Of a DNA stretch of 64,000 bases, positions 1 to 64,000 are shown piece after piece. How positions within the stretch are numbered: position 1 is the first letter of the stretch; each line of letters starts with the position of its first letter. The DNA is from Pseudomonadales bacterium. GTDB lineage: Bacteria > Pseudomonadota > Gammaproteobacteria > Pseudomonadales > Oceanobacteraceae. Both the position numbers and the translations under genes were made by a program. The notes under the pieces are model-generated. The model had not been told where the DNA came from. It saw nothing but the letters and a program-made list of their open reading frames with translations, and ran no database searches. Where the stretch lies: positions 1,456,322 to 1,520,321 of the forward strand of contig OZ239982.1 in assembly GCA_965197005.1 (NCBI GenBank). The letters run 5' to 3'.

Positions 1-853
1 TGTTTTTAGCCTCTGCAAAAACCGCATTAAAACGCTCAGGGTGGCGTGGAATAAGCATAAGCAATGTATTTTCTTTTGCATATTTTTTAAACTGCTGTAA
101 TAACAGCATTTCCTCGCCAGTATGAGAGGAGGCCAATGCAATAACCTGTTTGTCTGCACCCCATTTGTATCGTAATTGTGCGCCTTTTGGCAAAATATCA
201 TCAGCTAAAGGTTGCTCAAATTTAATATTGCCCACCACCTGTATTTGAGGCTTCACTGATGTTTGGCGAGTTAAAAACCGAAAACGCCTAGCATCGGCTT
301 TTTGCTGCGCTAAAATAACGCTAAATTGAGAAAAAACCAGCTTAGACAAGCAACTCACAGTAGCATAACCACGAGCTGATTTTTTAGACAAGCGGGCATT
401 CGCTAACACCACAGGCACATGTTGCTGTTTTGCTTTCAATATTAAGTTTGCCCAAACCTCAGTTTCCATAATAATTAAAACCTGTGGTTTAACTCGTCGA
501 AAAATAGCCGCATAAAAATAACTCACATCATAGGGTAAATAGCTATGACCAACGCCATTGCCTAGCTCACGTTGAAGCTGAGCCGAACCGGTAGGTGTGG
601 TTGTCGTAACAAAAAATTGCAAATCTGTTTTTTGCTGGCGCAACTGCTGAATTAAAATCACAGCCGCTTTAACCTCCCCCACTGATACTGCATGTATCCA
701 TACCTCAGCCTGTTTAATTTCTGCACTTAAATAACCAAAGCGTTCAGAAATACGCTGCCAATAGGTGCGTTGCTTTATACCTCGATACAACAAACGTAAT
801 AACATGGGCAACAGTGCCACAAGATAAATACAACGATAAAAAAAGAGAGCCAT
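1..853 (-). CDS. waaA: 3-deoxy-D-manno-octulosonic acid (Kdo) transferase, N-terminal part; the 3' end lies beyond the window start
   Basis: My own minus-strand translation from the ATG at 853..851 gives MALFFYRCIYLVALLPMLLRLLYRGIKQRTYWQRISERFGY...WIHAVSVGEVKAA...TTTTPTGS. This matches the conserved WaaA/KdtA N-terminus. The frame stays open to position 1, and the ORF is missing from the track because it runs off the edge. Confidence 0.8.
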   Translation of the reverse strand, partial: MALFFYRCIYLVALLPMLLRLLYRGIKQRTYWQRISERFGYLSAEIKQAEVWIHAVSVGEVKAAVILIQQLRQQKTDLQFFVTTTTPTGSAQLQRELGNGVGHSYLPYDVSYFYAAIFRRVKPQVLIIMETEVWANLILKAKQQHVPVVLANARLSKKSARGYATVSCLSKLVFSQFSVILAQQKADARRFRFLTRQTSVKPQIQVVGNIKFEQPLADDILPKGAQLRYKWGADKQVIALASSHTGEEMLLLQQFKKYAKENTLLMLIPRHPERFNAVFAEAKN

Positions 854-1163
854 TATTATTCCAAACAATTTAAAATGAGGATTTTATCTTAATTAAGCAT
901 AAATTAGTTATTTGATATAAGGCAAAATCTAAAAAATCAATTACACTAAACTAAACAATAAATTTGCAAGTATTAATCACTTTGTAGCAACTGTTTTTAT
1001 AAAGCGTCACAAAATGCTAAAACAATATTACCCTAGCAATACATTTATTTCTAAAATAGTGCTTAGAAATGGTATTTGATATTTATAATTCTGTTGAAAA
1101 CCTGATAACATCATACTGATTAATATGGTTTTTAACTAGAATTGACTAGCAAGGCAATAGAGA

Positions 1164-4100
1164 ATGAACGGTAAACGACAACATATTTCACAACAGCTCA
1201 ATCGTCGGGTTAAGATTTTAGGCTTAATCACGATTATCTCTGTTGCTACTGTAATTATTATTGCCTATACCTCTTTGTTATTTCAACAAAAAGATCGTTT
1301 TATCAGTCTTAAAAACAGCTCTGTATTAGAGGTTGAAAACTACCTCTCTGATGTTTTTTCTAGCTTACAATCCATTAATGACGCGCTGATGGTTTCTGAC
1401 GATAAGGCAAACTTATTAAACATTGCTCTAAGTCACAGAGAAAAAATCAAAGAAGTCTATTTAATTGAGAACAATAAAATCACCAGCTCGAGTAGCTATA
1501 TGTTGCGAGACATTAATTTAGCAGACAAACAATTAGCCAGCTGGTTAGCCAATTCATTTTCCAATGATGTGTATATGAGCCAGCCTTTTTTTGACCACAA
1601 TACCATTCCATATATCTATATTGGCACCAAAACCCGTAATGAAAGCAGCCAAGTCATACAAACTTTGGTGGCACGCTTAGATTTATCTAACCTTTGGGTA
1701 TATCTCAATCGTTTGGATTTAAACAAACAAGCAAGCACGGTTATCTATGATAAATCTGGGCGTATTATTTTGCATTCAAACTTACAAACTCTAAATAATA
1801 CTCGCTATATTGATAAACTATTTGATAACCCCGAATATACCGAGATAACAGATTTAGCGTTAAAAAGAAGAAATAAAAATCAGTTTTTTCTCCTAACAGG
1901 ACAACGCATATCCAGCACGACCTGGTATTTAGCTATTGAATACTCGCTTAGCAGTGTCACCAGTGTTTTTCTGCTGTCTGTTTTAGTGTTGGCTTTATTT
2001 TTCTCTTTAATTATTTTCTTGATTTATCAAATCAATCACTTTACGAGTAAAAAAGTCATTGAACCTATTTTTTTATTGCAACGTGGTGTAGAAGAATTAG
2101 AGGCAGGCAACTTAAATCATCGTTTAAATGATTTTGGCAATAATGAATTAGGTTATATTGCATTAGTGCTTAACAAGCTCTCATCTAGGTTATCTAACAC
2201 CTTGGCAAATTTAAACCATCGAGTAAAAGAGCTCAACACCAATAAACAAGCCTTAGAAAAAAGTGAAGCCAACTATCGCTCAGTGGTAAACAATGTAAAA
2301 GAAGTGCTCTTTAATACAGATCCTCAGGGTCGTTGGCAGTTTTTAAATCCCGCATGGGAAGAGATTACAGGTTTTAGTGTAGAAGAAACCTTAGGCAAAG
2401 ATATTTCTGATTTTATTTATGATGAAGATGTAGAGCACTGTTTAAAAACCTGCCATCAAATTTTAGGCTGTAACCTAGACTCTTATGAAGGTGAAGTTCG
2501 AATGTTGAAAAAAACAGGCGAATATCTATTTATGCAAATTTTTGCCAGCCCTTCATTTGATGATGCAGGTCATATTTTAGGTGTAACAGGTGTATTAAAT
2601 AATATTACAGAGCAAAAACTGGCACTCAAACAACTAAAACTGACCTCCAAAGTTTATGTTAATGCTCGTGAGGCGATTATCATTGCCGACCATGATGGTT
2701 TTATTGTTGATGCCAACCCTGCTTACAGCAGTATTACCGGTTATGAGATTAATGATGCCCTCACTAAAAACATTGGCATTGAAAACAACAACCTTAATCC
2801 CATTCACTTTAAACAAACGGTTTTAGAAGAAGCAAATCGTGTTGGCTACTGGAGTGGAGAACTAGAACAGACAGACAAAAACGGCAATGAATTTGTTATT
2901 CAGCTTACCATCAGTGCCATTACTGAAGGCAATAAAATACAAAACTATGTCGCCCTTTTCTCTGATGTTACAGAAAAATTTGAATATAAAAAGCAGCTTG
3001 AATACAGCGCTCATTATGATTCACTGACCAACTTGCCTAACCGTATTTTACTGGCACAAAACATAAAAGAAGCAATGGCAAAAGCACTACATGAAGATTA
3101 TCAAATTGCCATTTGCTACTTAGATTTAGATGGTTTTAAAGAAGTGAATGATATTTATGGGCACAATACAGGCGATAAACTGCTGATAGAAATTGCCGAA
3201 AACATCAAACAAACATTAAGAAAGCAAGACTTTATTGCTCGCCTTGGTGGTGATGAATTTGTGGCGGTTTTAATTGATATAGAAGAAGAAGCCTGTAAAT
3301 CTGTCCTTATGCAGCTACTGCAAACGGTCTCTCAACCCATGCAGGTTAACCATGAGCGTAAAGTACAAATTTCTGCCAGCTTAGGGGTCACTTTTTACCC
3401 ACAGCAGGGCGATTTTGATGCGGATCAACTGCTGCGCCAAGCTGACCAAGCTATGTATCAGGCAAAAATCTTAGGCAAAAACCGCTACCACTTTTTTGAT
3501 ACCGATAAAGACCGTGACTTACGGGGTATGAACCAAATTTTAGAACAAATTGCTTTAGGCGTTCAAAAACAAGAATTTGTACTGTTTTATCAACCCAAAG
3601 TCATGATGAAAACAGGCGAAGTCATTGGCTTTGAAGCCCTTATACGTTGGCAACACCCAGAGAGAGGACTGCTCTCACCTTTTTATTTTTTAGACCCTCT
3701 CAAAAATCAGCCTTTATCTATTGAGGTAGGCAACTGGGTAATTAAACAAGCCATATCACAGTTATCCACTTGGAATAAAAACGGCTTTAAAACAACCATT
3801 AGTATTAATGTAGACAGTTACCAGCTACAGCAAAGTAACTTTATCGCCTCGTTTATTGCTATTTTAAATGAGTATCCTAATGTGCATAACTCACAGGTTG
3901 AGTTTGAAATTTTAGAAAGTAACGCCTTAGAAGATATTTCATCAGTTTCACAAGTGGTGAAAGACTGTCGTGATATGGGGATACATTTTGCGCTAGATGA
4001 TTTTGGCACAGGTTTTTCCTCTTTATCTCATCTTAAAAACCTACCCGTACGCGACCTTAAAATTGACCGTAGTTTTATACGTGACATGCTTGAAGACCTT

Positions 4101-4673
4101 GATGATTTAAGTATCTTAGATGGTACTTTAGGCTTGGCTCAAGCGTTTCGTCGGGGCGTGGTTGCAGAGGGTGTTGAGACCATTGCCCAAGGCGATATAC
4201 TTTTAAAACTGGGCTGTGAAGTTGCCCAAGGTTTTGTGATTGCCAAGCCCATGCCCCAAGAGCAAGTATTAGACTGGATTAAAAAATGGCAAGTGCCAAG
4301 TAGCTGGCAAGAGCAAGAACCCTTACAAAGAAAAGACATTCCTTTATTATTCTTATTACTAGGACACCAAAGCTGGACTAAGCGGTTCTTTCAATTTATC
4401 TCTTCAAATGACAAAGAAAATGACGTTAACTGGAGTGACTGCCGTTTTCATAACTGGCTAAAAGAAGATGGAAACCTGCACTATAAAGATGAACCCATTA
4501 TTGATGAATTAATTAATTTGCATGCCACCATACATGAGTTTGCACAAAATATGACTATTCAAAAATCAAAAAACCCAGATGCTCCTTTAACGGATATGGA
4601 AACTGAACTTAAAAACATCAGTGAACAATTTTTATCCATGTTAAAAGAGCTGTCTTCCAGTAAATTAGATTAG
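1164..4673 (+). CDS. Membrane sensor protein with PAS, GGDEF and EAL domains and a C-terminal CZB (zinc-binding) domain; c-di-GMP turnover
   Basis: 1169-aa ORF. It has an N-terminal TM, a periplasmic-type region, a second TM and a HAMP-like linker, followed by two PAS-like segments. The GGDEF motif is intact (RLGGDEFVAV) and the EAL motif is intact (FEALIRW). The tail carries an H-x25-C-x27-H-x3-H signature. Confidence 0.85.
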   Translation: MNGKRQHISQQLNRRVKILGLITIISVATVIIIAYTSLLFQQKDRFISLKNSSVLEVENYLSDVFSSLQSINDALMVSDDKANLLNIALSHREKIKEVYLIENNKITSSSSYMLRDINLADKQLASWLANSFSNDVYMSQPFFDHNTIPYIYIGTKTRNESSQVIQTLVARLDLSNLWVYLNRLDLNKQASTVIYDKSGRIILHSNLQTLNNTRYIDKLFDNPEYTEITDLALKRRNKNQFFLLTGQRISSTTWYLAIEYSLSSVTSVFLLSVLVLALFFSLIIFLIYQINHFTSKKVIEPIFLLQRGVEELEAGNLNHRLNDFGNNELGYIALVLNKLSSRLSNTLANLNHRVKELNTNKQALEKSEANYRSVVNNVKEVLFNTDPQGRWQFLNPAWEEITGFSVEETLGKDISDFIYDEDVEHCLKTCHQILGCNLDSYEGEVRMLKKTGEYLFMQIFASPSFDDAGHILGVTGVLNNITEQKLALKQLKLTSKVYVNAREAIIIADHDGFIVDANPAYSSITGYEINDALTKNIGIENNNLNPIHFKQTVLEEANRVGYWSGELEQTDKNGNEFVIQLTISAITEGNKIQNYVALFSDVTEKFEYKKQLEYSAHYDSLTNLPNRILLAQNIKEAMAKALHEDYQIAICYLDLDGFKEVNDIYGHNTGDKLLIEIAENIKQTLRKQDFIARLGGDEFVAVLIDIEEEACKSVLMQLLQTVSQPMQVNHERKVQISASLGVTFYPQQGDFDADQLLRQADQAMYQAKILGKNRYHFFDTDKDRDLRGMNQILEQIALGVQKQEFVLFYQPKVMMKTGEVIGFEALIRWQHPERGLLSPFYFLDPLKNQPLSIEVGNWVIKQAISQLSTWNKNGFKTTISINVDSYQLQQSNFIASFIAILNEYPNVHNSQVEFEILESNALEDISSVSQVVKDCRDMGIHFALDDFGTGFSSLSHLKNLPVRDLKIDRSFIRDMLEDLDDLSILDGTLGLAQAFRRGVVAEGVETIAQGDILLKLGCEVAQGFVIAKPMPQEQVLDWIKKWQVPSSWQEQEPLQRKDIPLLFLLLGHQSWTKRFFQFISSNDKENDVNWSDCRFHNWLKEDGNLHYKDEPIIDELINLHATIHEFAQNMTIQKSKNPDAPLTDMETELKNISEQFLSMLKELSSSKLD

Positions 4674-4747
4674 TGCAATAAAACAAAGCGCAAGTTTATA
4701 TTTTGTAGTAATATTCAGGCTTTGAAATTGAATAAAGCAAGATAAAT

Positions 4748-6178
4748 ATGACCCTTTCACTTCCTGATTTTAAACTTGCCAATGTCTTGGTTGTTGGCGA
4801 TGTTATGCTAGATAGATACTGGCATGGCAGCACCTCACGCATTTCTCCAGAAGCCCCTGTACCCGTAGTTAACATTAACGATTTAGAAGACCGTGCAGGC
4901 GGTGCAGGTAATGTGGCATTAAACATTGCTGCACTAGGTGCAAACAGCAGTTTAATTGGCTTAATTGGTAAAGACGAAAATGGCGAACAATTAACTCAGC
5001 TACTCAATAAGCAAGGCATTCAAACCGACCTAATTGATGATAACAATATTGCCACAATTACCAAATTACGCATTATCAGCCGCCACCAACAATTATTACG
5101 TTTGGATTTTGAACATCAAAATAACCAAATTAATGCAAAGTTGCTAGACAAAAAGGTTCATCAACGGCTTAAACAAAGCAATGCTTTGGTTTTATCAGAT
5201 TATGGTAAGGGGGTATTACACAATCCCCAACCACTTATTGAGCAAGCAAAAAAAAATCATATCCCTGTACTTATAGATCCCAAAGGGACAGATTTTGAAC
5301 GCTATCGCCATGCCAGTTTAATTACCCCAAATCTCAGTGAATTTGAAGCAGTTGTAGGTCAATGCAAAGATGATAAGCAGCTCGTAACAAAAGCACAAAC
5401 ACTCATTCAAGACTTACAACTAGATGCCATACTCATTACTCGTAGTGAAAAAGGCATGACCTTAGTCCAGCAAGATGCCCCTGTATTTCATTTACCCACC
5501 AGCGCACGGGAAGTATTTGATGTAACTGGGGCTGGAGATACCGTTATTGCTACGTTAGCAAGCTGTTTAGCAAGCGGTATCAATCTCATTGATGCAACCT
5601 GTATTGCCAATGCTGCCGCTGGCGTAGTGGTTGGTAAATTAGGTACAGCCAGCATTAATCCTAATGAATTACAACAAGCATTAACACCGCAAGCACCGCT
5701 TACAGGCGGCATCACCAGCAATCAAGATATGCAACAAATCATCAAAACAATTCATGCAAGAGGCGAAACCTTAGTAATGACCAACGGCTGTTTTGATTTA
5801 CTCCACCCTGGGCATATTCAATATTTACAAGAAGCAAAAAACTTAGGGGATTACTTACTGGTTGCGGTTAATTCTGATAAGTCAGTGCGCCGCTTAAAAG
5901 GCACTCAACGCCCTATTAATAACCTGCAAACTCGTATGCAAATGTTATCTGCACTGCAAAGCGTAGATTGGGTAACCGATTTTAGTGAAGACACCCCGCA
6001 ACGGCTTATTCAACAAATACTACCTGACATATTAGTTAAAGGTGGAGATTATCAAATACACGAAATTGCAGGTGCTGATGCTATCAGCAATAACGGTGGT
6101 ATGGTTAAAGTCTTGAGCTTTAAAGACAACCACTCAAGCTCTGCAATTATCAATAAAATCAAGGAGCAAAATATATGA
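4748..6178 (+). CDS. hldE: Bifunctional D-beta-D-heptose 7-phosphate kinase / heptose 1-phosphate adenylyltransferase
   Basis: 476-aa ORF with a ribokinase-like N-terminal half and a cytidylyltransferase motif (TNGCFDLLHPGH) in the C-terminal half. ATGA overlap with the next gene. Confidence 0.9.
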   Translation: MTLSLPDFKLANVLVVGDVMLDRYWHGSTSRISPEAPVPVVNINDLEDRAGGAGNVALNIAALGANSSLIGLIGKDENGEQLTQLLNKQGIQTDLIDDNNIATITKLRIISRHQQLLRLDFEHQNNQINAKLLDKKVHQRLKQSNALVLSDYGKGVLHNPQPLIEQAKKNHIPVLIDPKGTDFERYRHASLITPNLSEFEAVVGQCKDDKQLVTKAQTLIQDLQLDAILITRSEKGMTLVQQDAPVFHLPTSAREVFDVTGAGDTVIATLASCLASGINLIDATCIANAAAGVVVGKLGTASINPNELQQALTPQAPLTGGITSNQDMQQIIKTIHARGETLVMTNGCFDLLHPGHIQYLQEAKNLGDYLLVAVNSDKSVRRLKGTQRPINNLQTRMQMLSALQSVDWVTDFSEDTPQRLIQQILPDILVKGGDYQIHEIAGADAISNNGGMVKVLSFKDNHSSSAIINKIKEQNI

Positions 6179-7134
6179 TTGTCGTAACAGGTGGTGCTGG
6201 TTTCATTGGAAGCAATATCGTCAAAGCATTAAATCAACAAGGGCGCACCGATATTATTGTGGTTGATGATTTAAAACAAGGTGAAAAAATTTACAATCTC
6301 AATGATTGTGATATTTGCGATTACATTCACTACCAACAATTTTTAACTCGTATTGAAATGGATCAACAGCTTGCTGAGCATATTGAGGTTATCTTTCACC
6401 AAGGAGCATGCTCAGACACCACCAACTGGGACGGCGAATACATGATGCGTAACAACTATGATTACAGCAAAAATTTACTACATTATTGCCAGTCATTAAA
6501 AATACCTTTTATTTATGCCTCTAGTGCCTCTGTATATGGTGGTAGCCAACATTTTATTGAACAGCGTGAATACGAAAAGCCCATTAACACCTATGCTTAT
6601 TCTAAATGGCAGTTTGATCAATATGTTAGAAGCATTAAATCAAAGTTTGTTAGCCAAGTAGTTGGCTTACGCTACTTTAATGTATATGGGGCACAAGAGC
6701 AGCACAAAGGGAATATGGCATCGGTCGTATATCATTTTAACCAACAAATTTTAGCCACAGGTGTATGTCAGCTATTTGCAGGGACAGATGGCTATGCAGA
6801 TGGCGAGCAACAACGAGATTTTATTCTGGTTGATGATGTGGTTAAAGTTAATCTCTGGTTTTGGCAAAATACCAACGTATCTGGCATTTATAACTTAGGT
6901 ACAGGACAAGCACACAGTTTTAATGAAGTTGCCGATGCCGTCATAGATTGGCATAAACAAGCAGGCAACGCTGCCAGTAAACGCTATCGTGACTTCCCTG
7001 AACACTTACAAGGTGCATATCAAAGCTACACACAAGCAGACATTTCTCAACTAAGAAAAGCGGGCTATCAAGCAGACTTTGCAGATGTAAAAACAGGCGT
7101 TAAAACCTATTTGGACAGACTTAATGAACACTAG
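6175..7134 (+). CDS. hldD: ADP-L-glycero-D-manno-heptose 6-epimerase
   Basis: 319 aa. The N-terminus MIVVTGGAGFIGSNIVKALN is nearly identical to E. coli HldD/RfaD as I remember it. SDR fold. Confidence 0.9.
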   Translation: MIVVTGGAGFIGSNIVKALNQQGRTDIIVVDDLKQGEKIYNLNDCDICDYIHYQQFLTRIEMDQQLAEHIEVIFHQGACSDTTNWDGEYMMRNNYDYSKNLLHYCQSLKIPFIYASSASVYGGSQHFIEQREYEKPINTYAYSKWQFDQYVRSIKSKFVSQVVGLRYFNVYGAQEQHKGNMASVVYHFNQQILATGVCQLFAGTDGYADGEQQRDFILVDDVVKVNLWFWQNTNVSGIYNLGTGQAHSFNEVADAVIDWHKQAGNAASKRYRDFPEHLQGAYQSYTQADISQLRKAGYQADFADVKTGVKTYLDRLNEH

Positions 7135-8023
7135 CTTATACCACCCAAAACATTGGGCAACTTGGTTTGGTGTAGGCTGTTTATGGCTTATTGCCCACTT
7201 GCCCTTTAGCATACAAATGCGACTTGGAAAGAGATTAGGCAATATTGCATATCGCATAGCCAAATCCAGACGGCATATTGCCGAAACAAATATTCGTTTA
7301 TGTTTTCCAGAGTTATCAACAAACGAGCAAAATCAACTCGTTAAAAAAATATTTCGTGAGCAGTTTATCGGCTTTATTGAAACCACCATTGCTTGGTTTC
7401 GTCCACAAAACTATTTACTAGATAAAACAACATTTCATAACTTTGCACCTACCCAAGCCAAACTCGCAGCCAAAAAGCCGATTATGATATTAGGTGGTCA
7501 CTATGCCATGCTTGATTTAGCAGGCACACTTGCCTGTAACCACATGAACCTTGCTATTAGTTATCGTCCCCTTAATAATCCTGTTTTAAATTACGTTATG
7601 GAGCGTGCTCGCAAACAGATTTATTCTGCCTGTTTAACCCGTAAAGAAACACGTAAATTTATTCGTACAATTAAGCAAGGTTATCCACTTTGGTACTTAC
7701 AAGACCAAGATTTAGGCAGAGAGAATAGTGTTTTTGTTAACTTTTTTGGCATTCCTACCGCTACGATTAATGCCACATCAAGAATTGCCGCTATTGCAAA
7801 AGCCGAAGTCATTCCCGTCAGTTTTTTTCGCCGTCAAGACTATAGCGGCTATGACATTTACTTTCTTGATCCACTCCCCATTCCAAGTGGTGATGAAATA
7901 CAAGATGCACAATTAGCAAATGACGTATTAGAAGCACAAATCAAACGCCGACCCGATCAGTATCTATGGTTGCACAAACGCTTTAAAACCCGTCCAAATG
8001 AGCAGGACGAAAGTCTATACTAA
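7124..8023 (+). CDS. lpxL: Lipid A biosynthesis lauroyl/myristoyl (Kdo2-lipid IVA) acyltransferase
   Basis: 299 aa. The N-terminus (LYHPKHWATWFGVGCLWL...RRHIAETNIRLCFPELS) resembles E. coli LpxL/HtrB. Overlaps hldD by 11 nt. Confidence 0.8.
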   Translation: MNTSLYHPKHWATWFGVGCLWLIAHLPFSIQMRLGKRLGNIAYRIAKSRRHIAETNIRLCFPELSTNEQNQLVKKIFREQFIGFIETTIAWFRPQNYLLDKTTFHNFAPTQAKLAAKKPIMILGGHYAMLDLAGTLACNHMNLAISYRPLNNPVLNYVMERARKQIYSACLTRKETRKFIRTIKQGYPLWYLQDQDLGRENSVFVNFFGIPTATINATSRIAAIAKAEVIPVSFFRRQDYSGYDIYFLDPLPIPSGDEIQDAQLANDVLEAQIKRRPDQYLWLHKRFKTRPNEQDESLY

Positions 8024-9347
8024 GCGTTACGCCCTCCTCTTTAGAACAATAAACCGTACTATCTATACCCAAATTAAGTAACGCAACGGGTTTATTTGCT
8101 CGTAATAAAACAGGGTAACTTGAACGTAACCAAGGGGGAATATTGCCCTCTTGAAATAACTGTTTAAAGGTTTTATGTCCTCGCTTAGGCAAATCCAATT
8201 GACGTACAGCAACCTGACTGGCAGCTTGTAATTGATAGCTACCCGCTTGCAAATGCCCGCTGTTTTTGAAACGCAAACAGTATGCCCCCCAATTAGGTAT
8301 TTGCGCTGCGTTATTTGTGTTAAGACAAATTGTTTGTAAGCCTAAGGCAGGTTCTTCTGGCAAAATCCAATAAAGTACACCTTGATAACGTGTTAAAAAC
8401 CCATTTTGATAACGATATTCAGGTGTTGCAGAAAACTTTGCAGCAATTACGCTATGCTGTATTTCTGCTAATTGTTTGGCATTAGGCGCATACAGACCTA
8501 AACGACTAAACCAGTGACGAATAATTAAATTTTGTCGCTTAACTGGCTGCTGCTGAAGTTTATCTAGCTGTAAAGAACATGCCCCTGTATAAGGATAAAT
8601 AGAGGTTTGATGACAAACTTGATAATACGGCTCAAGTAAATCAGTTAGGCTTTGATAATCTTCATTAAGCTGCTGCATACTGCGATAAATTTGTGCTTGG
8701 CGTTGCCCAAAATGCGCCCACATATTAGGTAAAATATCTGCACGCAACGCATTGCGCTTAAACTTGGTATCTTGATTACTCTTATCTTCTTGCCAAATAA
8801 TCTCATGGGTGTTGGCATAATCTTGCAATTGATGTTTATACAAAGATAAAAATGGACGAGCCAATATAAATCCAGAATACGACTGTACCTCTTGTATGCC
8901 TCTTAATCCTTTCAGTGCTGCCCCACGTAATAAGCGTAAAAAAAAAGTTTCTACCTGATCATCAAGATGATGCGCCAAAAACAACCAGCCCCGCTCTGGC
9001 ATTAAAGCAGTAAAGGCATCAAAGCGTGCTTTGCGTGCTTGTAACTCAAGACTTGCACCCTGTTCAACCTTAACCTCCTTGGTTATCAGCTTAATATGCA
9101 AACCATCACAGAGCTGTTTACAATGCTCACTAACATGCTCCGCATTAGGCTGTAAACAATGATTAATATGAATTGCAGTAATTTGCTGGCAAGGCACAAC
9201 CTGAGCTAACGCATGTAGCAGCACAGAAGAATCTAAACCGCCACTTAAAGCAATAAAGACCGTCTGCGTTGTTGTCATCTGCTGGCGTTGAAAAAAATCA
9301 ACCAATGCTTTATCAATGATAGATAAGCTCAAGTTGCTGCTCTCCAT
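7983..9347 (-). CDS. tilS: tRNA(Ile)-lysidine synthetase
   Basis: 454 aa with a PP-loop motif (ALSGGLDSSVL). An alternative start at Met24 (9278) is possible. The 3' end overlaps lpxL convergently. Confidence 0.85.
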   Translation of the reverse strand: MESSNLSLSIIDKALVDFFQRQQMTTTQTVFIALSGGLDSSVLLHALAQVVPCQQITAIHINHCLQPNAEHVSEHCKQLCDGLHIKLITKEVKVEQGASLELQARKARFDAFTALMPERGWLFLAHHLDDQVETFFLRLLRGAALKGLRGIQEVQSYSGFILARPFLSLYKHQLQDYANTHEIIWQEDKSNQDTKFKRNALRADILPNMWAHFGQRQAQIYRSMQQLNEDYQSLTDLLEPYYQVCHQTSIYPYTGACSLQLDKLQQQPVKRQNLIIRHWFSRLGLYAPNAKQLAEIQHSVIAAKFSATPEYRYQNGFLTRYQGVLYWILPEEPALGLQTICLNTNNAAQIPNWGAYCLRFKNSGHLQAGSYQLQAASQVAVRQLDLPKRGHKTFKQLFQEGNIPPWLRSSYPVLLRANKPVALLNLGIDSTVYCSKEEGVTLSIDFRPAHLDGF

Positions 9348-12300
9348 AAAGCTGTTTTAATAAAGTTAACTGTTCATCGCACGGCTGTACACGGAAATTT
9401 GATCCTAACTGAATATCACACACGCAAGTTTGGGTGGCAACCTGTAACAATAAATCACAGCCCTGTAAATCTTTATATTGAAGTTGCTTATCTAGCTGAG
9501 CACAAAAATCACTGGCTAATGCCTGTTGCCCTAATTTTAACCTTAACTGTTTTATTTTTTGCTTGCGTAAGACCTCTAATGGATACAGCATACGAGCCAC
9601 TAAACGCTGTCCTCCTCGATACTCATCTTTACTCACCAACACATCTAGCACCCAAACCTGATCTAACTTAACCTGATGAAAATACTCATCATAAATGGCA
9701 TTGTCTTTGTCATTAAATATGCCAACCTCTACCCTTGCACTGTTATCATCAAGGGTAATAAACCCTATGTTATCTCCACGTTTGCTCTTCATGCTACGTT
9801 TATCTACCACCAAACCTGCAATTTTTTGACTGTCTTTACTGGCTGTAAGTTGGGCTAATTCTGCACTTAACCAAGGGCGCAGTTCTTGAGCATATTCGGT
9901 ATATGGGTGCCCACTCATATATAAGCCTAAAACCCTTTTTTCATGTTCTAAACGAACCCCCATACGCCAAGGTAAAACACCACGATGATGAGCGTAAGGA
10001 TCTGTAGGTAGGTCATCTACCAAAGGCATATCTGCAAATAAATCCTGCATACCTGCCGCCTGATTATTTGCCTGCTGTTCTGCGGTGCGTATGGCATCAG
10101 AAATACTGGCAAATAAAATAGCACGCTCTGGACTGTTCTCTATATAGTCAAATGCACCACTTAACACCAATGCCTCTAATGCTCGCTTATTAACATGTTT
10201 ACTATCAACACGTTGGCAAAAATCGTATAAATCAAGAAAGGCACCACCTGTATTGCGAGCACGAACAATCGCCTGTGCAGGCTCGTAGCCCAATCCCTTA
10301 ATCGCACCCAAACCATAAACAATGGCATTATCTGTTGTCACCGTAAAACCATAATCACTGCGATTGATATCTGGCAAATTCACTTTTAGCCCCATACGCA
10401 GACATTCTTCATATAAAGGCACAATTTTCTCGGTTTTTTCTATTTCAGAGGTCAGTGCAGACGCCATAAAAGGGGCAGGATAATGGGTTTTTAAATATAA
10501 AGTCTGATAAGCCACCAACGCATAAGCAGCAGAATGGGATTTATTAAATCCATAACCTGCAAATTTCTCAACCAAGTCAAAAATTTTCATAGCAAGATCA
10601 GGATCAACACCCTGTTTACTTGCCCCTTCACGGAATACCTCACGCTGTTTTGCCATTTCTTCGGGTTTTTTCTTACCCATTGCTCGGCGCAAAATATCTG
10701 CCTCTCCTAAGGTGTAACCTGCTAATACCTGAGCAATTTGCATCACTTGCTCCTGATAAACAATCACCCCATAAGTTGGCTCTAAAATCTCTTTTAAACT
10801 CTCATGCTGATAATCCACATGGGGATATGCCAAAGGCGCATCGCCATGCTTACGCGCAATAAAATCGTCCACCATACCTGACTCCAAAGGTCCGGGACGG
10901 AACAAGGCAACCAATGCAATCATATCTTCAAGGCTATCCGGTTTAAGACGTTCAACCAGTTTTTTCATACCACTTGATTCAAGCTGAAACACAGCGGTGG
11001 TATGTGCCGTTTTTAAATAAGCAAATGACGCTTTATCATCAAGTGGAATAAAATCAATATCTAATTTAGAACTCTGTGCAGGTAAATTGGCATTAATCGT
11101 ATCCACCGCTCCTTGAATGATGGTCAACGTACGCAACCCTAAAAAGTCAAACTTAACCAAACCTGCATCTTCTACATCATTTTTATCATATTGAGTGACC
11201 AGTCCAGAGCCATCTTCTTCGCAAGCGGTAGCAGAAAAATCCGTGAGCTTAGTCGGCGCAATCACCACGCCACCTGCATGCTTACCTGTTTGTCTGGTAA
11301 TGCCTTCTAACTTAAGTGCCATATCCCACACTTCTTGGGCATCATCTTCAGACTCTAGCATCGCCTTAATCTGCGGCTCTTCTTCTATAGCGGCGTTTAA
11401 CGTCATGCCGGGCGTTGCAGGAATAAGTTTAGAGAGCTTATCCGCCATTCCAAAGGGCTTATCTTGCGCTCTAGCAACATCACGCACCACCGCTTTAGCG
11501 GCCATAGTACCAAAAGTAACTATTTGTGAAACTGCATCACGCCCATAGGTGTCTGCCACATATTGAATAACTTGCTCACGTTTATCCATACAAAAATCAA
11601 TATCAAAATCAGGCATAGAGACCCGCTCTGGATTTAAAAATCGTTCAAATAACAAGTCATACTGTAATGGATCTAAATCGGTAATTTTTAAGGCATAGGC
11701 AACCAAAGAACCAGCACCAGAACCACGTCCTGGACCTACGGGTATGCGCTGTTCTTTTGCCCACTGGATAAAATCCATCACAATTAAAAAATAACCCGGA
11801 AAGCCCATTTGAATGATAATATCCAACTCAAATTCTAAGCGTTCTTGATAAACAGATAGCGCAGGCAAAGTAGTAGATGCACTGCTTTTTTGCAAATTGG
11901 CATAACGTTCATCTAGCCCTTTATGTGATACTTGACGAAAGAACTGCTCCTCACTCAAGCCATCAGGAATAGGAAAATCTGGCAAAAAGCACTCGCCTAA
12001 TTTAATTTGATAGCTACAGCGTTTGGCAATTTCTAAGGTGTTTTCAAGCGCACTGGGTAAGTCGGCAAACAACTTTTGCATTTGCTCGCTACTTTTAAAA
12101 AACTGTTGCTTACTAAACTCTTTAGGACGACGCTTATCTTCTAATGCAAAGCCTTGCCCTATTGCCACTCGTGTTTCATGTGCTGCAAATTCATCTGGTT
12201 CTAAAAAACGGACATCGTTGGTGGCAACAAGAGGTAAGGCAAGTGACTCACTAAGCGCAACCTGTGCACGGATAAGACTTTCATCATGAGATAAACCAAA

Positions 12301-12813
12301 GCGTTGCACCTCTAAATAAAATCGTTCAGGAAAATGCGCTTTAAATCTATTAGCTAATTGTGTTGCCTGCTGCTTATCTCCTTTTAAAAAAGCCTGATTA
12401 ATGCCTCCATGTAAACCACCACAAAGTAAAATCAATCCCTCATTGGCCTGTAACAGCCAATCGAGCTTAATAATAGGCTTATCCCATTTTTGATTCTCGC
12501 TAAAACCCTTAGAGATTAAGCTCATCAAATTAAAATAGCCTGCCTCATTTTGTACCAACAGTGCCATGCGTGACGGTTTATGCTCATCTTCAAGATTTTC
12601 CAACCATATTTCTGCCCCTAAAATGGGCTTAACCCCTGCATTTAATGCCGCCTTATAAAACTTAATAGCCGCATACATATTACCTTGATCAGTTAATGCC
12701 ACCGCTGGCATATTTTTCTCTACGCACTGCTTAAACAAGTCTTTAATGCGAATAATACTGTCATTAAGAGAAAATTCAGAATGCACTTTAAGGTGCACAA
12801 AAGGGGTGGGCAT
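9313..12813 (-). CDS. dnaE: DNA polymerase III alpha subunit
   Basis: About 1166 aa with a PHP domain start (FVHLKVHSEFSL), as in E. coli DnaE. I moved the start from the track's TTG (12831) to the ATG at 12813..12811, which has a GGAG 8 nt upstream. Confidence 0.95.
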   Translation of the reverse strand: MPTPFVHLKVHSEFSLNDSIIRIKDLFKQCVEKNMPAVALTDQGNMYAAIKFYKAALNAGVKPILGAEIWLENLEDEHKPSRMALLVQNEAGYFNLMSLISKGFSENQKWDKPIIKLDWLLQANEGLILLCGGLHGGINQAFLKGDKQQATQLANRFKAHFPERFYLEVQRFGLSHDESLIRAQVALSESLALPLVATNDVRFLEPDEFAAHETRVAIGQGFALEDKRRPKEFSKQQFFKSSEQMQKLFADLPSALENTLEIAKRCSYQIKLGECFLPDFPIPDGLSEEQFFRQVSHKGLDERYANLQKSSASTTLPALSVYQERLEFELDIIIQMGFPGYFLIVMDFIQWAKEQRIPVGPGRGSGAGSLVAYALKITDLDPLQYDLLFERFLNPERVSMPDFDIDFCMDKREQVIQYVADTYGRDAVSQIVTFGTMAAKAVVRDVARAQDKPFGMADKLSKLIPATPGMTLNAAIEEEPQIKAMLESEDDAQEVWDMALKLEGITRQTGKHAGGVVIAPTKLTDFSATACEEDGSGLVTQYDKNDVEDAGLVKFDFLGLRTLTIIQGAVDTINANLPAQSSKLDIDFIPLDDKASFAYLKTAHTTAVFQLESSGMKKLVERLKPDSLEDMIALVALFRPGPLESGMVDDFIARKHGDAPLAYPHVDYQHESLKEILEPTYGVIVYQEQVMQIAQVLAGYTLGEADILRRAMGKKKPEEMAKQREVFREGASKQGVDPDLAMKIFDLVEKFAGYGFNKSHSAAYALVAYQTLYLKTHYPAPFMASALTSEIEKTEKIVPLYEECLRMGLKVNLPDINRSDYGFTVTTDNAIVYGLGAIKGLGYEPAQAIVRARNTGGAFLDLYDFCQRVDSKHVNKRALEALVLSGAFDYIENSPERAILFASISDAIRTAEQQANNQAAGMQDLFADMPLVDDLPTDPYAHHRGVLPWRMGVRLEHEKRVLGLYMSGHPYTEYAQELRPWLSAELAQLTASKDSQKIAGLVVDKRSMKSKRGDNIGFITLDDNSARVEVGIFNDKDNAIYDEYFHQVKLDQVWVLDVLVSKDEYRGGQRLVARMLYPLEVLRKQKIKQLRLKLGQQALASDFCAQLDKQLQYKDLQGCDLLLQVATQTCVCDIQLGSNFRVQPCDEQLTLLKQLYGEQQLELIYH

Positions 12814-12883
12814 CGCAAACACTCCAAACAAAATAAATTATTTTAACGCATCTAATACGCTGTTATGCACTACGGCTAAATTC

Positions 12884-15628
12884 TTAGCTACAAAAAATCA
12901 ATCTAACCGCATCTAGCTTTAATTGAGACTGGGCTATTTTAGCTTCCACCTCAATGGCTTCTTGCTCTACTTGCGCAATCATCAATTGTGAGATATTGCT
13001 ATTTTTCTTACCTAATTCTTGCAAACGCATAATACGCTGTTGATAAGCACTTTGCGCTTTTTTCAAACTGACAGCAACCAACTTACCTAATTGACTTTCT
13101 CCCATTTTTTGCAGTTTCTCTAAGCTCGGTTTGAGATGCTCAAGTTGTTTTTGCAACAACCCCAGTGCTGTTTTTTTCTGCAATCCTTTTACCTCTAAAT
13201 CTAACGCCTGATTAATCCGCAACTGTCCATCTGGTGTCATCACAATATGTAATGCTTGGGGGGGTAAATAACGCTCAATTTGCAACGCACTGGGCGCACT
13301 ACAATAAGCAACAAAAGACAATTCCACAAACAAACTGCCAGTTGCAAAAGGTTGCTGCTCCACATAGCCCACAGCACAGTTACCAAAAGCACTGGTGGTC
13401 ATAATATCCAATGCTTGTTGTATAAAAGGGTGCTCCCAACTTAAAAACTGTACATCATCACGGCTTAATGCCTGTTGACGTAATGCTGTTGCCATAAAAC
13501 CATCTTCTGGCAAATGCGGCAAATCAGGAATAAGCATGTGGTCTCCAGGTTGAATACTGATACACTGACCACCTAAATCCTTTACTTCCACCCCAAATGC
13601 GTCTGCAAATAACTCCATATAATCAAGTAAATCACTTTCATCTTGAGCCTGTAATGCCTGCATAGATTCTGCCAACTCATAAGCTGCAATAGGGTGACAA
13701 GAATGCAACTCTAATAATCTATCTCGCCCTTGATTCAGTTTTATTTCAAGTGCAGACCGCAACTTAGCAAGCTGTTCAATTAAAGCACTCACATCTTTAC
13801 TGTCATCAATAATCGCCGCTTTAATCTCTGCCTCATGCTCTAACAGCAAATTTTGAGCAGCAGGACTGGGTGCAGTGAATACATTTAACCCCTTATGCAA
13901 AATATCCAACCAACGTTGGCTCGCACCATCACTAAAGAAAGGCACATGAATTTGAATATCCTCACACTGCCCAATACGATCTAAACGACCAATACGCTGT
14001 TCAATTAAGTCACAATTAAAAGGCAAATCAAATAAAATCAAATGATTCGCAAACTGGAAATTACGACCTTCTGAACCGATTTCTGAGCAAAGTAAGATTT
14101 TAGCACCCTGCTTTTCATCTGCAAAAAACGCCGCCGCTTTATCTCGCTCAATTAAATCCATACCTTCATGGAACACCGCTGTTGCAATAACAAAGTTATC
14201 CCAAAGATACTGTTCCAACGCCAAAACCTGCTGCGCTTGGTGACAAATCAAAATCGCTTTTTGCTCTTTAAGTTGACTAATAATCTCCAATAGCCACTCT
14301 ACTCTTGGGTCAATATCCAACCAATTGCTAATATACCTTTCAGGATATAATTGCTGCTCTAACTCACTCTCTAAACACAAATACTCATTAGGTGCAGGCA
14401 GTGGTTCAGGTTTAAGCAAACGTGCCTTAAAACCAGCAACATTATGCCGTGTATTACGATACAAGGCGCGTCCAGGACCAAAACGATCAATTAAATCTTC
14501 TAACTGTTGCTTTGCCTCTTTATCTGAGGTAACCCATTGTTGTAATTGCTTATTTTCTGCTTCCGTCAAAACTTCATTGGTCGCTAATTTACCTGCAATA
14601 TCTGCCACTTGAGCATATTGTCCTTGCTCGGACAAAAAATCATCAAAATTCTGATAACGCTCTGGGTCTAATAAACGCAAGCGTGCAAAATGCCCCTCTA
14701 CACCTAACTGCTCTGGCGTTGCGGTAAGCAACAACACCCCTTGAGTTTGCGTACTGAGTGTTTCAACTAATTGATATCCTTTATCTTTAAAGGTAGGTGT
14801 CCAAGTAAGGTGATGGGCTTCATCAACAATAAGAATATCCCAGTTTTGAGCAGATAAAGATTGAGCAACCTTATCTTCTGTTGCCAACGATAGCGGACAA
14901 ATAAAACTTTGTGCCTGCTCTAACGTCTCTTCAATATCATCAATCACATCAACACTTAGTACTGAAAAACGCAAATTAAAACGGCGTATCATCTCAACCA
15001 ACCATTGATGAACCAAAGCATTAGGCACAATAATTAACGCTCTTTGCACCCTCTCAAGTAACATTAAGCGATGCAAAATAAGCCCCGCTTCAATGGTTTT
15101 ACCTAAGCCAACCTCATCTGCCAACAGCACTCTTGGCATACTATCACGGGTTACTTGCTCACTAATATACAACTGATGCGGTAGCAAACTGGTTCTCGCT
15201 CCCATCAGCCCATAAAAAGAACGCTGGCGATGGCTACTTTTTTGCGCCACGCTCAGTTTACGCAATGCAAATAGATTATTACTATCAATCTGTGATGAAA
15301 ATAACCTTTCAAGTGGTTGATTAAGCTGAATATCAGCACTTAATTGTGTTTCTGCCCACCATTTTTCATCTGTATTTTGATAAAAATAAACACCCTCTTC
15401 TTCTCTAACGGCACACACCACAAGATGAGTACCGTCTTGTAATGGCAGTTCATCTTCTAGCTTAAAAATCACTCGTTTTAACGGTGCATTTTGCTTGGCA
15501 TAAAGGCGGACACTATCGCCTGCTGGAAAAAACAAACTGACCACACGGTCATCTACATCTTGTACCATACCCAAGCCCAAATCGGCCTCGGCTTCGCTGA
15601 TAAAGCGCTGTCCTATTTGATAATTCAC
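12884..15628 (-). CDS. rapA: RNA polymerase-associated SNF2-family ATPase
   Basis: 914 aa with helicase motifs DEVGLGKTIEAG and DEAHHL. N-terminus and length are RapA/HepA-like. Confidence 0.9.
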   Translation of the reverse strand: MNYQIGQRFISEAEADLGLGMVQDVDDRVVSLFFPAGDSVRLYAKQNAPLKRVIFKLEDELPLQDGTHLVVCAVREEEGVYFYQNTDEKWWAETQLSADIQLNQPLERLFSSQIDSNNLFALRKLSVAQKSSHRQRSFYGLMGARTSLLPHQLYISEQVTRDSMPRVLLADEVGLGKTIEAGLILHRLMLLERVQRALIIVPNALVHQWLVEMIRRFNLRFSVLSVDVIDDIEETLEQAQSFICPLSLATEDKVAQSLSAQNWDILIVDEAHHLTWTPTFKDKGYQLVETLSTQTQGVLLLTATPEQLGVEGHFARLRLLDPERYQNFDDFLSEQGQYAQVADIAGKLATNEVLTEAENKQLQQWVTSDKEAKQQLEDLIDRFGPGRALYRNTRHNVAGFKARLLKPEPLPAPNEYLCLESELEQQLYPERYISNWLDIDPRVEWLLEIISQLKEQKAILICHQAQQVLALEQYLWDNFVIATAVFHEGMDLIERDKAAAFFADEKQGAKILLCSEIGSEGRNFQFANHLILFDLPFNCDLIEQRIGRLDRIGQCEDIQIHVPFFSDGASQRWLDILHKGLNVFTAPSPAAQNLLLEHEAEIKAAIIDDSKDVSALIEQLAKLRSALEIKLNQGRDRLLELHSCHPIAAYELAESMQALQAQDESDLLDYMELFADAFGVEVKDLGGQCISIQPGDHMLIPDLPHLPEDGFMATALRQQALSRDDVQFLSWEHPFIQQALDIMTTSAFGNCAVGYVEQQPFATGSLFVELSFVAYCSAPSALQIERYLPPQALHIVMTPDGQLRINQALDLEVKGLQKKTALGLLQKQLEHLKPSLEKLQKMGESQLGKLVAVSLKKAQSAYQQRIMRLQELGKKNSNISQLMIAQVEQEAIEVEAKIAQSQLKLDAVRLIFCS

Positions 15629-15673
15629 TTATTTGTCTCTTATTTGTCTCTATAGATAATCAGAAAATATTGG

Positions 15674-16327
15674 CTACACAATGCGTCTTAACCAAGTAGC
15701 TATATCTCGCACCTGCTCAACACACACAGAATGCGCCATAGCATAGCTTTTATACTCGTTTTTATAGCCCCAATCTTGTAGTAAATCAGCCGCTTTTTGT
15801 GCCAGAAGCTCAGGCACAATCGGATCTTCAGTGCCATGCCCTATTAAAATGGGTTTACCGCAGTTAACCCGAGCATCTTGCACAGTATTAGCGGTTGCAA
15901 AATAGGTAGACAAACACATTAAACCTGCCAAAGGTTCAGGGTAAGATACAAAGACCTCATAAACCACCGCTCCCCCTTGGGAAAAGCCAGCTAAAATAAT
16001 ATGTTCACTGGCAATGCCTCTAGCATTTTCTTGCTTGATAAGTTTAACCACCTCTTGAGCAGAAGCTCGTAACTGCTGTTCATCAACCGTACGCTCAATA
16101 TTAATATGACTGATATCATACCAAGCAGGCATCTGCATACCGCCGTTAATCGTTACAGGCAAATTGGGCGCATGTGGAAAAATAAAACGTACTGCCTTAT
16201 CACTTAGCCTAAGCGCTGGCACCACCTCTTCAAAGTCATGCCCACTTGCACCTAAACCATGTAACCAAATAACACTATGGGTAGGCTTAGGGGCAGTTTG
16301 TAATTCCAGTGTTTTTAATATTGTCAT
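15674..16327 (-). CDS. Alpha/beta-hydrolase carboxylesterase/phospholipase family protein
   Basis: 217 aa with a nucleophile elbow (GFSQGG) and an HG oxyanion motif (WLHGLGASG). Confidence 0.7.
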   Translation of the reverse strand: MTILKTLELQTAPKPTHSVIWLHGLGASGHDFEEVVPALRLSDKAVRFIFPHAPNLPVTINGGMQMPAWYDISHINIERTVDEQQLRASAQEVVKLIKQENARGIASEHIILAGFSQGGAVVYEVFVSYPEPLAGLMCLSTYFATANTVQDARVNCGKPILIGHGTEDPIVPELLAQKAADLLQDWGYKNEYKSYAMAHSVCVEQVRDIATWLRRIV

Positions 16328-16344
16328 AGCAAATGCAAACCCAT

Positions 16345-17415
16345 TTAACTGCGCTTAGCCAACACATCTTGTAATTTATTGTGCATATCTAAAATAGATT
16401 TTTCAGTTTGCTCCCAACTAATACAAGCATCGGTAACAGATTGTCCGTACACCAAATCGCTCAAATTATCAGGAATATCTTGACGACCTTCTAATAAATT
16501 AGACTCAACCATTAAGCCAACAATAGAGCGATTACCCTCTAAAATTTGATTGCTAATATTTTCCATAACCAACGGTTGTAGCTCTGGTTTTTTGCTTGAA
16601 TTTTCATGGCTACAGTCAATCATCAAATTCTCAGCCAAACCTGCTTTTTTTAACGCATCTTCCGCCAAAGCAACATTAACAGAATCATAATTAGGCTTAC
16701 CACCTCCGCCACGCAAGACCACATGTCCATAAGGATTGCCCTTAGTCGCCACGACCGCCACCTGACCTTCTTGGTCAATACCTAAAAAACGATGCGGACG
16801 TGCAACTGATTTCAGCGCATTAATGGCAACGCTCAAACTGCCATCTGTGCCATTTTTAAAACCCACAGACGAAGACAGACCAGATGCCATTTCACGGTGT
16901 GTTTGCGACTCAGTTGTACGTGCACCTATAGCACTCCAAGCAATTAAATCTTGTAAATACTGAGGCGAGATAGGATCTAGTGCCTCTGTAGATAAAGGCA
17001 AACCCATTTCTGCTAAATCCAACAACAGCTTGCGTGCTCGTTGCAGACCATCTTGAATATTAAAGGTATCATTCAGATATGGGTCATTAATCAACCCCTT
17101 CCAGCCCACCGTAGTCCGTGGCTTTTCAAAATACACACGCATTACCAAATACAAACTGTCTTTGACCTTATCCGCCAAATCTTTAAGTTTTTGTGCGTAT
17201 TCAAGGGCAGAATTAACATCATGAATAGAGCAAGGACCAATTACCACAAATAAACGCTTATCTTTACGCGTTAAAATATTTTCAATGGTTTTGCGTCCTT
17301 GCTGTACACTATTAAGTGCTGCCTCACTAATTGGCAGCTCTATTTTAAGTTGCTCTGGAGTAATCAAAGGGGTTATCGACTCAATATTGAGGTTTTCAAC
17401 ACGCAAATCTGTCAT
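16345..17415 (-). CDS. aroG: 3-deoxy-7-phosphoheptulonate (DAHP) synthase, class I
   Basis: 356 aa with the motif GPCSIHD. Length and sequence are typical of the AroF/G/H type. Which feedback isozyme it is cannot be told from the sequence. Confidence 0.85.
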   Translation of the reverse strand: MTDLRVENLNIESITPLITPEQLKIELPISEAALNSVQQGRKTIENILTRKDKRLFVVIGPCSIHDVNSALEYAQKLKDLADKVKDSLYLVMRVYFEKPRTTVGWKGLINDPYLNDTFNIQDGLQRARKLLLDLAEMGLPLSTEALDPISPQYLQDLIAWSAIGARTTESQTHREMASGLSSSVGFKNGTDGSLSVAINALKSVARPHRFLGIDQEGQVAVVATKGNPYGHVVLRGGGGKPNYDSVNVALAEDALKKAGLAENLMIDCSHENSSKKPELQPLVMENISNQILEGNRSIVGLMVESNLLEGRQDIPDNLSDLVYGQSVTDACISWEQTEKSILDMHNKLQDVLAKRS

Positions 17416-17465
17416 GTTTTCAATCCATACGTTAGTAAAATTAGCCGAACATTATTACAAAAAAT

Positions 17466-17492
17466 TGCGCCCCTGCACAGGGGGCAAAAGCC
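17466..17492 (-). terminator. Weak intrinsic terminator after the membrane transporter gene
   Basis: CCCCT-GCAC-AGGGG hairpin followed on the minus strand by GCGCAATTTTTTG. Confidence 0.35.
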
Positions 17493-17514
17493 AAGTTTAT
17501 AAAGAAGTGTCTAT

Positions 17515-18387
17515 TTATTCTAAAACAATTAAAACACCCGCCATCGCAATCAAGGAAAATGCCCAATAATCTCGCATTTTGACCTGTTCTTTAAGCCAAA
17601 ATAAAGAAATCAAAATACTCACACCCACCTCAAACAAACCTAGGGTCTTAACCTTTGGCACAACTTGCAAACTCATCGCAGAAAACCAGCCCAGTGACCC
17701 TAACATACTGCAAAGACTCACCAAAAAAGGCAGTTTAGGCTGTATAAAAAGCTGCTTTAATGCTTGTGGCTCACGATACAACATAGAAAAAACCAGTATC
17801 ACAGTTTGACTGCCAATAACCAATAACAGCACCCAAGCAGCACTGATTAACGGAGGAAGAGACAACAACAAACTTGCCTCTCTAATCCATAAAGAGGTCA
17901 AAGCAAAACACAAACCACTTCCAAGGCCTAGCAATAAAGTGCTGATAGAAACATATTTAACCGACTCAACACTGCTCATCACCCATACCGCCAACGTACC
18001 TAAAAGCACACCCAACCATGGCAGCCAAGACAAATCAACTGCAAAAAATGCCACACCTAACAACGCCGTCAACATAGACTCGCTTTTTGCCAACCCTGCG
18101 CCAATCACATAATTATGCTTATGAAACAACATAACCATAAGTGCCGTTGCCATAATTTGCGCCACTGATATTTGCACAATTAAACGCACAAAATGACCAC
18201 TAAAATCAGGAATGGATACCTCATTGAAATAATATAACAAAAGCAAATATAAAAACGCCAAAGGCGAGGCATATAAAAATCGGGATAAGGTCGCTGCTGA
18301 TGTTGTGTTTGTCTCACGCACCTTTTTTTGTAAGGCATTGCGCCACGCCTGCATAAACGCAGCCATTAAAGTAAAAGCAATCCACAT
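17515..18387 (-). CDS. Polytopic membrane protein, DMT/EamA-like transporter
   Basis: 290 aa with about 10 hydrophobic segments and a two-fold repeat organisation. Family assignment is by general resemblance only. Confidence 0.5.
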   Translation of the reverse strand: MWIAFTLMAAFMQAWRNALQKKVRETNTTSAATLSRFLYASPLAFLYLLLLYYFNEVSIPDFSGHFVRLIVQISVAQIMATALMVMLFHKHNYVIGAGLAKSESMLTALLGVAFFAVDLSWLPWLGVLLGTLAVWVMSSVESVKYVSISTLLLGLGSGLCFALTSLWIREASLLLSLPPLISAAWVLLLVIGSQTVILVFSMLYREPQALKQLFIQPKLPFLVSLCSMLGSLGWFSAMSLQVVPKVKTLGLFEVGVSILISLFWLKEQVKMRDYWAFSLIAMAGVLIVLE

Positions 18388-18401
18388 TTAATTGTCCTCG
18401 C

Positions 18402-18656
18402 CTAAAGCAACTTACTTTTGGCACAAACCGCTTTTACTCTCTCTAAGGTTAACTGAGTTTGCGCTGCAATTTCCTCTGCTGAGGTTTCTGGGTAGCCACT
18501 ATTAATACTTGCCAAAAATTGCACAATGGTACTTTCGTCCATTTTAAACTTAATAAGCGAATGCAAAATAAAATGCCCCCCTAGCAAAAGCACCAAAGTG
18601 ACAACAACCGACAGACCAATAATCCAAGTTAAAGACATTATATTCTCCAAAAACAA
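18402..18656 (-). CDS. Small membrane-anchored hypothetical protein
   Basis: 84-aa ORF with one TM followed by a helical soluble tail. It sits immediately upstream of the transporter gene. The start may be Met7. Confidence 0.4.
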   Translation of the reverse strand: MFLENIMSLTWIIGLSVVVTLVLLLGGHFILHSLIKFKMDESTIVQFLASINSGYPETSAEEIAAQTQLTLERVKAVCAKSKLL

Positions 18657-18828
18657 TCACTTTAGCATACCAGCAAAACACAAACGAGAGCGACTTTACA
18701 CAGCAAAAATGGCTATAAAGTACAACTAAAATAAAGACAGCAGCGGAATATTAAAAGCATCAAAGCAGACTTGCAAAATGACATTTTAGCAAGCACAACA
18801 AAGAGAGATGATGACAGCTAATTTTAAA

Positions 18829-19914
18829 TCAAGCAGACTCTTCATGGAGCACAAGATTACGTCCAGACTCTTTTGCCTGATACAGCAATTTATCCGCTCT
18901 TTTTAAAGCATCATCAAGGTTATCATGGGGTTGTTTTTGCACCACGCCCATACTAATGGTAATAGGGCAAACAAAAGTGCTACTACTAACCAGCTTACGT
19001 GTTATTTCTGCCTGTTTCACACTCTCAACAAAGCCGTCACCTTCAATTGCCACTAAAAACTCTTCCCCACCCCAGCGTGCGACCTTGCCGACATGCGCAA
19101 AGCCTTTTTGCAAGTGCTCAGCAATTAAGGTTAATGCTTTATCGCCCTCATCATGCCCAAAGTTATCATTTATTTTTTTAAAATGATCAACATCAATTTG
19201 AATAATTATAAGTGCTTTATTTTCAGATAAAACCCGATACATAGCACGTCGATTTAAAAGCCCTGTTAACACATCAGTATTGGCTAGCTCATGCATTGTT
19301 TGTGTATCACTTTGAGAGCGCAGCAATGTATGGCTATAAGTTGCAATAAGGCTTACGGTAAAGACCACAGTTAACATCAAAATATCATTAACCATCTGTG
19401 ATACATGTAACTGTGACCAAGGGTATTGCAGTAGATTAATCCACACCAGCAAACTGTGTAACAAGAAAAAAGCCAAAATGCTTTTAAAGACCCATTTATG
19501 TGGCACAACCAAAGAAAGAAACATCATTGCCAAAGACAATACAGGGGTATTACTCACTGCAAAATAATCTGTTGGTATACGCTCTGCAAGAATATTACCA
19601 ACAGCCCATGCCAACAAATAAACCATCATGGCGATAGCAGAAATACGCTCCATCCAAGTAATAAACCGTATATTTCTAAGCAATAATAAAACCACAAAGA
19701 CCACCAAACAAGCAGGAATGCCTGTCATAAAATAGATATGTAAAGCGGCTGGGTCGTAAATATAAGAACCGACAATACCAAAGATAACGCAAGCGAAACA
19801 AATAATTGCAATAATGGTATAGGTGCGCTGTTTAAACGACAAAATAACATCTTCATAATCCAAAACATCAACTGCTGTTTCTGAATTATTTTCTTGTACC
19901 TGTGAATTTTTCAT
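18829..19914 (-). CDS. Membrane-bound diguanylate cyclase (GGDEF)
   Basis: 361 aa. The N-terminal half has multiple TM segments, and the C-terminal GGDEF domain has an RWGGEEF active site. Confidence 0.85.
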   Translation of the reverse strand: MKNSQVQENNSETAVDVLDYEDVILSFKQRTYTIIAIICFACVIFGIVGSYIYDPAALHIYFMTGIPACLVVFVVLLLLRNIRFITWMERISAIAMMVYLLAWAVGNILAERIPTDYFAVSNTPVLSLAMMFLSLVVPHKWVFKSILAFFLLHSLLVWINLLQYPWSQLHVSQMVNDILMLTVVFTVSLIATYSHTLLRSQSDTQTMHELANTDVLTGLLNRRAMYRVLSENKALIIIQIDVDHFKKINDNFGHDEGDKALTLIAEHLQKGFAHVGKVARWGGEEFLVAIEGDGFVESVKQAEITRKLVSSSTFVCPITISMGVVQKQPHDNLDDALKRADKLLYQAKESGRNLVLHEESA

Positions 19915-20276
19915 TTTTTACTAATTATTAATAAATTTCTGTATAAACTATAGAGACATTTAACTGTTTTTCAATACAATTTAACAAATAAAATGCTTTT
20001 TTTATCAATAGTTAAAAAATACTGCTTACAACCCCTGTTTTTATCATCATAACCCGCACATTAACAACCAACTTTTTAAAATCATTAAAAATACGATAAC
20101 ATCATCAATTATCTCTTTTTTTAGGAATTAAGCATGCTTAGAATAATCATCATTACCGCCTTAGCTGCACTCTTTATAATTGGGTTTTTATTTGGGTTTC
20201 ATCTTTAAATCCACTGTCCTTTAAGCTGCATTTTATGATTGTTTTTTAAAAAAGATATTTTTTTTACATTTCACTG

Positions 20277-20305
20277 TTGACAGAAAAAAAACTCTTGCGT
20301 AATAT
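20277..20305 (+). promoter_or_regulatory. Sigma70-type promoter of tRNA-Asn
   Basis: TTGACA, 17 nt, TAATAT, followed by a GC-rich discriminator (GCGCCCACC). About 18 nt upstream of the tRNA. Confidence 0.6.
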
Positions 20306-20323
20306 GCGCCCACCTTCAGACGT

Positions 20324-20399
20324 TCCCCGATAGCTCAGTTGGTAGAGCAGTAGACTGTTAATCTATTGGCCGTTGGTTCAAGTCCAACTCGGGGAGCCA
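20324..20399 (+). tRNA. tRNA-Asn (GUU)
   Basis: Cloverleaf read by eye: acceptor TCCCCGA/TCGGGGA, anticodon loop CTGTTAA, TPsiC arm GGTTCAAGTCC, encoded CCA. Confidence 0.9.
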
Positions 20400-20631
20400 T
20401 TTCTTAATATTCCCACTTCCCCAAACGTACCGAAAACATGGTAAATACTGATTTTAATGGTTGTTTATAAGGGTTAACTAAATCCAGTATGCAGAAATAA
20501 GCAAACATACAACAATCAAATTGCAGGTACACTTTACCCCCTAAAAAACATGCTCGCATTTTTAAGTAAATTAATTCATAGCCCAAAAACCAGCAGCTTA
20601 TTAAACTTACTCAACTATTTTAAAATAACCG

Positions 20632-20659
20632 TTGACTTTAATAAAAAAGTCCGTATGAT
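20632..20659 (+). promoter_or_regulatory. Sigma70-type promoter of tRNA-Ser
   Basis: TTGACT, 16 nt, TATGAT, followed by a GC-rich discriminator (GCGCTCTC). Confidence 0.55.
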
Positions 20660-20672
20660 ATGCGCTCTCTTC

Positions 20673-20763
20673 GGAGGGATGGCAGAGCGGTTGAATGCAC
20701 CGGTCTTGAAAACCGGCATAGGTTTGTAGCCTATCCAGGGTTCGAATCCCTGTTCCTCCGCCA
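20673..20763 (+). tRNA. tRNA-Ser (UGA)
   Basis: Acceptor GGAGGGA/TTCCTCC, anticodon stem CCGGT/ACCGG with loop CTTGAAA, long variable arm, TPsiC arm GGTTCGAATCC, encoded CCA. Confidence 0.9.
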
Positions 20764-20846
20764 ATTATTTTTTATTGCTGAAATTTAATTGTGAGAGTTT
20801 TTAATGTTTCATAGTGATTCCTTTATTTTTTAAAAGTAGAGTGTTT

Positions 20847-20872
20847 GCCAGCTTCATAGCTGGCTTTTTTTT
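20847..20872 (+). terminator. Intrinsic terminator downstream of the tRNA genes
   Basis: GCCAGC-TTCATA-GCTGGC hairpin followed by T8. Confidence 0.7.
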
Positions 20873-20882
20873 GCCTAAAATA

Positions 20883-22274
20883 TTAGCGATGGGTTTGTTT
20901 TTTGCGTCTGCTAATCTGCACCAAACGCCCTCCTAAAAACAAAGCGGCACTGGTTAAGCCAATAATTAAACCAATCCAAAAACCCGCCGCACCTAATGGT
21001 TCTTCCAATTTAAATGCCAGCCAATAGCCAGAGCCTAAACCCAAAAACCAATAGGTAAATAAGGTAATAAACATCACTGCTAAGGTATCTTGATAGCCAC
21101 GCAATGCACCTGCCGCTGCAATTTGAATGGCATCAGGAATTTGATATAACGCAGCAAACAACAATAATGCAGAACCAATATAAATAACGGTTAAATCATG
21201 AGAGTAAAGCGTCGCAATAAGATGAGAGGCAAATACCAATAATGTGGCATTAAATAGAGCTACAAATAAATTAATACGCATGCCTAGCCAAGTTGCTTTA
21301 GCCGCATTATCTGGTTGATTTAAACCCAAATAATGTCCGACACGCACGGTTAATGCCATAGCCAAACTTAAAGGAATCATGAAAAACAAACTAGAGGTGT
21401 TAATGGCTATTTGATGTCCGCCAACGGTTTCTTTACCCAAATCAGTTAGAAATAAAGCGATGACAGAAAACAAGCTCACTTCAAAAAAGATAGCAATACC
21501 AATAGGCGTACCAACTTGTAATAACTGCTTAACTGACTGCCAATGCGGTTTTAATACCCGCTTAAATAGTGTGACACGTCTGTCTAATAAATGTTGGCGA
21601 GTATACAAATAAGACAACAGTGCCATGATTAAAAACACCAATGAACTGCCTATACCGCAGCCTGCACCACCAAACTGCCAAAAGCCATTAATTCCATAAA
21701 CAAATAACGCATTTAAAGGAATATTAAGCACCAAGCCAATAAGCATGATTTTGGTAATTGGGGCTGCCTTGTGTTTTGCTTCAGCATAAAAACGATAGGC
21801 AAGAAACACACCTGCAAAGGGCAATCCACAAGCAATATAAAATAAGTACTCTTGGCTAATTGCCGCCATATTCGGCTTACTCACTAAGGCAGGCACTAAA
21901 TAAAATGCCAACACAACCAATAGCGTTGCAAATAAGAGTGACAAAAGTAACCCTAAAAAAATACTGGCACTTAATAGACGAGGTAAAGTATGAGTTTGCT
22001 TGCGAGCACTCAAAGCGGAGACAATCGGCGATAATGCCATTAGCACCCCTGCCATCAACAACCATATAGGTGTCCAAATGCTGGTACCAATGGCAACCGC
22101 AGCAAGGTCGGTAGTGCTGACATTGCCTGACATAATCGTATCTATTGTGCCCATACCCACTTGTGCTAGCTGGGTAATTAAAATTGGCAGGGTCAATTTA
22201 AGAATGGCTTTAAATTCAAGATATGAGTTAAAATGATTGGCTTGCATGGACGTTCCTATAAAATTAGGCTGCAT
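20883..22274 (-). CDS. norM: MATE-family multidrug efflux transporter
   Basis: 463 aa with 12 TM segments and a typical NorM-like N-terminus (LKLTLPILITQLAQVGMGTIDTIMSG). Confidence 0.85.
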   Translation of the reverse strand: MQPNFIGTSMQANHFNSYLEFKAILKLTLPILITQLAQVGMGTIDTIMSGNVSTTDLAAVAIGTSIWTPIWLLMAGVLMALSPIVSALSARKQTHTLPRLLSASIFLGLLLSLLFATLLVVLAFYLVPALVSKPNMAAISQEYLFYIACGLPFAGVFLAYRFYAEAKHKAAPITKIMLIGLVLNIPLNALFVYGINGFWQFGGAGCGIGSSLVFLIMALLSYLYTRQHLLDRRVTLFKRVLKPHWQSVKQLLQVGTPIGIAIFFEVSLFSVIALFLTDLGKETVGGHQIAINTSSLFFMIPLSLAMALTVRVGHYLGLNQPDNAAKATWLGMRINLFVALFNATLLVFASHLIATLYSHDLTVIYIGSALLLFAALYQIPDAIQIAAAGALRGYQDTLAVMFITLFTYWFLGLGSGYWLAFKLEEPLGAAGFWIGLIIGLTSAALFLGGRLVQISRRKKQTHR

Positions 22275-22313
22275 TTTGCCTGTATTTTTATCCTCTGACT
22301 ATTTTATTTTTAA

Positions 22314-22832
22314 ATGATGAACAATTTATCTAAGCCTGTTTCTGCCCAACAAATTATGACCTTGTTTAATCAATGCTTTAAGCAAGATGAAAAAACCGAA
22401 CTGATAGGCAATGGCAAAGAACCTTTATACCTACCCAAAGAGGCCACCCGTGATTATGCACAAATTATTTTTACGCAAGACTATGTTGCCTCTGCCTTGC
22501 ATGAAGTTGCCCACTGGTGTATTGCGGGCTTTGCCCGCAGACAACAACTCGATTATGGTTACTGGTATGCACCTGAGGGTCGTAATCACAAACAACAACA
22601 GGCTTTTTATCAAGTGGAAATAAAACCCCAAGCCCTTGAATGGATTTTTTCTGATAGCTGCCAATATGAATTTCACATCAGTTGTGATAATTTTTTATCC
22701 ACAAAAGAAGCCTTACAAGATGAACAACGGTTTATCTCTGCTGTTAAACAACAAAAACAAATATACTTAAATCAGCAACTGCCTAAGCGTGCAAAGCTAT
22801 TCAATCAGAGATTAATAGATTATTATTGTTAG
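22314..22832 (+). CDS. epmC: Elongation factor P hydroxylase
   Basis: 172 aa. Size and the [10 protein letters not shown] segment match my recollection of EpmC/YfcM. Confidence 0.65.
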
Positions 22833-22869
22833 CCTATGCAATATTTGTAGATTTAACCTTTTATTTATT

Positions 22870-24250
22870 TTGGAGCTAAGTTTGTCTTTGTCGTTTATCA
22901 ATACCCTATTTAGGAAAAAAAACACACCTACAGAAGTACCTAACAATCAGGTTAAGAAGCCATTAAATAATAAACAAGCAAATAACAAACAAGCAAATAA
23001 CAAACAAGCAAAAACCAGTAAAACACAAAATAAGCCCTCGCAAAGCCCCCATCAAAACAAATCTAACTGGCAACTGAGTCAATTTAAAGTCCCCAAAAAA
23101 GAAGGCAAAACACGCTTTCATGATTTAAACCTAGAAACTGAATTGCTGCATGCTATTTATGATCTTGGCTTTAGTTACTGCACACCAATACAAGCAGAAA
23201 GTTTGCCTGCCACATTAACAGGGCATGATGTAATAGGACAGGCACAAACAGGCACAAACAGGCACTGGCAAGTCTGCTGCCTTTTTATTAACTATTTTAA
23301 ATTATTTACTTAAAGTTCAACCAGAAACACGCTATGCCAGTGAGCCTAGAGCCTTAATTATTGCCCCGACAAGAGAGCTGGCATTACAAATTGGTAATGA
23401 TGCCAAAGACTTAGGAAAATACACAAACTTAAATATATTAACCGTAGTCGGTGGTATGGATTACCAAGCGCAAAAAGACAGCCTACGCAACGAAGTGATT
23501 GATATTTTAGTTGCCACTCCAGGGCGTTTAATCGACTTTTTAAATAGCCGTGACTTATATTTAGACCAAGTGGATATTCTGGTGCTTGATGAAGCTGACC
23601 GTATGCTTGATATGGGCTTTATTCCTGATGTACGCCGTATCGTAAAAGCCACCCCCAATAAAGAAGAGCGTCAAACCTTATTATTTTCTGCCACATTTAA
23701 TTTTGATGTACGTCTATTAATTGACCAATGGACGATTAATCCAGTTAAAGTAGAAATTGAACCTGAGCAGGTTGCCACCGATAGAGTGCAGCAGTCTTTT
23801 TATCTTTTAAGTGAGCAGGGTAAATTAGATTTTTTGCATCAGTTTTTACAACAGCAAAAACCCGAACGCTGCATTTTATTTGCCAACCGCCGCGATATTT
23901 GCCGAGATGTACACACCTACCTAAACAAGCAAGGCTATCCCGCTAAACTTTTGACGGGCGAAGTTAACCAACAAAAACGCCTAAAAACCTTAGAAAGTTT
24001 TAGACAAACCCAAGGCAGCATTATGGTTGCTACCGATGTAGCAGGTCGTGGTATTCATGTAGATGGCGTAAGTCATGTTATTAACTTTAATTTACCTGAT
24101 GACCCCGAAGATTATGTGCATCGTATTGGACGCACAGGACGTGCTGGCGAGCACGGCATTGCGCTCAGTCTGGTTGACGAAGAAGATGCCTTTAACCTAC
24201 CGCAACTAGAAAGCTATTTAGGCAAAAAACTAAACCTTGAGCAGGTTTAA
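22870..24250 (+). pseudogene. rhlB: DEAD-box ATP-dependent RNA helicase (RhlB-like), frameshifted by a 10-bp tandem duplication
   Basis: Track ORFs 22870..23313 and 23456..24250 are two halves of one helicase. The Q motif (TPIQ) and a start of Walker A (AQTGT) are in the first half. DEAD (LVLDEADRM), SAT and HRIGRTGRAG are in the second. Deleting one copy of GGCACAAACA (23241..23260) restores [13 protein letters not shown]...ALIIAPTRELA...GGMDYQ in one frame. Confidence 0.85.
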
Positions 24251-24483
24251 ACGGCGATTAAAGTTGTTTCTGCTCGCAGTAGAATATCTATATTTTCTGT
24301 TAATAAACAACATGCTTATCACAGATAAAGCCCTACTTTTTGGCGATACATAACCCACCTACTACCAGCTTGTACAAAACAGCAATAAGCAAACAACGGC
24401 TAATGTTGGTTAAATTAAAACCACATTTTTATCTGCCTTTATTATCCGTACATATCCTCAAGTGATTTTTCAAAATAGCCGCA

Positions 24484-24528
24484 ATATCACAAAACAGTCA
24501 CAATACTTTAACAATTGAAACATATAAT
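24484..24528 (+). promoter_or_regulatory. Candidate Pho-box-like promoter upstream of phoD
   Basis: Three 7+4 units phased at 11 bp (ATATCACaaaa CAGTCACaata CTTTAACaatt), then 10 nt, then TATAAT (24523..24528). Matches to CTGTCAT are only 4-5 of 7, and the leader would be about 155 nt. Confidence 0.25.
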
Positions 24529-24691
24529 GCTCGTTCAGTTTATTAAGCAAGCACGGATAATGTTTGCTAAACATGAGAGAAGCATCAACACCCAAATAAA
24601 ACTGCACTAAAAAACACAAGCATGTATTTTTTTAGCCCGTAGATTTTGTATTTAAAGCCCATTATCTTATTTACACTTTAGGAGAGAGATT

Positions 24692-26323
24692 ATGTCTATT
24701 AGCCGTCGTAAACTAATTAAAAGTGCAGGAGCATTAGGTGCTGCCAGCATGACCAGCATACCAGTTGGTGCAATGTCATCTAAGCCAGCTGTCGGTGAGC
24801 ATATTTATTTTCAACATGGTGTTGCCTCTGGCGACCCTTTATCTGACCGTGTCATATTATGGACTCGCGTTAGCCCTAAAAATAATGCCCCCATTGAAGT
24901 TACTTGGAAAATTAGCCAAGATAAAGAGGTACAGCAAGTAATTAACAGTGGGCGCATCAAAACCGATGCAAGCCGTGATTATACGGTTAAAATTGATGCC
25001 ACAGGATTATTACCCGACACTTGGTATTACTATCAATTCAGTGTCGCAGGGCAAACCTCCATGTTAGGGCGCACTAAAACAACAGCAGAAACAAACTTAG
25101 ACAACCTACGTCTTGCAGTTGTATCTTGCTCTAGCTTTCCGCACGGTTATTTTAATATTTATCGTGCACTTGCTAAGCGCAACGACCTTGATGCCATTGT
25201 GCATTTAGGCGATTACATTTATGAATACGGTCAGGGTCAATATGGCAATGCCAAGCTAGATAAAGTACGTGCCTTAAAGCCTGCCCATGAAATCAAAACA
25301 CTACAAGATTATCGCACCCGTCATGCCCAATACAAAACAGATGAAGACTTACAGGCAGCACACCAACAATATCCATTTATTGTGACTTGGGACGACCACG
25401 AATTTGCCAATGACACATGGAAAGCAGGGGCAGAAAACCACCAAAAAAATGAAGGTGATTTTTTCAAACGCAAAGCCGCTGCCAAGCAAGCCTATTTTGA
25501 ATGGATGCCCATTCGTGTACAGCCTAAAGGCTTTGAAGCTGTTTATCGGGTGCTTAAATATGGCAACTTAGTAGATTTAATCATGCTCGACACCCGTATA
25601 GAAGGACGAGATGAGCAAGTCGGTTTTTTACAACACCACGAACGCCATGACCCCAACCGTACCCTACTTGGCTTTGACCAAGAACAGTGGTTGCATAATC
25701 AGCTCTCAAGTTCCACAGCAAAATGGAAAATTCTAGGGCAGCAAGTGATGATACAGCACCGTGCCAGCATTGCCTTACCCGATAAACTAGGCGGTGGTTT
25801 GTCTTTTTTCTTAGACTCTTGGGACGGTTACACTGCCACACGCAAACGTCTGTTTGAGCATGTCAAGAACAACAAAATTGACAATTTTGTGGTATTAACT
25901 GGCGACATTCACTCCACTTGGGTTGCCGACCTTTGCATTGATCCCTACGATTGGCAACAATACAATCGCTTTACTGGTAAAGGTGCGATTGGTGTAGAGT
26001 TTGTAACGCCTTCTATCAGCTCCCCAGCATTACCTCCAGTTATTGGCGATATTGCCGCTGCTGCCTTTGTTGCCAACAGCCCCCATTTAAAATATTGCGA
26101 TATGGTTCATCATGGATTTTTTATTTTAGATGTAACCGCACAAAGAGCACAGGCAGACTGGTATTTTATCGACAGCATTGAAAAGCCCAGCATTCAATAT
26201 CAGCATGCAGTTTCATATAAGAGTGAGGACAAACAAAACAAACTAAGCAAAGCCAATCAGCCTGCCCAAGGCAAAGAAAACCCCATTCCTCTTATTCCTA
26301 ACTACAAATATGTATTTAGATAA
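24692..26323 (+). CDS. phoD: Alkaline phosphatase D family, Tat-exported
   Basis: 543 aa with a twin-arginine signal (SRRKLIKSAGALGAAS) and metallophosphatase motifs HLGDYIYEYG and WDDHEF. Confidence 0.85.
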   Translation: MSISRRKLIKSAGALGAASMTSIPVGAMSSKPAVGEHIYFQHGVASGDPLSDRVILWTRVSPKNNAPIEVTWKISQDKEVQQVINSGRIKTDASRDYTVKIDATGLLPDTWYYYQFSVAGQTSMLGRTKTTAETNLDNLRLAVVSCSSFPHGYFNIYRALAKRNDLDAIVHLGDYIYEYGQGQYGNAKLDKVRALKPAHEIKTLQDYRTRHAQYKTDEDLQAAHQQYPFIVTWDDHEFANDTWKAGAENHQKNEGDFFKRKAAAKQAYFEWMPIRVQPKGFEAVYRVLKYGNLVDLIMLDTRIEGRDEQVGFLQHHERHDPNRTLLGFDQEQWLHNQLSSSTAKWKILGQQVMIQHRASIALPDKLGGGLSFFLDSWDGYTATRKRLFEHVKNNKIDNFVVLTGDIHSTWVADLCIDPYDWQQYNRFTGKGAIGVEFVTPSISSPALPPVIGDIAAAAFVANSPHLKYCDMVHHGFFILDVTAQRAQADWYFIDSIEKPSIQYQHAVSYKSEDKQNKLSKANQPAQGKENPIPLIPNYKYVFR

Positions 26324-26448
26324 ACCGCACTTTTCAACAAGCTGCCTTAGGTTAAAAAAACCTCTGGCAGCCTCATGTTATTTGTAAAAATGCGCTAAGC
26401 ATTCTATCATCGGCTTTCTTTTAATAATGACAAAACTGGACGCCTTAT

Positions 26449-27546
26449 ATGAGTTACCTTTTTAGCTTTATCAAACTCTCTTTAACCTTTTTAACGATTG
26501 CCATACTCATATTTATTATTTGGGTTTATCTCAGCACCTATCACCCCAAAGAGCAAGAACCAGCAACCCTTAGCTGCCCTGCCCACGCTCCTACCTATGA
26601 TAGGCAAACACCATTAACCATTCTCAGTTATAACGTGCAGTATTTTGCTGGTAAAAACTACATTTTTTATTATGACATGCCAGATAACAAAGGCCCTGAT
26701 TTACGCCCTAGCCGTGCGGATATAGAGCAAACCCTAGATGGTATTGCCAAGCTCATTAAGACTCAAAATCCTGACGTTGTATTTTTGCAAGAAGTACACG
26801 ATAACGCCAGCGCAACAGACCACCGCAACCAGCTAGAAGAATTACAACAACGCCTACCGAATAATCTTTATCCCTGTGTGAGTGAAACCTTTTACTGGCA
26901 AGCTGATTTTGTGCCACACCCAAAAATTATGGGTTCTGTTGGCATGAAACTGGTCACCTTATCAAAATATAAAATTCGTAACGCCATACGTCACCGCTTG
27001 CCACAAACGCCTATGGACTGGATTTCTAAACAGTTTTACTTAAAACGAGCCATCTTAGCCAGTGAACTAGAAACCCCTAAAGGCAATGCCAATATACAGC
27101 TGCTAAACACCCACTTTGATGCCTTTGCCCAAGGGAGTGATACAATGGAGCAACAGGTTGCTGTAGCTAAAAACATGCTAGAAACCCTAGATAAAAAGCA
27201 AATTCCTTGGATTTTTGCAGGAGACTTAAACCTATTACTAGAAAATGAACGGCACAAACTGCAAGCCTCACAGCAATACCTATACAAACAAGGAACAGAA
27301 CTTACCCCCTTACTTAAATGGCCACACATACCCAATGCCAAGCTATTATCACAAGCTCGCAATAAATGGTTTACGCATTTTCCAAATGACGCTGAAATAC
27401 AAGCTCCAGACCGTGTTATTGATTACCTATTTCACTCTTCATTATGGCATAGGCAAAAAGAACAGGTCATAAACCAAGGTGCGGCACTTAGCTTATCTGA
27501 CCATTTTCCTGTCATCAGTACATTACAATTAAAAACAACCAATTAG
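26449..27546 (+). CDS. Endonuclease/exonuclease/phosphatase (EEP) family protein with an N-terminal membrane anchor
   Basis: 365 aa with an N-terminal TM and EEP-like segments (ILSYNVQY, VVFLQEV, GDLN, SDHFPV). Confidence 0.65.
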   Translation: MSYLFSFIKLSLTFLTIAILIFIIWVYLSTYHPKEQEPATLSCPAHAPTYDRQTPLTILSYNVQYFAGKNYIFYYDMPDNKGPDLRPSRADIEQTLDGIAKLIKTQNPDVVFLQEVHDNASATDHRNQLEELQQRLPNNLYPCVSETFYWQADFVPHPKIMGSVGMKLVTLSKYKIRNAIRHRLPQTPMDWISKQFYLKRAILASELETPKGNANIQLLNTHFDAFAQGSDTMEQQVAVAKNMLETLDKKQIPWIFAGDLNLLLENERHKLQASQQYLYKQGTELTPLLKWPHIPNAKLLSQARNKWFTHFPNDAEIQAPDRVIDYLFHSSLWHRQKEQVINQGAALSLSDHFPVISTLQLKTTN

Positions 27547-27680
27547 CACTTAAACCAGCACAAATTAAAGGGCTTTAATTTGTGCTTGCCATGTATATTT
27601 CTGCCTGATATATTAGTGATTGCTATATTAGATAATCCTAAAATAGCAACTCAAAAATAACTTACTTAAAAGGTCTTAAT

Positions 27681-28124
27681 ATGAAAAAATTGATACTTAC
27701 ACCAGTCTATTGTCTTTTTGCATGTATGCTTTCTATGTCTGCTTTAGCAGCTAAAGCCCCCTCTTCAGCTGAAGGACTAAATGTGATTGTTACCAGTGGC
27801 GAACCACAAACTCAAATGATGGCAATGGTGCTATCTATGATGACATTAAAACAAAACAAAAAAGTAAATATGGTACTTTGTAGTGAAGCAGGTAGCCTTG
27901 CCATTAAAGGCACTAAAAGCCCTGTGGTTAAAGCGATGGAAGCCTCTCCCAAAGCCATTTTGCAAAAACTGATTAAAAAAGGTATGGACGTGAAACTTTG
28001 CCCTCTTTATTTGCCTAGCATTAATAAAGACAAAACCGTTTTAATTAAAGGGGTGCAAGAAGCCGAACCAATGAGCGTAGCCAAACGACTACTAGATAAA
28101 AATTATCATATCCTAAGCTACTAA
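27681..28124 (+). CDS. Small secreted protein, possibly DsrE/DsrF-like fold
   Basis: 147 aa with a signal peptide (SMSALAAKA). Its size and the VIVTSG...VLC pattern are reminiscent of DsrE-like proteins. The functional call is weak. Confidence 0.45.
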   Translation: MKKLILTPVYCLFACMLSMSALAAKAPSSAEGLNVIVTSGEPQTQMMAMVLSMMTLKQNKKVNMVLCSEAGSLAIKGTKSPVVKAMEASPKAILQKLIKKGMDVKLCPLYLPSINKDKTVLIKGVQEAEPMSVAKRLLDKNYHILSY

Positions 28125-28142
28125 AACATACTAAAAATGAAA

Positions 28143-28177
28143 AACAGCAAGCAACGATGTTGCCTGCTGTTTTTTTA
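28143..28177 (+). terminator. Intrinsic terminator
   Basis: ACAGCAAGCAAC / GTTGCCTGCTGT hairpin (one mismatch) followed by T7. Confidence 0.6.
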
Positions 28178-28207
28178 TTTGCACGCTAAGATTAAAAATC
28201 TTTTTTC

Positions 28208-28699
28208 TTATCCTAAAACAAACTGCGGATTAAGCATTGATAATAACTGGTAAGGAGTAAGATATCTAACGCCAAACACGTCACAAATATTAGGAATTTT
28301 GACTTTGGTTGAACTATCATTTACCTTCGCTTCAAGCGTGACAACAGTCGCATTTGTTACTATAGATTTAGCAATAAGCCACGGGTCGCCCTTAGCTAAA
28401 AAAGTGTCTTTTGCTTGATTAGAATAAATCTGGTGTTTCATAACAAAATCAACAATCTTGGTAAAGTTATCCTGTGTGGCTTTATCTGTACAGTCTTGAA
28501 AGTGTGTATCTCTAGTGCCAACCCAAATAGATAAGTCGTCCTTACCATCTTTCAATTCTTGCTAAACAAAATCAATGCTACCAATGATATTATCTTTTGC
28601 TTGTTTATCTAACCAATCCCAATAAGCAGGGCAAAAACTCATTTGATAATAAAGGTTCTTTGCTTGAATATAGGTATTGGCATCAAGAAGATATTTCAT
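28208..28699 (-). pseudogene. DUF4411 (PIN-like) family gene interrupted by one in-frame TAG
   Basis: The minus-strand ATG at 28699..28697 overlaps the upstream stop (TAATG). Translation gives MKYLLDANTYIQAKNLYYQMSFCPAYWDWLDKQAKDNIIGSIDFV, then TAG (28564..28562), then QELKDGKDDLSIWVG and so on to 28208, all in the same frame (492 nt). The N-terminus matches the DUF4411 pattern as I remember it. Confidence 0.7.
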
Positions 28700-29859
28700 T
28701 ACTGTTCATTCTCCGTCTTATCCTTGGCGGCGAATGACTTTAAGTGCTTTGGACGCAAGCCGAGTAAATCAGCGTCATCTCGCATCAATAACTTACCACT
28801 ATTTATTTCGTTAAGAATTGCCTCAGAAAAAGGTGTGCTTATTTCAGCACGGCGAGTGTTGTAAAAGTCCCCACCGCCCCTTTTTTTATTTTTTTGTTTT
28901 TCTAAATATGCTTGTCGCAAACGCTCAACATAGCTTTGATAATTGTTTGTAGAAATCAGATTTAGTGTTAAGGCACGTCTTGCCAATACCCAATGACTGA
29001 CATGAAATATCTGTTTAAGATTATCCAATTGTACATGCCATGGCATGCTATGGTGTTGCCAATTTTCTCTAAAGAGAGCCTCATCAACAAGGAACTCAGC
29101 GGCAATAGCATTACATAGCTTTTCTTCTTGGCGGTGGTTATCAATACTTATATCAGAAACGCCAGATTGACCTATCCACAAGTGTGCTAACTCATGAATG
29201 AGCGTAAAAATACGTGCATACGGCGCATCTGCATTATTAATAAAAATCAGAGGTGCATAATCGTCCATTAAGGCAAAACCTCGAAACTCATCTACATTAA
29301 ATTCTTTATAATTAAACTGTAAGTATCGTTGTCGCATGACCAAAATCCCTATGCTCTCAATTTTAGTCACTAAGTCTTTGTAATAATTTTCCCAATCTCC
29401 TTTGGCAGGGTAAGTCTCAATGCCTAATGTTTTGCGTAGGTCTGCAACCATTTTTTGTATATTACTATTTAAATTAAAACGACCTACAGCATTGTTTTTA
29501 TTCGCTTGCAACTCTATGAGATATTCTCGATACCAGCTTTGGCGGCTTTGCATTTTTTCAACAATCTCAATCAATTCAGGGCTGATTTGCAGGTTTTGTT
29601 TGCTATTAACGGTTCGTAAATCAGGAATAGGCAAAGGTATATTTACAGGAGGTTCAGAAAGAAATAGGTAGCCAAAAGGAACACCTGCTTTTTTTGCAAA
29701 CTTAATTGCCTGCTTAAAGGTTGGTTGTTTCTCTCCATCTTCCCAATCACTAATTTTATTATCTTGTGTACTGATGCTTTTCGCCATATCAGCCACAGTT
29801 AAACCTGCTCGATTACGTGCCCAACTCAACATTGTGTGATTTACATTAGCAGTAGTCAT
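28699..29859 (-). CDS. XRE-type HTH fused to an ImmA/IrrE (DUF955) zinc metallopeptidase
   Basis: 386 aa with an N-terminal HTH (LSWARNRAGLTVADMAKSIS...) and an HExxH motif (LIHELAHLW). Confidence 0.8.
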   Translation of the reverse strand: MTTANVNHTMLSWARNRAGLTVADMAKSISTQDNKISDWEDGEKQPTFKQAIKFAKKAGVPFGYLFLSEPPVNIPLPIPDLRTVNSKQNLQISPELIEIVEKMQSRQSWYREYLIELQANKNNAVGRFNLNSNIQKMVADLRKTLGIETYPAKGDWENYYKDLVTKIESIGILVMRQRYLQFNYKEFNVDEFRGFALMDDYAPLIFINNADAPYARIFTLIHELAHLWIGQSGVSDISIDNHRQEEKLCNAIAAEFLVDEALFRENWQHHSMPWHVQLDNLKQIFHVSHWVLARRALTLNLISTNNYQSYVERLRQAYLEKQKNKKRGGGDFYNTRRAEISTPFSEAILNEINSGKLLMRDDADLLGLRPKHLKSFAAKDKTENEQ

Positions 29860-30050
29860 ATAAGAAAATAAATCAATTGAAATTAATTAAATCTTATCAC
29901 AACATAATTCAATTGATAACGCTCTTTTTAAGCAAATATACCATTGAGACACGCCCACTCTATAAAGCACAAAGCAACCTAAATGCGACCCTGTTTAGCA
30001 TGATTTTTTAAAAAAAACTAAACGCTCAACTCTAAAATACAAATAGAATT

Positions 30051-30818
30051 TTATTTTTTATTTTTACGCTGATATAAATCATCATCACTTTTACTGCGTG
30101 TTTGCTCTGCCATTTCAACCTCGCTTAATGCTTTAAGAGATTTAGATTTAAACTCTCGATGATATAACACCAAAATAACCAAGGTGCTTGAAAAAATAAA
30201 ATAACCAGCTCCAATAAACCAACTTAAAACCGCCATTGCAAAATAAAATGAGCGCAATCCGTTGTTATAACTATGGCTTGCCATATCAATAACCTTAGCC
30301 GCATAAATAACAAAACTTCGACGCTCTGCAGGAGTGACATCATTTTCTTCAGGCATAGGTGCTGCACCAATTAATACACTGGCAAAACCAAACTGACGCA
30401 TAGACCAAGTAAAGGTAAAAAAGCCATAAATAAAAATACAGATCAGTGTGGCGATTTTTATTTCTACTGAAATCAAACTAACAGGCTGAATAAATGAGAC
30501 CTGATTTAACATGCCTCGTATTTCTTCAGAAACGGACAACGAGGTTAATAAACCTGCCAAAATAAGCACACAGGAAGAAGCAAAAAAATTAACATTGCGC
30601 TCAAGGTTGGCAATTAATGCTGCATCTGTCATACGAATTAGGCGTTTTAAAAGACGACGCATCCAGTTCATACGATGCACATGCAAAATAGAGGATAATG
30701 ACTGACGTTTTTTTGCCATTTTTCGAGCAAACCACACATAGCCTATCCAAAGACAAAAAAACCAGATAAAACTCAGTAAATTAATTAATATGGATTGCTC
30801 CATTGATATTGATAACAC
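30051..30818 (-). CDS. DUF599-like integral membrane protein
   Basis: 255 aa with 4-5 TM segments. Family assignment is by resemblance from memory. Confidence 0.5.
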   Translation of the reverse strand: MLSISMEQSILINLLSFIWFFCLWIGYVWFARKMAKKRQSLSSILHVHRMNWMRRLLKRLIRMTDAALIANLERNVNFFASSCVLILAGLLTSLSVSEEIRGMLNQVSFIQPVSLISVEIKIATLICIFIYGFFTFTWSMRQFGFASVLIGAAPMPEENDVTPAERRSFVIYAAKVIDMASHSYNNGLRSFYFAMAVLSWFIGAGYFIFSSTLVILVLYHREFKSKSLKALSEVEMAEQTRSKSDDDLYQRKNKK

Positions 30819-30889
30819 CCTATGTCCCCATTTTTTATACTGCTTAAACCTAACTCAAAAAGGCAATCCTTGCCGTTATATTTCGTTAA

Positions 30890-32482
30890 CTATTCCCACT
30901 CAATGGTAGCAGGAGGCTTACTGGAAATATCATAGCTGACCCTTGAAACCTGAGCTATCTCGTTAATAATGCGGTTAGAGACGGTTTCTAATAATTCATA
31001 CGGCAAATGCGCCCAACGAGCAGTCATAAAATCAATGGTTTCCACCGCCCTAAGAGCAATAACCCACTCATAACGGCGTGCATCACCAACCACGCCTACT
31101 GATTTTTGCGGAATAAACACAGCAAAGGCTTGACTGGTTTTATGATACCAATCAGCCTTATGCAATTCCTCAATAAAAATGGCATCTGCACGGCGTAAAA
31201 TATCTGCATATTCTTTTTTAACCTCACCTAAAATACGCACCCCTAAACCTGGTCCTGGAAAGGGGTGGCGATATACCATATCGTAGGGTAAGCCAAGCTC
31301 CAGACCAATTTTGCGTACCTCATCTTTAAACAATTCACGCAAAGGCTCTACCAACTGCATTTGCATTTCATCTGGCAATCCCCCTACATTATGATGAGAT
31401 TTAATGGTATGTGCCTTACCCGTTGCTGCCGCTGCGGATTCAATCACATCAGGATAAATGGTTCCTTGCGCTAGAAAAGGCACATCTTGTAACTGACTTG
31501 CCTGCTTATCAAACACTTCAATAAAGGTATTGCCGATACACTTACGTTTACTTTCTGGGTCACTAACTCCTTTTAGCTTATCTAAAAATAATGTTTGTTC
31601 ATTGGCACGAATGACCTTAACACCCATATTCTCAGCAAAGGTTTGCATGACCATATCGCCTTCATTTTCACGCAGTAGCCCATTATCCACGAACACACAG
31701 GTGAGTTTATCGCCAATTGCTTTATGCAATAAAGCGGCAACAACTGAAGAATCCACTCCACCAGACAACCCTAGCAACACCTTGTTATCACCCACTTGCT
31801 CACGCACTCTAGCAATTTGATTATCAATAATTTTGGCCGCTGTCCACAAGCACTCACAGGCACAAATATCTACCACAAAATGCGTTAAAATGCGTAACCC
31901 TTGCAAGGTATGCGTTACCTCAGGGTGAAACTGCAATCCATAAAATGGCTTAGTACAGTGCTGCATCGCTGCGATTGGACAATTGTCCGTTGCTGCAATA
32001 ACTTCAAAACCATTAGGTAACTGGCTAACCTTATCCCCATGACTCATCCATACATCTAACTGCGCCTGTCCTGTTTTGCTATCTAAATGATCTTTAATAT
32101 CCGCAAACAAAGGTGAGTCTGTTAGTAAATTAATCCGTGCAAAACCAAACTCATGCACATCAGACCCACTAACGCTGCCACCTAATTGAGCCGCCATCGT
32201 TTGCATACCATAACAAATTCCCAAAATAGGCACGCCCAATGTAAAGATGCCTTCAGGTGCACGAGGAGAGCCTGCTTGTGTAACTGATTCTGGGCTGCCT
32301 GCTAAAATAATTCCCTTTGGTTGATACGCAACAATATCCTGTATGCTCATATCAAAAGCACGAATCTCACAAAACACACCAATTTCACGCACTCGTCGTG
32401 CAATTAATTGCGTATATTGCGAACCAAAATCTAAAATTAAAATGCGTTGGGCGTGAATATCCCCTAAAGCTGAAACCGACAT
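30890..32482 (-). CDS. guaA: GMP synthase (glutamine-hydrolysing)
   Basis: 530 aa with a GATase region (GICYGMQ), a PP-loop (LSGGVDSSV) and a C-terminal PPATIEWE. Confidence 0.95.
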
Positions 32483-32956
32483 AAAAGACCTATAGGCAAA
32501 ACAACCATTATAGGCACTTAACCTGTGATTAAAAACCCATACAATCTATTTATTCTGACTTTTATAGAGAATAAATTCTCCTAAGCAACAGACTTAAAAC
32601 AAAACAGCTAATCGTAGTAGAAAATGGTCGCTCATTTGTTGACTGGCATCTATTTAATTTGCCCAAAATAATAAAACATGCCGTATTTGTTTATCGTGGA
32701 CATGGCAGCAATAACAAACAAGTTAAACAGCTAATACAAAGCCTACCTGAGCATATAGGAATACAGCAAAACAAAATTGCTCAAGGCTATCAAAAATTTA
32801 AAGGGGAGCTATATAAACAATATAAATTTATTAACCAAAAGCATATTGCAATTACCCAAGAAGCCATGGGACAACACAACATAAGACTTAAATTAGAAAA
32901 AATAACTCAATAAAAACCAATTATGACGGCTAAATTTGTGTCTATTAAAATTATTT

Positions 32957-35749
32957 CTAAAATTGCCCAATAATCTGCATATAATACTGGGTTTTACCTA
33001 AATGCGTATCTAACCCTTGGGCAATCCCAAATCCAATTGGCAAGGTAAAGTTATAACCCAGTTTTAATTGCACATTTAAACTGCCCCCAATACCTGTTAA
33101 CCACTGAGGTCTATTATCACTCCAAGCTGAGCCTGTATTAACATATAAGCGACTGTAAATATCGCCCAACCCAATAGGATATAACTGCCAGTTTTGGTTA
33201 ATTTCTGCTAATACTGAATTGATACTTAACTCGCCTTTGCCATAATACGCACCTGCTTGTACGCGTTTTTCATAGCCTGCAAGACTGGCACCTTCTCGTA
33301 AAAACACATTGGTTAAGGTGCTACTTTGCCCGCCTAAAGCAAAACGTGCGGTTTTGATACTGCTATAACCTGCTTGCAATTTAACTGTTATTTGATTGCT
33401 TTTAGGTAAATCAAAGGAATAGGAAAACAGGCTTTGATACTGCTCTGCATCTGCATCGCTATTTAATAAATCATAATTTTGCACCACAAAATCCCAATAT
33501 AAGCCACGCCCTATATAAGGCAATAAAGCATAGTATTCTTGGTTTTTAAATACTGCCGCCAAACCGACTAAGTTTTTTTGATAATAGGATTTAACTCCAC
33601 GCTGAAAGTATTTTAATTCTTTTATTTTTGAGGTCTCAGAGCTAACACCTAACCTAAACTCTAGTTTATCTGCAAATAAATCTAGCAGATGATGCCTTGC
33701 CAATAGCCAACTGCGCTTTTCAATTGCGGTGTGGGTTTTATTACCACTTTGTAGAGATTTAGGCAAAGAGATAAGCTGATGACTCTGTAAAAAAATACCT
33801 TGCCATCGATTATCATACAAATAAGACAATGACCCTGAATGTAGCTTATTTTTAACATCATAGGCATAACTTAGACTGTAATTATGTTGCCCTAGTGGAT
33901 CACTACCGCTAACGGATAACCCAAATTGATTCACTTCCTCGGTTTGTTTGAATGTAGGCCACCATGCCTGAGGTAAAACCCAAGGTAAGGGCGAATAATC
34001 TGTTGGCGCAGACTTTTCCGTAGGCACTACCTTTGCTGAGGGCATGTTTTTTTCACTTATCAACTCACTGATATATTGCTGACGGTACGCTTTAGGCTCT
34101 GCAATTTGTTTAATTTGATAGTTTTGCCTTTGATAACTTTGATACACCAGACCAAGCTCAAAACTGTATGCAGGGTTAAACGCCCCACCTGCTTCATTAC
34201 TTTGCTGTATCAGTTTGCCCGTTATAAGGTTAAGCTGATAAATTTGATAAGCACCTGTGTAATCGGCACTAAAAAGAAGATGCTCGGCATCTTGAAAATA
34301 GGGCGTATTTTCTGTCCATCGCGTTTGCGTGATGGGCGTGATTTTTTTAGTATCAAACTGCAAACGATACAAATTCCAACCTTTACCCTGCGTATTTAAG
34401 CTCATCACTAAGCTGCTTTTATCAGGGGCAAGCGTAAAGCTGCCAATCACTTGTTCAGACGTGCCTTGCCAGAGGAGAGCACGCTTGTTAGGTGTTGCTA
34501 TTTGGTATTGCCAAATCTGGCTAATGCCCTTGCGCTTGGTGCTAAAAATCAGACTTGTTTGCCGCTTAAACCAAGCAACTTGATAAACCCGCTGTTTATG
34601 GGTTAAACGCTGCCAAGCTGTTCCTTTTAGCAGATAAATATCATTAAATACTTCGCCAGTCGGGTAAACATGACGTTTGACCCCTGCAATCTTGCCCTGC
34701 TCACTAATCGCAAAGTCTGTCAGTTGATATGCCATTGCAAGGGTTTGCGTTTGTGTGGGCTGTATCACTTTTAATTTGGGTTGGTCAAATCCATTATTTT
34801 GACTTAAATAAATACGCTCTTGTTGTAAGCCAAAGCGCATAGGGCGGCTATTTTTTTCCAAACTAAGCCGTTGTGTATCTTCTTCCTGCTGGGCGTTGCT
34901 AAAGCGTTGTTTAAGCCATGTTTGGTACTCAGACCAAAGTATATCTAGGTCTTTATGGTAAATACGACGAAATTCAAAATGAATAAAAAAATAAGGAATG
35001 ACATTACTTGCATAGGCTTGTATTAAAGCAGACAGCTTATCCTCTCCATAGGTTTGCGCTAAAAACTGAATAAAATACGCCCCATACAAATACACCTCGC
35101 TATGGCTTAAATGGGGATTAGGTACAACCACTTGATTTAATTCAAGTAATTTACCCGTTGCCACTTGCTGGCGCATCAACATCTCATAATAACTGCCCGC
35201 CAAACGCCCTGAACCTTCTGCTAAGGTCTCCATATACACCGCCAACCCTTCTATCAAAGTTGATGGCAACAGTGCGTGAGGAAAGAAAAAAGCCTGTCGT
35301 CCAAATAAATGTTGAAAAAAATCAGGTGCGCCTTTGGCTAAGTTCATCTGCAATATATGCGTATATTCATGGCGAATAAGCAAATATAGCCATGCAGAGT
35401 AATTTTCTAGCCCATCAATCGCACTAGGCGGACTGGCAATTAGCCTAATTTGAGCAAAGGGAACAGGACTTGCCCAACCGTTGGAATAATCAAAATCATC
35501 AACCAAAGTCATTTGTGTTTTACGCTTGGGTTCGTAAGCAAAAAGCGGGGTTAATTCTTGGTGCACTTTTTCAGCAACATCTAAGGCATATTCTGCACTA
35601 GCTTGCAGCTCTTTGGGATAATGAATATCAAAATGTGCAGAAGAAAGCGTCTGCCAAGTACCGCCCCATGCAACAGGCTCGCCTTGCACACTAAAACTCA
35701 ACAGCAGCATAACCGCTATCAGCGTATACCTCTTAAAGCCCATTACCAA
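32957..35749 (-). CDS. Secreted multidomain protein: HExxH metalloprotease-like N-domain, TolB/PD40-like propeller region and a C-terminal beta-barrel-like region
   Basis: 930 aa with a signal peptide and an HEYTH motif (LIRHEYTHILQM). The middle has PD40-like strings (FSADYTGAYQIYQLNL). The C-terminal third has alternating amphipathic strands and ends in ...IIGQF, the terminal Phe typical of outer-membrane proteins. Confidence 0.6.
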   Translation of the reverse strand: MVMGFKRYTLIAVMLLLSFSVQGEPVAWGGTWQTLSSAHFDIHYPKELQASAEYALDVAEKVHQELTPLFAYEPKRKTQMTLVDDFDYSNGWASPVPFAQIRLIASPPSAIDGLENYSAWLYLLIRHEYTHILQMNLAKGAPDFFQHLFGRQAFFFPHALLPSTLIEGLAVYMETLAEGSGRLAGSYYEMLMRQQVATGKLLELNQVVVPNPHLSHSEVYLYGAYFIQFLAQTYGEDKLSALIQAYASNVIPYFFIHFEFRRIYHKDLDILWSEYQTWLKQRFSNAQQEEDTQRLSLEKNSRPMRFGLQQERIYLSQNNGFDQPKLKVIQPTQTQTLAMAYQLTDFAISEQGKIAGVKRHVYPTGEVFNDIYLLKGTAWQRLTHKQRVYQVAWFKRQTSLIFSTKRKGISQIWQYQIATPNKRALLWQGTSEQVIGSFTLAPDKSSLVMSLNTQGKGWNLYRLQFDTKKITPITQTRWTENTPYFQDAEHLLFSADYTGAYQIYQLNLITGKLIQQSNEAGGAFNPAYSFELGLVYQSYQRQNYQIKQIAEPKAYRQQYISELISEKNMPSAKVVPTEKSAPTDYSPLPWVLPQAWWPTFKQTEEVNQFGLSVSGSDPLGQHNYSLSYAYDVKNKLHSGSLSYLYDNRWQGIFLQSHQLISLPKSLQSGNKTHTAIEKRSWLLARHHLLDLFADKLEFRLGVSSETSKIKELKYFQRGVKSYYQKNLVGLAAVFKNQEYYALLPYIGRGLYWDFVVQNYDLLNSDADAEQYQSLFSYSFDLPKSNQITVKLQAGYSSIKTARFALGGQSSTLTNVFLREGASLAGYEKRVQAGAYYGKGELSINSVLAEINQNWQLYPIGLGDIYSRLYVNTGSAWSDNRPQWLTGIGGSLNVQLKLGYNFTLPIGFGIAQGLDTHLGKTQYYMQIIGQF

Positions 35750-36519
35750 TTATCTCTTAGTCCGCGTAAATGAATAAACAGCTCTTTTTCACTATTAAAT
35801 TGTGCTAACTGTGGCAGTTTGCTTAGACGTAAAAAAACATTATGGCGGCACTCTTGTTGCAGGCTAAAGACAGGCATATCATCGCTTGACGTATTGGCAA
35901 GCTGCTGTTTAAGGTCTCTTGCCGCTTGATTATCCGCTTCAATACTCAGCGTAAAGCCCAAGTTACTCAGCAAATAATCATGTCCACAAAAAATTAAAGT
36001 ATCTTCTGCTAATTGGGCTATTTTCTCACTGACACTGTGGTATAAAAACTGTACATCACCGCCAAAATGACAATTTCCCACACCTGCGTTCATCAGCGTA
36101 TCGCCACTAAAAAACAGGGGGGCTTTATGCTGTTGATACTGCCCTTCTGCTGTCCACAAACCAATATGCGCCAGCGTATGACCTGGAATATACAAAACCT
36201 TAAATTCAAGCCCTGCAACCTCAATATGCTCGCCATCATTAATCAACACATCACAGTGTTTCAGTTTGCTTGCGGTATTTGGGTGTGCATACACTTTTGC
36301 CCCTGTTAACTTAACTAACTGATTATTACCGCCTATATGATCTGGGTGCTCATGGGTATTGATAATATGGGTAATACTTAGCCCAAGCTCATCGGCTTTT
36401 TGCTTAACCTGCTGTGCATCTAATGGGTCTAAAGCAATGGCGTGCTTTGTGTTAGGGTTTTCGATTAAATAATTGTAGTTACGCAGTGGGTTGTGCATAA
36501 AAAAACGATGAACTCGCAT
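35743..36519 (-). CDS. gloB: Hydroxyacylglutathione hydrolase-like metallo-beta-lactamase fold protein
   Basis: 258 aa with THEHPDHIGG, CGHDY and C-terminal LRGLRDNW motifs. Confidence 0.7.
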   Translation of the reverse strand: MRVHRFFMHNPLRNYNYLIENPNTKHAIALDPLDAQQVKQKADELGLSITHIINTHEHPDHIGGNNQLVKLTGAKVYAHPNTASKLKHCDVLINDGEHIEVAGLEFKVLYIPGHTLAHIGLWTAEGQYQQHKAPLFFSGDTLMNAGVGNCHFGGDVQFLYHSVSEKIAQLAEDTLIFCGHDYLLSNLGFTLSIEADNQAARDLKQQLANTSSDDMPVFSLQQECRHNVFLRLSKLPQLAQFNSEKELFIHLRGLRDNW

Positions 36520-36537
36520 TACAACGCTCCTAAATAA

Positions 36538-36951
36538 TTAAAATGACGCATTAAGCAATAACTCTTGCAGCTCTTTAAGGCGGCTTTTAAGAGCCAATTC
36601 ATTATAAACCTGTGCCTCGCCCTGCCCCCAAATTGGCAGGGGCCAAAGCGCATCATCATAAAAGCGTGCTACATGATGAATATGTAACTGGGCAACCACA
36701 TTCCCTAAAGCAGCAATGTTCATTGAATCGGCATTAAAATGCTGTTGCATTTGCTCACTGACCCAACAGGACTCTGCCGTAAGCTGTTGCTGCTCAGAGG
36801 CACTTAGCTGGTATATTTCACTAACCAAGCTGCGCTTAGGCACTAAAATCACCCACGGAAAACGAGCCTCATTCATTAATAGTATTTGACACAAAGACAG
36901 ATGCCCTATTTCTAGCGTGTCTTTAGCTAACTGTGCATCTAAGCGAAACAT
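36538..36951 (-). CDS. HIT-family hydrolase
   Basis: 137 aa with a QLHIHHVARF histidine-triad-like motif. Confidence 0.65.
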   Translation of the reverse strand: MFRLDAQLAKDTLEIGHLSLCQILLMNEARFPWVILVPKRSLVSEIYQLSASEQQQLTAESCWVSEQMQQHFNADSMNIAALGNVVAQLHIHHVARFYDDALWPLPIWGQGEAQVYNELALKSRLKELQELLLNASF

Positions 36952-37125
36952 AACAGCCTCTTGATATAAAACTAACAGTATTGCCTAACAGCCATAAAAA
37001 TCAATAGCCGATTTAAAAACACACCGCTGCAAACCCAGTCTGCTGTATGTATTTACTAATCCATTAGTGTAGTGGCTTTTGCAGCTAATAAAACAGCCAA
37101 AGATTTTATTCTTTTTTACTGACTT

Positions 37126-38166
37126 TTAGCTATCCGGAACAAGTATGACTTTGCCTTTATTTTTACGCTCTTCAATATATTGATGAGCGTCCCCTGCTTG
37201 ACTAAAGCGAAAGGTTTTATCTACATGTGGACGCACCCAGCCTGCGGTTACGCCTTGAAGTATAAAGTCAGTCCAGCGTCTGATTTTTGGTGTTTCATGC
37301 CATAAACGCCCCATGTTTACACCAAATACAACTTTGTTTTGGTGCATTAAATTAATGGGGTGAAAAAAAGGCATACTTAATGCTGTTTTAAGCAATTTAA
37401 ATTTACCACTAATGCCATTTGCTGATGCCTCTGATACACCAAACATGCCTAAGCGTCCAGTGGCTCTTAATGCACGGTAACTGCTACGCCAGCTAGAGCC
37501 GCCAAGAGGATCAGTAATTAATTCAACCCCTTTATGATTGGTTATCTGCATCACTTCAGCAAACCAATCTTGCTGACGATAATCAATGGCATAGTCCAAA
37601 CCACGATTTTGTAAAAATTCGTGCTTACTCGCACTTGCTGTACCAATACTTGTAGCACCAATATGCTTGGCAATATCTAATAAAGCAAGACCCACACCAC
37701 CACCAGCATTGTGAATAAGAATGTGGTCTTCTGCTTGCAAATTACCTAATGCAACGGCAAGCTCATAAGCGGTTAAATAGGCAACAGGAATACTTGCTGC
37801 CTCACTGTAGCTGAGTTTTTCATCATATAGAAATACCTGTTCAATAGGTACGTTAATAGCGCTGGCATAACCACCAAATCGAGTAAATGCTAAGACGTTC
37901 TTATTGAGCCAGCTTTCAGGTATGTCTTTACCTAAGGCAACGACCTTGCCTGCAACTTCATAGCCGATAACAGCAGGCATAGGCGGTGCATCTTGATACA
38001 GACCTTGGCGTGCTAAAATATCGGCAAAATTAATCCCTGCGGCTTTTACATCAATGCTAACTTCACCTGCTTGCGGTGCTTGTAGTTTATCTGTTTGCAC
38101 CTGTAATACCTCAGGGCCTCCTGCTTTGGTAATAACAATTTTATGGCGAGTAGTCATTTGACTCAT
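37126..38166 (-). CDS. Medium-chain (zinc-type) dehydrogenase / quinone oxidoreductase family
   Basis: 346 aa with a GroES-like N-domain and a Rossmann motif (IHNAGGGVG). Confidence 0.75.
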   Translation of the reverse strand: MSQMTTRHKIVITKAGGPEVLQVQTDKLQAPQAGEVSIDVKAAGINFADILARQGLYQDAPPMPAVIGYEVAGKVVALGKDIPESWLNKNVLAFTRFGGYASAINVPIEQVFLYDEKLSYSEAASIPVAYLTAYELAVALGNLQAEDHILIHNAGGGVGLALLDIAKHIGATSIGTASASKHEFLQNRGLDYAIDYRQQDWFAEVMQITNHKGVELITDPLGGSSWRSSYRALRATGRLGMFGVSEASANGISGKFKLLKTALSMPFFHPINLMHQNKVVFGVNMGRLWHETPKIRRWTDFILQGVTAGWVRPHVDKTFRFSQAGDAHQYIEERKNKGKVILVPDS

Positions 38167-38306
38167 ATATTATCCTATTAATTAATGTTTAAAAGAGCAA
38201 AAATCATAGCAAAAAATACACTTTAAATAAAAACAAACAATATACCGCCCAAAATTTACTAATAATAAAACAGCAAAAGGCAGAAAATTTAAACCTGAAC
38301 CCTAGT

Positions 38307-38418
38307 CAGGGGACAGAGGACAGAGGACAGAGGACAGAGGACAGAGGACTGAGGACTGAGGACAGAGGACTGAGGACTGAGGACTGAGGACTGAGGACTG
38401 AGGACAGAGGACTGAGGA
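38307..38418 (+). repeat. Heptanucleotide tandem array, 16 units of CWGAGGA (CAGAGGA/CTGAGGA; first unit CAGGGGA)
   Basis: Counted directly: 16 x 7 = 112 nt with no interruption. Confidence 0.95.
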
Positions 38419-38422
38419 CAGA

Positions 38423-38439
38423 ACCATGCTCCGCATGGT
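38423..38439 (+). repeat. Hairpin motif ACCATGC-TCC-GCATGGT, copy 1
   Basis: 7-bp stem with a 3-nt loop. The 28-nt string GAGGACAGAACCATGCTCCGCATGGTGC is identical to the one at 44326..44355. Confidence 0.9.
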
Positions 38440-38525
38440 GCAGGGTAAGTCTTATTTCTTTGGTTTTATATTTACGTTTTCGGCTATTTTGATCGGGCTT
38501 GGTAGTGTTTTGGCGATTACTCTAT

Positions 38526-40127
38526 TTAATCCAAATCAAACGCAGCTTTTATCAAACTTTTTGTATAGTCTGTCTTTGGTTTTTCAAATATCTGTTTGGT
38601 GTTGCCATATTCTATGAGGTTGCCACTTTTCATGACCATCACTTCGTCACTCATGGCTCTAACTACCGCTAAATCATGGCTTATAAACAGGTAGGTTAAT
38701 CCATGCTTTTTTTGTAAATCTCTAAGTAGGTTGACAACTGTTACCTGTATGGATCTATCAAGTGCTGAAGTGGGTTCATCAAGTAAAATAAATTTGGGCT
38801 TTAACACCATGGCTCTTGCTATGGCAATACGTTGCCTTTGTCCACCACTAAATTCATGGGGATAACGATTCCTTAGGTTGGGGTCAATTTCAACCTCTTC
38901 AAGAGCTTGGATTACCCTTGTTTCTCGTTCTATTTTACTAAGGTCTTTTTCATGCACTAGTAAGCCTTCAGCAATGATCTGCCCTATGGTCATACGAGGC
39001 GAAAGTGAACCAAATGGGTCTTGAAAAACAACTTGAAGTTCTCTTCTTAGAGGGCGAAGATGAATAAAATCCATGCCGTTTATTGCTTTGCCAAAAGCAT
39101 GTATCTCTCCTTTTGATTCGATGAGCCTTAATATGGCTTTCCCTAGGGTAGACTTTCCGCTTCCACTTTCACCAACAATGCCTAGCGTTTGTCCTTCCTT
39201 TATTGATAGACTTATTTTGTTAACGGCATGAAGATATTTTATGGTTTTGCCAAAAAAGTTCTTTTTTATAGGAAACTTCACGTCTATATCTTCTACCCGT
39301 AAGATGGTTTTTGCGTGCTCTCCTACAGGTTCTTTTAGTCCTTTTGGTTCAGAATCAAGCAGCATTTTTGTGTAGGGGTGTTTGGGGGATTGAAAGACTT
39401 CTTTTGTGTTTCCTTGCTCAAGTATTTCTCCATTTTTCATCACGCAAACAGCATCTGAAAAATGTTCTACAATGCCTAAATCATGGGTTATAAATAAAAT
39501 CCCCATGCCAAATTTCTTTTGTAAATCCTTTAACAGGACAAGTATTTCTGCTTGAACAGTTACATCTAATGCGGTGGTAGGTTCATCTGCTATTAAAATA
39601 TCAGGTTCATTGGCCAATGCCATAGCTATCATCACCCGTTGTCTTTGTCCTCCACTTATTTCGTAGGGGTAGGCTTTTAGTCTGGAGCGCGGATCGGGAA
39701 GTTGAACGGCATGTAATAATTTTAATACTTTGTTTCTGGCTTCTTTTTTGTTTAACTTTTTATGTAGTAGTAGCACTTCAGAGACTTGTTTCTCAATGGT
39801 TTGTAGGGGGTTTAAGCTGGTCATGGGCTCTTGAAATATGATGGCTATTTTGTTACCACGAATGTTTTGTAAAACTTTTTTCTTGGCATTGACAAGCTCT
39901 ACACCACGATAGTTTATGGAACCATTTGGGTGTGATGCCATGGGATAGGGAAGGAGTTGTAATATCGACATAGAGGCGACACTTTTTCCGCTACCACTTT
40001 CTCCAACTAAGGCAAGCGTTTGGCCTTTTTTCATCTTAAAGCTAATGTTTTTTACGGCATTAACAATGCCTGTATGTAGGTTGAAATCTACACTTAAATC
40101 TTTTACTTCCAAGATAGTTTCATTCAT
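38526..40127 (-). CDS. Peptide/nickel-type ABC transporter, fused double ATPase (YejF/DppDF-like)
   Basis: 533 aa with two Walker A motifs (GESGSGKS twice), two signature motifs (SGGQRQR twice) and two Walker B motifs. Confidence 0.9.
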   Translation of the reverse strand: MNETILEVKDLSVDFNLHTGIVNAVKNISFKMKKGQTLALVGESGSGKSVASMSILQLLPYPMASHPNGSINYRGVELVNAKKKVLQNIRGNKIAIIFQEPMTSLNPLQTIEKQVSEVLLLHKKLNKKEARNKVLKLLHAVQLPDPRSRLKAYPYEISGGQRQRVMIAMALANEPDILIADEPTTALDVTVQAEILVLLKDLQKKFGMGILFITHDLGIVEHFSDAVCVMKNGEILEQGNTKEVFQSPKHPYTKMLLDSEPKGLKEPVGEHAKTILRVEDIDVKFPIKKNFFGKTIKYLHAVNKISLSIKEGQTLGIVGESGSGKSTLGKAILRLIESKGEIHAFGKAINGMDFIHLRPLRRELQVVFQDPFGSLSPRMTIGQIIAEGLLVHEKDLSKIERETRVIQALEEVEIDPNLRNRYPHEFSGGQRQRIAIARAMVLKPKFILLDEPTSALDRSIQVTVVNLLRDLQKKHGLTYLFISHDLAVVRAMSDEVMVMKSGNLIEYGNTKQIFEKPKTDYTKSLIKAAFDLD

Positions 40128-40133
40128 CTTTCT

Positions 40134-41021
40134 CTACCTTGTCTTTGGATCAAGAGCATCTCTTAATCCATCGCCTATAAAATTTAAACAAAAAAGTGTT
40201 GTGGATAAAAATAGTGCTGGAAAAATAAGCATCCACGGGGATTGTTCCATGTTTTTTGCACCCTCGCTGATAAGCACTCCCCAACTGGTCATGGGTTCTT
40301 GAACGCCTAATCCTAAAAAGGATAAAAAGCTCTCAAGTAATATTACTTTTGGAACAGTTAGGGTTACATAGATGATAACAGTTCCTATAATGTTTGGTAT
40401 AATGTGGCGACGGACGATATTTTTCTTCCTAACACCCAATGCTCTAGCGGCTTCAATAAATTCTTTTCTTTTTAGTGAGAGGGTCTGTCCTCTTACTATT
40501 CTTGCCATATCAAGCCATTCTACTGCTCCTATGGCAACAAAAATAAGATAAATGCTTCTACCAAATACAACCATCATTAAAACGACTAAAAACATAAAGG
40601 GAAGTGAATATAAAATATCAACAATTCTCATCATAATATTATCCACCCGTCCGCCTATAAAACCTGATATAGAACCATAGGTTATACCGATTATCATGCT
40701 TACTCCTGTGGCAACTAAGGCAACAGAAAGCGATACTTGCCCACCATAGAGTATGCGTACAAGTAAGTCTCTACCATTTCCGTCTGTGCCAAATATGTGT
40801 AAGCCTTCCTTTGTTGGAGGGGACGCTATAAAGTCCCAAAATACTTCATCTAATTCTGAAGGCAAAAAATAGGGCGCAAAAAATGAGGCTAAGGTTATGA
40901 TGATCAGTATGATAAGGCTTATCATGGTTGCTTTGTTTGAAATCAATCTTCTAAGTGCGTCTTTAAAAAGACTGCTTCCCTTTATGGAGGTTTTTGTGTG
41001 CATTTTGTTTTCCCTAATCAT
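40134..41021 (-). CDS. ABC transporter permease (DppC/OppC/YejE-like)
   Basis: 295 aa with 6 TM segments and a BPD-transporter EAA-like loop (IEAARALGVRKKNIVRRHIIPN). Confidence 0.85.
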   Translation of the reverse strand: MIRENKMHTKTSIKGSSLFKDALRRLISNKATMISLIILIIITLASFFAPYFLPSELDEVFWDFIASPPTKEGLHIFGTDGNGRDLLVRILYGGQVSLSVALVATGVSMIIGITYGSISGFIGGRVDNIMMRIVDILYSLPFMFLVVLMMVVFGRSIYLIFVAIGAVEWLDMARIVRGQTLSLKRKEFIEAARALGVRKKNIVRRHIIPNIIGTVIIYVTLTVPKVILLESFLSFLGLGVQEPMTSWGVLISEGAKNMEQSPWMLIFPALFLSTTLFCLNFIGDGLRDALDPKTR

Positions 41022-41937
41022 ATCTTATTTGTGGATCTAATAGGCTGTAGAGCGTATCGACTATGAGATTAAATGTTATGATTATAAGCCCGTAAAAAAC
41101 AACCGTACCCATAACTAAGGTGTAATCTCTATTTAAAGCACCTTGTACAAAATATCTTCCAAGTCCTGGAAGACCGTAAATCTGTTCAATGACTACCGAG
41201 CCTGTTATCACCGCCGCCGTTGCTGGCCCTAAATATGAAACAACGGGCAAAAGTGCAGATTTTAAAGCATGTCTTATAACTATTTTTCTTTCGCTTAAAC
41301 CCTTAGCCCTTGCAGTTCTTATAAATTGCATTCCTAGCACTTCAACCATGCTTCCTCTGGTTAGCCTTGCGATATAAGCAATTTGTGGTAGGGCTAAAGA
41401 GAGAACTGGCAGTATGAGATTTTGTATTGCACCGTCGTTCCAGCCTCCAACTGGCAAAAGTTTTAGATAAACACCGATAACAAGGGTCATAATAGGTGCT
41501 AAAACAAAATTGGGTATAGCAATTCCTAGCATGCTCGTTCCCATTAAAAGGTAGTCAAGTTTACTGTTTTGTTTTATAGCGGCTATGCTGCCTAAGCTGA
41601 CACCTATAACAAGTGCAAGAAAGATAGCCAGCACGCCCAATTCTAAACTAACAGGAAATCCAGTTGCTATAAGTTCAGTAACGGTAAAATCTATGTATTT
41701 AAAAGAGGGACCAAAATCTCCTTGAAGGACATTTCCTAAATAGTCAATGTATTGATTTACAAGAGGCTTATCTAGGTTGTAGGCTTTTTTTAGGTTTGCT
41801 TCAATTTCAGGGGGTAAAGAGCGTTCTCCAGTAAAAGGTCCACCAGGAGCTAATCTCATCATAAAAAATGAGATGGTGATGATGATAAGCATCGTTGGGA
41901 TAGCTTGAATGATCCTCTTTAGTATATATTTAAACAT
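41014..41937 (-). CDS. ABC transporter permease (DppB/OppB/YejB-like)
   Basis: 307 aa with N-terminal MFKYILKRIIQAIPTMLIIITISFFMMRLAPGGPF and the loop IRTARAKGLSERKIVIRHALK. Confidence 0.85.
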   Translation of the reverse strand: MFKYILKRIIQAIPTMLIIITISFFMMRLAPGGPFTGERSLPPEIEANLKKAYNLDKPLVNQYIDYLGNVLQGDFGPSFKYIDFTVTELIATGFPVSLELGVLAIFLALVIGVSLGSIAAIKQNSKLDYLLMGTSMLGIAIPNFVLAPIMTLVIGVYLKLLPVGGWNDGAIQNLILPVLSLALPQIAYIARLTRGSMVEVLGMQFIRTARAKGLSERKIVIRHALKSALLPVVSYLGPATAAVITGSVVIEQIYGLPGLGRYFVQGALNRDYTLVMGTVVFYGLIIITFNLIVDTLYSLLDPQIRYD

Positions 41938-41955
41938 CTAAGATCCTTATGCAAA

Positions 41956-41974
41956 GGGCGGTAACTTACCGCCC
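41956..41974 (-). promoter_or_regulatory. Intercistronic GC-rich stem-loop between the binding-protein and permease genes
   Basis: GGGCGGT-AACTT-ACCGCCC hairpin, followed on the minus strand by TTTGCAT. This position is typical of mRNA-stabilising or attenuating hairpins in ABC operons. Confidence 0.4.
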
Positions 41975-41989
41975 CAAAAAAAGAAACGC

Positions 41990-43561
41990 TTATTTTGACA
42001 TCCATCTGGTTCTATGGATATCTTCTGCATTTGTTTTCCAGCCTTTTATTTTTTTGCTGACTAAGTTTTTAGAGACATAGTAATAAATAGGTATAATCGC
42101 ATAGTCATCTAAGGCGAGTTGTTCTGCTTGTTGCATTATTTTTGCACGTTCTTTTAGGTCGACTGTTTTGGCGGCCTTATCCATTAAAGCATTATATTCT
42201 TTGTTGCTCCAAGCACCATAGTTGAGCTTGTTTGGGTATTCAAGCAGCATCAAGAAGTTTTGTGCATCTGCATAGTCTGCTATCCAACCTGCACGTGCTA
42301 CGTCAAACTTTCCTTCTTCTATATCATTGTAATGAACTGCAGTTTCAGAGTTAAAAAGTTTGGTTTTAACACCAATTTGTTTCCACATAGCAGAGATGGC
42401 AACAGCAACTTTTTTGTGGTTTTCGCTGGTGTTGTAACGAATCTCTAGTTCTAGGGGTTTATCTTTTGAGTAACCGACTTCTTCAATTAGTTGTTTTGCT
42501 TTTTTAATTCTGTCTTTCATGGGCATGGATTTAAATTTAAGCTCTGCATATTTATAGCCTTCTAATTTTGGAACAAAACTATAAGCGGCAATTTCACCCG
42601 TTGTTAAAACCTTATCAACTAAAACTTCGCGATTAATGGCTAAATTTAGTGCTTCTCTAACACGCTTATCTTGGAATACTTTTTTTCTTGAATTTATCGG
42701 GTAGTAGTAAATTCCCATGTATGGAGAGGTCTTTGTCTCATCAGGCATATTGGTTTTTAGCCATTTAAATTGTTCGGTTGGAAAGTCGCTATTCATATCC
42801 AACTCCCCTGCACGAAAACGCTTAAGAGCGGCTGATCTATCCTCGGTTGGATAGTAGTAAACCTCATCTACATGCACCTCTTTTGCAGCAAAAAATTTAG
42901 GATTTTTAATTGCTTTTACGTAGGTTTGAGGCTTCCACTCGCTTAGGACAAAAGGTCCATTTGATACCATATGCTCAGGTTTTGCCCAGTCTTTTTCATG
43001 TTTTTGGACAACGTGTTTTGGTATTGGATAAGCAGTATAGTGCTTGAGTTGAGATAAAAAATAAGGTGTTGGTGCTTCTAGGGTTATTTGTAGTGTCTGT
43101 GGGTTTATAGCCTTAACACCAAGATGTTCCATACCTTTTAATTTGCCAGTGTTTAGGGCTTCTGCATTTTTGATAGGATAGAGAATATTGGCGTATTTTG
43201 CCGCCATTTTGGGGTTTAGAATTCTTCTGTAGGCGTAAACAAAATCCTCGCTTGTTACAGGTTTTCCGTCAGACCAAAGGGCATCTTTGCGTAGCTTGAA
43301 GCGGTATACTGTTCCATCTTGGCTAATTGTCCAGCTTGAGGCCACGCCTGCAATGGTGCCGCCATCTGCGGTATATTGCAAAAGACCTGTAAATAAATCA
43401 CCAACGATGGCATTTTCCCAAATTCCCGATACCTTATGAGGGTCCAAACTAGCAGGCTCTCCTCCTTCTCCTCTATGAATGACCGTTTTTGCTGAAGCAA
43501 AGGTACTTAGCATAAGGCTAGATATCAGTGCGATAAGTGATAATTTTAAAATAAATTTCAT
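41990..43561 (-). CDS. Family-5 periplasmic substrate-binding protein (peptide/nickel type)
   Basis: 523 aa with a signal peptide (LSTFASAKT) and DppA/OppA-like sequence throughout. AGGAG lies 5 nt upstream of the ATG. Confidence 0.85.
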   Translation of the reverse strand: MKFILKLSLIALISSLMLSTFASAKTVIHRGEGGEPASLDPHKVSGIWENAIVGDLFTGLLQYTADGGTIAGVASSWTISQDGTVYRFKLRKDALWSDGKPVTSEDFVYAYRRILNPKMAAKYANILYPIKNAEALNTGKLKGMEHLGVKAINPQTLQITLEAPTPYFLSQLKHYTAYPIPKHVVQKHEKDWAKPEHMVSNGPFVLSEWKPQTYVKAIKNPKFFAAKEVHVDEVYYYPTEDRSAALKRFRAGELDMNSDFPTEQFKWLKTNMPDETKTSPYMGIYYYPINSRKKVFQDKRVREALNLAINREVLVDKVLTTGEIAAYSFVPKLEGYKYAELKFKSMPMKDRIKKAKQLIEEVGYSKDKPLELEIRYNTSENHKKVAVAISAMWKQIGVKTKLFNSETAVHYNDIEEGKFDVARAGWIADYADAQNFLMLLEYPNKLNYGAWSNKEYNALMDKAAKTVDLKERAKIMQQAEQLALDDYAIIPIYYYVSKNLVSKKIKGWKTNAEDIHRTRWMSK

Positions 43562-44297
43562 ATAACTCTCCTGCTTGTATGTTTTTATTGATTATTTGTT
43601 TTTTTATATTTATTTAGTTCTATTTTATTCGTTAGGTTTGATTTTTACGTGCTATTTTCACGAACTAAATTTCTTGCAACATAACACTAAAAAAGCGTGG
43701 TAGCAAAATTATCAAACATTAAAAGTTTATTTATTTGCCTAGACTGACTTTTTTAGAGCATAGCGATAAAAGATATAATTATTTGCAAAATGTTATAAAA
43801 TATCATTCTTTGGGTAAATTCCTCAGCCTAAAGAATCAGACAAACCGATCTTAGAACGGCCATATAAATTGACGATTCAGTTTTTATATAATTTAAATAA
43901 AATCAAATAGGTTAGCCTTTGAATTTATTTATACAGGATATGGGCATGGTTGAGTTGAATATCAATTTTTTTTGCTATGCAATAAGATGTCAATTATAAA
44001 TAATGAGGTAATTATAGGAAAATGAATCATATAAAAGCGTCATTTTTCACAAACGATGATAAAGATGGTCTTTTACCCTTCTTGAGTAAGAGATTACTAA
44101 GCGATGAAGTAGATGAATAAAGCAAAATAAAAAGCGCTCAAAATTCTGTGTCAGCTTAGAATTTAATTATAGAAACCGTTCAAAGTTCAGTCTTCTGAGC
44201 CCGTAAGCCTGTCATTATGGTATAGACTTATTCAATATTTTTTTATGCTGTTTCAATGTACTAGTACATTGGTGTTTTTTTTGTGGAATAATGTGGC

Positions 44298-44660
44298 TGC
44301 TGGACTGAGGACTGAGGACTGAGGACAGAGGACAGAACCATGCTCCGCATGGTGCTGGGCAGGGGGCAGGGGTCAGAGGTCAGGGGGCAGGGGTCAGAGG
44401 TCAGGGTTCAGGGTTCAGGGTTCAGGGTTCAGGGTTCAGGGTTCAGGGTTCAGGGTTCAGGGTTCAGGTTTCAGTCCTCAGTCCTCAGTCCTCAGTCCTC
44501 AGTCCTCAGTCCTCAGTCCTCAGTCCTCAGTCCTCAGTCCTCAGTCCTCAGTCCTCAGTCCTCAGTCCTCAGTCCTCAGTCCTCAGTCCTCAGTCCTCAG
44601 TCCTCAGTCCTCAGTCCTCAGTCCTCAGTCCTCAGTCCTCAGTCCTCAGTCCTCAGTCCT
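44298..44660 (+). repeat. Composite heptanucleotide repeat block
   Basis: Read in order: CTGAGGA x3 and CAGAGGA x1 (44305..44332). Hairpin ACCATGC-TCC-GCATGGT (44337..44353). (CAGGGGG CAGGGGT CAGAGGT) x2 (44360..44401). CAGGGTT x9 (44402..44464). CAGGTTT x1. CAGTCCT x27 (44472..44660), which is the inverse complement of the CTGAGGA units. Confidence 0.95.
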
Positions 44661-44663
44661 CTG

Positions 44664-44700
44664 AAAAAGCAAAAAAAACCCAGTACGATGACTGGGTTTT
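44664..44700 (-). terminator. Intrinsic terminator of the rRNA operon
   Basis: 10-bp stem AAAACCCAGT / ACTGGGTTTT with loop ACGATG, followed on the minus strand by TTTTGCTTTTT. Lies 12 nt downstream of 5S. Confidence 0.8.
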
Positions 44701-44711
44701 TGGGTTTAAGA

Positions 44712-44828
44712 GCTTGACGATGACCTACTCTCACATGGGGAAACCCCACACTACCATCGGCGATACAACGTTTCACTTCTGAGTTCGGCATGGGGTCAGG
44801 TGGTTCCGTTGCTCTATGGTCGTCAAGC
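44712..44828 (-). rRNA. rrf: 5S rRNA
   Basis: The reverse complement aligns with E. coli 5S as I remember it (CCCCATGCCGAACTCAGAAGTGAAACG...GATGGTAGTGTGGGG). The terminal helix GCTTGACGA/TCGTCAAGC closes it. Confidence 0.9.
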
Positions 44829-45234
44829 AAACTGGTTTTTATACTTTGTTTTAATGCTCTTTTTGCTGCTTTTTAAAAATGAACAGAGTATAAAAATAAG
44901 GTTGGACACATGGGTTTATATTGAGATTCTCTTTGTTTTTTCTGCTTTCTGCTTTCTGCTTAAAAACCTTAGCGAACCGTCGATTGCGGTTGTTGTTTGT
45001 CTATAACTTTGTTTTCTTCAAAGTATTGATTGTTGACTTGTTTTACCCTTTTTCATCTTTCATCTTTCTTTATTGATGATAGCTGAAGTTTGGGGTTATA
45101 TGATCAAGCCTCACGGGCAATTAGTATCAGTTAGCTCAACGCCTCACAACGCTTACACACCTGACCTATCAACCAGTTAGTCTTACTGGGCCCTACAGGA
45201 CTCTCTAGGAGTCAGTGAGATCTCATCTTGAAGG

Positions 45235-45268
<34 letters not shown>

Positions 45269-45327
45269 TGTCCGAACGTAGCTACCCGGCAATGCGTCTG
45301 GCGACACAACCGGAACACCAGTGGTTC

Positions 45328-45359
<32 letters not shown>

Positions 45360-45436
45360 TCTTCTCAAATCTCATACGCCCACGGCAGATAGGGACCGAA
45401 CTGTCTCACGACGTTCTAAACCCAGCTCGCGTACCA

Positions 45437-45469
<33 letters not shown>

Positions 45470-45471
45470 GG

Positions 45472-45514
<43 letters not shown>

Positions 45515-45543
45515 ACCGCCGTCGATGTGAACTCTTGGGCGGT

Positions 45544-45599
<56 letters not shown>

Positions 45600-45600
45600 A

Positions 45601-45642
<42 letters not shown>

Positions 45643-45720
45643 ATGTACGTCTCGCAGTTAAGCTGGCTTGTGCCATTACACTAACCGTATGATGTCCGAC
45701 CATACTTAGCCAACCTTCGT

Positions 45721-45763
<43 letters not shown>

Positions 45764-46025
45764 ACCCACCACACAGTGTCCTCGATCTGGTTTACAGATC
45801 TGAGTTAGAACCCCAAATCAATCAGGCTGGTATTTCAAGGACGACTCCACGCAAACTGGCGTCTGCGCTTCTATGTCTCCCAGCTATCCTACACAAATTA
45901 ATTCAAAGTTCACTGTGAAGCTGTAGTAAAGGTTCACGGGGTCTTTCCGTCTAGCCGCGGGAATGCTGCATCTTAACAGCAATTTCAATTTCACTGAGTC
46001 TTAGGTGGAGACAGTGTGGCCATCG

Positions 46026-46107
<82 letters not shown>

Positions 46108-46129
46108 TTGGGCTTCGATCAAGAGCTTC

Positions 46130-46728
46130 CCCAGCACCTAAATTTTCTGTTTCTCTAATGCCTTGCTTTCAATTAAATTTGTCTGTTATCCAACCTCTTT
46201 ATTCCTCTTCTGGAATTTAGGGGCTGGGCAAGCCCAGACTTTCTTTAATTATTTGCATCATCTTAATGCCTTGCTTTCAATTAAATTTGTCTGTTATCCA
46301 ACCTCTTTATTCCTCTTCTGGAATTTAGGGGCTGGGCAAGCCCAGACTTTCTTTAATTATTTGCATCATCTTAATGCCTTGCTTTCAATTAAATTTGTCT
46401 GTTATCCAACCTCTTTATTCCTCTTCTGGAATTTAGGGGCTGGGCAAGCCCAGACTTTCTTTAATTATTTGCATTAGTACTTGTTTTGTTTTCTTTGTTG
46501 TTTGAGTCTTTGTTATTTAGTTCTTTTAGCTAAATTCCATTTCTGAAATGCAGTTTCTAAATAAACTCTTAGCTTTTAGCTTTTAATAAAAAGATAAACT
46601 CTATCTAATTATAAGTGCTAAATGGCTTGCCCAGCCCCTAAATTCCATTTCTGAAATGCAGTTTCTGAACTTCCACTTAATTCAAACAAAAAGAAAATAC
46701 TTACAAGTAAAAAAATTTAGGTGCTGGG
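46130..46728 (-). other. 599-nt non-coding insertion at the apex of 23S helix 68 (IVS or expansion segment)
   Basis: E. coli reads GGGGTTA-GC-GCAA-GC-GAAGCTCTTGATCG here. This gene reads GGGGTTA-[599 nt]-GAAGCTCTTGATCG. The block is closed by a perfect 16-bp stem, 46130..46145 (CCCAGCACCTAAATTT) with 46713..46728 (AAATTTAGGTGCTGGG). Confidence 0.8.
46156..46475. repeat. Three perfect tandem copies of a 108-bp unit inside the helix-68 insertion
   Basis: TAATGCC anchors at 46156, 46264 and 46372. Copies are identical by eye, and the third is truncated at about 46475. Each copy contains CTGGG-CAAG-CCCAG, which is a CUUG tetraloop hairpin in rRNA sense. Confidence 0.9.
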
Positions 46729-47410
46729 TAACCCCATCAATTAACCTTCAAGCACCGGGCAGGCGTCACACCCTATACGTCCACTTTCGTGTTTGCAGAG
46801 TGCTGTGTTTTTAATAAACAGTCGCAGCCACCTGGTATCTTCGACTGGTCTCAGCTTACGCAGCAAGTGCTTCACCAAAACCAGCGCACCTTCTCCCGAA
46901 GTTACGGTGCCATTTTGCCTAGTTCCTTCACCTAAGTTCTCTCAAGCGCCTTGGTATTCTCTACCTACCCACCTGTGTCGGTTTTGGGTACGGTCTCTTT
47001 GTATCTGATGCTTAGAGGATTTTCCTGGAAGCATGGCATCAACCACTTCGGACACCGTAGTGTCACCGTCATCAGTTCTCGGCCTTGTGATTCCGGATTT
47101 GCCTAAAATCACAGCCTACTACCTTAAACACGGACTACCATCGCCGTGCTGGCCTAGCCTTCTCCGTCTCCCCATCGCAATACAAAAAGGTGCAGGAATA
47201 TTAACCTGCTTCCCATCGACTACGCTTCTCAGCCTCGTCTTAGGGACCGACTCACCCTGCCCCGATTAACGTTGGACAGGAACCCTTGGGTTTCCGGCGA
47301 GGGGGTTTTTCACCCCCTTTATCGTTACTCATGTCAGCATTCGCACTTCTGATACCTCCAGCCTGCTTCTCAGCTTGACCTTCAACGGCTTACAGAACGC
47401 TCCTCTACCG

Positions 47411-47878
47411 TTCAGAAGACTGAAGACAGTAGACTGATGACTGATTGCTTAACCCCAACTCTTGTGCAAGCCCGTTAACATTTTTGCTATGTCTTGGTAT
47501 GTCTTACGCCAAGACTGCCATGTCTCGTTGCTAATGTAGCCAAGATCCAAACTGTATCTTGTCCACACTCGCATCTCATCGGCTGAACCTATCGCCATAC
47601 TTAAGTAGCGTTTAAATTCAGCTTTGGATATGCGTTGCTTGCCATAGCCTTCCGCTATGTTTGCACAAATGCCTTTACTGGCTCTACGCATTTGATCTGC
47701 TAACCCATTGAGTTGTTCGTTCTTAGGAAATCTTAAGCTTGTTGTATGTACTTCTAAAGAAATCGCATACGCTTTCTTAAACACTTCTAAGTCTTCAAAA
47801 CTTTTTATTGAGTTAACTGGATTTTGCGTCCGTTGGTGTTTCATCTGTCTTCTGTCCTCTGTCTTCAGTCCTCTGAAC
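47411..47878 (-). other. 468-nt intervening sequence in 23S helix 45, carrying an ORF
   Basis: It replaces the E. coli helix-45 cap (CAACAACGCATAAGCGTCGCTG) between CTCTACCG and CCGTAGCTTCGGTG. The flanks TTCAGAAGACTGAAGACAG... and ...CTGTCTTCAGTCCTCTGAA form a 19-bp stem, in which the single mismatch becomes a G.U pair in rRNA sense. Confidence 0.85.
47449..47844 (-). CDS. Four-helix-bundle protein of the 23S rRNA intervening-sequence protein family (the misnamed S23 ribosomal protein family)
   Basis: 131 aa, same sense as the rRNA and lying entirely inside the helix-45 IVS. The sequence (FEDLEVFKKAYAISLEVH...ANIAEGYGKQ...KAEFKRYLSMAIGSADEMRVW) fits the family as I remember it. Confidence 0.85.
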   Translation of the reverse strand: MKHQRTQNPVNSIKSFEDLEVFKKAYAISLEVHTTSLRFPKNEQLNGLADQMRRASKGICANIAEGYGKQRISKAEFKRYLSMAIGSADEMRVWTRYSLDLGYISNETWQSWRKTYQDIAKMLTGLHKSWG

Positions 47879-48488
47879 CCGTAGCTTCGGTGTACAGTTT
47901 TAGCCCCGTTATATCTTCCGCGCAGGCCGACTCGACTAGTGAGCTATTACGCTTTCTTTAAAGGATGGCTGCTTCTAAGCCAACCTCCTAGCTGTCTGTG
48001 CCTTCCCACATCGTTTCCCACTTAACTGTAACTTTGGGACCTTAGCTGACGGTCTGGGTTGTTTCCCTTTCCACGACGGACGTTAGCACCCGCCGTGTGT
48101 CTCCCGGATAGTACTCTGTGGTATTCGGAGTTTGCAAAGGGTTGGTAAGTCGGGATGACCCCCTAGCCTTAACAGTGCTCTACCCCCACAGGTATTCGTC
48201 CGAGGCGCTACCTAAATAGCTTTCGAGGAGAACCAGCTATCTCCGGGCTTGATTAGCCTTTCACTCCTATCCACAAGTCATCCCCTCATTTTTCAACATA
48301 AGTGGGTTCGGTCCTCCAGTTGATGTTACTCAACCTTCAACCTGCTCATGGATAGATCGCCCGGTTTCGGGTCTAATGCTAGCGACTATTCGCGCAGTTA
48401 ACACTCGGTTTCCCTACGGCTCCGCTATTCGCTTAACCTTGCCACTAACATTAAGTCGCTGACCCATTATACAAAAGGTACGCCATCA

Positions 48489-48554
48489 CCCCGCCACCAA
48501 ATGTCTTTTGTCATTTGTGTCGTTATCAAATGCAACAAACATTTGGTGGCGGGG
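48489..48554 (-). other. Enlarged 23S helix 25 (66-nt hairpin against about 14 nt in E. coli)
   Basis: Perfect 16-bp stem CCCCGCCACCAAATGT / ACATTTGGTGGCGGGG plus an inner stem CATTTG/CAAATG. It replaces E. coli ACGCCTAAGCGTGC between GGTACGC..TCAC and CTGCTTGTACGTACACGG. Confidence 0.8.
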
Positions 48555-49201
48555 CTCTGACTGCTTGTACGTACACGGTTTCAGGGTCTATTTCACTCCC
48601 CTCACAGGGGTTCTTTTCGCCTTTCCCTCACGGTACTGGTTCACTATCGGTCATCTGGGAGTATTTAGCCTTGGAGGATGGTCCCCCCATATTCAGTCAG
48701 GATTTCTCGTGTCCCGACCTACTCGTCTTCATTGTATTATTCCTTTCGTGTACAAGACTTTCACTTTCTGCGGTTGCCCTTTCCAGAACATTCCACTAAA
48801 AATAATACAACTTAAGGGCTGCTCCCCGTTCGCTCGCCGCTACTTGGGGAATCTCGATTGATTTCTTTTCCTCGGGGTACTTAGATGTTTCAGTTCTCCC
48901 GGTTCGCCTCAATAACCTATGTATTCAGTTATTGATAACAGCTTATGCTGTTGGGTTTCCCCATTCAGATATCTTCGGATCAAAGGTTGTTTGCCACCTC
49001 CCCGAAACTTTTCGCAGGCTACCACGTCTTTCATCGCCTCCAGATGCCAAGGCATCCACCGTGCACGCTTAATTGCTTGATCATATAACCCTAAACTTCC
49101 TCATCTACCACAAGTAAAGTAGATGAAAATTAACAGCTCAGGATAACCAAACAATCGCCGGTTCGCTTGAGAATCTCATTTTATATTCTCATGTGTCCAA
49201 A

Positions 49202-49213
49202 TTTTTAAAGAAC
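49202..49213 (-). promoter_or_regulatory. boxA-like antitermination motif in the 16S-23S spacer
   Basis: The minus strand reads GTTCTTTAAAAA, compared with E. coli rrn boxA GCTCTTTAACAA. The identical 12-mer recurs in the leader at 51024..51035. Confidence 0.5.
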
Positions 49214-49307
49214 TATAAAAATAAGACTTAATTAAAATTAAACCTTATCCTTACTTCTAACAATAGATATTCGTGTGAGCACTTACATGCAATGTGCAAA
49301 CTTCGTT

Positions 49308-50856
<1,549 letters not shown>

Positions 50857-51023
50857 GCTGATTTATCTTTCAATAATCCAGCTAATCATTTGCTCCAGAA
50901 AAACTCTTTTGACGAGTATCTTTCTGTCGCTTTGTACATCAATTAACTTATTGCCAATTAACGTACTTTTTGCTTGTGTTTTACAACACTACAGAAAGTA
51001 CCCACACGAATATCTTTGTTAAT

Positions 51024-51035
51024 TTTTTAAAGAAC
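51024..51035 (-). promoter_or_regulatory. boxA-like antitermination motif in the rrn leader
   Basis: Same 12-mer, GTTCTTTAAAAA, as in the spacer. Lies about 65 nt downstream of the predicted promoter. Confidence 0.5.
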
Positions 51036-51098
51036 TCTAACTTAAAACAGGGCATTTTTTTACTTTGCAAATGCCTGTCTGCGTTAGCGAGGTGGCGT

Positions 51099-51126
51099 AT
51101 TCTAATGACTTTAAAACTTTCGTCAA
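51099..51126 (-). promoter_or_regulatory. rRNA operon promoter (sigma70 type)
   Basis: The minus strand reads TTGACG, 16 nt, TAGAAT, followed by a GC-rich discriminator (ACGCCACCTCGC) and preceded by an A-rich UP-like tract. Confidence 0.55.
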
Positions 51127-51209
51127 CTACTTTTTTAGTTTTATTTCATTTTCTTTGTAACGCTTTGTTTAAAACCTCATAAAACCGAGGTTTTATAGGA
51201 TTATTAAAG

Positions 51210-52049
51210 CTATGGTTGTTTTTTGCGCTTGGATAAAAACTCATAAACATAAAATAAAGGACCAGATAGCGCATAGCCTAAAAAGATGATTAATAAAACA
51301 CTTGCAGGATCTAAAGAGACGATAACAAATACCATCATTACCGCAATAAGTGCAATAAAAGGAACCTTGCCTGTAATATCAAGCCCTTTAAAGCTGTGAT
51401 ATTTCACATTACTTACCATCAGCAAACCTGCGGCGGGTACAATAATTGCCATTAACCAATTCACATCTACCCCTGCTAATTGCATTTCGGTAAATATCCA
51501 GACCGTGCCTGCTACTAAAGCGGCGGCAGCTGGGCTTGGCAAACCAATAAAAAAGCGTTTGTCTGCATGGGCTATTTGCGTGTTAAAACGAGCCAAGCGC
51601 AAGGCGGCACCTGCCACATAAACAAAGGCGGCCACCCAGCCTATTTTACCCAAACCCTGTAATGACCAACTAAATGCGACTAACGCTGGGGCAATACCAA
51701 AAGAGACCATATCAGATAAACTGTCGTATTCAGCGCCAAAGTCTGTTTGAGTATTGGTTAGTCTTGCTACTCGTCCATCTAGCCCATCTAATAACATTGC
51801 CAAAAAAATAGCTACGGCAGCATTGATATAATCGCCATTCATACTGGCAATAACGGCATAAAAGCCTGAAAAAAGCGCACCTGTGGTAAATAAGTTGGGC
51901 AATAGATAAATACCTTTACCGCCAGGGTGTTTGAGTTTTTTCTTAGTTTCTTCAGCGGCTTCTTTATTTAAGCTAGAAGCGATGTCTGACTTATTATCAG
52001 AACTATCTGGCTGCATATCATTCTCCAATATAAAGTTGTTGAGCTGCAT
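51210..52049 (-). CDS. pssA: CDP-diacylglycerol--serine O-phosphatidyltransferase
   Basis: 279 aa with the CDP-alcohol phosphatidyltransferase motif DGLDGRVARLTNTQTDFGAEYDSLSD. The start may be Met12. Confidence 0.8.
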   Translation of the reverse strand: MQLNNFILENDMQPDSSDNKSDIASSLNKEAAEETKKKLKHPGGKGIYLLPNLFTTGALFSGFYAVIASMNGDYINAAVAIFLAMLLDGLDGRVARLTNTQTDFGAEYDSLSDMVSFGIAPALVAFSWSLQGLGKIGWVAAFVYVAGAALRLARFNTQIAHADKRFFIGLPSPAAAALVAGTVWIFTEMQLAGVDVNWLMAIIVPAAGLLMVSNVKYHSFKGLDITGKVPFIALIAVMMVFVIVSLDPASVLLIIFLGYALSGPLFYVYEFLSKRKKQP

Positions 52050-52157
52050 TCTAATCTGCTAAGCAATAAATTTACAGTCTATTTTAATAACGATGATTTA
52101 CCTCTAGGCATAATTCCCCTACTATATGTGCTTTTAATTTAATCGTAGGAGATAAGC

Positions 52158-53642
52158 ATGGGAAATTACTTTAACTCATTAAACTTGCGTGAGCAGCTAG
52201 ATCAGCTTGGGCGTTGTCGGTTTATGGATAAAGATGAGTTTATTAATGAGGCCGAATATCTAAAAGGCAAAAAGGTCGTGATTGTCGGCTGTGGCGCACA
52301 GGGTTTAAACCAAGGCATGAATATGCGTGATTCTGGTTTAGATATTTCTTATGCTTTGCGTGAGAGTGCCATTAGTGAGCAACGTCAATCTTGGAAAAAC
52401 GCCACCGAAAACAGCTTTAATGTAGGCACCTATGAAGCACTTATCCCCACCGCCGACCTTGTTGTTAACCTTACCCCTGACAAACAGCATTCACAGGTTG
52501 TACAAGCGGTCATGCCTCTTATGAAACAAGGTGCATGCTTAGGTTATAGTCATGGTTTTAATATTGTTGAAGAGGGTATGCAAATTCGTGATGACCTTAC
52601 TGTTATTATGGTTGCCCCTAAGTGCCCTGGTTCTGAGGTGCGTGAAGAATACAAACGTGGTTTTGGTGTGCCTACCTTAATTGCAGTACACCCTGAAAAT
52701 GACCCTAACGAAGATGGTATCGATATTGCAAAAGCATGGGCGGCGGCAACAGGTGGTCATCGTGCTGGCGTATTGGAATCTTCTTTTGTTGCCGAAGTAA
52801 AATCAGATTTAATGGGCGAGCAAACCATTTTATGCGGCATGTTACAAACTGGCTCTATTTTAGCTTTTGAAAAAATGGTTGAAGGCGGCATTAGTGAAGA
52901 TTATGCAGCCAAACTGATTCAATACGGTTGGGAAACTGTGACTGAAGCACTTAAAATGGGCGGCATTACCAATATGATGGATCGCTTGAGCAACCCTGCT
53001 AAATTGGTTGCTTTTGATATGGCAGAAGAACTTAAAGACCTTTTGCGTCCTTTGTTTCGCAAGCACCAAGATGACATCATCAGTGGCGAGTTTTCACGCA
53101 CCATGATGGAAGATTGGAATAATAATGATAAAAACCTACTCACATGGCGTGAACAAACTGCAGAAACAGGTTTTGAAAAAGCACAATCTGGCGAAATGGA
53201 AATCAGCGAGCAAGATTATTTCGACAAAGGTATTTTCTTTGTTGCAATGGTTAAATCTGGCGTTGAGTTGGCATTTGAAACCATGGTTGAAAGTGGGATT
53301 ATTGAAGAATCTGCTTACTATGAATCCTTACATGAGACCCCTTTAATTGCCAACACCATTGCACGTAAAAAACTGTATGAAATGAACGTGGTTATCTCTG
53401 ATACTGCAGAATATGGCAACTACCTATTCTCGCATGCTGCCGTCCCTTTATTGCGTGAAAAACTCATGCCACATATTCAAACTGACGTAATTGGTAAAGG
53501 CTTAGAGCTAGAAAACAACTCTGTAGATAACCAGCAATTAGTTATGGTTAATGAATCCATAAGAAACCACCCTGTGGAATGGATTGGACAAGAACTGCGT
53601 GGCTATATGACCGATATGCAGCGTATTGTAGAAAACGCTTAA
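52158..53642 (+). CDS. ilvC: Ketol-acid reductoisomerase, class II
   Basis: 494 aa with N-terminus [14 protein letters not shown] and the NADPH motif [11 protein letters not shown], as in E. coli IlvC. Confidence 0.95.
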
Positions 53643-53663
53643 CCTATCTATCTACAAACAAAA

Positions 53664-53690
53664 ACAGCCCTCGCTAGGGCTGTTTTTTTA
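53664..53690 (+). terminator. Intrinsic terminator of ilvC
   Basis: ACAGCCCT-CGCT-AGGGCTGT hairpin followed by T7. A-run upstream, so it may work in both directions. Confidence 0.8.
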
Positions 53691-53736
53691 TGCAAGCGAC
53701 AATCAAAGTTACCGCCTTAAATCTTAAATTATCTCT

Positions 53737-55305
53737 TTATTTTTCGCAGATAAATGATTTTTTATATGTCGTGGGATAATAGATATTTACTGTCCATGTG
53801 GATTTTAGTAGTCTGCCATTATCAAGATTATAATCCTCTGCCTTTAACTTTAACGCCGTAGCCAAAGCACTTAAATCCTCACCATTTGATACTTTAATCA
53901 CATGAGCACCTTTACCTTGGCAATAGGGTTTTGCTTCTGACAGTTTTTTCTTCTCGTACACCACCAAATATTGCTTTCCATTATAATTTTGCCAAGTTTC
54001 AGTACCGCCTGTTGAGCCGCCACCTGAGCTAGATTGCTTTTTGCAGATAGGGCGAGCGGAACTAGGAAAACCATACGACTTAACTTTCCAACCACCATAG
54101 CTAGAGCCTGCATCGTATAAAAATCGTATATATTTATCATACTGCTCAACCCAATATTGTTGACTGGAGTCAAATTTTAATGTTGTTGCAAGTGTATTGT
54201 ATGGCTTTAAAGAGTCTGCATCAGCCAGACTACCGCCTGCAGCCGTACAAGCTGTTTTAGCGTTATCTTGACTGCTTCCAGCAGAGAGTATTTTATATTC
54301 GCTTCCGTTATAACTAACCCAACCGCCTGAAGCAGATGTTTTTTTCGTAAATGCCTTATTATTTTTCAGCACCTTACCTGCTTGGTTGACATTTGCTTGC
54401 TCTTTCACTCGCAGTTCAAGGTCGCCCACAGCTAATGCAATATTGCCAACTTCCAATGGTTTTTTGGGTACTTCTGTCCAGTTTTTATCCCCTGCTTTTT
54501 TATATTCATACTGGTTTGGATTGGTATAGCCTGATACATAGGTCCAATCAAAGGTGTTTTTAGTATCATCAACCACAGGAGCAGTTGCCGCAGCAGGAGT
54601 TGGCAATATGCTGGTAAACGCCTTATGGTTGCTCAGCACCTTACCTGCTGTATTTTGCTTAGGCTTGGCTTTAACACGCAGTTGCAATGCGTCTTTTGCA
54701 ATATTTTGATTACCCACAGACAATGGTTTTTTATCTACCTCAAGCCAACTTTTAGCATTGCCAATGCGATATTCATAGTCTCTTACATCTACATAGCCTG
54801 TTACATTAGTCCAGTCAAAGGTATCATTGGCATCGTCAACCTGTGAGCCAGTAGGCGCAGCGGGGGTAGGCAATGTACTGGTAAATGCTGTATCACTTTT
54901 TAGTATGTTACCTGCATTATGTTTACCTGCTTGGGCTTTAACACGCACCTGTACAGCACCAGCAGCTAACGCCACATCGCCAATGCTCACAGGATTATCC
55001 CCCGCTACAGTCCAGTTAACACCGTTATCTACAGAATATTCATAATCCGAAGCTAAGGGGTAAGAGGCTAATGCCGTCCAGCCAAAGGTATTGCTACTGT
55101 CATCAACCTGTGGGTTACTAGGTGCTGCTGGTGTGATCAGCGGCTTAGGTTGCGTTGTTGGCACAATACTACTGCCGTTATTGGTGCTTGGTGCACTTAG
55201 TGTTGGGGTATCATCATTGCTGCTGCCACCGCCACAAGCAGAGAGCAAACCAGCAATAAGCAGCACATAAAGGGGCTTGCCTAATTGAGATTGTTGCATA
55301 GTCAT
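53737..55305 (-). CDS. Surface lipoprotein with three ~90-aa repeat modules and two C-terminal C-type-lectin-like modules
   Basis: 522 aa with a lipobox (LLSAC/GGGS). The module pattern DDxNDTFDWT..YEY..W...VGN....L.LRVKA....AGKVL occurs three times. The C-terminal modules have the pattern W..YNG..Y......A...C...G..L plus terminal Cys residues. Confidence 0.7.
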   Translation of the reverse strand: MTMQQSQLGKPLYVLLIAGLLSACGGGSSNDDTPTLSAPSTNNGSSIVPTTQPKPLITPAAPSNPQVDDSSNTFGWTALASYPLASDYEYSVDNGVNWTVAGDNPVSIGDVALAAGAVQVRVKAQAGKHNAGNILKSDTAFTSTLPTPAAPTGSQVDDANDTFDWTNVTGYVDVRDYEYRIGNAKSWLEVDKKPLSVGNQNIAKDALQLRVKAKPKQNTAGKVLSNHKAFTSILPTPAAATAPVVDDTKNTFDWTYVSGYTNPNQYEYKKAGDKNWTEVPKKPLEVGNIALAVGDLELRVKEQANVNQAGKVLKNNKAFTKKTSASGGWVSYNGSEYKILSAGSSQDNAKTACTAAGGSLADADSLKPYNTLATTLKFDSSQQYWVEQYDKYIRFLYDAGSSYGGWKVKSYGFPSSARPICKKQSSSGGGSTGGTETWQNYNGKQYLVVYEKKKLSEAKPYCQGKGAHVIKVSNGEDLSALATALKLKAEDYNLDNGRLLKSTWTVNIYYPTTYKKSFICEK

Positions 55306-55493
55306 TCCTGTAATAAAAAATTTGAGTTAAAAGACAAACAAAACGAATGATTATAAAATAAAAATCATACGCAGTTACTTATTTGAACGGATTATTATAT
55401 ATAATAACCTATTAATACAATACAGCATATTATGAAATACAATTTTTCATAAAAAGAAACTTTCTTAGATTAACTTGGCAAATAACGCTTATA

Positions 55494-55519
55494 TATAAAA
55501 AAGGCGGGAAAAACCCGCC
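55494..55519 (-). terminator. Intrinsic terminator of the second lipoprotein gene
   Basis: GGCGGG-AAAAA-CCCGCC hairpin with a T-run on the minus strand. Confidence 0.75.
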
Positions 55520-55526
55520 TGTTAGT

Positions 55527-56621
55527 TTATTTTTTTTCTGCTACACATATACGTTCAGGGTCATTATAATGAAACCAATATTTAGAAAAACCATCACGAT
55601 ATAGCGTATAACGATTAGAACCCCAATGTCCGCCTAGCCAATAACGCTTATTTTTATTTATATTAAAGTACTTAGAAAAATGTGCTCTCCATGTTGGATT
55701 TTTTATGTTTTTTCCATCATAAGGCAATAATTTTCCAGAAAGTGCACAATGGTTATTTGCCCAATACCAAAGACTCCCACCATCATTGCTAACTTTGTAG
55801 CATTTTCCATCTCCGCCCTCTGCTTTTTTGTATTCTTTATGATCTTTTGGGCATGTTAATGGTTTAATGGGTGCTTCAACCTCTCCCTTTCCACCTTTAA
55901 ACGCCTTATCATTGCTCAGCACCTTACCTGCTGTATTTTGCTTAGGTTTGGCTTTAACACGCAGTTGCAATGCGTCTTTTGCAATATTTTGATTACCCAC
56001 AGACAATGGTTTTTTATCTACCTCAAGCCAATTTTTAGCATTACCAATGCGATATTCATAGTCTCTTACATCTGCATAGCCTGTTGCATTAGTCCAGTCA
56101 AAGGTATCATTAGCATCGTCAACCTTTGAGCCAGTAGGCGCGGCGGGGGTAGGCAATGTACTGGTAAATGCTTGATTACTTTTTAGTATGTTACCTGCAT
56201 TATGTTTACCTGCTTGGGCTTTAACACGCACCTGTACAGCACCAGCAGGTAACACCACATCGCCAATACTCACAGGATTATCCCCCGCTACAGTCCAGTT
56301 AACACCGTTATCTACAGAATATTCATAATCCGAAGCTAAGGGGTAAGAGGCTAATGCCGTCCAACCAAAGGTGTCATTGACATCGTCAACCTGTGTGTTA
56401 CTAGGTGCTGCTGGCGTGATCAGCGGCTTAGGTTGCGTTGCTGCTGGCGTGATCAGCGGCTTAGGTTGCGTTGTTGGCACAATGCTACTGCCGTTATTGG
56501 TGCTTGGTGCACTTAGTGTTGGGGTATCATCATTGCTGCTACCACCGCCACAAGCAGAGAGTAAACCAGCAATAAGCAGCGCATAAAGGGGCTTGCCTAA
56601 TTGAGATTGTTGCATAGTCAT
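55527..56621 (-). CDS. Paralogous surface lipoprotein with two repeat modules and a different Cys-containing C-terminal domain
   Basis: 364 aa. The first ~235 aa are nearly identical to the neighbour apart from an 11-aa duplication (TQPKPLITPAA). The C-terminus (GKCYKVSNDGGSLWYWANNHC...YWLGGHWG...ICVAEKK) is unrelated to the neighbour's. Confidence 0.7.
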   Translation of the reverse strand: MTMQQSQLGKPLYALLIAGLLSACGGGSSNDDTPTLSAPSTNNGSSIVPTTQPKPLITPAATQPKPLITPAAPSNTQVDDVNDTFGWTALASYPLASDYEYSVDNGVNWTVAGDNPVSIGDVVLPAGAVQVRVKAQAGKHNAGNILKSNQAFTSTLPTPAAPTGSKVDDANDTFDWTNATGYADVRDYEYRIGNAKNWLEVDKKPLSVGNQNIAKDALQLRVKAKPKQNTAGKVLSNDKAFKGGKGEVEAPIKPLTCPKDHKEYKKAEGGDGKCYKVSNDGGSLWYWANNHCALSGKLLPYDGKNIKNPTWRAHFSKYFNINKNKRYWLGGHWGSNRYTLYRDGFSKYWFHYNDPERICVAEKK

Positions 56622-57031
56622 TCCTGTAATAAAAAATTTGAGTTAAAAGGCAAATAGGACAAGTGATTAAAACGATAAACATACGCAATCGCCTATTTGG
56701 AGTGGACATTGTATGCAAAAAATAAATCATTTTGTATATCTTTTAAAAAAATGCAATGTTTCGCAAAAAGAAACTTACTTAGATTAACTTAGTATTTTAA
56801 ATCCCTGCTTTGCCCTGCTTGCTTTAATTTCTGCGCTTTAAATTGCCGTATTATGCCGCCCACAAAGACATAACAATAAAATCCTGACCAAAGTAATATT
56901 GTCTCAGTAGTACAAATAAATATTTAATACACCAAAGCAAGAAAAAGATAACAATACAATCAACAAACAATATAAGCATTTATCTAAAACCAGCGACAAC
57001 ATTTGTCGTAACATGTTATATACTGTTTGTC

Positions 57032-57736
57032 ATGAGGTGTTGGCTACAGGTTAGAGGTGAAAAAAACATTATTATGACGTTACTTGCCGCAGAGCTAAAA
57101 AAACAACATGCTGCAAAATCTAAGCAGTTGCAAGACGCACAAAATTTACGCTTGCATCGGGCTATCAGTTGGTTGCAGGCGGCGGAGGAATGCCCTCATA
57201 TTGATGGTCAGTTTGTGTTTTTATGGGTGGCGTTTAATGCCGCTTATGCAACAGAGGTAGAAAGTGGTAAAAATACAGAGAGCAAACGCTTTAGACGCTA
57301 TTTAAAACGGATTATTACGCTGGATAAACAGGGGCAAATTTATACCTTGCTGTGGGAGCATTATTCTGGGGCAATTCGGTTATTGCTGGATAATCAGTAT
57401 GTATTTCAGCCGTATTGGGATTGGGCAAATTCTAAACCGCAAGCTGGTTCAGGTTTACATTGGCAGGACGAGTTTAAACAGGCAAAAGCTCGTAGTCATA
57501 AGGCGTTGGCAAATAAGGATGTGAGTATGGTATTGACGATTCTTTTTACCCGTTTATATACGTTACGTAATCAGTTAATTCATGGTGGCGCTACGTTTAA
57601 TAGTAGTGCTAATAGAGCACAGGTTAATGATGCTTGCCAGATTATGGGGGAGCTTGTGCCGCTTATTTTACAGCTTATGTTAAATAGCTCGAAAGAACTT
57701 TGGGCTAATCCTATTTATCCTTTTATATCTGAGTAA
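57032..57736 (+). CDS. Hypothetical protein with an Rx4H (HEPN-like) motif
   Basis: 234 aa, predicted all-helical, with the motif LRNQLIHGG near the C-terminal third. The start may be the ATG at 57074 (MTLLAAELKK). Confidence 0.5.
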   Translation: MRCWLQVRGEKNIIMTLLAAELKKQHAAKSKQLQDAQNLRLHRAISWLQAAEECPHIDGQFVFLWVAFNAAYATEVESGKNTESKRFRRYLKRIITLDKQGQIYTLLWEHYSGAIRLLLDNQYVFQPYWDWANSKPQAGSGLHWQDEFKQAKARSHKALANKDVSMVLTILFTRLYTLRNQLIHGGATFNSSANRAQVNDACQIMGELVPLILQLMLNSSKELWANPIYPFISE

Positions 57737-57890
57737 GGTAGAAGACGGCGTATTTTGGCAAGTCTCTGCTGCTGGCTATGCTGCTTGCGCTAGCTTGCCT
57801 ACCCTAATTAAGGAACAGGAGACTTGGCAGGCAGCAGGTGGTAAAAGCCTTGTTGAAAAAAGCTTAGTTATCTTGCGATAGCAGTAAATA

Positions 57891-57926
57891 AAGCCCCTTG
57901 CAATTTTGTGCATTGGGGCTTTTTTA
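57891..57926 (+). terminator. Candidate terminator between the HEPN-like gene and galE
   Basis: AAGCCCC...GGGGCTT stem (17-nt loop) followed by T6. Confidence 0.4.
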
Positions 57927-57944
57927 TGGGTTTGTGTGGTTGTT

Positions 57945-58988
57945 TTATGAATGAAAGCCTGTGGGGTTTTTCTGTTGCCAACGCCAACTGTCTTGCACCA
58001 TCTCTTTTAAGGTTTTTTCTGCTTTAAAGTTTAGTAGGGCTTGTGCTTTGCTAACGTCGGCATAGCAACTGGCAACATCTCCTGCTCGTTTAGGGGCTAT
58101 TTGGTAGGCGACTTTAACTTGATTATATTGCATAAATCCTGTTACCAGTTGCAGTACACTAATGCCTGTGCCTGTGCCTAAATTAATGGCTTCTACTCCT
58201 TGTATGGGATTGCGTCCAAGCAGATTATTAATTGCTTGTAGGTGTCCGTTGGCTAAGTCTGTTACATGAATGTAGTCACGTACGCCTGTGCCATCTATGG
58301 TGGGGTAATCGTTACCAAAAATGCTTAATTTGGGTAATTTACCAATGGCAACTTGGGTAATATAGGGCATTAGGTTGTTGGGGGTGCCTGTTGGGTCTTC
58401 TCCTATGTTGCCGCTAGTATGTGCGCCAACGGGGTTAAAATAGCGTAATAAAATAATTTGCCAAGGGCATTCACTTTGATTGAGTGCGTCGGCTTGTGGT
58501 AAGTCTCCTAGCATTTGTTCAATGATTAGTTTGGAGCGTCCGTATGGGTTGGTTGCTGACAGTGGCATGTCTTCGGTTAAAGGCAGTGTGTTAGGTTCGC
58601 CATATACGGTAGCCGAGGAGCTAAAGACCAATTTTTTAACGCTAAACTCCTGCATAACCTGTGCTAAAGTAAGGGTTGATTGTATGTTGTTGTCATAGTA
58701 AGACAGGGGCATATAGCAAGATTCGCCTACGGCTTTTAAGCCTGCAAAATGAATAACCGCATGCAGGTTGTATTGCTTAAAGACCGTTCTAAGCAGTGTT
58801 TTATCTCGCACATCGCCTTGTATAAAGGTGAGGCTTTTGCCAGTAATGCGCTGTACTTGCTGTAGGGATTTTTGTGAGCTATTAAGCAGATTATCAATAA
58901 CCACCACCTGATAACCTGAGTTTAAGAGTGCCACGCAGGTATGTGAGCCAATAAACCCTGCACCTCCTGTTACTAAAATGGTCTGCAT
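57945..58988 (-). CDS. galE: UDP-glucose 4-epimerase
   Basis: 347 aa with VTGGAGFIGSH and the YxxxK motif (PYGRSK). GalE-like throughout. Confidence 0.9.
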   Translation of the reverse strand: MQTILVTGGAGFIGSHTCVALLNSGYQVVVIDNLLNSSQKSLQQVQRITGKSLTFIQGDVRDKTLLRTVFKQYNLHAVIHFAGLKAVGESCYMPLSYYDNNIQSTLTLAQVMQEFSVKKLVFSSSATVYGEPNTLPLTEDMPLSATNPYGRSKLIIEQMLGDLPQADALNQSECPWQIILLRYFNPVGAHTSGNIGEDPTGTPNNLMPYITQVAIGKLPKLSIFGNDYPTIDGTGVRDYIHVTDLANGHLQAINNLLGRNPIQGVEAINLGTGTGISVLQLVTGFMQYNQVKVAYQIAPKRAGDVASCYADVSKAQALLNFKAEKTLKEMVQDSWRWQQKNPTGFHS

Positions 58989-59023
58989 TTTTCCTCCTTA
59001 ATAAATAGCTAGCATGGCGGCTT

Positions 59024-59605
59024 TTAGTCTTTGGCAATACGACTGAAAACGGCCCCTTGTTGTCCTTTGTATTTGGCATCGCTGCGTTTGTTGTAGGGTA
59101 ATTGTGCAGGGCTTGAGAGCATTTCAAAGGAAATGGCACAAATACTCATACCAGGGCGAAGAGCCAGCGGTAGTTTACCGTTATTATAAAATTCCAATAC
59201 AATCTGCCCTTGCCAGCCGGGATCTACTCGCCCTGCTGTTACATGTACCATTAAGCCTAAGCGGGCTAAAGAGCTGCGCCCATCAAGCCAACCTACTAGG
59301 TCATCGGGTACGCTGACCGATTCATAGGTTGCACCTAAAATCAGCTCACCTGGATGAATAAATAAGGCATCGTCATCGCTGATGCTGATTTCTTTACTCA
59401 TAATGCGATTAATGTCTTGCTCTAGCTGTTGTTTATCGCCAGATAGGTCTAGGTGTGTGACTGAGTTATTGCTAAATACACGAAAGCGGTGATCAAGGCG
59501 CAAATCCACGCTAATGCCTGCAATTGCACTGTCTTTTACATTGGGGGAAATGACAATTTTACCTTCTGTCATCTGTTGTTTAATATCTATATCGGATAAG
59601 CGCAT
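59024..59605 (-). CDS. dcd: dCTP deaminase
   Basis: 193 aa, the same length as E. coli Dcd and with a similar N-terminus (MRLSDIDI...). Confidence 0.9.
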
Positions 59606-59790
59606 AAGTCACCTCAAAAAGAGCGTGCAGTATAACCTGTGCTGGCAATGCAAACCAGTGGCGTTGAACAACTTCAAAAGACATAAACACAAAATATTAC
59701 AAAACACATTAAAAAAACACCAATTAATGCTAGATTTTAAAAATAACAATCGTTTATTATTGGCGCATACTGTTTATCGGATACAATTCA

Positions 59791-60051
59791 ATGGCACATT
59801 CTAAAATAGCTAACCTAAATACACCTTCTACGATAAATACATTGTCTGAGAAGTCTGCTGCTAAAAAAGTGCAAACAAATAAAACAGCTGCACAAAAAAT
59901 TGCCGCTAAAAAAATTGCAGATGAAGCCTTGGAAAAACAAACCCAGCAAACAACCAAACCCAAAGATAAACTGGCTGGTATGATTAAAATTTCTGCTCAA
60001 TCTTTAGAAAAACTCCATGCACAAAGGCTTGCCAAAGAACTGCAAGAGTAA
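59791..60051 (+). CDS. Hypothetical Lys/Ala-rich small protein
   Basis: 86-aa ORF with low complexity (AAKKVQTNKTAAQKIAAKKIA). Weak RBS and no recognisable family. Confidence 0.3.
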   Translation: MAHSKIANLNTPSTINTLSEKSAAKKVQTNKTAAQKIAAKKIADEALEKQTQQTTKPKDKLAGMIKISAQSLEKLHAQRLAKELQE

Positions 60052-60226
60052 ATAGATGACTTTTATTAATGCTCAGTTGCCCATTTTTTAAAATAAATAC
60101 AGTAACTTGGCGTTAAACTATAACTGCCCTGTTGCTTTTTCTTGGGTATTCTCTGCTCTGTGTTGCTAAGTAAGTAAAGACGCTCCCTGTCTTAGTTAGT
60201 CTTATTGCTAATAACCTAGTTTTCAC

Positions 60227-61774
60227 CTAGCTTGCATCTACCCAAAAAGGGGCACGCAATTGATGTTTTAAAATTTTGTTGGTTGGCGATAAAGGCAGTG
60301 CGTCCATTAAAGAGATGGAATAAGGTCGTTTATAACCTGCTAAATTATCTTTTAGGTGTGCTGAAATCTCTTCATAGGTAGGTGCTTTGCCTGATTTTGG
60401 TTGAATAATCGCGTGTACGGCTTCGCCCCATTTTTCGTGAGGAATACCTACAACCGCAACCATTGCGACATCTGGGTGTAAAGAGATGGCACTTTCAACT
60501 TCGGAGGAATAAACATTCTCTCCTCCGGTAATAATCATATCTTTTTTACGATCTTTAATAAAAATAACGCCCATTTCATCTTTGTAGCCTAAGTCTCCTG
60601 AGCGTATGCCATCTCGCACCCGAGTTGTTGCTGTTTGCTCTGGCTTGTTATGGTAGTGGCTCATAATTGTTGGACCATAAATGACTATTTCTCCAATCTC
60701 TCCACGAGGTAATTCTTGTCCTTGTTCGTTTTCTATTAAGACCTGATTAATGGGTGTGGTAACCTGCCCTGCGGCACTAATGCGAGCCAATTTACCTTGA
60801 TGAAATTGTGGCGGTAAAAAGCAAAAAATACCTGCTTCTGTCATACCATACCCCTGCACCAGTTGAATATGCGGTAAACAGCTTTGAAGCTGCTTTAATA
60901 AACCTGCAGCAATGGGCGAAGAGCCATACAAAATACCTTTAACCTGAGCAAAGTCTTGTGCGTTAAACTGTTCATCATTAATCAGCATTTGTATCATTGT
61001 TGGTGCTAATGCCAGCTCATCAATCGTAAATTTTTTAACCGCCGTCATTAATAAGTCAGGACGAAACATCGGCACAATAAACTGTGTTGATTGTTGTAAA
61101 ATTCGTGAAAAGGTAATTAAGTAACCGGCAATATGAAAATAAGGAAAACAGCTTAAATAAACACCGTCTTTTTTGGGCATATTGCTTAGTGCACAAACTT
61201 CTGCACCTGCCATAATAGAGTGATGCGTATGCACTACACCTTTAGGTGACCCTGTTGTACCGCTGGTATAACAGATTAACGCTTCTTCGCTAGGGTCTCT
61301 GCTGAGGTTAAACTCTATAGGCTCTGCTATAAATTCAGATAAGTTCAAACCGTCAACCTCTGCTGCTTTAGCACCTAGGTAAATGATGTTCTGAATGCTG
61401 TTACTGGCAGCTAAAATAGGCGCAACCATTGGCGCAAAGGTATCATCAACCACCAGCACCTGTGAGTTAGAATCATCAATAGCAACCGCTAACTCGGAGG
61501 GAGTCCAGCGTAAATTAAGTGGTACTGCAACATGCCCTGCAAGCATAGTGGCGTACAGCATTTGCAAACTGTCTATACCATTTAACGCTAATAGTGCAAT
61601 TTTGCTTTTGTCGCCTAAATTAAGTGACTTAAAACCACCTGCCATTGCTCTTATTTGTTGCACCATGTCTTTAAACCCAACTTGGCGAGCTGACATATCT
61701 ATTAGTGCTGGATTACCATTATCGTTGGTTTCTGCAAAATCAAAAAGCTGGTCTATATTCATTGCGATGCTCAT
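60227..61774 (-). CDS. AMP-dependent acyl-CoA synthetase/ligase
   Basis: 515 aa with the AMP-binding motif YTSGTTGSPKG and the motifs GYGMTE and GDLG. Confidence 0.8.
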   Translation of the reverse strand: MSIAMNIDQLFDFAETNDNGNPALIDMSARQVGFKDMVQQIRAMAGGFKSLNLGDKSKIALLALNGIDSLQMLYATMLAGHVAVPLNLRWTPSELAVAIDDSNSQVLVVDDTFAPMVAPILAASNSIQNIIYLGAKAAEVDGLNLSEFIAEPIEFNLSRDPSEEALICYTSGTTGSPKGVVHTHHSIMAGAEVCALSNMPKKDGVYLSCFPYFHIAGYLITFSRILQQSTQFIVPMFRPDLLMTAVKKFTIDELALAPTMIQMLINDEQFNAQDFAQVKGILYGSSPIAAGLLKQLQSCLPHIQLVQGYGMTEAGIFCFLPPQFHQGKLARISAAGQVTTPINQVLIENEQGQELPRGEIGEIVIYGPTIMSHYHNKPEQTATTRVRDGIRSGDLGYKDEMGVIFIKDRKKDMIITGGENVYSSEVESAISLHPDVAMVAVVGIPHEKWGEAVHAIIQPKSGKAPTYEEISAHLKDNLAGYKRPYSISLMDALPLSPTNKILKHQLRAPFWVDAS

Positions 61775-62081
61775 ACATACTCCTTTTTTATTGTTTTATT
61801 TTGAGTTAAAAAAATTAAAATTCAACTGACTTTAATTGCCAAAGAACCTTAAAAATAAAGAAAAAACAATATACTACTTAATTTATTTGCATGCAAAGAA
61901 AATATCGCTTTTGGGCAATATAATTAAAATCTGCCGAGTATCAGCAAGCCCTTAATGTGTTTCTGCCCCTCTGCTTGCAGGCCTATTCTATACAGCTGGT
62001 TGCTCGTATATGTTGTACACAAGCATAAACTTTCTATCGCTAACATTTATATGGCGACATATAAATAGTAAAAATTATTAC

Positions 62082-62109
62082 TTGACAGTCCGACCAGTCG
62101 GTTTATTAT
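62082..62109 (+). promoter_or_regulatory. Promoter of the RND/MMPL gene with an embedded GntR/FadR-like palindrome
   Basis: TTGACA (62082..62087), 16 nt, TATTAT (62104..62109). The spacer contains ACAGTCCGACCAG and CCGAC-CA-GTCGG. Confidence 0.45.
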
Positions 62110-62143
62110 ATGACAATAATTTCTATTTTATAAGGTGGCTTTA

Positions 62144-64000
62144 ATGAATAATCTATATGCGCGTATTAATGCTCAATTTGCCCAACTGCCTGCGTTATTT
62201 AACGCTCAACGTTATTGGGTGCTGCTTATATTTGTGGCAATAACTGTTTTTACTGGCTATGGACTGGTGACTCAATTTAAAATGGATAAAAGTATGGAGG
62301 CTTGGTTTAATGAGGGCGATACCACCTTAGTGCAATTGAATGCTTTTCGTGCACAATTTGGTAGTGATGATGGTTTGTATGTGGTGTACGCACCTGCCGA
62401 TGGCGATGTGTTTTCACAAACATCTTTAGCCTTAATCGCTCAGCTACACCAAGAAATAAACGATGCACGCTTTGCCCAAGATAGCAAAACGCAACAGCCA
62501 AGCTCTGCATTAAGCCGTATTGAGCGAATGACCAGTTTGTATAATGCGCCCTTTCAAGCGGTTGATGGCGATACCCTACAGGCACAAGAATTACTGCGTG
62601 ATTTGCCCTATCAAAGCCCCTCACAACGTGAGCGGCTACGCACACTTGCAAGCCAGCAAAGCAGTTGGCAACGTGCTTTGTTTTCGCCTGATTTTCGCTT
62701 TGCTGGCATTCGCATTAAAACCGATTTTGGAGCGGTGGTTAAAACCCCTGAAAATGACGCGCAAAGCTCCTCTGATAACTCTGATTTGCTGCAAGATGAG
62801 ACCGACTTACTAGATGCGGAACTTGCCACAAATGCGTCCAATACCCGTTCTACAAGCATTGAGTTTGAAGAGATGCAAATGGAAGATTATCTAAGTTTTA
62901 TGGCAGATTTAAAGCAAATTTTAGATAAACCTGAATATCAGCATTTTCAATTTTATTACAGCGGCACCGCCTCAATGTATGAATTTTCTATGCAGATTAT
63001 GCAGCAGGCTTCTATGCTGCTGCTAGTAATGCTTACGGTTATGCTGGGGCTACTGTGGTTTTTCTTCCGCTCTGTTAGTGCTGTTATCTGGCCCGTTTTA
63101 CTGATTGCTGCTAGTGCTATTTGGACATTAGGCAGCTTTGCTTGGCTGGGTATTGTCATGTCAGAAATGGTCAATTTAACCTTTATGTTGGTTTTGGCCG
63201 TGGGCATTGCCGATTGCGTGCATGTGCTGAGTGCCTATAGTGGACAGCGTCACGCAGGGCATGAACATCATCAAAGTATGGCAGCGGCCTATGCCAAAAC
63301 AGGCTTGCCTATTTTGCTAACCAGCATTACCACCATTGTAGGCATGTTGTGTTTATTAGTGAGTGATATTCCACAAATTATGACCTTTGGGGTAAGCAGT
63401 GCCATTGGGGTGTTGATGGCGTTTTTATTAACTGTTTTTGTATTGCCTTCCATGTTGGCTATTTGGCACCCTAATATAACCGCTAAAGCCAATGCTTCAG
63501 AGTCAAATCTAAGCACTCATCGCTACTTAGCTGCTTTGCCTGTTTGGGTTTCTCGTTGGCGTTATTTAGTTCTTTCGCTGTTTGTGGTTATCTTTGTTGT
63601 GCTTATTTATGGTATGACTCAAGTTAAAATTGATACCAATATTGTTGAATTAACCAAAGAAGGCAGCCCCATGCGCCAAGCCACTGAAATCATAGATAAA
63701 CACATGATGGGCGCACAAAATATGGAATTAATGGTTAACTTTAAACGCCCTGACGCACTTAAAGATGCCCGTGTGTTGCAGGCTTTAGATGATTTTCAAA
63801 AGCAATTACAAAAGGACTTCCCCAAACAGGTTATTAAATCTTTTTCCATTGCTGAATATGTGAAAGAAACTTACCAACGCTTAAATGCCGATAATCCAGA
63901 TTATTTTAAAATACCCGATAATTCACGGCTAAGTGCCCAGCTTTTGTATTTGTTTGATAACGCCAATCCAGAAGACAGGCAAAATTTAGTGAACGATGAT
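62144..64000 (+). CDS. RND-superfamily (MMPL/HpnN-like) transporter, N-terminal 619 codons; continues past the window end
   Basis: My own translation from the ATG at 62144 gives MNNLYARINAQFAQLPALFNAQRYWVLLIFVAITVFTGYG. This is followed by a large periplasmic loop, a TM bundle (LVLAVGIADCVHVLSAY...TSITTIVGMLCLL) and a second loop. The frame is open to 64000. Confidence 0.65.
   Translation, partial: MNNLYARINAQFAQLPALFNAQRYWVLLIFVAITVFTGYGLVTQFKMDKSMEAWFNEGDTTLVQLNAFRAQFGSDDGLYVVYAPADGDVFSQTSLALIAQLHQEINDARFAQDSKTQQPSSALSRIERMTSLYNAPFQAVDGDTLQAQELLRDLPYQSPSQRERLRTLASQQSSWQRALFSPDFRFAGIRIKTDFGAVVKTPENDAQSSSDNSDLLQDETDLLDAELATNASNTRSTSIEFEEMQMEDYLSFMADLKQILDKPEYQHFQFYYSGTASMYEFSMQIMQQASMLLLVMLTVMLGLLWFFFRSVSAVIWPVLLIAASAIWTLGSFAWLGIVMSEMVNLTFMLVLAVGIADCVHVLSAYSGQRHAGHEHHQSMAAAYAKTGLPILLTSITTIVGMLCLLVSDIPQIMTFGVSSAIGVLMAFLLTVFVLPSMLAIWHPNITAKANASESNLSTHRYLAALPVWVSRWRYLVLSLFVVIFVVLIYGMTQVKIDTNIVELTKEGSPMRQATEIIDKHMMGAQNMELMVNFKRPDALKDARVLQALDDFQKQLQKDFPKQVIKSFSIAEYVKETYQRLNADNPDYFKIPDNSRLSAQLLYLFDNANPEDRQNLVNDD

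Follow-up and report, generated by a model that had tools for sequence, protein, structure and literature searches.

A heptamer-repeat block behind an rrn terminator and the genome-wide family of predicted hairpin modules that includes it

The window, that is the whole analysed stretch of 64,000 nucleotides, carries one of the three rrn operons of a genome that is assembled as a single 2.71-Mb contig with 40% G+C. The operon is read from the minus strand and its intrinsic terminator is identical in all three operons. Beyond the 5S gene and this terminator, and thus not inside any 16S or 23S helix, a block of tandem 7-nt units extends over positions 44298-44660 (Table 1). Three period-7 arrays are recognised here by Tandem Repeats Finder, at 44302-44333, 44367-44474 and 44471-44661 (scores 57, 153 and 382), the last of which has a purity of 100%, and the block is far beyond chance expectation. 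The unit counts, the position of the block and the inverted relation of its ends had been given in an earlier note made from the letters, and the exact parse agrees with all of them, the last array being the reverse complement of the first. The same note described the block as consisting entirely of heptamers of the pattern C-W-G-R-G-K-N, which has to be corrected on two points: the CAGTCCT units fall outside this pattern, and a 27-nt half-palindrome at 44333-44359 interrupts the arrays, since a conserved palindrome core had been counted as heptamers. In this half-palindrome a heptamer stands in place of the left outer arm. The G-rich sub-arrays that come next contain 13 G3+ tracts, 4 nt apart, i.e., a motif of the G-quadruplex type, and the transition CAGGGTT-CAGGTTT-CAGTCCT of the block is seen again at 1780 kb, 1783 kb and 977 kb of the contig.

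At its other end the block adjoins a 117-bp companion module (M117), in which the palindrome CAATGTACTAGTACATTG (44254-44271) is followed by T8 (44275-44282), an arrangement that resembles a plus-strand terminator, though a weak one (-6.7 kcal/mol). M117 was also considered as a structured RNA and rejected (z = -0.9 and -0.4; no Rfam match). A coding role of the block was discarded as well, the 125-aa ORF found there having a sub-threshold, low-complexity match only and overlapping the 5S gene. The palindrome provides an ATG, from which ORF finders derive false proteins of the MLRMV... type at family members (38426-38617 and 44340-44717 in the window).

Table 1. Features of the rrn operon, the heptamer block and related elements, in window coordinates.
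Feature	Position	Strand	Basis or remark
16S rRNA gene	50846-49308	-	rrn operon
23S rRNA gene	49082-45100	-	rrn operon
Helix-45 IVS of 23S rRNA	47411..47878	-	sequence and Rfam alignment
131-aa PF05635 ORF in helix-45 IVS	47844..47449	-	Pfam, 102.6 bits
5S rRNA gene	44827-44712	-	rrn operon
rrn intrinsic terminator, 11-bp stem, tail T8-GC-T5	44664..44701 (hairpin 44701-44674)	-	terminator scan
CTG, then A-run (terminator T-tail on minus strand)	A-run 44664-44678	+	exact parse
Purine-rich arm, in rRNA sense AGAGGA then (CTGAGGA)x26	44472..44663	-	expanded 5' arm of hairpin module; (CAGTCCT)x27 on plus strand
CAGTCCT x27	44472-44660	+	exact parse
CAGGTTT x1	44465-44471	+	exact parse
CAGGGTT x9	44402-44464	+	exact parse
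(CAGGGGG CAGGGGT CAGAGGT) x2	44360-44401	+	exact parse
G-rich sub-arrays (the three preceding rows)	44360..44471	+	in window copy only
Non-heptamer stretch CAGA-ACCATGCTCCGCATGGT-GCTGGG, 27 nt	44333-44359	+	exact parse
Half-palindrome core (PAL), CAGA-ACCATGC-TCC-GCATGGT-GCTGGG	44333..44359	+	one of 72 genomic copies
CAGAGGA x1	44326-44332	+	exact parse
CTGAGGA x3	44305-44325	+	exact parse
Short arm, CTGAGGA x3 and CAGAGGA	44305..44332	+	pyrimidine-rich 3' arm in rRNA sense; parse and fold
117-bp companion module (M117)	44184..44300	-	5 to 6 genomic copies (BLAST), every one adjoining heptamer arrays
Second family member, CAGAGGA/CTGAGGA x16.6, ending in the same half-palindrome as the block	38300..38445	+	between two minus-strand genes

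The expectation that such heptamers constitute a genome-wide repeat family, and not an oddity of a single locus, was borne out by a census, in which 96 arrays of CWG units, 3 to 87 units in size, were counted. Among the tandem periods of the genome, 7 ranks first (8.5 kb), and nearly all arrays are composed of CWGNNNN units, the commonest being CAGAGGA, CAGAGGT, CTGAGGA and CTGTCCT; G3 tracts are missing from CAGAGGA and CTGAGGA, which make up most of the family units. The family occupies ~10.4 kb (10,448 bp) in ~45 intergenic regions, and 578 bp of it lie within retained genes. It is built of four kinds of parts: the palindrome core, the heptamer arrays, a conserved turn-around junction (CAGAGGTCAAGGACTGAAAC), at which purine-rich arrays switch to CTGANNC arrays, and M117. 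The palindrome, CCCAGC-C-CCATGC-TCY-GCATGG-T-GCTGGG, was found at 72 genomic places, ~48 of them full and ~21 half, the half copies having the left outer arm swapped for a heptamer as in the block. A C.T mismatch and a 3-nt loop are conserved across the 72 places; no covariation that would indicate selection on the structure is seen among these copies, which are nearly identical and in this respect uninformative. Paralogous composite loci at 209 kb, 2024 kb and 2331 kb differ by whole heptamers. As to the gene context, established with crude longest-ORF gene calls, 28 family regions lie between tandem, 13 between convergent and 4 between divergent genes (background 1195, 253 and 301, respectively), so that convergent gaps are enriched 2.5-fold (p = 0.009). 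A terminator-like site lies within 40 nt of 10 of the 60 blocks, about twice the 4.6 +/- 1.9 obtained with random intergenic placement. No orientation rule with respect to the upstream gene or its transcription was seen, the family occurring in either orientation, and the G-rich strand lies on the leading strand in 64 of the 96 arrays. Irregular units of ~19 to 26 nt (ggaattaatgtgaCTGTCCTgtttag) are also clustered beside heptamer arrays, at 12.9-13.2 kb, 2473.7 kb and 2684.8-2685.5 kb of the contig (designated G000:C1 in coordinates below).

The three rrn operons allow paralogous members of the family to be compared directly. In the rRNA sense every rrn terminator is followed, from the same base, by (GAGGACT)n-GAGG-TTTTACCCAGCCCCATGC-GGA-GCATGG-TTCTGTCC-(TCAGTCC)m, and the three tails are homologous. 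The tail near 169 kb has ~3 units upstream of the palindrome and 3 downstream, the tail near 1985 kb has 2 and 8, respectively, and the one in the window has 27 units in the 5' arm and ~16 further units (CTGAAAC, CTGAACC x9, CTGACCT and others) between this arm and the palindrome. The expansion and the extra sub-arrays are confined to the window copy. Array lengths at paralogous sites differ in 7-nt and 21-nt steps. Since outside the arrays the operons share 99.4 to 99.8% identity, the arrays are their fast-changing part, and the three copies form an internal record of the rate of array change. The homology between the operons stops at the module or just past it. Another heptamer that differs between the rrn copies, (TTTCTGC), is found inside the transcript, in the 23S-5S spacer (44939-44961 in the window), with 3.3 units here and 7.3 in the other two operons. 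The 23S gene of the window also contains a perfect tandem repeat of three 108-bp units (46156-46474), and BLAST offsets suggest a difference of about one such unit in the 23S genes of the other two operons.

All three rrn tails are predicted to fold as a heptamer-armed hairpin with the inner stem of the palindrome at its tip and with stems of 17 to 31 bp. The window copy has a z-score of -9.2, the two short copies have z-scores of -5.6 and -5.1, and no shuffle equalled them. In the predicted fold of the window copy the short arm is paired with the units that come first after the terminator, and the 6-bp inner hairpin of PAL survives in the centroid fold of the block. The earlier proposal that the block would form a long hairpin if transcribed is therefore well founded in silico, the inverted arms strongly favouring such a fold. 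The extent of pairing is smaller than the arrays would imply, because the first array has 3 to 4 units and the last 27, so that ~31 nt at most can pair. The cruciform that had been proposed as an alternative is unlikely for the window copy, with ~290 nt separating the short left arm from the pairing end of the array; it would be more plausible in the short copies at the two paralogous sites.

Parts of the same family are found inside the 23S rRNA genes. In the window, the helix at model positions 1206-1226 of the Rfam alignment has its loop replaced by the helix-45 intervening sequence (IVS). The stem arms of this IVS (CAGAGGA CTGAAGA CAGAGGA CAGAAGA CAGATGA) are units of the dispersed family. 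The ORF that it contains belongs to PF05635 ('23S rRNA intervening-sequence protein'), of which the genome has exactly three, one per 23S gene. In the other two operons a helix-25 IVS (G000:C1:164878-165093 and 1989603-1989817), where the insertion is ~135 nt longer than in the window, has the stem CCCAGCACC...GGTGCTGGG and the internal sequence TTTACCCAGCACC, which match the outer arm of the palindrome and its flank; helix 25 of the window (48476-48556) has a hairpin extension of ~66 nt, CCCCGCCACCAAATG...CATTTGGTGGCGGGG. Both building blocks of the rrn-tail module thus serve as IVS stems in one genome, and a single repeat family accounts for the stems of two 23S IVS, the tail of every rrn terminator and 45 gene gaps.

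The association with PF05635 reaches beyond this genome. In all 12 relatives inspected (L133-L144) a PF05635 gene is located between metK and ahcY, within inverted repeats whose arms are composed of 7-nt units, e.g., GCGTCGG x8 to 13. In the family sample GWCNGNN arrays were present in 12 of 16 genomes with PF05635 and in 12 of 69 without it (p = 2e-5), and in the order sample of 250 genomes dispersed arrays were present in 15 of 26 with and 17 of 224 without the gene (odds ratio 16.6, p = 4e-9), figures in which related genomes are not independent and the pattern covers one unit class only. For a control mobile gene, Y1_Tnp, the odds ratio was 2.9. The genomes of the order sample that have both PF05635 and arrays fall in 11 families, with the arrays mostly far from the gene; arrays in genomes that lack PF05635 exist too, e.g., in the single-contig genome G099. 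The nearest solved structure to the PF05635 protein is 2GSC of Xanthomonas campestris, and PF05635 resembles Avd, which binds nucleic acids as a cofactor in diversity-generating retroelements (PMC10053308).

Searches for the palindrome in 41 relatives and in the metagenome, viral, plasmid and phage collections gave no match, and in species-representative genomes the matches listed were single and of chance level. Windows of five CWGRGKN units number 642 in this genome (G000), at most 24 in 8 of 85 genomes of the family and at most 8 in 8 of 250 genomes of the order. With the broader pattern, GWCNGNN x5, comparable loads appear in two relatives (970 windows in G003, 345 in G011), and the view of this genome as a unique outlier, which holds for the CWGRGKN units, was given up. 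Heptamer arrays of related units are sporadic.

A relationship to the STRR repeats of cyanobacteria and to the TAACTGA-type repeats of large sulfur bacteria had also been suggested. The cyanobacterial STRR units, which we take to be CCCCAGT, TTGGTCA and CAACAGT, amount in this genome to 2 to 3 tiny arrays: CCCCAGT is in tandem (at least 2 units) at 3 places, and TTGGTCA and CAACAGT never are. TAACTGA is present in 403 single copies and no tandem pairs, and tandem GGGAATC is missing from the genome. The near absence of STRR units, together with TAACTGA never being tandem, indicates that the family has its own unit set, and the relationship therefore holds for the kind of repeat and not for the units (PMC4679880, PMC4692102). 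Like STRR, the TAACTGA repeats of Beggiatoaceae and the GGGNATC repeats of Xanthomonas and Nostoc, the family consists of tandem 7-nt units, mostly intergenic (PMC4679880, PMC4692102), found at many loci and differing by 7-nt steps between paralogous sites; related units with a CTGA/TCAG core are mixed in one array, and arrays are scarcer between divergent genes. Unlike them, it has arrays of up to 87 units, not ~4 (3 to 87 units here against the four-unit preference of GGGNATC), and is bound to a specific palindrome and a junction motif. TAACTGA repeats are direct repeats that lie mostly just upstream of start codons, in Beggiatoaceae and cyanobacteria, whereas the arrays described here do not precede start codons and the block follows a terminator. 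Nothing points to an affinity with large sulfur bacteria: the relatives of this genome form one family in an order of which at least 56 families were sampled. Bacterial heptamer repeats were surveyed by Mrazek (2007), to judge from the citation of that work in PMC4679880.

Closer parallels come from Coxiella burnetii. Its helix-45 IVS contains AGAAGA and tandem GACAGAT heptamers ahead of the ORF, their number varies between strains, and the stem is cut by RNase III (Warrier et al., 2016, PMC4990558). A long terminal inverted-repeat stem with tandem heptamers of the GACAGAN type in variable number, associated with an S23p/PF05635 ORF, is thus common to both organisms, and in the genome studied here a homologous IVS with a PF05635 gene is present in each 23S gene and is built from the units of the block. 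The block itself differs from the C. burnetii IVS in lying outside the rRNA, past the terminator, in having a 17-nt palindrome instead of the ORF, and in arms of up to 27 units. The 7-bp VNTR typing loci of C. burnetii, for which the primers read CAGAGGACAGAGGACAGT, have 4 to 27 units (PMC1488860), a range which indicates that such arrays are hypervariable. By their published description, loci ms24 and ms33 agree in unit type, as read from these primers, with the arrays of the block (PMC1488860, PMC11510843); unlike the block, they are not reported to have a palindrome core or to be associated with rrn operons. With respect to other repeat classes, the ~29-nt palindrome with an internal mismatch, in 72 extragenic copies that are often clustered and lie at gene 3' ends, is reminiscent of REP/BIME elements, from which the family differs in lacking an intact RAYT (Y1 transposase) gene and in having its copies inside microsatellite arrays. 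Compared to rRNA IVS, the block is not inside helix 9, 25 or 45, the true IVS of the window being the one at helix 45, and compared to MITEs it has inverted arms, with no target-site duplication or transposase recognised. A RAYT-driven REP model was rejected on the ground that a 68-aa Y1_Tnp fragment, matching positions 80-121 of PF01797, is all that the genome contains; this lone remnant of an IS200/RAYT-type transposase lies at G000:C1:1677722-1677850. Array synthesis by a telomerase-like or other reverse transcriptase was set aside as well, since the genome gave no RVT_1 match.

Most economically, the block is read as a member of a class that is already known, the bacterial heptamer repeats, here organised around a lineage-specific palindrome. 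It is considered reasonably probable that the block represents the hyper-expanded form of a non-coding module able to fold as a hairpin, in which inverted CWGNNNN arms surround a short palindrome and which follows each rrn terminator as a slippage-prone, selfish or neutral element of IVS-like or REP-like character. The arrays would lengthen and shorten through replication slippage or unequal exchange, and the element, probably selfish or neutral DNA, would be kept where insertions are tolerated, i.e., at gene 3' ends, in convergent gaps and at rRNA expansion sites. If transcribed, its long perfect stem would be a substrate of RNase III, as the IVS stems of the same units would. No role in rrn expression would be required to explain it. 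The block, flanked on one side by the rrn terminator and on the other by the terminator-like palindrome of M117 that faces it, may also occupy a rarely transcribed and hence tolerant stretch, an idea tempered by the weakness of the M117 'terminator'. Several observations weigh against this reading: no transposase or target-site duplication accounts for the dispersal, the near-identical palindrome copies give no covariation, the module stands at the same base behind three rrn terminators, which could mean function and not just co-duplication, and family blocks are in excess near terminator-like sites.

An alternative is that the module serves the rrn operons as a functional RNA element, one that catches read-through as an RNase III entry site, a protector of 3' ends or a back-up stop, with the expansions as tolerated noise. 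Its identical start after all three terminators, the strong folds of the three tails and the modest surplus of family blocks beside terminator-like sites are all in its favour, as is, by analogy with C. burnetii (PMC4990558), the presumed processing of stems of the same units in the 23S precursor. It is nevertheless improbable, because the strong terminator upstream (11-bp stem, T8) should let little RNA reach the module, which has no U-tail of its own, and because the family stands in either orientation to the upstream gene across the genome and the arms range from 2 to 27 units among just three rrn copies. Still less credit is given to an action of the block as DNA, in which G-quadruplexes formed by the (CAGGGTT)n strand, or else a cruciform, would pose a barrier to replication or transcription, or would make a recombination hot spot at the edge of the rrn repeat. 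The 13 closely spaced G3+ tracts would suit this idea, as would the end of operon homology at or just after the module and the bias of the G-rich strand to the leading strand, and G-quadruplex formation in vitro is known from the related GGGNATC heptamers (PMC4692102); yet the G-rich sub-arrays occur in one of the three rrn copies, CAGAGGA and CTGAGGA, which make up most units, have no G3 tract, and the distance between the pairing arms makes extrusion of a cruciform unlikely. That the lengths or order of the arrays are an artefact of assembling a repeat-rich region is very improbable. Short-read (Logan) contigs of ERR12833624, 100% identical to the flanks, do end at 44229 and, in the second family member of the window, within the array at ~38339 to 38412, and none crosses an array; against this, the genome is in one 2.71-Mb contig, ordered variant units and conserved junctions are repeated at independent loci, and the exact boundaries are common to three paralogous sites. 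Arrays of this kind break short-read assemblies and breed false ORFs (MLRMV...), and they would suit strain typing.

A further suggestion is put forward tentatively: the dispersed heptamer-armed hairpins, the block included, might be gene-less derivatives of the PF05635 cassette or substrates for it, and PF05635 might act in trans in a mobile hairpin system that would be widespread and so far undescribed. In its favour are the units shared by the cassette arms and the dispersed arrays of this genome, the heptamer-armed metK-ahcY loci of the 12 relatives, and the excess of arrays in PF05635-bearing genomes, which is far smaller for the Y1_Tnp control. Heptamer repeats have long been known in bacteria, with no accepted origin or role, and such a system, if real, could account for them. 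The genome provides a compact test bed in this respect, and the association with PF05635 turns a vague idea into a testable question, namely whether these hairpins are targets of the PF05635 protein or of RNase III.

Short tandem arrays of other kinds are present in the genome as well. A (CAGCAAT)x19 array directly follows an ATG at G000:C1:1783004-1783144, and 8-mer arrays (CAGCCCAA, CAGCTCAA, CAGCTATC) of 8 to 23 units lie in the conserved 5' regions of paralogous genes. Further loci of this group of arrays are at ~1054.1, 1324.6 and 2223.4 kb and at 209.7, 828.0, 1597.7, 2009.3 and 2024.4 kb. Both kinds of arrays look like slippage-driven phase-variation switches.

What the first reader, a model, noticed from the sequence alone, without database searches (positions are those of the whole stretch)
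46130..46728. 599-nt insertion at the apex of 23S rRNA helix 68, a site I do not know as an IVS site
The 23S gene is 3997 nt long. Removing three blocks restores about 2.9 kb of collinear E. coli-like sequence. The largest block replaces the short cap that in E. coli reads GC-GCAA-GC between GGGGTTA and GAAGCTCTTGATCG. That places it in domain IV at the helix 68 apex, about E. coli 1865-1872 (numbering from memory). A perfect 16-bp stem closes the block (46130..46145 with 46713..46728), which is the geometry of an RNase III-excised IVS. It has no ORF of 60 aa or more in rRNA sense. The bacterial IVS sites I know of are helices 9, 25 and 45. Helix 68 faces the subunit interface and E-site region, so a retained 0.6-kb arm there would be remarkable, and excision would fragment the 23S at a new position.
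Basis: partly seen in the sequence, partly recalled or inferred. Interest (0 to 1): 0.78.

Follow-up and report, generated by a model that had tools for sequence, protein, structure and literature searches.

The report
Decayed mobile insert in 23S helix 68
The 599-base block really sits at the tip of helix 68 of the 23S rRNA gene, and it is the worn-out, gene-less copy of a hairpin cassette that in other gammaproteobacteria carries a small GIY-YIG nuclease gene and occupies the tips of helices 25, 45 and 68, which adds helix 68 to the known sites for bacterial rRNA intervening sequences.

Summary
The 23S gene lies at 45100-49082 on the minus strand. Block 46130-46728 replaces E. coli positions 1867-1874, the GC-GCAA-GC cap of helix 68 (H68). 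A 17-bp perfect stem closes it, and it has no ORF in rRNA sense.

It is not an isolated oddity. The same site and the same closing stem (CCCAGCACCTAAATTTT) occur in 23S genes of Methylomicrobium sp. wino1 and four uncultured gammaproteobacteria. A fifth (L018) shares the site but lacks the outer 5' arm. Lonepinella sp. has the site with a covarying stem. All seven carry an 83-86-aa GIY-YIG ORF, intact in six and cut off by the contig end in L006. dN/dS is 0.06-0.13 among five of them, and the predicted fold is Slx1/UPF0213-like.

The same type of cassette also fills H25 and H45 in other bacteria.

The window copy keeps only the last 19 codons of that ORF. AT-rich filler precedes them, and a threefold 108-nt tandem array of ORF tail, inner arm and spacer follows. 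An intact homologue (P0010) appears to lie elsewhere in the same 2.71-Mb genome.

Best reading: a decayed, non-autonomous member of a GIY-YIG-bearing IVS family, probably cut out of the pre-rRNA by RNase III. Excision and nuclease-driven spread are inferred, not shown. I found no description of an H68 IVS site in the searchable literature.

The parts
45100..49082 (-). 23S rRNA gene (3983 nt) carrying three insertions
   Evidence: Rfam RF02541, 2720 bits, full model
46130..46728 (-). H68-apex block, 599 nt. It replaces E. coli 1867-1874. It is a decayed, ORF-less GIY-YIG-type IVS cassette.
   Evidence: cmscan insert position; E. coli mapping; homology of architecture to L003-L007, L010 and L018
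46712..46728 (-). Outer 5' arm in rRNA sense (CCCAGCACCUAAAUUUU)
   Evidence: Inverted repeat I4. Its first 15 nt are identical in L003-L007, L011, L017, L018 (H25) and L139; all 17 nt match L003-L007, L018 (H25) and L139.
46130..46146 (-). Outer 3' arm (AAAAUUUAGGUGCUGGG). It pairs perfectly with the outer 5' arm and extends H68.
   Evidence: Covariation of this stem over 12 elements: 98.2% of cells paired, 11 of 19 pairs with changes on both sides.
46624..46647 (-). Inner 5' arm (UGGAAUUUAGGGGCUGGGCAAGCC). In relatives it lies 13-22 nt upstream of the ORF start, with an SD-like purine run in between.
   Evidence: Inverted repeats I1-I3; alignment to wino1
46475..46623 (-). AT-rich filler (24% GC) where relatives have the GIY-YIG ORF. 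It includes a partial duplicate (46530-46561) of the 5' spacer and inner arm. Its last 18 nt (46475-46492) are the start of the ORF remnant listed next.
   Evidence: (family D2)
46433..46492 (-). Remnant of the GIY-YIG ORF: the last 19 codons plus stop (KTKQVLMQIIKESLGLPSP*). The stop codon lies inside the inner 3' arm.
   Evidence: tblastn of P0010: 17 of 19 residues identical to the P0010 C-terminus
46156..46474 (-). Tandem array, 3 x 108 nt, 100% identical. Each unit is ORF tail (MQIIKESLGLPSP*), inner 3' arm and 3' spacer. Units are bounded by the short direct repeat GGCATTA. The inner 3' arms lie at 46211-46234, 46319-46342 and 46427-46450.
   Evidence: TRF; the repeat finder; unit boundaries. 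The same kind of duplication, with 2 units, is seen in L018.
47410..47878 (-). Separate IVS at the H45 apex with a 131-aa ORF (47449-47844) of the 23S_rRNA_IVP / four-helix-bundle family. This is a different cassette type.
   Evidence: PF05635, 1.7e-29; TIGR02436
48489..48554 (-). 66-nt mini-IVS at the H25 apex. Its stem (CCCCGCCACCAAAUGU / ACAUUUGGUGGCGGGG) resembles the cassette stem.
   Evidence: cmscan insert after model position 583; included in the stem alignment

Best explanation
The block is a degenerate, non-autonomous copy of a mobile intervening-sequence (IVS) cassette.

Intact cassette, in rRNA sense:
- an outer stem arm;
- a spacer of about 64 nt;
- an inner stem arm;
- an SD-like purine run and an 83-88-aa GIY-YIG nuclease ORF;
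- a second inner arm;
- a second spacer of about 64 nt;
- a second outer arm.

The whole unit replaces the small apical loop of a 23S hairpin, which can be H25, H45 or, as here, H68. The host helix is thereby simply prolonged.

History of the window copy. Most of the ORF has been lost, and only the last 19 codons remain. Unequal recombination between short direct repeats (GGCATTA) has then triplicated the segment made of ORF tail, inner arm and spacer.

How it most likely works (inferred):
- The long closing duplex is cut by RNase III in the pre-rRNA, as happens for classical H25/H45 IVSs. This removes the block and leaves the 23S split at about position 1867-1874.
- With the H25 and H45 IVSs also removed, the pieces would be about 528, 610, 681 and 1030 nt.
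- Spread of the family is most likely driven by the encoded Slx1-like nuclease, through cleavage of empty sites followed by copying from an occupied rrn allele.
- The window copy can only be maintained passively, or in trans by the intact copy that seems to exist elsewhere in the same genome.
For: Shown by tools:
1. Position at the H68 apex.
2. The same site in Methylomicrobium sp. wino1 (L003), four metagenomic 23S genes (L004-L007), L018 and Lonepinella sp. (L010). L003-L007 have an identical outer stem. L010 has a covarying stem. L018 lacks the outer 5' arm. The host 23S variable regions are only 74-88% identical to one another.
3. All these relatives carry a GIY-YIG ORF, intact in six and cut off by the contig end in L006 (PF01541, 7e-16). 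Among five of them dN/dS is 0.06-0.13 where dS could be estimated, while synonymous sites are near saturation.
4. The window retains KTKQVLMQIIKESLGLPSP*, matching the C-terminus of P0010. P0010 and the window's KARI protein share the same longest-contig length, 2,711,417 bp.
5. The same arms and ORF family sit at H25 (L011, L012-L014, L017, L139) and at H45 (L008/L009), and an ORF-less copy sits in H25 of L018.
6. The closing stem covaries: 98.2% of cells paired, 11 of 19 pairs changed on both sides, 0 of 500 shuffles as good. Positions 16-55 from each end are more complementary within an element than between elements (-18.1 against -12.4 kcal/mol; 0 of 20,000 permutations).
7. Minimum-free-energy folds pair the two outer arms in 6 of 7 H68 inserts.
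8. The predicted fold (pLDDT 86) is nearest to the Slx1, UPF0213 and HIGLE nucleases.
9. No Rfam family, including introns, matches the block.

From the literature: IVSs replace tetraloops at H9, H25 and H45 and are excised by RNase III without re-ligation (PMC4990558, PMC8708148).
Against: - No RNA-level data exist for any member, so excision at H68 is inferred only by analogy.
- For the H68 elements the complementarity beyond the conserved arms is weak (cognate ranks 1-10 of 12).
- L018 has an intact ORF but lacks the outer 5' arm at H68, so closure by that stem is not universal.
- The four arms are mutually complementary, so two topologies are possible. L011 and L017 covary in favour of two local hairpins rather than the long-range stems.
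- Nuclease activity and target are untested. An 85-aa protein has no separate DNA-binding domain.
- Homologues at about 50% identity sit in ordinary non-rRNA contexts (L015/L016 in a pyrimidine operon; L141 next to the tmRNA gene).
Its locus could not be fetched.
Confidence: 0.75

Rival explanations
1. Retained expansion segment. The 599-nt arm stays in the mature 23S and projects from the H68 tip near the L1 stalk and E site.
For: No tool here shows excision. H68 lies at the surface of the 50S subunit (PMC9040758). The block folds into a closed extension of H68. An unprocessed Salmonella IVS is tolerated in E. coli ribosomes (PMC8708148).
Against: The content is not conserved between hosts: it is an ORF, filler, or 1-3 tandem units. 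The three repeats are 100% identical, so they are recent. The filler is 24% GC. Relatives carry a selected ORF preceded by an SD-like purine run, and that ORF must be read as mRNA. The same cassette occupies H25 and H45, the classical excised sites. H68 takes part in bridges B2b and B7a and in L1-stalk coordination. Only one tolerated insertion was found in domain IV of E. coli 23S, in H63 (PMC2441807).
Confidence: 0.12
2. A MITE or IS-like insertion has inactivated this rrn copy, so the 23S gene is a pseudogene.
For: The element is repetitive, AT-rich and non-coding. A solitary hairpin module of the same sequence exists outside rRNA in a Methylomicrobium MAG (L002).
Against: The 23S gene matches the full Rfam model at 2720 bits with an intact core. 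The insertion keeps H68 closed. The same site is occupied in eight divergent hosts with ORFs under purifying selection. Both rrn copies of one genome (L008/L009) carry the H45 version. No other copy of the motif lies in the 64-kb window. There is no target-site duplication.
Confidence: 0.04
3. Assembly artefact or chimera inside the rRNA gene.
For: rRNA operons and perfect tandem repeats are hard to assemble. The copy number of the 108-nt unit (three) could be wrong.
Against: The same junctions occur in two complete genomes (CP024202, CP170385) and in five independent metagenome or MAG contigs. The source contig is 2.71 Mb long.
Confidence: 0.02
4. A self-splicing group I or group II intron, or another known structured RNA.
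For: rRNA genes of some of these bacteria do carry group I introns (L011, RF00028).
Against: No Rfam match reaches the gathering score, and none has E <= 0.5 (the only match listed up to E = 1 is a plant microRNA family at E = 0.57). The block replaces a variable apical loop rather than interrupting a conserved core sequence. Its ends form a plain long stem.
Confidence: 0.01

Closest known systems
Classical RNase III-excised 23S rRNA intervening sequences at helices 25 and 45, and helix 9 in Alphaproteobacteria (Salmonella, Yersinia, Campylobacter, Leptospira, Coxiella)
   Same: It replaces the small apical loop of a 23S hairpin with an extended stem-loop whose ends are inverted repeats. Its distribution is sporadic. 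Members of the same cassette family sit exactly at H25 and H45 (PMC4990558).
   Different: The site is H68 in domain IV, which the papers searched do not list. Relatives carry a GIY-YIG nuclease gene rather than no ORF or the S23p/IVP ORF. The stem architecture is two-tiered with four mutually complementary arms. Excision has not been shown.
GIY-YIG-encoding, non-intron insertion sequences in rRNA genes of CPR bacteria (Tsurumaki et al. 2024, PMC11270868)
   Same: Small GIY-YIG ORFs lie inside rRNA-gene insertions that are neither group I nor group II introns and sit mostly at the tops of stem-loops.
   Different: Those were catalogued in CPR bacteria only (15 in 16S, 15 in 23S). [quoted passage not shown] The text held here does not report conserved arms or H68. 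The elements found here are in Gammaproteobacteria and share a conserved stem sequence across three sites.
Group I introns, and archaeal bulge-helix-bulge rRNA introns, that carry homing endonuclease genes
   Same: The logic is the same (inference). A nuclease gene rides inside an RNA element that is removed from the rRNA precursor, so insertion into an essential gene is tolerated. Decay and loss of the ORF, as in the window copy, matches the gain-degeneration-loss cycle described for such elements.
   Different: There is no ribozyme core. Removal would be by a host dsRNA nuclease without re-ligation. The insertion is in variable loop tips, not conserved functional sequence. The nuclease is of Slx1/UPF0213 type rather than LAGLIDADG or I-TevI type.
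Slx1 / UPF0213 (YhbQ-like) / HIGLE GIY-YIG structure-specific nucleases
   Same: These are the nearest solved relatives by sequence (4xlg, E = 3e-4) and by fold (Slx1 TM 0.59-0.65; 1zg2 UPF0213; 7wme HIGLE). The Tyr, Tyr, Arg, His and Glu positions of the GIY-YIG core are invariant in 46 homologues.
   Different: The protein is only 83-88 aa, with no RING or partner-binding domain. It is encoded inside rRNA hairpin cassettes. Its activity and substrate are unknown.
Eukaryotic and archaeal rRNA expansion segments
   Same: Extra RNA emanates from the tip of a conserved helix.
   Different: Domain IV is credited with only ES27 and ES28, and only one tolerated insertion was found in it, in H63 (PMC2441807). 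The present block is variable, recently duplicated and derived from a mobile cassette.

Membership tests
Bacterial 23S rRNA intervening sequence (IVS) | Replaces the apical loop of a 23S hairpin, leaving the host helix intact | tested here: met
   It replaces E. coli 1867-1874 (GC-GCAA-GC) of H68.
Bacterial 23S rRNA intervening sequence (IVS) | Terminal inverted repeats form a long stem | tested here: met
   17 perfect bp, 19 with G-U and A-U. The stem covaries across 12 elements.
Bacterial 23S rRNA intervening sequence (IVS) | Excised from pre-23S by RNase III without re-ligation, giving fragmented 23S | not testable with these tools
   No RNA data are available. This is inferred by analogy with H25/H45 members of the same cassette family.
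Bacterial 23S rRNA intervening sequence (IVS) | Sporadic distribution among taxa and operons | tested here: met
   Present at H68 in eight divergent 23S genes. H68 is uninterrupted in L008, L011, L012 and L017.
Bacterial 23S rRNA intervening sequence (IVS) | Located at one of the usual sites (H9, H25, H45) | tested here: not met
   The site is H68. This is a habit of the family rather than a strict defining feature (PMC4990558).
GIY-YIG hairpin cassette (the family defined here by L003-L007, L010-L012, L017, L018, L139, L008) | Terminal stem of the CCCAGCACCTAAATT / AATTTAGGTGCTGGG type | tested here: met
   The outer 5' arm is identical to that of L003-L007.
GIY-YIG hairpin cassette (the family defined here by L003-L007, L010-L012, L017, L018, L139, L008) | Inner arm pair (GGAATTTAGGNGCTGGGCAAGCC) flanking the coding region, with spacers of about 64-70 nt | tested here: met
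   Module loops are 69 nt in the window and 68-73 nt in relatives.
GIY-YIG hairpin cassette (the family defined here by L003-L007, L010-L012, L017, L018, L139, L008) | Intact GIY-YIG ORF in rRNA sense | tested here: not met
   Only the last 19 codons remain, and the last 13 are present three times. The window copy is a decayed derivative, like the ORF-less H25 copy in L018.
Group I / group II intron | Conserved catalytic RNA core | tested here: not met
   No Rfam match at the gathering score, and none better than E = 0.57, inside the block. The same search finds a group I intron in L011.
I-TevI-type GIY-YIG homing endonuclease | GIY-YIG catalytic domain joined to a separate DNA-binding domain | tested here: not met
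   The relatives' proteins are 83-88 aa and consist of the catalytic domain only. TIGR01453 scores 25 bits against a cut-off of 56. The fold is closer to Slx1/UPF0213 than to I-TevI.
MITE / IS-type transposable element | Many dispersed genomic copies and target-site duplications | tested here: not met
   The motif occurs only inside the block within the 64-kb window. No duplication is seen at the junctions. One solitary module exists outside rRNA in L002.
Retained rRNA expansion segment | Present in mature ribosomal RNA | not testable with these tools
   This needs RNA-seq, a northern blot or cryo-EM.

The most novel reading that the evidence does not exclude
The cassette may be a so far undescribed kind of mobile element: a 'hairpin-tip homing' element.

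Under this reading its Slx1-like GIY-YIG nuclease recognises DNA structure. It would cut the hairpin or cruciform tips, or four-way junctions, that form at inverted repeats encoding rRNA hairpins. It would do so together with its own strictly conserved arms.

That would explain three things:
- why IVSs always sit at helix apexes;
- why one cassette can occupy H25, H45 and H68;
- why the arms are 100% conserved while synonymous sites and spacers are saturated.

Classical ORF-less IVSs, including the window's 66-nt H25 mini-stem, would then be decayed relics of such cassettes.
Probability: 0.3. Interest if true: 0.85.

Novelty: new variant of a known kind. Interest (0 to 1): 0.68.

Why it matters
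How IVSs arise and spread, and why they occupy only a few helix tips, has been an open question since their discovery in Salmonella in 1990.

This finding adds a third major site. H68 lies in domain IV and takes part in intersubunit bridges and L1-stalk coordination. If the block is excised, functional ribosomes tolerate a break there.

The finding also ties IVSs at three sites to one cassette. That cassette has a conserved stem and a small nuclease gene under purifying selection, which gives a concrete, testable candidate for the mobility mechanism.

Two hosts have complete genome sequences: Methylomicrobium sp. wino1 and Lonepinella sp. MS14436. They are the natural organisms for such experiments, if the strains can be obtained.

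There is a practical consequence as well. These ORFs lie inside rRNA genes, where annotation pipelines do not call CDSs. The inserts also break rRNA contigs in metagenome assemblies. The family is therefore systematically overlooked.

Tried and rejected
- Exact look-up of the window's H45 ORF and of P0010 found no record. The second rrn copy of the source genome could therefore not be fetched.
- The listing of cluster members gave no names or accessions.
- The neighbouring-gene look-up returned only a 3.5-kb Logan contig.
- A viral-contig scan with the 15-nt arm core returned 120+ hits. None has the paired arm within 160 nt, so they are chance matches.
- There were no matches of the element in E. 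coli genomes, or of P0010 in plasmids or phages.
- Testing whether the 5' and 3' spacers of H68 elements co-evolve gave no signal. Cognate duplexes were no better than non-cognate ones. A wider test over all 12 elements was positive, driven mainly by the H25 and H45 elements.
- Literature searches found nothing on an H68 IVS, on GIY-YIG with IVS, or on rRNA fragmentation in methanotrophs.
- My first guess that the host is a methanotroph or a large sulfur bacterium was wrong. The KARI protein's closest named relatives, at about 82% identity, are Oceanospirillaceae and Bermanella; Reinekea follows at 77-79%.
Full report

Yes. Rfam places a full-length bacterial LSU rRNA on the minus strand at 45100-49082 (2720 bits), with 16S and 5S beside it.

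A cmscan of 45980-46880 shows a 595-nt insertion in place of the 4-nt apical loop of the hairpin that precedes H69.

To avoid numbering from memory, I mapped the 3' flank onto an annotated E. coli 23S gene (NC_011741). GATGGGGTTA ends at A1866 and GAAGCTCTTG starts at G1875. Block 46130-46728 (599 nt) therefore replaces G1867-C1874, the GC-GCAA-GC cap of H68.

The closing stem is 17 perfect base pairs, 46130-46146 with 46712-46728. The block folds far better than shuffled versions (-190 kcal/mol, z = -10.7). It has no sense-strand ORF of 40 aa or more.

The block also contains a perfect 3 x 108-nt tandem repeat. The motif AATTTAGGNGCTGGG occurs six times in the block and nowhere else in the window, apart from one 2-mismatch match at 36620.

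The two other insertions are also real:
- an H45 IVS at 47410-47878, with a 131-aa 23S_rRNA_IVP ORF;
- a 66-nt stem at the H25 apex, 48489-48554.

**2. Relatives**

A degenerate pattern of the internal motif, scanned over one genome per species, hit two records.
- L003 is the 23S gene of Methylomicrobium sp. wino1 (CP024202). It has a 503-nt insert at exactly the same place with the same outer stem.
- L002 is a solitary hairpin of the same sequence in an intergenic region of a Methylomicrobium MAG.

A junction pattern scanned over metagenomes hit four contigs. All four are 23S genes with the same H68 insert.

Every one of these five relatives carries an ORF in rRNA sense that begins MFYVYCI. 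Four are complete at 83-85 aa, and the L006 ORF is cut off by the contig end. Most have a GGAG-like purine run 6-9 nt upstream. Pfam calls the ORF GIY-YIG (PF01541, 7e-16).

**3. The cassette and its sites**

A homologue search with the wino1 protein found 196 clusters, most of them on short contigs. I looked up the genomic context for nine of them.

| Site in 23S | E. coli positions replaced | Loci |
|---|---|---|
| H68 | 1867-1874 | L010 (Lonepinella sp. MS14436, CP170385; a simpler single 18-bp stem, CCCCTCACCTAGATTGTC / GACAATCTAGGTGAGGGG) and L018 |
| H25 | 540-553 | L011, L012-L014, L017, L139 (Lacimicrobium alkaliphilum) |
| H45 | 1164-1184 | L008 and L009, two rrn copies of one genome |
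| Not in rRNA | - | L015/L016 (pyrimidine operon) and L141 (a CPR bacterium, between smpB and the tmRNA gene) |

These assignments rest.

The H25 and H45 elements use the same terminal sequence, CCCAGCAC... / ...GTGCTGGG. The H25 elements also have the same two-tier layout as the H68 ones. In L018, a single 23S gene has an ORF-less copy in H25 and an ORF-bearing copy in H68.

**4. Anatomy and constraint**

Intact H68 elements read, in rRNA sense:
- outer 5' arm, CCCAGCACCTAAATTTTTT;
- a 64-nt spacer;
- inner 5' arm, GGAATTTAGGTGCTGGGCAAGCCC;
- a leader with an SD-like purine run;
- the ORF;
- inner 3' arm, GGGCTTGCCCAGCTCTAAATTYCC;
- a 62-65-nt spacer;
- outer 3' arm, GAGAAAATTTAGGGCTGGG.

Among four such elements the outer 5', inner 5' and outer 3' arms are 100% identical. 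By contrast the spacers are 44-51% identical and ORF third codon positions 51% identical. dN/dS is 0.06-0.13 where dS could be estimated, with pS of 0.47-0.73. The protein is therefore under purifying selection, and the arms are under sequence-level constraint, not only pairing constraint.

Across 12 elements at three sites the terminal stem covaries. Of all cells, 98.2% are paired, 11 of 19 pairs have changes on both sides, and 0 of 500 shuffles reach that.

Beyond the conserved 15 nt, the two ends of one element are more complementary to each other than to the ends of other elements (-18.1 against -12.4 kcal/mol; 0 of 20,000 permutations). This signal comes mainly from the H25 and H45 elements.

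Minimum-free-energy folds pair outer arm with outer arm in 6 of 7 H68 inserts.

The four arms are all mutually complementary, so a second topology exists. It has two local 100-nt hairpins plus an ORF stem, which together with H68 make a gap-free four-way junction. L011 and L017 covary in favour of this second form, whereas the window copy favours the long-range form. I could not decide between them.

**5. The window copy is a relic**

P0010 is an 88-aa homologue. Its only contig is 2,711,417 bp long, the same length as the contig that carries the window's own KARI protein.

tblastn of P0010 matches the window block three times through its last 14 residues. In frame, the block reads ...KTKQVLMQIIKESLGLPSP* and then twice more MQIIKESLGLPSP*. 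P0010 ends ...KTKQALMQRIKESLGLPSP, and the stop codon lies inside the inner 3' arm.

The rest of the ORF is replaced by 24%-GC filler, which contains a partial duplicate of the 5' spacer and inner arm.

The tandem units are bounded by GGCATTA. In L005 this short direct repeat occurs once in the ORF tail (codons QALM) and once at the end of the 3' spacer. L018 has two units and the window has three. This is the signature of unequal recombination between short direct repeats.

The window element is therefore non-autonomous. An intact copy probably sits in another rrn operon of the same genome. This last point is inferred, because the P0010 locus could not be retrieved.

**6. The protein**

AlphaFold on a 46-sequence alignment gives pLDDT 86 with a beta-beta-alpha-beta-alpha-alpha layout.

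Foldseek against the PDB ranks the Slx1 nuclease domains first (probability 1.00, TM 0.59-0.65). UPF0213 BH0048 and the plant HIGLE nuclease follow. I-TevI and UvrC rank far lower. A sequence search of the PDB agrees (Slx1, E = 3e-4).

Invariant residues include Y3, Y5, Y17, G19, R27, H31 and E50. These correspond to the GIY, YIG, Arg, His and Glu positions of the superfamily; that correspondence is from my own knowledge.

The protein is thus a minimal catalytic domain of the branched-DNA-nuclease clade, without a DNA-binding domain.

**7. Mechanism**

Shown:
- the position;
- family membership;
- ORF decay;
- selection on the stem and on the protein.

Inferred by analogy with H25/H45 IVSs (PMC4990558, PMC8708148): RNase III cuts the closing duplex in the pre-rRNA and the 23S remains in pieces held together by the ribosome.

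Also inferred:
- The excised RNA serves as mRNA for the nuclease.
- The nuclease promotes copying of the cassette into empty hairpin tips.
- It may recognise DNA structure together with the conserved arms.

Hosts with an H68 insert are very diverse. Their 23S variable regions are 74-88% identical, and they include Methylococcales, Pasteurellaceae and an Oceanospirillales-like organism. This pattern needs either ancient inheritance with many losses or horizontal spread.

**8. What is known**

The reviews and surveys I could search list H9, H25 and H45 as the IVS sites. None mentions H68.

In E. coli, random insertion mapping found only one tolerated site in domain IV, in H63 (PMC2441807).

H68 contributes to bridges B2b and B7a and to L1-stalk coordination (PMC9040758).

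GIY-YIG ORFs in non-intron rRNA insertions have been catalogued in CPR bacteria (PMC11270868). The text held here reports no conserved stem and no H68 site, and the authors judged these ORFs unlikely to spread by homing.

I therefore class the finding as a new variant of a known kind: an IVS at a new site, belonging to a cassette family whose architecture and three-site range are not described in the literature available to me. Subscription-only papers were not searchable, which limits this claim.

**9. Rivals**

- A retained expansion segment cannot be excluded without RNA data, but it fits the variable, freshly duplicated content poorly.
- A pseudogene, an assembly artefact and an intron are each contradicted by specific results.

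**10. Verdict**

The element in this window is itself a dead copy. Its value is that it leads to a living family that can be tested.

Noticed in passing
window 47410-47878 (ORF 47449-47844, minus strand): A second, unrelated IVS sits at the H45 apex. It carries a 131-aa 23S_rRNA_IVP / four-helix-bundle ORF (PF05635, 1.7e-29; TIGR02436). Its stem contains a 14-nt tandem repeat at 47844-47875.
   Followed up: partly
window 48489-48554: A 66-nt mini-IVS at the H25 apex. Its stem (CCCCGCCACCAAATGT / ACATTTGGTGGCGGGG) resembles the cassette stem, especially that of L012 (CCCCGCACCTAAATTTG). It may be a fully decayed relic of the same family.
   Followed up: partly
window about 48813 (23S model positions 274-315): About 42 consensus positions in the H9/H10 area of domain I are missing from this 23S gene in the Rfam alignment.
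   Followed up: no
L002 1693-1775 (Methylomicrobium MAG SLIO01000158): A solitary hairpin module (CCCAGCACCTAAATT, 34 nt, AATTTAGGTGCTGGG) lies in an ordinary intergenic spacer. Next to it are 10 nt identical to the 23S H68 5' flank (GATGGGGTTA). It looks as if a module and a piece of rDNA were copied out of an H68 IVS.
   Followed up: partly
L018 1858-2126 and 3394-3988 (GCA_002754915, PDWI01101968): One 23S gene carries an ORF-less cassette in H25 and an ORF-bearing cassette in H68. The H68 copy has two tandem units of ORF tail, inner arm and spacer, and it lacks the outer 5' arm.
   Followed up: partly
L141 3501-4108 (CPR bacterium, JACROR010000011): A GIY-YIG homologue (P0096, 50% identical) lies directly between smpB and the tmRNA gene (3767-4108). 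This is another structured-RNA neighbourhood.
   Followed up: no
L011 5794-6185 and 6523-6999; L017 5442-5858: The 23S genes that carry the H25 cassette also carry LAGLIDADG ORFs in the 3' half, and L011 has a group I intron there (Rfam RF00028). These genes are multiply invaded.
   Followed up: no
H68 and H25 cassettes in L003-L007, L011, L012, L017, L018, L139 and the window: The loop of every arm-spacer-arm module is 68-73 nt long although its sequence is not conserved. A 10-nt direct repeat, GGCATTAATG, occurs both in the ORF tail and at the end of the 3' spacer in L005 and L018; the window keeps only its core, GGCATTA. Both features are unexplained.
   Followed up: partly
window 49083-49307: The 16S-23S spacer is only about 225 nt long and holds no tRNA gene.
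   Followed up: no
window 53737-55305 (minus strand): A 522-aa ORF with only weak, odd Pfam hits (C-type lectin 1e-7; influenza PB2 '627' domain 2e-6). Both are single weak hits with no matched stretch passing the threshold on its own, and they are probably spurious.
   Followed up: no

Follow-up and report, generated by a model that had tools for sequence, protein, structure and literature searches.

Judged from its sequence, the insertion in helix 68 of a 23S rRNA gene in the window (the whole 64,000-nt stretch of DNA analysed here) is a gene-less, partly amplified derivative of a hairpin-bounded GIY-YIG cassette. In the explanation that we consider probable, a mobile GIY-YIG cassette of the intervening sequence (IVS) type at the tip of helix 68 has decayed and been amplified, and is removed from the rRNA by RNase III. 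Our analysis demonstrated the anatomy of the cassette, its homology and distribution, the covariation of its stem and the purifying selection acting on its gene. To our knowledge, how bacterial rRNA intervening sequences originate and spread has been obscure since they were discovered.

The host gene occupies positions 45100..49082 on the minus strand, and all features given below lie on the same strand. It corresponds to a complete bacterial LSU rRNA (Rfam RF02541, 2720 bits) with a length of 3983 nt, compared with the 2925 positions of the model. A MAFFT alignment to the E. coli 23S placed a 589-nt insert at 46133..46721, in agreement with the original prediction that the insertion lies in helix 68, which in this alignment is the hairpin directly 5' of helix 69. 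The junction falls between E. coli positions 1873 and 1874 (about 1869/1874), and about 8 nt of the hairpin tip are replaced. As in an IVS, the tip of the helix is replaced and the ends of the insert are paired in a long stem, with a basal stem of 17–20 bp and a nested fold. This stem is formed by the outer 5' arm L1 (UUACCCAGCACCUAAAUUUU, 46712..46731), a canonical L-type arm of the cassette family that is invariant in six of the seven helix-68 composite elements, and by the outer 3' arm R2 (AAAAUUUAGGUGCUGGGGAA, 46127..46146), which pairs with L1 and extends helix 68. The repeat search recovered them as a basal inverted repeat (46127–46146 / 46712–46731; 20 nt, 95%) that the original prediction did not list.

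Inside the stem lies a tandem array of three 108-nt units and a 15-nt partial fourth (46156..46479). The three head-to-tail perfect copies predicted at 46156..46475 were recovered by Tandem Repeats Finder (46156–46474, period 108, 3.0 copies, 100% matches, score 638) and by the repeat search, in which the copies scored 100, 100 and 96%, the last value being lower because the end of the third copy comes early. A perfect array of 3 × 108 nt cannot have arisen by chance. The CUGGG-CUUG-CCCAG hairpin noticed at first can be read in the rRNA sense in each unit, and the order within a unit is the 3' end of a gene (from about codon 72), GGGCUUG, an L-type arm (CCCAGCCCCUAAAUUCC) and a spacer of about 55 nt ending in GCAAGGCAUUA. 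The 24-nt arm TGGAATTTAGGGGCTGGGCAAGCC begins at 46211, 46319 and 46427, and each of these copies is 100% complementary to 46624–46647, exactly as had been proposed for the inverted segment. The latter is the inner 5' arm R1 (GGAAUUUAGGGGCUGGGCAAGCC, 46624..46647), detected by the repeat search. Its partners are inner 3' arm copy 1 (GGCUUGCCCAGCCCCUAAAUUCCA, 46427..46450), which forms a perfect 24-bp pairing with R1, copy 2 (46319..46342, repeat search) and copy 3 (46211..46234), the one used in the minimum-free-energy fold. The 29-nt direct repeat reported at 46530 and 46638 was also found; if one mismatch is allowed, it is 32 nt long (46530–46561 and 46638–46669, repeat search). Its 108-nt spacing suggested a second 108-nt array, which we rejected because the two segments are unrelated past about 32 nt. 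No dispersed copies of the repeats were found elsewhere in the genome, every match to the insert being within the three rrn operons, and 22 of 24 arm-motif matches in a genome scan fall inside 23S genes. Each unit also has one terminator-like hairpin, seen on the antisense strand only and probably arising incidentally from the GC mini-hairpin and the T-rich run after it.

The genome was assembled as one closed contig of 2.71 Mb in which three rrn operons are resolved separately, all of them carrying the insert with three units each. In a three-copy alignment, operon A, the one in the window, has a different insert centre from operons B and C. In the other two operons the centre is an intact 88-aa GIY-YIG gene in the rRNA sense, inside an insert that is not an intron, as expected for the cassette family, and R1 lies directly upstream of this gene. 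In the window, the position of the first ~66 nuclease codons is taken by an AT-rich filler of about 120 nt (46502..46623, also identified in the three-copy alignment), within which the first copy of the direct repeat is found. The remnant of the gene (46436..46501; tblastn-type match C1:1502757-1502822 and alignment) comprises its last 22 codons, is 77% identical to residues 67–88, has a frameshift upstream and overlaps the first repeat unit. The insert was described initially as built from the repeats; it is rather a decayed GIY-YIG cassette, whose unit joins the 3' end of the gene to a stem arm and a spacer. No promoter of its own was found for the nuclease gene. The sporadic occurrence and the heterogeneity between operons are those of an IVS.

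The absence of divergence between copies holds for the window operon but fails in the other two, where unit 1 differs by 2 nt and unit 3 by 1 nt; the difference in the first unit is CGA, which is the Arg codon of the intact gene, versus ATA. These differences indicate that the array is older than its spread or homogenisation among operons. They also bear on the idea that the true locus has one unit and that the array is an assembly artefact, which we regard as very improbable. Repeats within multi-copy rRNA operons are difficult to assemble, and the related metagenome contig L068 folds back on itself at the cassette hairpin, an obvious chimera. However, the closed contig resolves three operons with three units each, two of them with distinguishing SNPs, which argues against an artefact, and an independent assembly (L026) contains a diverged two-unit array in an identical register.

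In L026 the array consists of 2.1 copies of a 119-nt unit (92% match), diverged and in the same register as in the window, and L070 and L071 contain a single unit flanked by a 10–11-nt direct repeat (AGGCATTAATG). The suggested change in copy number was borne out across the element family, with one unit in L070/L071, two diverged units in L026 and three here. At the sequence level, the single unit of L070 and the two in-register units of L026 point to array growth by unequal crossover or slippage acting on an older partial duplication.

The homologues of the nuclease are 43–81% identical and are found almost all on short contigs, most of them of 0.5–5 kb. Their sites were mapped by BLAST to the E. 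coli 23S, and the loci left unmapped were placed through a smaller Rfam run. The great majority of the mapped loci (36 of 42) lie in sense inside rRNA genes, 33 in 23S (BLAST) and 3 in 16S (Rfam). The 23S sites correspond to E. coli 540/553, 1164, 1703/1773 and 1866–1877 (helices 25, 45, ~63 and 68), and six further loci are all at the helix-68 site. The hosts span many phyla and include Methylococcales, Alteromonadaceae, Pasteurellaceae, Nitrospirales, Planctomycetota, Desulfobacterota, Patescibacteria and others. The closest relatives (at least 70% aa identity) are all at exactly the helix-68 site of the window and share its four-arm layout. The insert is absent from all 22 relatives with 23S matches, in which the flanks lie 5–10 nt apart, and no close homologue of the nuclease was detected in 80 genomes of the host family.

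The stem that brackets these elements has the consensus CCCNGC-NN-CUAAAU / AUUUAG-NN-GCNGGG. In an alignment of 18 elements, with arms extracted by maximising complementarity, the flanking stem has 17 bp, is 98.4% paired and shows double compensatory changes in 16 of its 17 pairs. None of 500 shuffles scored as high, and sliding the arms collapses the pairing. The outer arms of the window (46712–46731 and 46127–46146) fit this alignment and bracket the insert as in the rest of the family. Inserts in helices 25 and 45 of 23S genes are likewise closed by this motif. In the window, a 52-nt insert without a gene in helix 25 (48497..48548) is closed by it (CCCCGCCACCAAAUG / CAUUUGGUGGCGGGG) and is likely, from this resemblance, to be a relative of the cassette that lacks the gene. 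Helix 45 of the window 23S also contains an IVS, with a 23S_rRNA_IVP gene.

Folding of the block, a check proposed at the outset, gave the nested fold as the minimum-free-energy structure, with a z-score of −10.3 relative to shuffled sequence. The L1:R2 helix has 17–20 bp and the R1:L2 helix 24 bp. Constrained folds supported the proposal that one segment, R1 on the 5' side in the rRNA sense, can pair with any of the three copies, the alternatives being 2.5–3.6 kcal/mol apart and the three inner choices lying within 3.6 kcal/mol. Side-by-side pairing (L1:R1 and L2:R2) is 14–35 kcal/mol worse than nested pairing in every element, and was rejected as the main RNA fold on this penalty. In relatives, side-by-side pairings are perfect and nested pairings are bulged; the former was therefore kept as an alternative or DNA-level state, and the latter may not be the conserved one.

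A fold so much better than that of shuffled sequence, coaxial with helix 68, would also suit a retained expansion segment, in which a helix-68 extension of 600–700 nt stays in the mature 23S with its repeats in a structured appendage of the ribosome. Moreover, the insert is found in all three operons, and no ribosome is therefore made from a gene without it. We nevertheless consider this explanation unlikely. The arms are nearly invariant among elements while the spacers diverge, so that only arms and gene are conserved and the spacers evolve freely; the centre of the insert is wholly different from one operon to another in a single cell; none of the sampled relatives (~100) has the element; and the stem motif also closes inserts at helices 25 and 45, the sites of known IVS excision (PMC2672173).

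The intact ORF of operons B and C matches Pfam GIY-YIG with an E-value of 4.6e-15, the domain covering residues 1–71 (AlphaFold model pLDDT 85). The 88-aa protein is a bare catalytic domain with no DNA-binding domain, and the family alignment has invariant columns for the catalytic residues Tyr, Tyr, Arg, His and Glu. The dN/dS ratios of 0.04–0.16, with dS saturated, demonstrate purifying selection on the nuclease gene. The best solved-structure matches of the AlphaFold model are Slx1 (TM 0.60–0.67, probability 1.0), HIGLE and BH0048, and the Slx1 / UPF0213 (YhbQ-like) branch also gave the best PDB sequence-profile matches, with E-values from 4e-5 to 5e-3.

GIY-YIG enzymes are the classic intron-encoded homing endonucleases, and the protein has a weak match to the NCBIfam 'group I intron endonuclease', whose E-value of 2e-5 falls far short of the cut-off, but we find it scarcely credible that the insert is a self-splicing intron with a homing endonuclease. 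No Rfam intron or other RNA family was detected in the insert, either at the gathering threshold or at E ≤ 1. In particular, nothing in it matches RF00028 at E ≤ 1 in a scan that did find a group I intron in locus L027. The protein has no separate domain for binding DNA, and the site is a hairpin tip and not a conserved core position. Additionally, the minimal family members are about 295 nt long and nearly all gene, which leaves no space for a ribozyme.

The favoured explanation, an IVS-type mobile cassette, can be outlined as follows. The members of the cassette family consist of a small single-domain GIY-YIG gene co-oriented with the rRNA and wrapped in a conserved inverted repeat. The composite layout is L1, a spacer of ~85 nt, R1+CAAGCC, the gene, GGCUUG+L2, a spacer of ~55–70 nt and R2, with the four arms representing one motif. 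In the window operon the gene has been replaced by the AT-rich filler of ~120 nt, leaving 22 codons. The 108-nt unit (gene 3' end, GGCUUG+L2 and 3' spacer) would have been amplified to three by unequal crossover or replication slippage, for which AAACAAGCACUAAUGCAA of the gene itself and an older partial copy of it, AAGCAAGGCAUUA, located where the spacer ends, would be the substrate. The array would then have been spread among the operons, or homogenised, by gene conversion. Within the transcript, the pairings L1:R2 and R1:L2 would build a long nested extension of helix 68, and RNase III would presumably cut this extension and release the insert without religation, as in the IVSs of helices 25 and 45, for which excision by RNase III is established (PMC2672173, PMC4990558). 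The extra units would be tolerated passengers and not parts of the ribosome, and their number would be neutral. Classical IVSs are not located in helix 68, and the literature search turned up no account of processing by RNase III at this helix.

The covarying inverted repeat could equally be kept at the DNA level, as nuclease-bound hairpins or terminal repeats, and not as an RNA helix, and the extra L-arms could be useful, given the three-copy array in all operons and the parallel two-copy array of L026. It is conceivable, although in our opinion rather improbable, that each unit adds a recognition hairpin for the nuclease (AGUC-UGGGC-UU-GCCCA-G + L-arm) on the non-template strand of an operon that is heavily transcribed, so that copy number tunes cleavage, repair-mediated spread or maintenance of the element. 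The constraint on the arm sequence is far above the neutral rate, exactly this segment was amplified in two independent elements, and covariation between elements is seen in the GGGYUURCCC mini-hairpin (GGGCUUGCCC / GGGUUUACCC). The Ssn nucleases, which are single-domain GIY-YIG enzymes, cut ssDNA beside the hairpin repeats that flank their own genes (PMC11893778), and the best solved-structure matches of the predicted model, Slx1 and HIGLE, are branched-DNA nucleases. On the other hand, one unit is enough in most relatives, and the ~55 nt of unconserved spacer were duplicated too, as passive duplication predicts. The published Ssn-related SRM motif, HGTCWYN(0-2)YYVSBRHN(0-5)WNVSBRGN(0-2)RNCYNB, had no matches in the three 23S genes or in any of the fetched inserts (regex search, with the NTS consensus recovered as a control), and one match in the whole genome versus 0–5 in shuffles.

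A further idea, which we put forward as doubtful, concerns the four arms of one motif, which abut spacer-free at the helix-68 base and at the gene. These arms could form a branch-migratable four-way junction, or hairpins on the displaced non-template strand of the rRNA operon under heavy transcription, and the Slx1/Ssn-like 88-aa nuclease would cut such structures and not a linear site. Repair with a cassette-bearing copy as template would then paste the cassette into rRNA hairpin tips, and the tandem units would be scars of repeated L-arm cutting and repair. If true, this would be a structure-guided homing route explaining the origin of bacterial IVSs and their movement between helices and phyla.

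With respect to the mobile IVS-type cassette, one closed genome shows three states of the element, namely two operons with intact cassettes, the amplified derivative without a gene in the window and what are likely bare hairpin remnants at helix 25, and clear relatives occur at the helix of the window and at other helices in distant phyla. These data outline a testable path from a mobile nuclease cassette to an ordinary gene-less IVS, and helix 68, an inter-subunit helix, joins the places that tolerate large inserts. Such inserts break rRNA assemblies, inflate 23S length and create intragenomic rRNA heterogeneity, and by analogy would fragment rRNA in quality checks. Should the nuclease prove specific for sequences or structures, as the Ssn enzymes are, its family would be a source of many natural specificities.

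Compared with classical 23S IVSs at helices 25 and 45 (Salmonella, Campylobacter, Leptospira and Coxiella burnetii; PMC2672173, PMC4990558), the insert likewise replaces the tip of a 23S hairpin and has its ends in a long stem, and both are sporadic among relatives and vary between operons of one genome. As in the ORF-bearing helix-45 IVS of Coxiella burnetii (PMC4990558), the cassette may carry a gene in the rRNA sense. In contrast, the insert is in helix 68 and not in helix 25 or 45, the gene encodes a GIY-YIG nuclease and not the four-helix-bundle IVS protein, the cassette has four arms and an internal tandem array, and excision by RNase III is here only presumed. We found nothing specific in the literature on helix-68 IVSs or on GIY-YIG IVSs outside CPR bacteria.

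In passages of Tsurumaki et al. (2024, PMC11270868, citing Brown et al. 2015), the rRNA genes of CPR bacteria are described as containing non-intron GIY-YIG 'insertion sequences'. As described there, these resemble the cassette in having a small GIY-YIG gene, in belonging to neither intron class and in occupying several sites in poorly conserved hairpins, and our mapped loci include Patescibacteria members of the cassette protein family. The host studied here is a free-living-type marine gammaproteobacterium, unlike the CPR hosts of that work; its IlvC has its closest named matches in Oceanospirillaceae and Bermanella, at 82–83%. The terms 'inverted repeat', 'helix 68' and 'H68' are absent from the passages of PMC11270868 that were searched, which suggests that the paper does not cover the bracketing stem, the composite form or the tandem arrays.

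Slx1 and UPF0213 (YhbQ-like) proteins differ from the nuclease in that the RING domain or partner subunit is missing here, and any activity of the nuclease on branched DNA is putative. The Ssn enzymes, site-specific ssDNA nucleases with flanking NTS/SRM hairpin repeats (Chenal et al. 2025, PMC11893778), are also single-domain GIY-YIG proteins of about 90 aa, with genes flanked on both sides by a conserved hairpin-forming repeat, and the 88-aa protein fits their size class (single domain, ~90–100 aa). The authors of that study, in which rRNA is not mentioned, liken the repeat-gene-repeat layout to an insertion sequence. The Ssn repeats are dispersed in hundreds of copies, whereas those of the cassette are restricted to rRNA genes.

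All the sequence features given in the original prediction were recovered. Rfam searches identified a complete bacterial 23S rRNA gene at 45100-49082 (- strand; 3983 nt against a 2925-position model), with the 16S gene 5' and the 5S gene 3' of it in the RNA sense. In an alignment to the E. coli 23S rRNA, the extra sequence forms four blocks: 52 nt at E. coli 545 in helix 25 (48497-48548), 238 and 209 nt at E. coli 1163-1186 in helix 45, and 589 nt (46133-46721) between E. coli 1873 and 1874, a position at the tip of helix 68, the hairpin directly preceding helix 69 on its 5' side, as the original prediction had it. Within this last insert, Tandem Repeats Finder recovered the predicted three 108-bp copies (46156-46474, period 108, 3.0 copies, 100% matches, score 638). 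A repeat search likewise recovered the three occurrences of the 24-nt segment (46211, 46319 and 46427), each a perfect complement of 46624-46647, together with the direct repeat at 46530 and 46638, which reaches 32 nt with one mismatch. It also revealed a basal inverted repeat (46127-46146/46712-46731) that the prediction had not listed.

The genome is a single contig of 2.71 Mb (40% GC) with three rrn operons, and the helix-68 insert, with three 108-nt units, is present in all of them. Its centre is about 120 nt of AT-rich filler in the operon of the window (copy A), whereas the other two operons (copies B and C) hold an intact ORF in the rRNA sense. This ORF starts MFYVYCIQSLNDESRFYIGSSNNLRRRLREHN... 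and, counted from the ATG opening the domain, encodes 88 aa that Pfam identifies as a GIY-YIG domain (PF01541, E 4.6e-15). No further copies of the gene were found in the genome beyond B and C, only a 22-residue remnant at 46436-46501 in the window. The 108-nt unit opens near codon 72, still within the 3' part of the coding sequence (...KQALMQRIKESLGLPSP*), and runs on past the stop codon to take in a spacer of about 55 nt. The claim of zero divergence between the units holds for copy A, which has lost the working gene and carries ATA in every unit, but not for copies B and C. There the first unit has CGA, coding for the almost invariant Arg78, and the units downstream of it have ATA, with one further SNP in the third. 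These differences among the operons show that the array is real, predates the present operon arrangement and is undergoing homogenisation.

At helix 25, the 52-nt bare hairpin of copy A is replaced in the other two operons by a gene-less remnant of about 190 nt (contig G000:C1, around 164880 and 1989815), with the arms L1 CCCAGCACCUAAAU, GGGUUUA + L2 CCCAGCACCUAAAC and R2 GUUUAGGUGCUGGG, which looks like a decayed composite GIY-YIG element of the kind described below. Operon B (C1:1986125-1990343) is set apart from A and C by 17 positions, which lie in two small hairpins and include compensatory changes (23S positions 131-175, window about 48908-48952, - strand). At helices 25 and 68, B and C agree and differ from A. 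The 23S genes thus form a mosaic produced by gene conversion.

Some other features of the operon were observed. A 104-aa ORF runs antisense through the array (46156-46479, + strand; L011 290-604) and is an artefact, because 108 nt equal 36 codons. On the antisense strand each unit also carries one terminator-like hairpin (CTGGGCAAGCCCAG, then a T-rich run); six overlapping hits fall across the three units, out of seven in the region scanned, with 1.1 expected. Immediately downstream of the 5S gene, 44302-44661 contains heptamer arrays (GGACTGA, CAGGGTT, TCAGTCC; up to 27 perfect copies), and a related 14-mer repeat is found at the edge of the helix-45 insert (47844-47875).

The AlphaFold model of the 88-aa protein (pLDDT 85, pTM 0.72) matched best, among solved structures, Slx1 (TM 0.60-0.67, probability 1.0, E 5e-3), plant HIGLE and UPF0213 proteins, with I-TevI and UvrC ranking much lower; a sequence profile searched against the PDB concurs. 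The columns of the GIY-YIG catalytic residues (Tyr5, Tyr17, Arg27, His31 and Glu62) are invariant, and the protein is a bare catalytic domain.

A search of a large protein collection returned 31 homologues besides the window's own protein (43-81% identical, 83-105 aa), almost all on short contigs (0.5-5 kb), a size that collapsed rRNA operons would be expected to give. Genomic-context look-ups, together with a scan that took one genome per species, yielded about 45 loci, whose insertion sites were mapped by BLAST to E. coli 23S plus Rfam. The mapped genes run in sense within rRNA genes at several sites: the helix-25 tip (E. coli 540/553; about 22 loci), the helix-68 tip (1866-1877; 12 loci), helix 45 (one), about 1703/1773 (one) and the 16S rRNA (three). 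Hosts include Methylomicrobium, Methylotuvimicrobium, a Bathymodiolus methanotrophic symbiont, Alteromonadaceae, Arenicellales, Lonepinella, Chromatiaceae, Rhodospira, Nitrospirales, Phycisphaeraceae, Desulfobacterota, Chloroflexota and Patescibacteria. In the smallest inserts, of about 295-300 nt, the gene fills almost all of the sequence.

The gene is always bracketed by an inverted repeat with a common core, 5' CCCNGC-NN-CUAAAU ... AUUUAG-NN-GCNGGG 3', which the outer arms of the window insert and the gene-less 52-nt helix-25 insert also fit. Among 18 distinct elements, this 17-bp helix is 98.4% paired with changes on both sides at 16 of 17 pairs, values reached by none of 500 shuffles, and sliding the partner lowers pairing to 37-48%; since the arms were picked by maximising complementarity and could be maintained at the DNA level, these values demonstrate a conserved palindrome and not necessarily an RNA helix. 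An Arenicellales MAG (L027/L035; intervals 5794-6185 and 6523-6999 of L027) has a 23S of 4660 nt that combines a helix-25 GIY-YIG cassette with a LAGLIDADG gene and a group I intron (RF00028, 65.7 bits). Locus L056 holds a type III hammerhead ribozyme (1959-2014, - strand; 49.1 bits, barely over the gathering score) about 1.5 kb from a homologue that lies outside rRNA genes, yet is flanked by an inverted repeat.

The closest relatives (at least 70% aa identity) all occupy the exact helix-68 site (L029 of Methylomicrobium sp. wino1, L026, L068, L070/L071, L072 and L073) and have a common four-arm composite layout, L1, spacer, R1, gene, L2, spacer, R2. In these elements L1 (CCCAGCACCUAAAUUUU) precedes a spacer of about 85 nt, R1 (GGAAUUUAGGUGCUGGG+CAAGCCC) precedes the gene, L2 (GGGCUUG + CCCAGCUCUAAAUUUCC) follows it and is succeeded by a spacer of about 70 nt, and R2 (AAAAUUUAGGGCUGGG) comes last. 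Between these elements the gene shows saturated dS and a dN/dS of 0.04-0.16, and hardly any change is seen in the arms, in contrast to the diverged spacers, indicating that gene and arms are both under selection. The L068/L069 scaffold (ENA metagenome, 896 nt) is a fold-back palindrome turning at the L2 hairpin and looks like an assembly chimera due to the inverted repeat.

The window unit corresponds exactly to the gene 3' end + GGCUUG + L2 + 3' spacer. At the end of its spacer stands ...AAGCAAGGCAUUA, which is a degenerate version of ...AAACAAGCACUA in the gene. L070/L071 have a single unit between direct repeats AGGCATTAATG, and L026 has a 119-nt unit in 2.1 copies (92% match) in the register of the window array; no other fetched element carries an array, apart from those of this genome. 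From the junction sequences we conclude that the gene 3' end was probably duplicated in part long ago and that this duplicate supplied homology for unequal crossover or slippage, which would have left one, two or three units depending on the lineage.

The whole insert is predicted to fold at -196 kcal/mol (z = -10.3 against shuffles), with helix 68 lengthened by L1:R2 and R1 paired with one L2 copy. In constrained folds the three L2 choices for R1 lie within 2.5-3.6 kcal/mol, so the mutually exclusive long-range helices originally proposed are real on paper; side-by-side pairing (L1:R1 and L2:R2) lies 14-35 kcal/mol higher in every element. Among the relatives, R1 is the exact complement of L1, L2:R2 is exact or has one G-U pair, and the nested pairs are bulged; the window insert instead has perfect nested pairs and a single mismatch in each side-by-side pair. 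Because the four arms abut without a spacer at the junction, they could form a four-way junction migrating between nested and side-by-side states. No Rfam family, intron or other, matched the insert even at E <= 1.

The window IlvC shares 82-83% identity with proteins whose names give Oceanospirillaceae bacterium and Bermanella sp. as source, which marks the host as a marine gammaproteobacterium resembling Oceanospirillales. The host 16S is only 89-91% identical to those of the Methylococcales with the most similar element. The helix-68 tip is empty in 22 relatives with 23S hits (flanks 5-10 nt apart), and 80 host-family genomes contain no close homologue (best E 4e-12 versus 1e-48 for the genome itself). 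These observations indicate that the element arrived horizontally, and the saturated dS rules out recent copying among the sampled elements. In Methylomicrobium sp. wino1 (CP024202.1; L029, L047, L048), two distinct family members occupy the helix-68 site in different operons, a 497-nt composite and a 285-nt simple, Lonepinella-like cassette with a stem, CCCCUCACCUAGAUU, that matches the Lonepinella one exactly, which makes helix 68 a recurrent target. A third cassette type (299 nt) occupies helix 25 in all three wino1 operons.

The helix-45 insert of the window (47410-47878) contains a 23S_rRNA_IVP gene (47449-47844, - strand; 131 aa; Pfam PF05635, E 1.7e-29), so that, with the helix-68 GIY-YIG element, one rRNA gene has two kinds of gene-bearing intervening sequences (IVSs). 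The same pairing is seen in the metagenomic locus L072. For helices 25 and 45, the replacement of the tip by an IVS that RNase III removes is textbook knowledge (PMC2672173, PMC4990558), and non-intron rRNA inserts with GIY-YIG genes are on record from a catalogue of CPR bacteria (PMC11270868). The searchable literature yielded no description of helix 68 as a site of IVSs, of a conserved bracketing stem common to several sites and phyla, of the four-arm composite form or of tandem amplification of a gene-end/arm module. The closest described bare-catalytic-domain GIY-YIG enzymes are the Ssn nucleases, proteins of about 94 aa, described in 2025, which cleave ssDNA next to the hairpin repeats found on either side of their own genes (PMC11893778). 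Since their published SRM pattern, which does recover the NTS consensus, has no match in these inserts, Ssn is taken here as the nearest working analogy and not as a demonstrated membership.

Follow-up and report, generated by a model that had tools for sequence, protein, structure and literature searches.

A probably horizontally acquired, ORF-bearing intervening sequence at helix 45 of 23S rRNA in a Pseudomonadales bacterium, with heptamer arms that appear to have arrived with the element

Intervening sequences (IVSs) of rRNA that bear an open reading frame have been known since 1993. One such element interrupts the 23S rRNA gene of a Pseudomonadales bacterium with a genome of 2.71 Mb (one contig, 40% GC, three rrn operons), and its stem is built of seven-nucleotide units that resemble repeats found in free arrays elsewhere in the same genome. 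The question raised by this locus is whether the stem was made from the repeats of the host, as the original prediction held, or whether the heptamers came with the element. The locus was analysed in a window of 64,000 nucleotides, which is the whole stretch of DNA under study and to which the coordinates below refer, and it was compared with the rest of the genome, with relatives of the same family and order, and with reference genomes and metagenomic sequences from other hosts.

The rrn operon in the window lies on the minus strand throughout, with the 16S gene at 49308-50846, the 23S gene at 45100-49082 and the 5S gene at 44712-44827. The 23S gene (Rfam RF02541, 2720 bits) measures 3983 nt against 2925 model positions, and the excess length is accounted for by three inserts, one at helix 25, one near model position 1895 and the helix-45 IVS. 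Alignment to the Rfam LSU model placed the IVS cassette (47410..47878, minus strand; 469 nt) exactly in the loop of an 8-bp helix, where it splits model positions 1206-1226; these positions are helix 45, and the cassette stands in for the tip of that helix, which measures 20-26 nt in relatives. The predicted location at the classical helix-45 site was thus borne out by the split in the Rfam alignment, with the base of the stem lying at 47410, 1 nt outside the start that had been claimed. The prospect that the IVS might be missing from the other rrn copies did not materialize; it is carried by all three operons at 98.9-100% identity, and the three copies differ at five positions, one in an arm, one nonsynonymous (A49V) and three synonymous. 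Comparison with the 23S genes of relatives revealed no target-site duplication at helix 45, and no recombinase, transposase or reverse transcriptase was found within the cassette, whose sole ORF belongs to PF05635. An rnc gene is present in the genome. Elsewhere in the same 23S gene, a hairpin extension of about 52 nt was seen at helix 25 (~48505-48560, minus strand; model position 583/584), and this region shows the greatest divergence among the three rrn copies, with the BLAST alignment breaking at query 3395-3437. At LSU model position ~1895, all three copies also have an insert of 595 nt (46132-46726, minus strand), within which a 108-nt unit is repeated perfectly in tandem three times (46156-46474). 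The 16S-23S spacer (49083-49307) is only 225 nt long, and no tRNA gene was reported in it by Rfam.

The ORF of the cassette (47449..47844, minus strand) is intact in all three copies and encodes a 131-aa four-helix-bundle protein, which matched PF05635 with E = 1.7e-29 (102.6 bits; cutoff 33.8) and TIGR02436 with E = 3.1e-28 (98.1 bits; cutoff 24). Both scores exceed their cutoffs and uphold the assignment of the ORF, in rRNA sense, to the 23S-IVS-protein family; the element as a whole proved to be a helix-45 IVS with a PF05635 ORF of the type known from Coxiella and Leptospira, again as predicted. Relatives of the protein in the PDB are 2gsc (XCC0516, 3e-9) and 2rld; five chains were deposited for 2gsc, and XCC0516 is described as a homopentamer. 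Residues R54, N62, E65 and G66 are invariant in the protein alignment, and the serine of the R..S...N..E motif is Gly58 in the protein studied here. Avd (NF033474), an accessory protein of diversity-generating retroelements (DGRs), has a distantly homologous four-helix-bundle fold in common with it. Identity as a DGR component was considered and rejected, as the Avd model NF033474 gave only 24.8 bits (cutoff 80) and no PF00078 reverse transcriptase was found in the genome. No further PF05635 gene was found in the genome besides the three IVS copies, and an exact-protein look-up for the 131-aa product returned no other record.

The ends of the cassette form an inverted repeat with arms of 36 nt each, and TRF detected period 7 in both; the arms were delimited by inverted repeat, TRF and fold. 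In RNA sense the 5' arm (47843..47878, minus strand) reads G UUCAGAGGA CUGAAGA CAGAGGA CAGAAGA CAGAUGA, so that five CWGARGA-type heptamers (CAGAGGA CUGAAGA CAGAGGA CAGAAGA CAGAUGA) lead into the start codon of the ORF, with the AUG inside the last unit. The 3' arm (47410..47445, minus strand), AUCAGUC AUCAGUC UACUGUC UUCAGUC UUCUGAA C, is the complement of the 5' arm with U for C opposite G, which yields G.U pairs. The predicted RNA fold of the stem begins with an unbroken run of 20 bp, one of which is G.U, and continues with 12 bp interrupted by four A.A mismatches; the stem mismatch that was expected to become a G.U pair in rRNA sense does so. The minimum free energy of the IVS fold was -163.6 kcal/mol (z = -8.9), and none of 100 shuffled sequences folded as well. 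An SD-like GAGGA (47855..47859, minus strand), read from the sequence, lies within a heptamer unit in the stem and precedes the AUG by 11 nt; the 16S rRNA contains the anti-SD CCUCC, and its 3' end reads ...CACCUCCUUA. GAGG had been put forward as the only SD-like sequence ahead of the ORF; the GAGGA is indeed there, but the purine-rich AGAAGA lies nearer to the AUG, and AGAAGA was treated as a possible SD in a study of Coxiella (PMC4990558).

The description of the heptamer stem held in part: its units do resemble the arrays of this genome, but a stem of this kind is not unusual, as one has already been published for Coxiella burnetii (PMC4990558). The Coxiella IVS (Afseth 1995; Warrier et al. 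2016, PMC4990558) is also located at helix 45, measures 428-444 nt against 469 nt here, and likewise has an inverted-repeat stem (~28 bp), a PF05635 ORF in rRNA sense and an inferred horizontal acquisition. [quoted passage not shown] The two elements differ in that the ORF is intact in the three rrn copies of this genome, whereas that of Coxiella is said to be decaying. The 23S IVS of Leptospira, whose ORF is conserved (Ralph & McClelland 1993, as cited in later papers), is similar in being ORF-bearing, excised by RNase III, sporadic in distribution and horizontally transferred.

Outside the IVS, the long arrays predicted at 38.3 kb and 44.3-44.7 kb were both located by TRF. The first (38307..38422, no strand assigned) is a free (CAGAGGA)x16 array with the unit of the IVS 5' arm; the second (44302..44661, no strand assigned) is a free mosaic of heptamers that closely follows the 5S gene and in rRNA sense consists of (CUGAGGA)x27, (CUGAACC)n and inverted CCUCWGU, and its unit sequence is related to the IVS arms, yet it lies outside the IVS. 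Genome-wide, 93 period-7 arrays were found, amounting to 8.7 kb in about 35 clusters, with CAGAGGA (39), CAGAGGT (12) and CTGAGGA (10) as units alongside minor types; these free arrays of the arm-unit family are a further difference from Coxiella. Several clusters are mosaics of a forward arm, a middle block and an inverted arm, and such clusters also follow all three rrn operons. The middle unit of the large mosaics at C1:409941-410984, 500465-500920 and 1780203-1781216 is CTGAACC, CCTGATA or GCTCAGG, and the large mosaics, including the one in the window (44302-44661), look like cassettes without an ORF. The 23S-5S spacer contains (GCAGAAA)n in rRNA sense, and heptamer copy number varies between rrn operons, since 3.3 units are present here (44939-44961) and about 8 at C1:168713-168768.

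According to the first of three readings of these arrays, the stem was put together from host CWGAGGA arrays or invaded by them, and the repeats of the host created or spread the IVS. About 35 of the array loci in the host are 88-94% identical to the 5' arm over stretches of 32-40 nt, two units of the arm are exact CAGAGGA, and arrays adjoin all three rrn operons; moreover, CWGAGGT arrays occur in relatives that lack the IVS, which suggests that this lineage may have had the CWGAGGN repeat family before the IVS. The comparison with other genomes, however, renders a host-array origin very improbable and largely refutes it. In about 23 relatives of the family and order without an IVS, the two 23S flanks adjoin directly and helix 45 is a plain hairpin of 20-26 nt, which offers no heptamers to build on. 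As these ~23 relatives are without it, this lineage apparently gained the IVS. Among reference genomes, the closest proteins came from a Rhodobiaceae MAG (63% identity), an uncultured alphaproteobacterium (56%) and an Oscillospiraceae MAG (46%), and all three are encoded inside the 23S gene of their hosts, at helix 45 or, in Rhodobiaceae, at helix 25. A maximum-likelihood tree that also included 25 free-standing members of the family, and in which the mistranslated locus L032 is disregarded, grouped the rRNA-resident proteins in one clade with support 97/98. Judged by these sequence comparisons, the IVS in this genome appears to be horizontally acquired.

The stems of these three foreign IVSs are also heptameric, with arms that begin CAGAGGT CAGAGAT CAGATGT, TAGAGGT TAGAAAT CAGAAGT and CAGAAGC CAGAATC. 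A metagenome scan with an alignment of four IVS proteins as the query recovered 80 relatives at 48-73% amino acid identity, and in 71 of the 80 the first tblastn match covered at least 330 nt of the ~390-nt gene. Insertion sites, which were assigned by conserved rRNA anchor motifs, were at helix 45 in 79/80 relatives and at helix 25 in 1/80. The flanking 23S sequences of these relatives are only 66-83% identical to that of this genome, which indicates that they derive from distant hosts. Among the 73 metagenomic loci with both flanks, at least three in-phase CAG (5') and CTG (3') at period 7 were present in both arms in 59 and in at least one arm in 66, compared to CAG/CTG heptamer chains in 10/194 control windows. 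The cognate arm duplexes had a median of 39 bp and -60 kcal/mol, against -37 kcal/mol when arms were paired with mismatched partners. In the closest relatives (L134, L110, L116, L106, L108 and L147) the arm reads CAGAGGA CAGATGA CAGAGGA CAGAAGA CAGATG and ends in the start codon. The arm units vary in step with the protein clade. Furthermore, CAG-type heptamers are confined to the rrn operons in the alphaproteobacterial IVS hosts G041 and G042.

Because near-identical arms are found in the closest relatives, which come from distant hosts, the arms appear to be inherited together with the ORF; the heptamer arms would be a hallmark of the IVS that arrived with its gene and was not recruited from repeats of the host. 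The claim that the stem is made from the repeats of this genome is contradicted by the CAG-phase arms of distant-host IVSs and by the rrn-only heptamers of the two alphaproteobacterial hosts, and the persistence of the same arms in hosts with such divergent 23S sequences, together with the covariation of arm and protein, likewise stands against a host-array origin. The link between the IVS and heptamers that the original prediction drew is real, but its direction is reversed, as the arms came with the element. We consider it likely that the locus, at the tip of helix 45, is an IVS of the S23p/PF05635 class that bears an ORF and was acquired horizontally, and that it is a self-contained cassette with inherited arms.

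The sole helix-25 case among the 80 metagenomic relatives, L185, has arms of CAAGYTN and TTGAACC, which are not in CAG phase. In the Rhodobiaceae MAG, CAGAAVC, the stem unit of its helix-25 IVS, also forms a hairpin in the 16S-tRNA spacer (L031 207-336) and occurs in the 23S-5S spacer of the rrn operon (L004 ~5755-5786). In the Oscillospiraceae host G043 (L036, L049), inverted pairs of CAGARGT arrays lie between convergent genes, on either side of an 80-nt terminator-like hairpin; such pairs look like empty cassettes, and their unit is that of the IVS stem in that genome.

Free-standing members of the protein family were assessed in a wider sample, the best 30 PF05635 hits in 300 genomes of the phylum, of which 25 loci could be scored; none of these best 30 hits was located in rRNA. 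A period-7 tract scoring at least 9 was present in a flank of 17/25 loci compared to 5/100 control windows, a figure that is an upper one and biased upward, as the sample consists of top-scoring hits from one phylum; for periods 5, 6, 8 and 9 the count was 0/25. The upstream and downstream flanks were mutually inverted in 15/25 loci and in 1/100 controls, and both Mann-Whitney tests of PF05635 flanks against controls gave p ~1e-10. The free-standing genes in this sample belong to the family of the IVS gene, and the build of an ORF between inverted tandem heptamers recurs among them; they differ in lying outside rRNA and in having cassette-specific units (AGTAGGC, GTGAGAT, GGCTTAR) that are not in CAG phase, and their proteins, 30-39% identical to the IVS protein, fall outside the rRNA-resident clade. 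Units vary by lineage, with AGGACTA, GTCACYA and others in addition to those just named, and paralogues within a genome have their own units, seven for the seven paralogues of G047 and three in G127. Since each paralogue has its own unit, the arms belong to the cassette and not to the host; arms specific to the host were ruled out by the same two genomes.

Within the family, a single conserved site directly upstream of ahcY is occupied by a free-standing PF05635 gene in ten relatives (loci L029 and L097-L105, in genomes G024, G369, G379, G002, G010, G011, G371, G003, G020 and G013), and the arms at this site differ per genus (GTCGGAC, GGGAGAC, GTTCAGC, GTCGGGC x8-13, GCTTGAA and GATGTGA). Whether other genes of this family are flanked by inverted heptamers, as the original prediction proposed, was followed up in other genomes, and the expectation was confirmed there, in G024, in 17/25 loci of the phylum-wide sample and in 10/10 ahcY cassettes. 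In genus g120, AGTAGGC occurs around the PF05635 genes and at 8-12 further loci per genome, including empty inverted pairs of ~100 nt. PF05635 genes have been described as wedged between operon genes, including those of cas operons (PMC3936711), and an incomplete search of the literature found no publication that states a general link between PF05635 and heptamer arms.

The relationship between the arms and the free arrays was assessed from the distribution of the arrays in 61 family genomes. The pattern CWGAGGN x3 gave 697 matches in this genome and 2-31 in six relatives; these six array-bearing relatives have no IVS and, among the matches listed, only T-type units (CTGAGGT/CAGAGGT), while A-type (CWGAGGA) arrays were present, among the matches listed, only in the genome studied here. 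The array variant that dominates this genome is the one with the unit already carried by the IVS lineage. The A-type is unique to this genome within the family and matches the unit of the incoming arm; a real relationship is the most likely explanation of why the IVS arms resemble the 93 free arrays.

A second reading gives this relationship a direction, in that the IVS arms would have seeded the host arrays, with CAGAGGA units copied and expanded by slippage to the 49 A-type arrays, possibly with help from PF05635 protein expressed from the rRNA promoter. We offer it tentatively, as a possibility that falls short of being probable. It would fit the restriction of the A-type to this genome and the T-type of the relatives, the A-type character of the ancestral arm unit in this IVS lineage, and the excess of pattern matches here over any relative (697 against at most 31). 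The Oscillospiraceae IVS host G043 is consistent with it as well, with about 18 short arrays of its own IVS arm unit scattered through the genome. Carriage of PF05635 and heptamer arrays co-occur in the family (9/10 vs 3/50, p = 1.4e-7), although this association is confounded by shared ancestry, and in these family relatives the arms of the PF05635 cassettes differ in sequence from the free arrays beside which they occur in the genome. Seeding is further opposed by the T-type, CTGAACC and CCTGATA arrays of this genome, which are absent from the IVS, and by G041 and G042, which carry an IVS without free arrays. Moreover, no copying mechanism is known; retro-copying of excised IVS RNA was considered as the source of the arrays and is disfavoured, as the genome has no reverse transcriptase. 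A stricter proposal, under which the arms of the resident cassette would always be the template for the free arrays, was rejected, as CWGAGGT arrays occur in family relatives whose arms are GTCGGGC, GGGAGAC or others.

The third reading is that the arrays and the arms are unrelated and that CAG/CTG-core heptamers are simply frequent, slippage-prone repeats of bacteria; we grant such a coincidence some plausibility and regard it as unlikely. Many bacteria have an excess of heptamer repeats, to which no function has been assigned, examples being GGGAATC in Xanthomonas and GGGGAYT in Nostoc (PMC4692102), and Geobacter has paired arrays of MTYCTGA (PMC2700814). Like the 93 arrays described here, the heptamers of Xanthomonas, Nostoc and Geobacter are genome-specific and are found both as single arrays and in convergent inverted pairs, and the presence of T-type arrays in relatives without an IVS is what coincidence would lead one to expect. 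It accounts poorly, however, for the dominant host unit being the arm unit with an exact 7/7 match, for the A-type being exclusive to the sole IVS-bearing genome in 61, with a parallel in G043, and for the tie between the PF05635 family and heptamers, which control positions do not share. The two studies of bacterial heptamers (PMC4692102, PMC2700814) draw no link from these repeats to PF05635 genes or rRNA IVSs.

A mechanism can be proposed on the preferred reading, in which the IVS is a self-contained cassette with inherited arms. The order of the cassette would be a 5' heptamer arm, the SD and AUG, the four-helix-bundle ORF and an inverted 3' heptamer arm. The cassette would be transcribed within the pre-23S rRNA, and its arms would pair into a stem of ~32 bp, continuous over the outer 20 bp. 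RNase III of the host would then be expected to cut the outer duplex, by analogy with Coxiella, Salmonella and Leptospira; in Coxiella, cleavage by RNase III was mapped to the first repeat (PMC4990558), and whereas cleavage and RNA ends were mapped in that organism, they are predicted here. By the same analogy, cleavage would leave the 23S rRNA in two functional pieces and free an RNA of ~430 nt, which would be the only possible mRNA for the 131-aa protein. The SD and AUG would be buried in the inner stem, which is weakened by mismatches, and translation, if any, would require the inner stem to open; low or conditional translation is predicted because of this burial. The S23p protein was not detected in vivo in Coxiella (PMC4990558), and for this reason the ORF studied here may be unexpressed too. 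As a more speculative step, arms made of tandem repeats could still pair in other registers after slippage has changed the number of units, and heptamer arms may persist because a repeat-built stem tolerates slippage in this way. The constant association of the protein with heptamer arrays suggests, also speculatively, that the PF05635 protein acts on heptamer-repeat nucleic acid.

The heptamer stem itself had in part already been published, for Coxiella (PMC4990558). Together with about 80 relatives, the element described here shows that the rRNA-resident elements form one protein clade that moves between phyla with its own CAG-phase heptamer arms, and the build of a gene between inverted heptamers ties an orphan protein family to the heptamer repeats of bacteria. 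It is conceivable, though we think it doubtful, that PF05635 is the missing protein partner of these repeats and that the protein or the arms seeded or expanded the CWGAGGA arrays of this genome. If this is true, the rRNA IVS would be one landing site of a widespread selfish system made of a protein and a repeat, with a logic like that of REP/RAYT. The genome described here, with a single PF05635 lineage that is confined to the rrn operons and an unusually large load of matching arrays, is a favourable case in which to test it.
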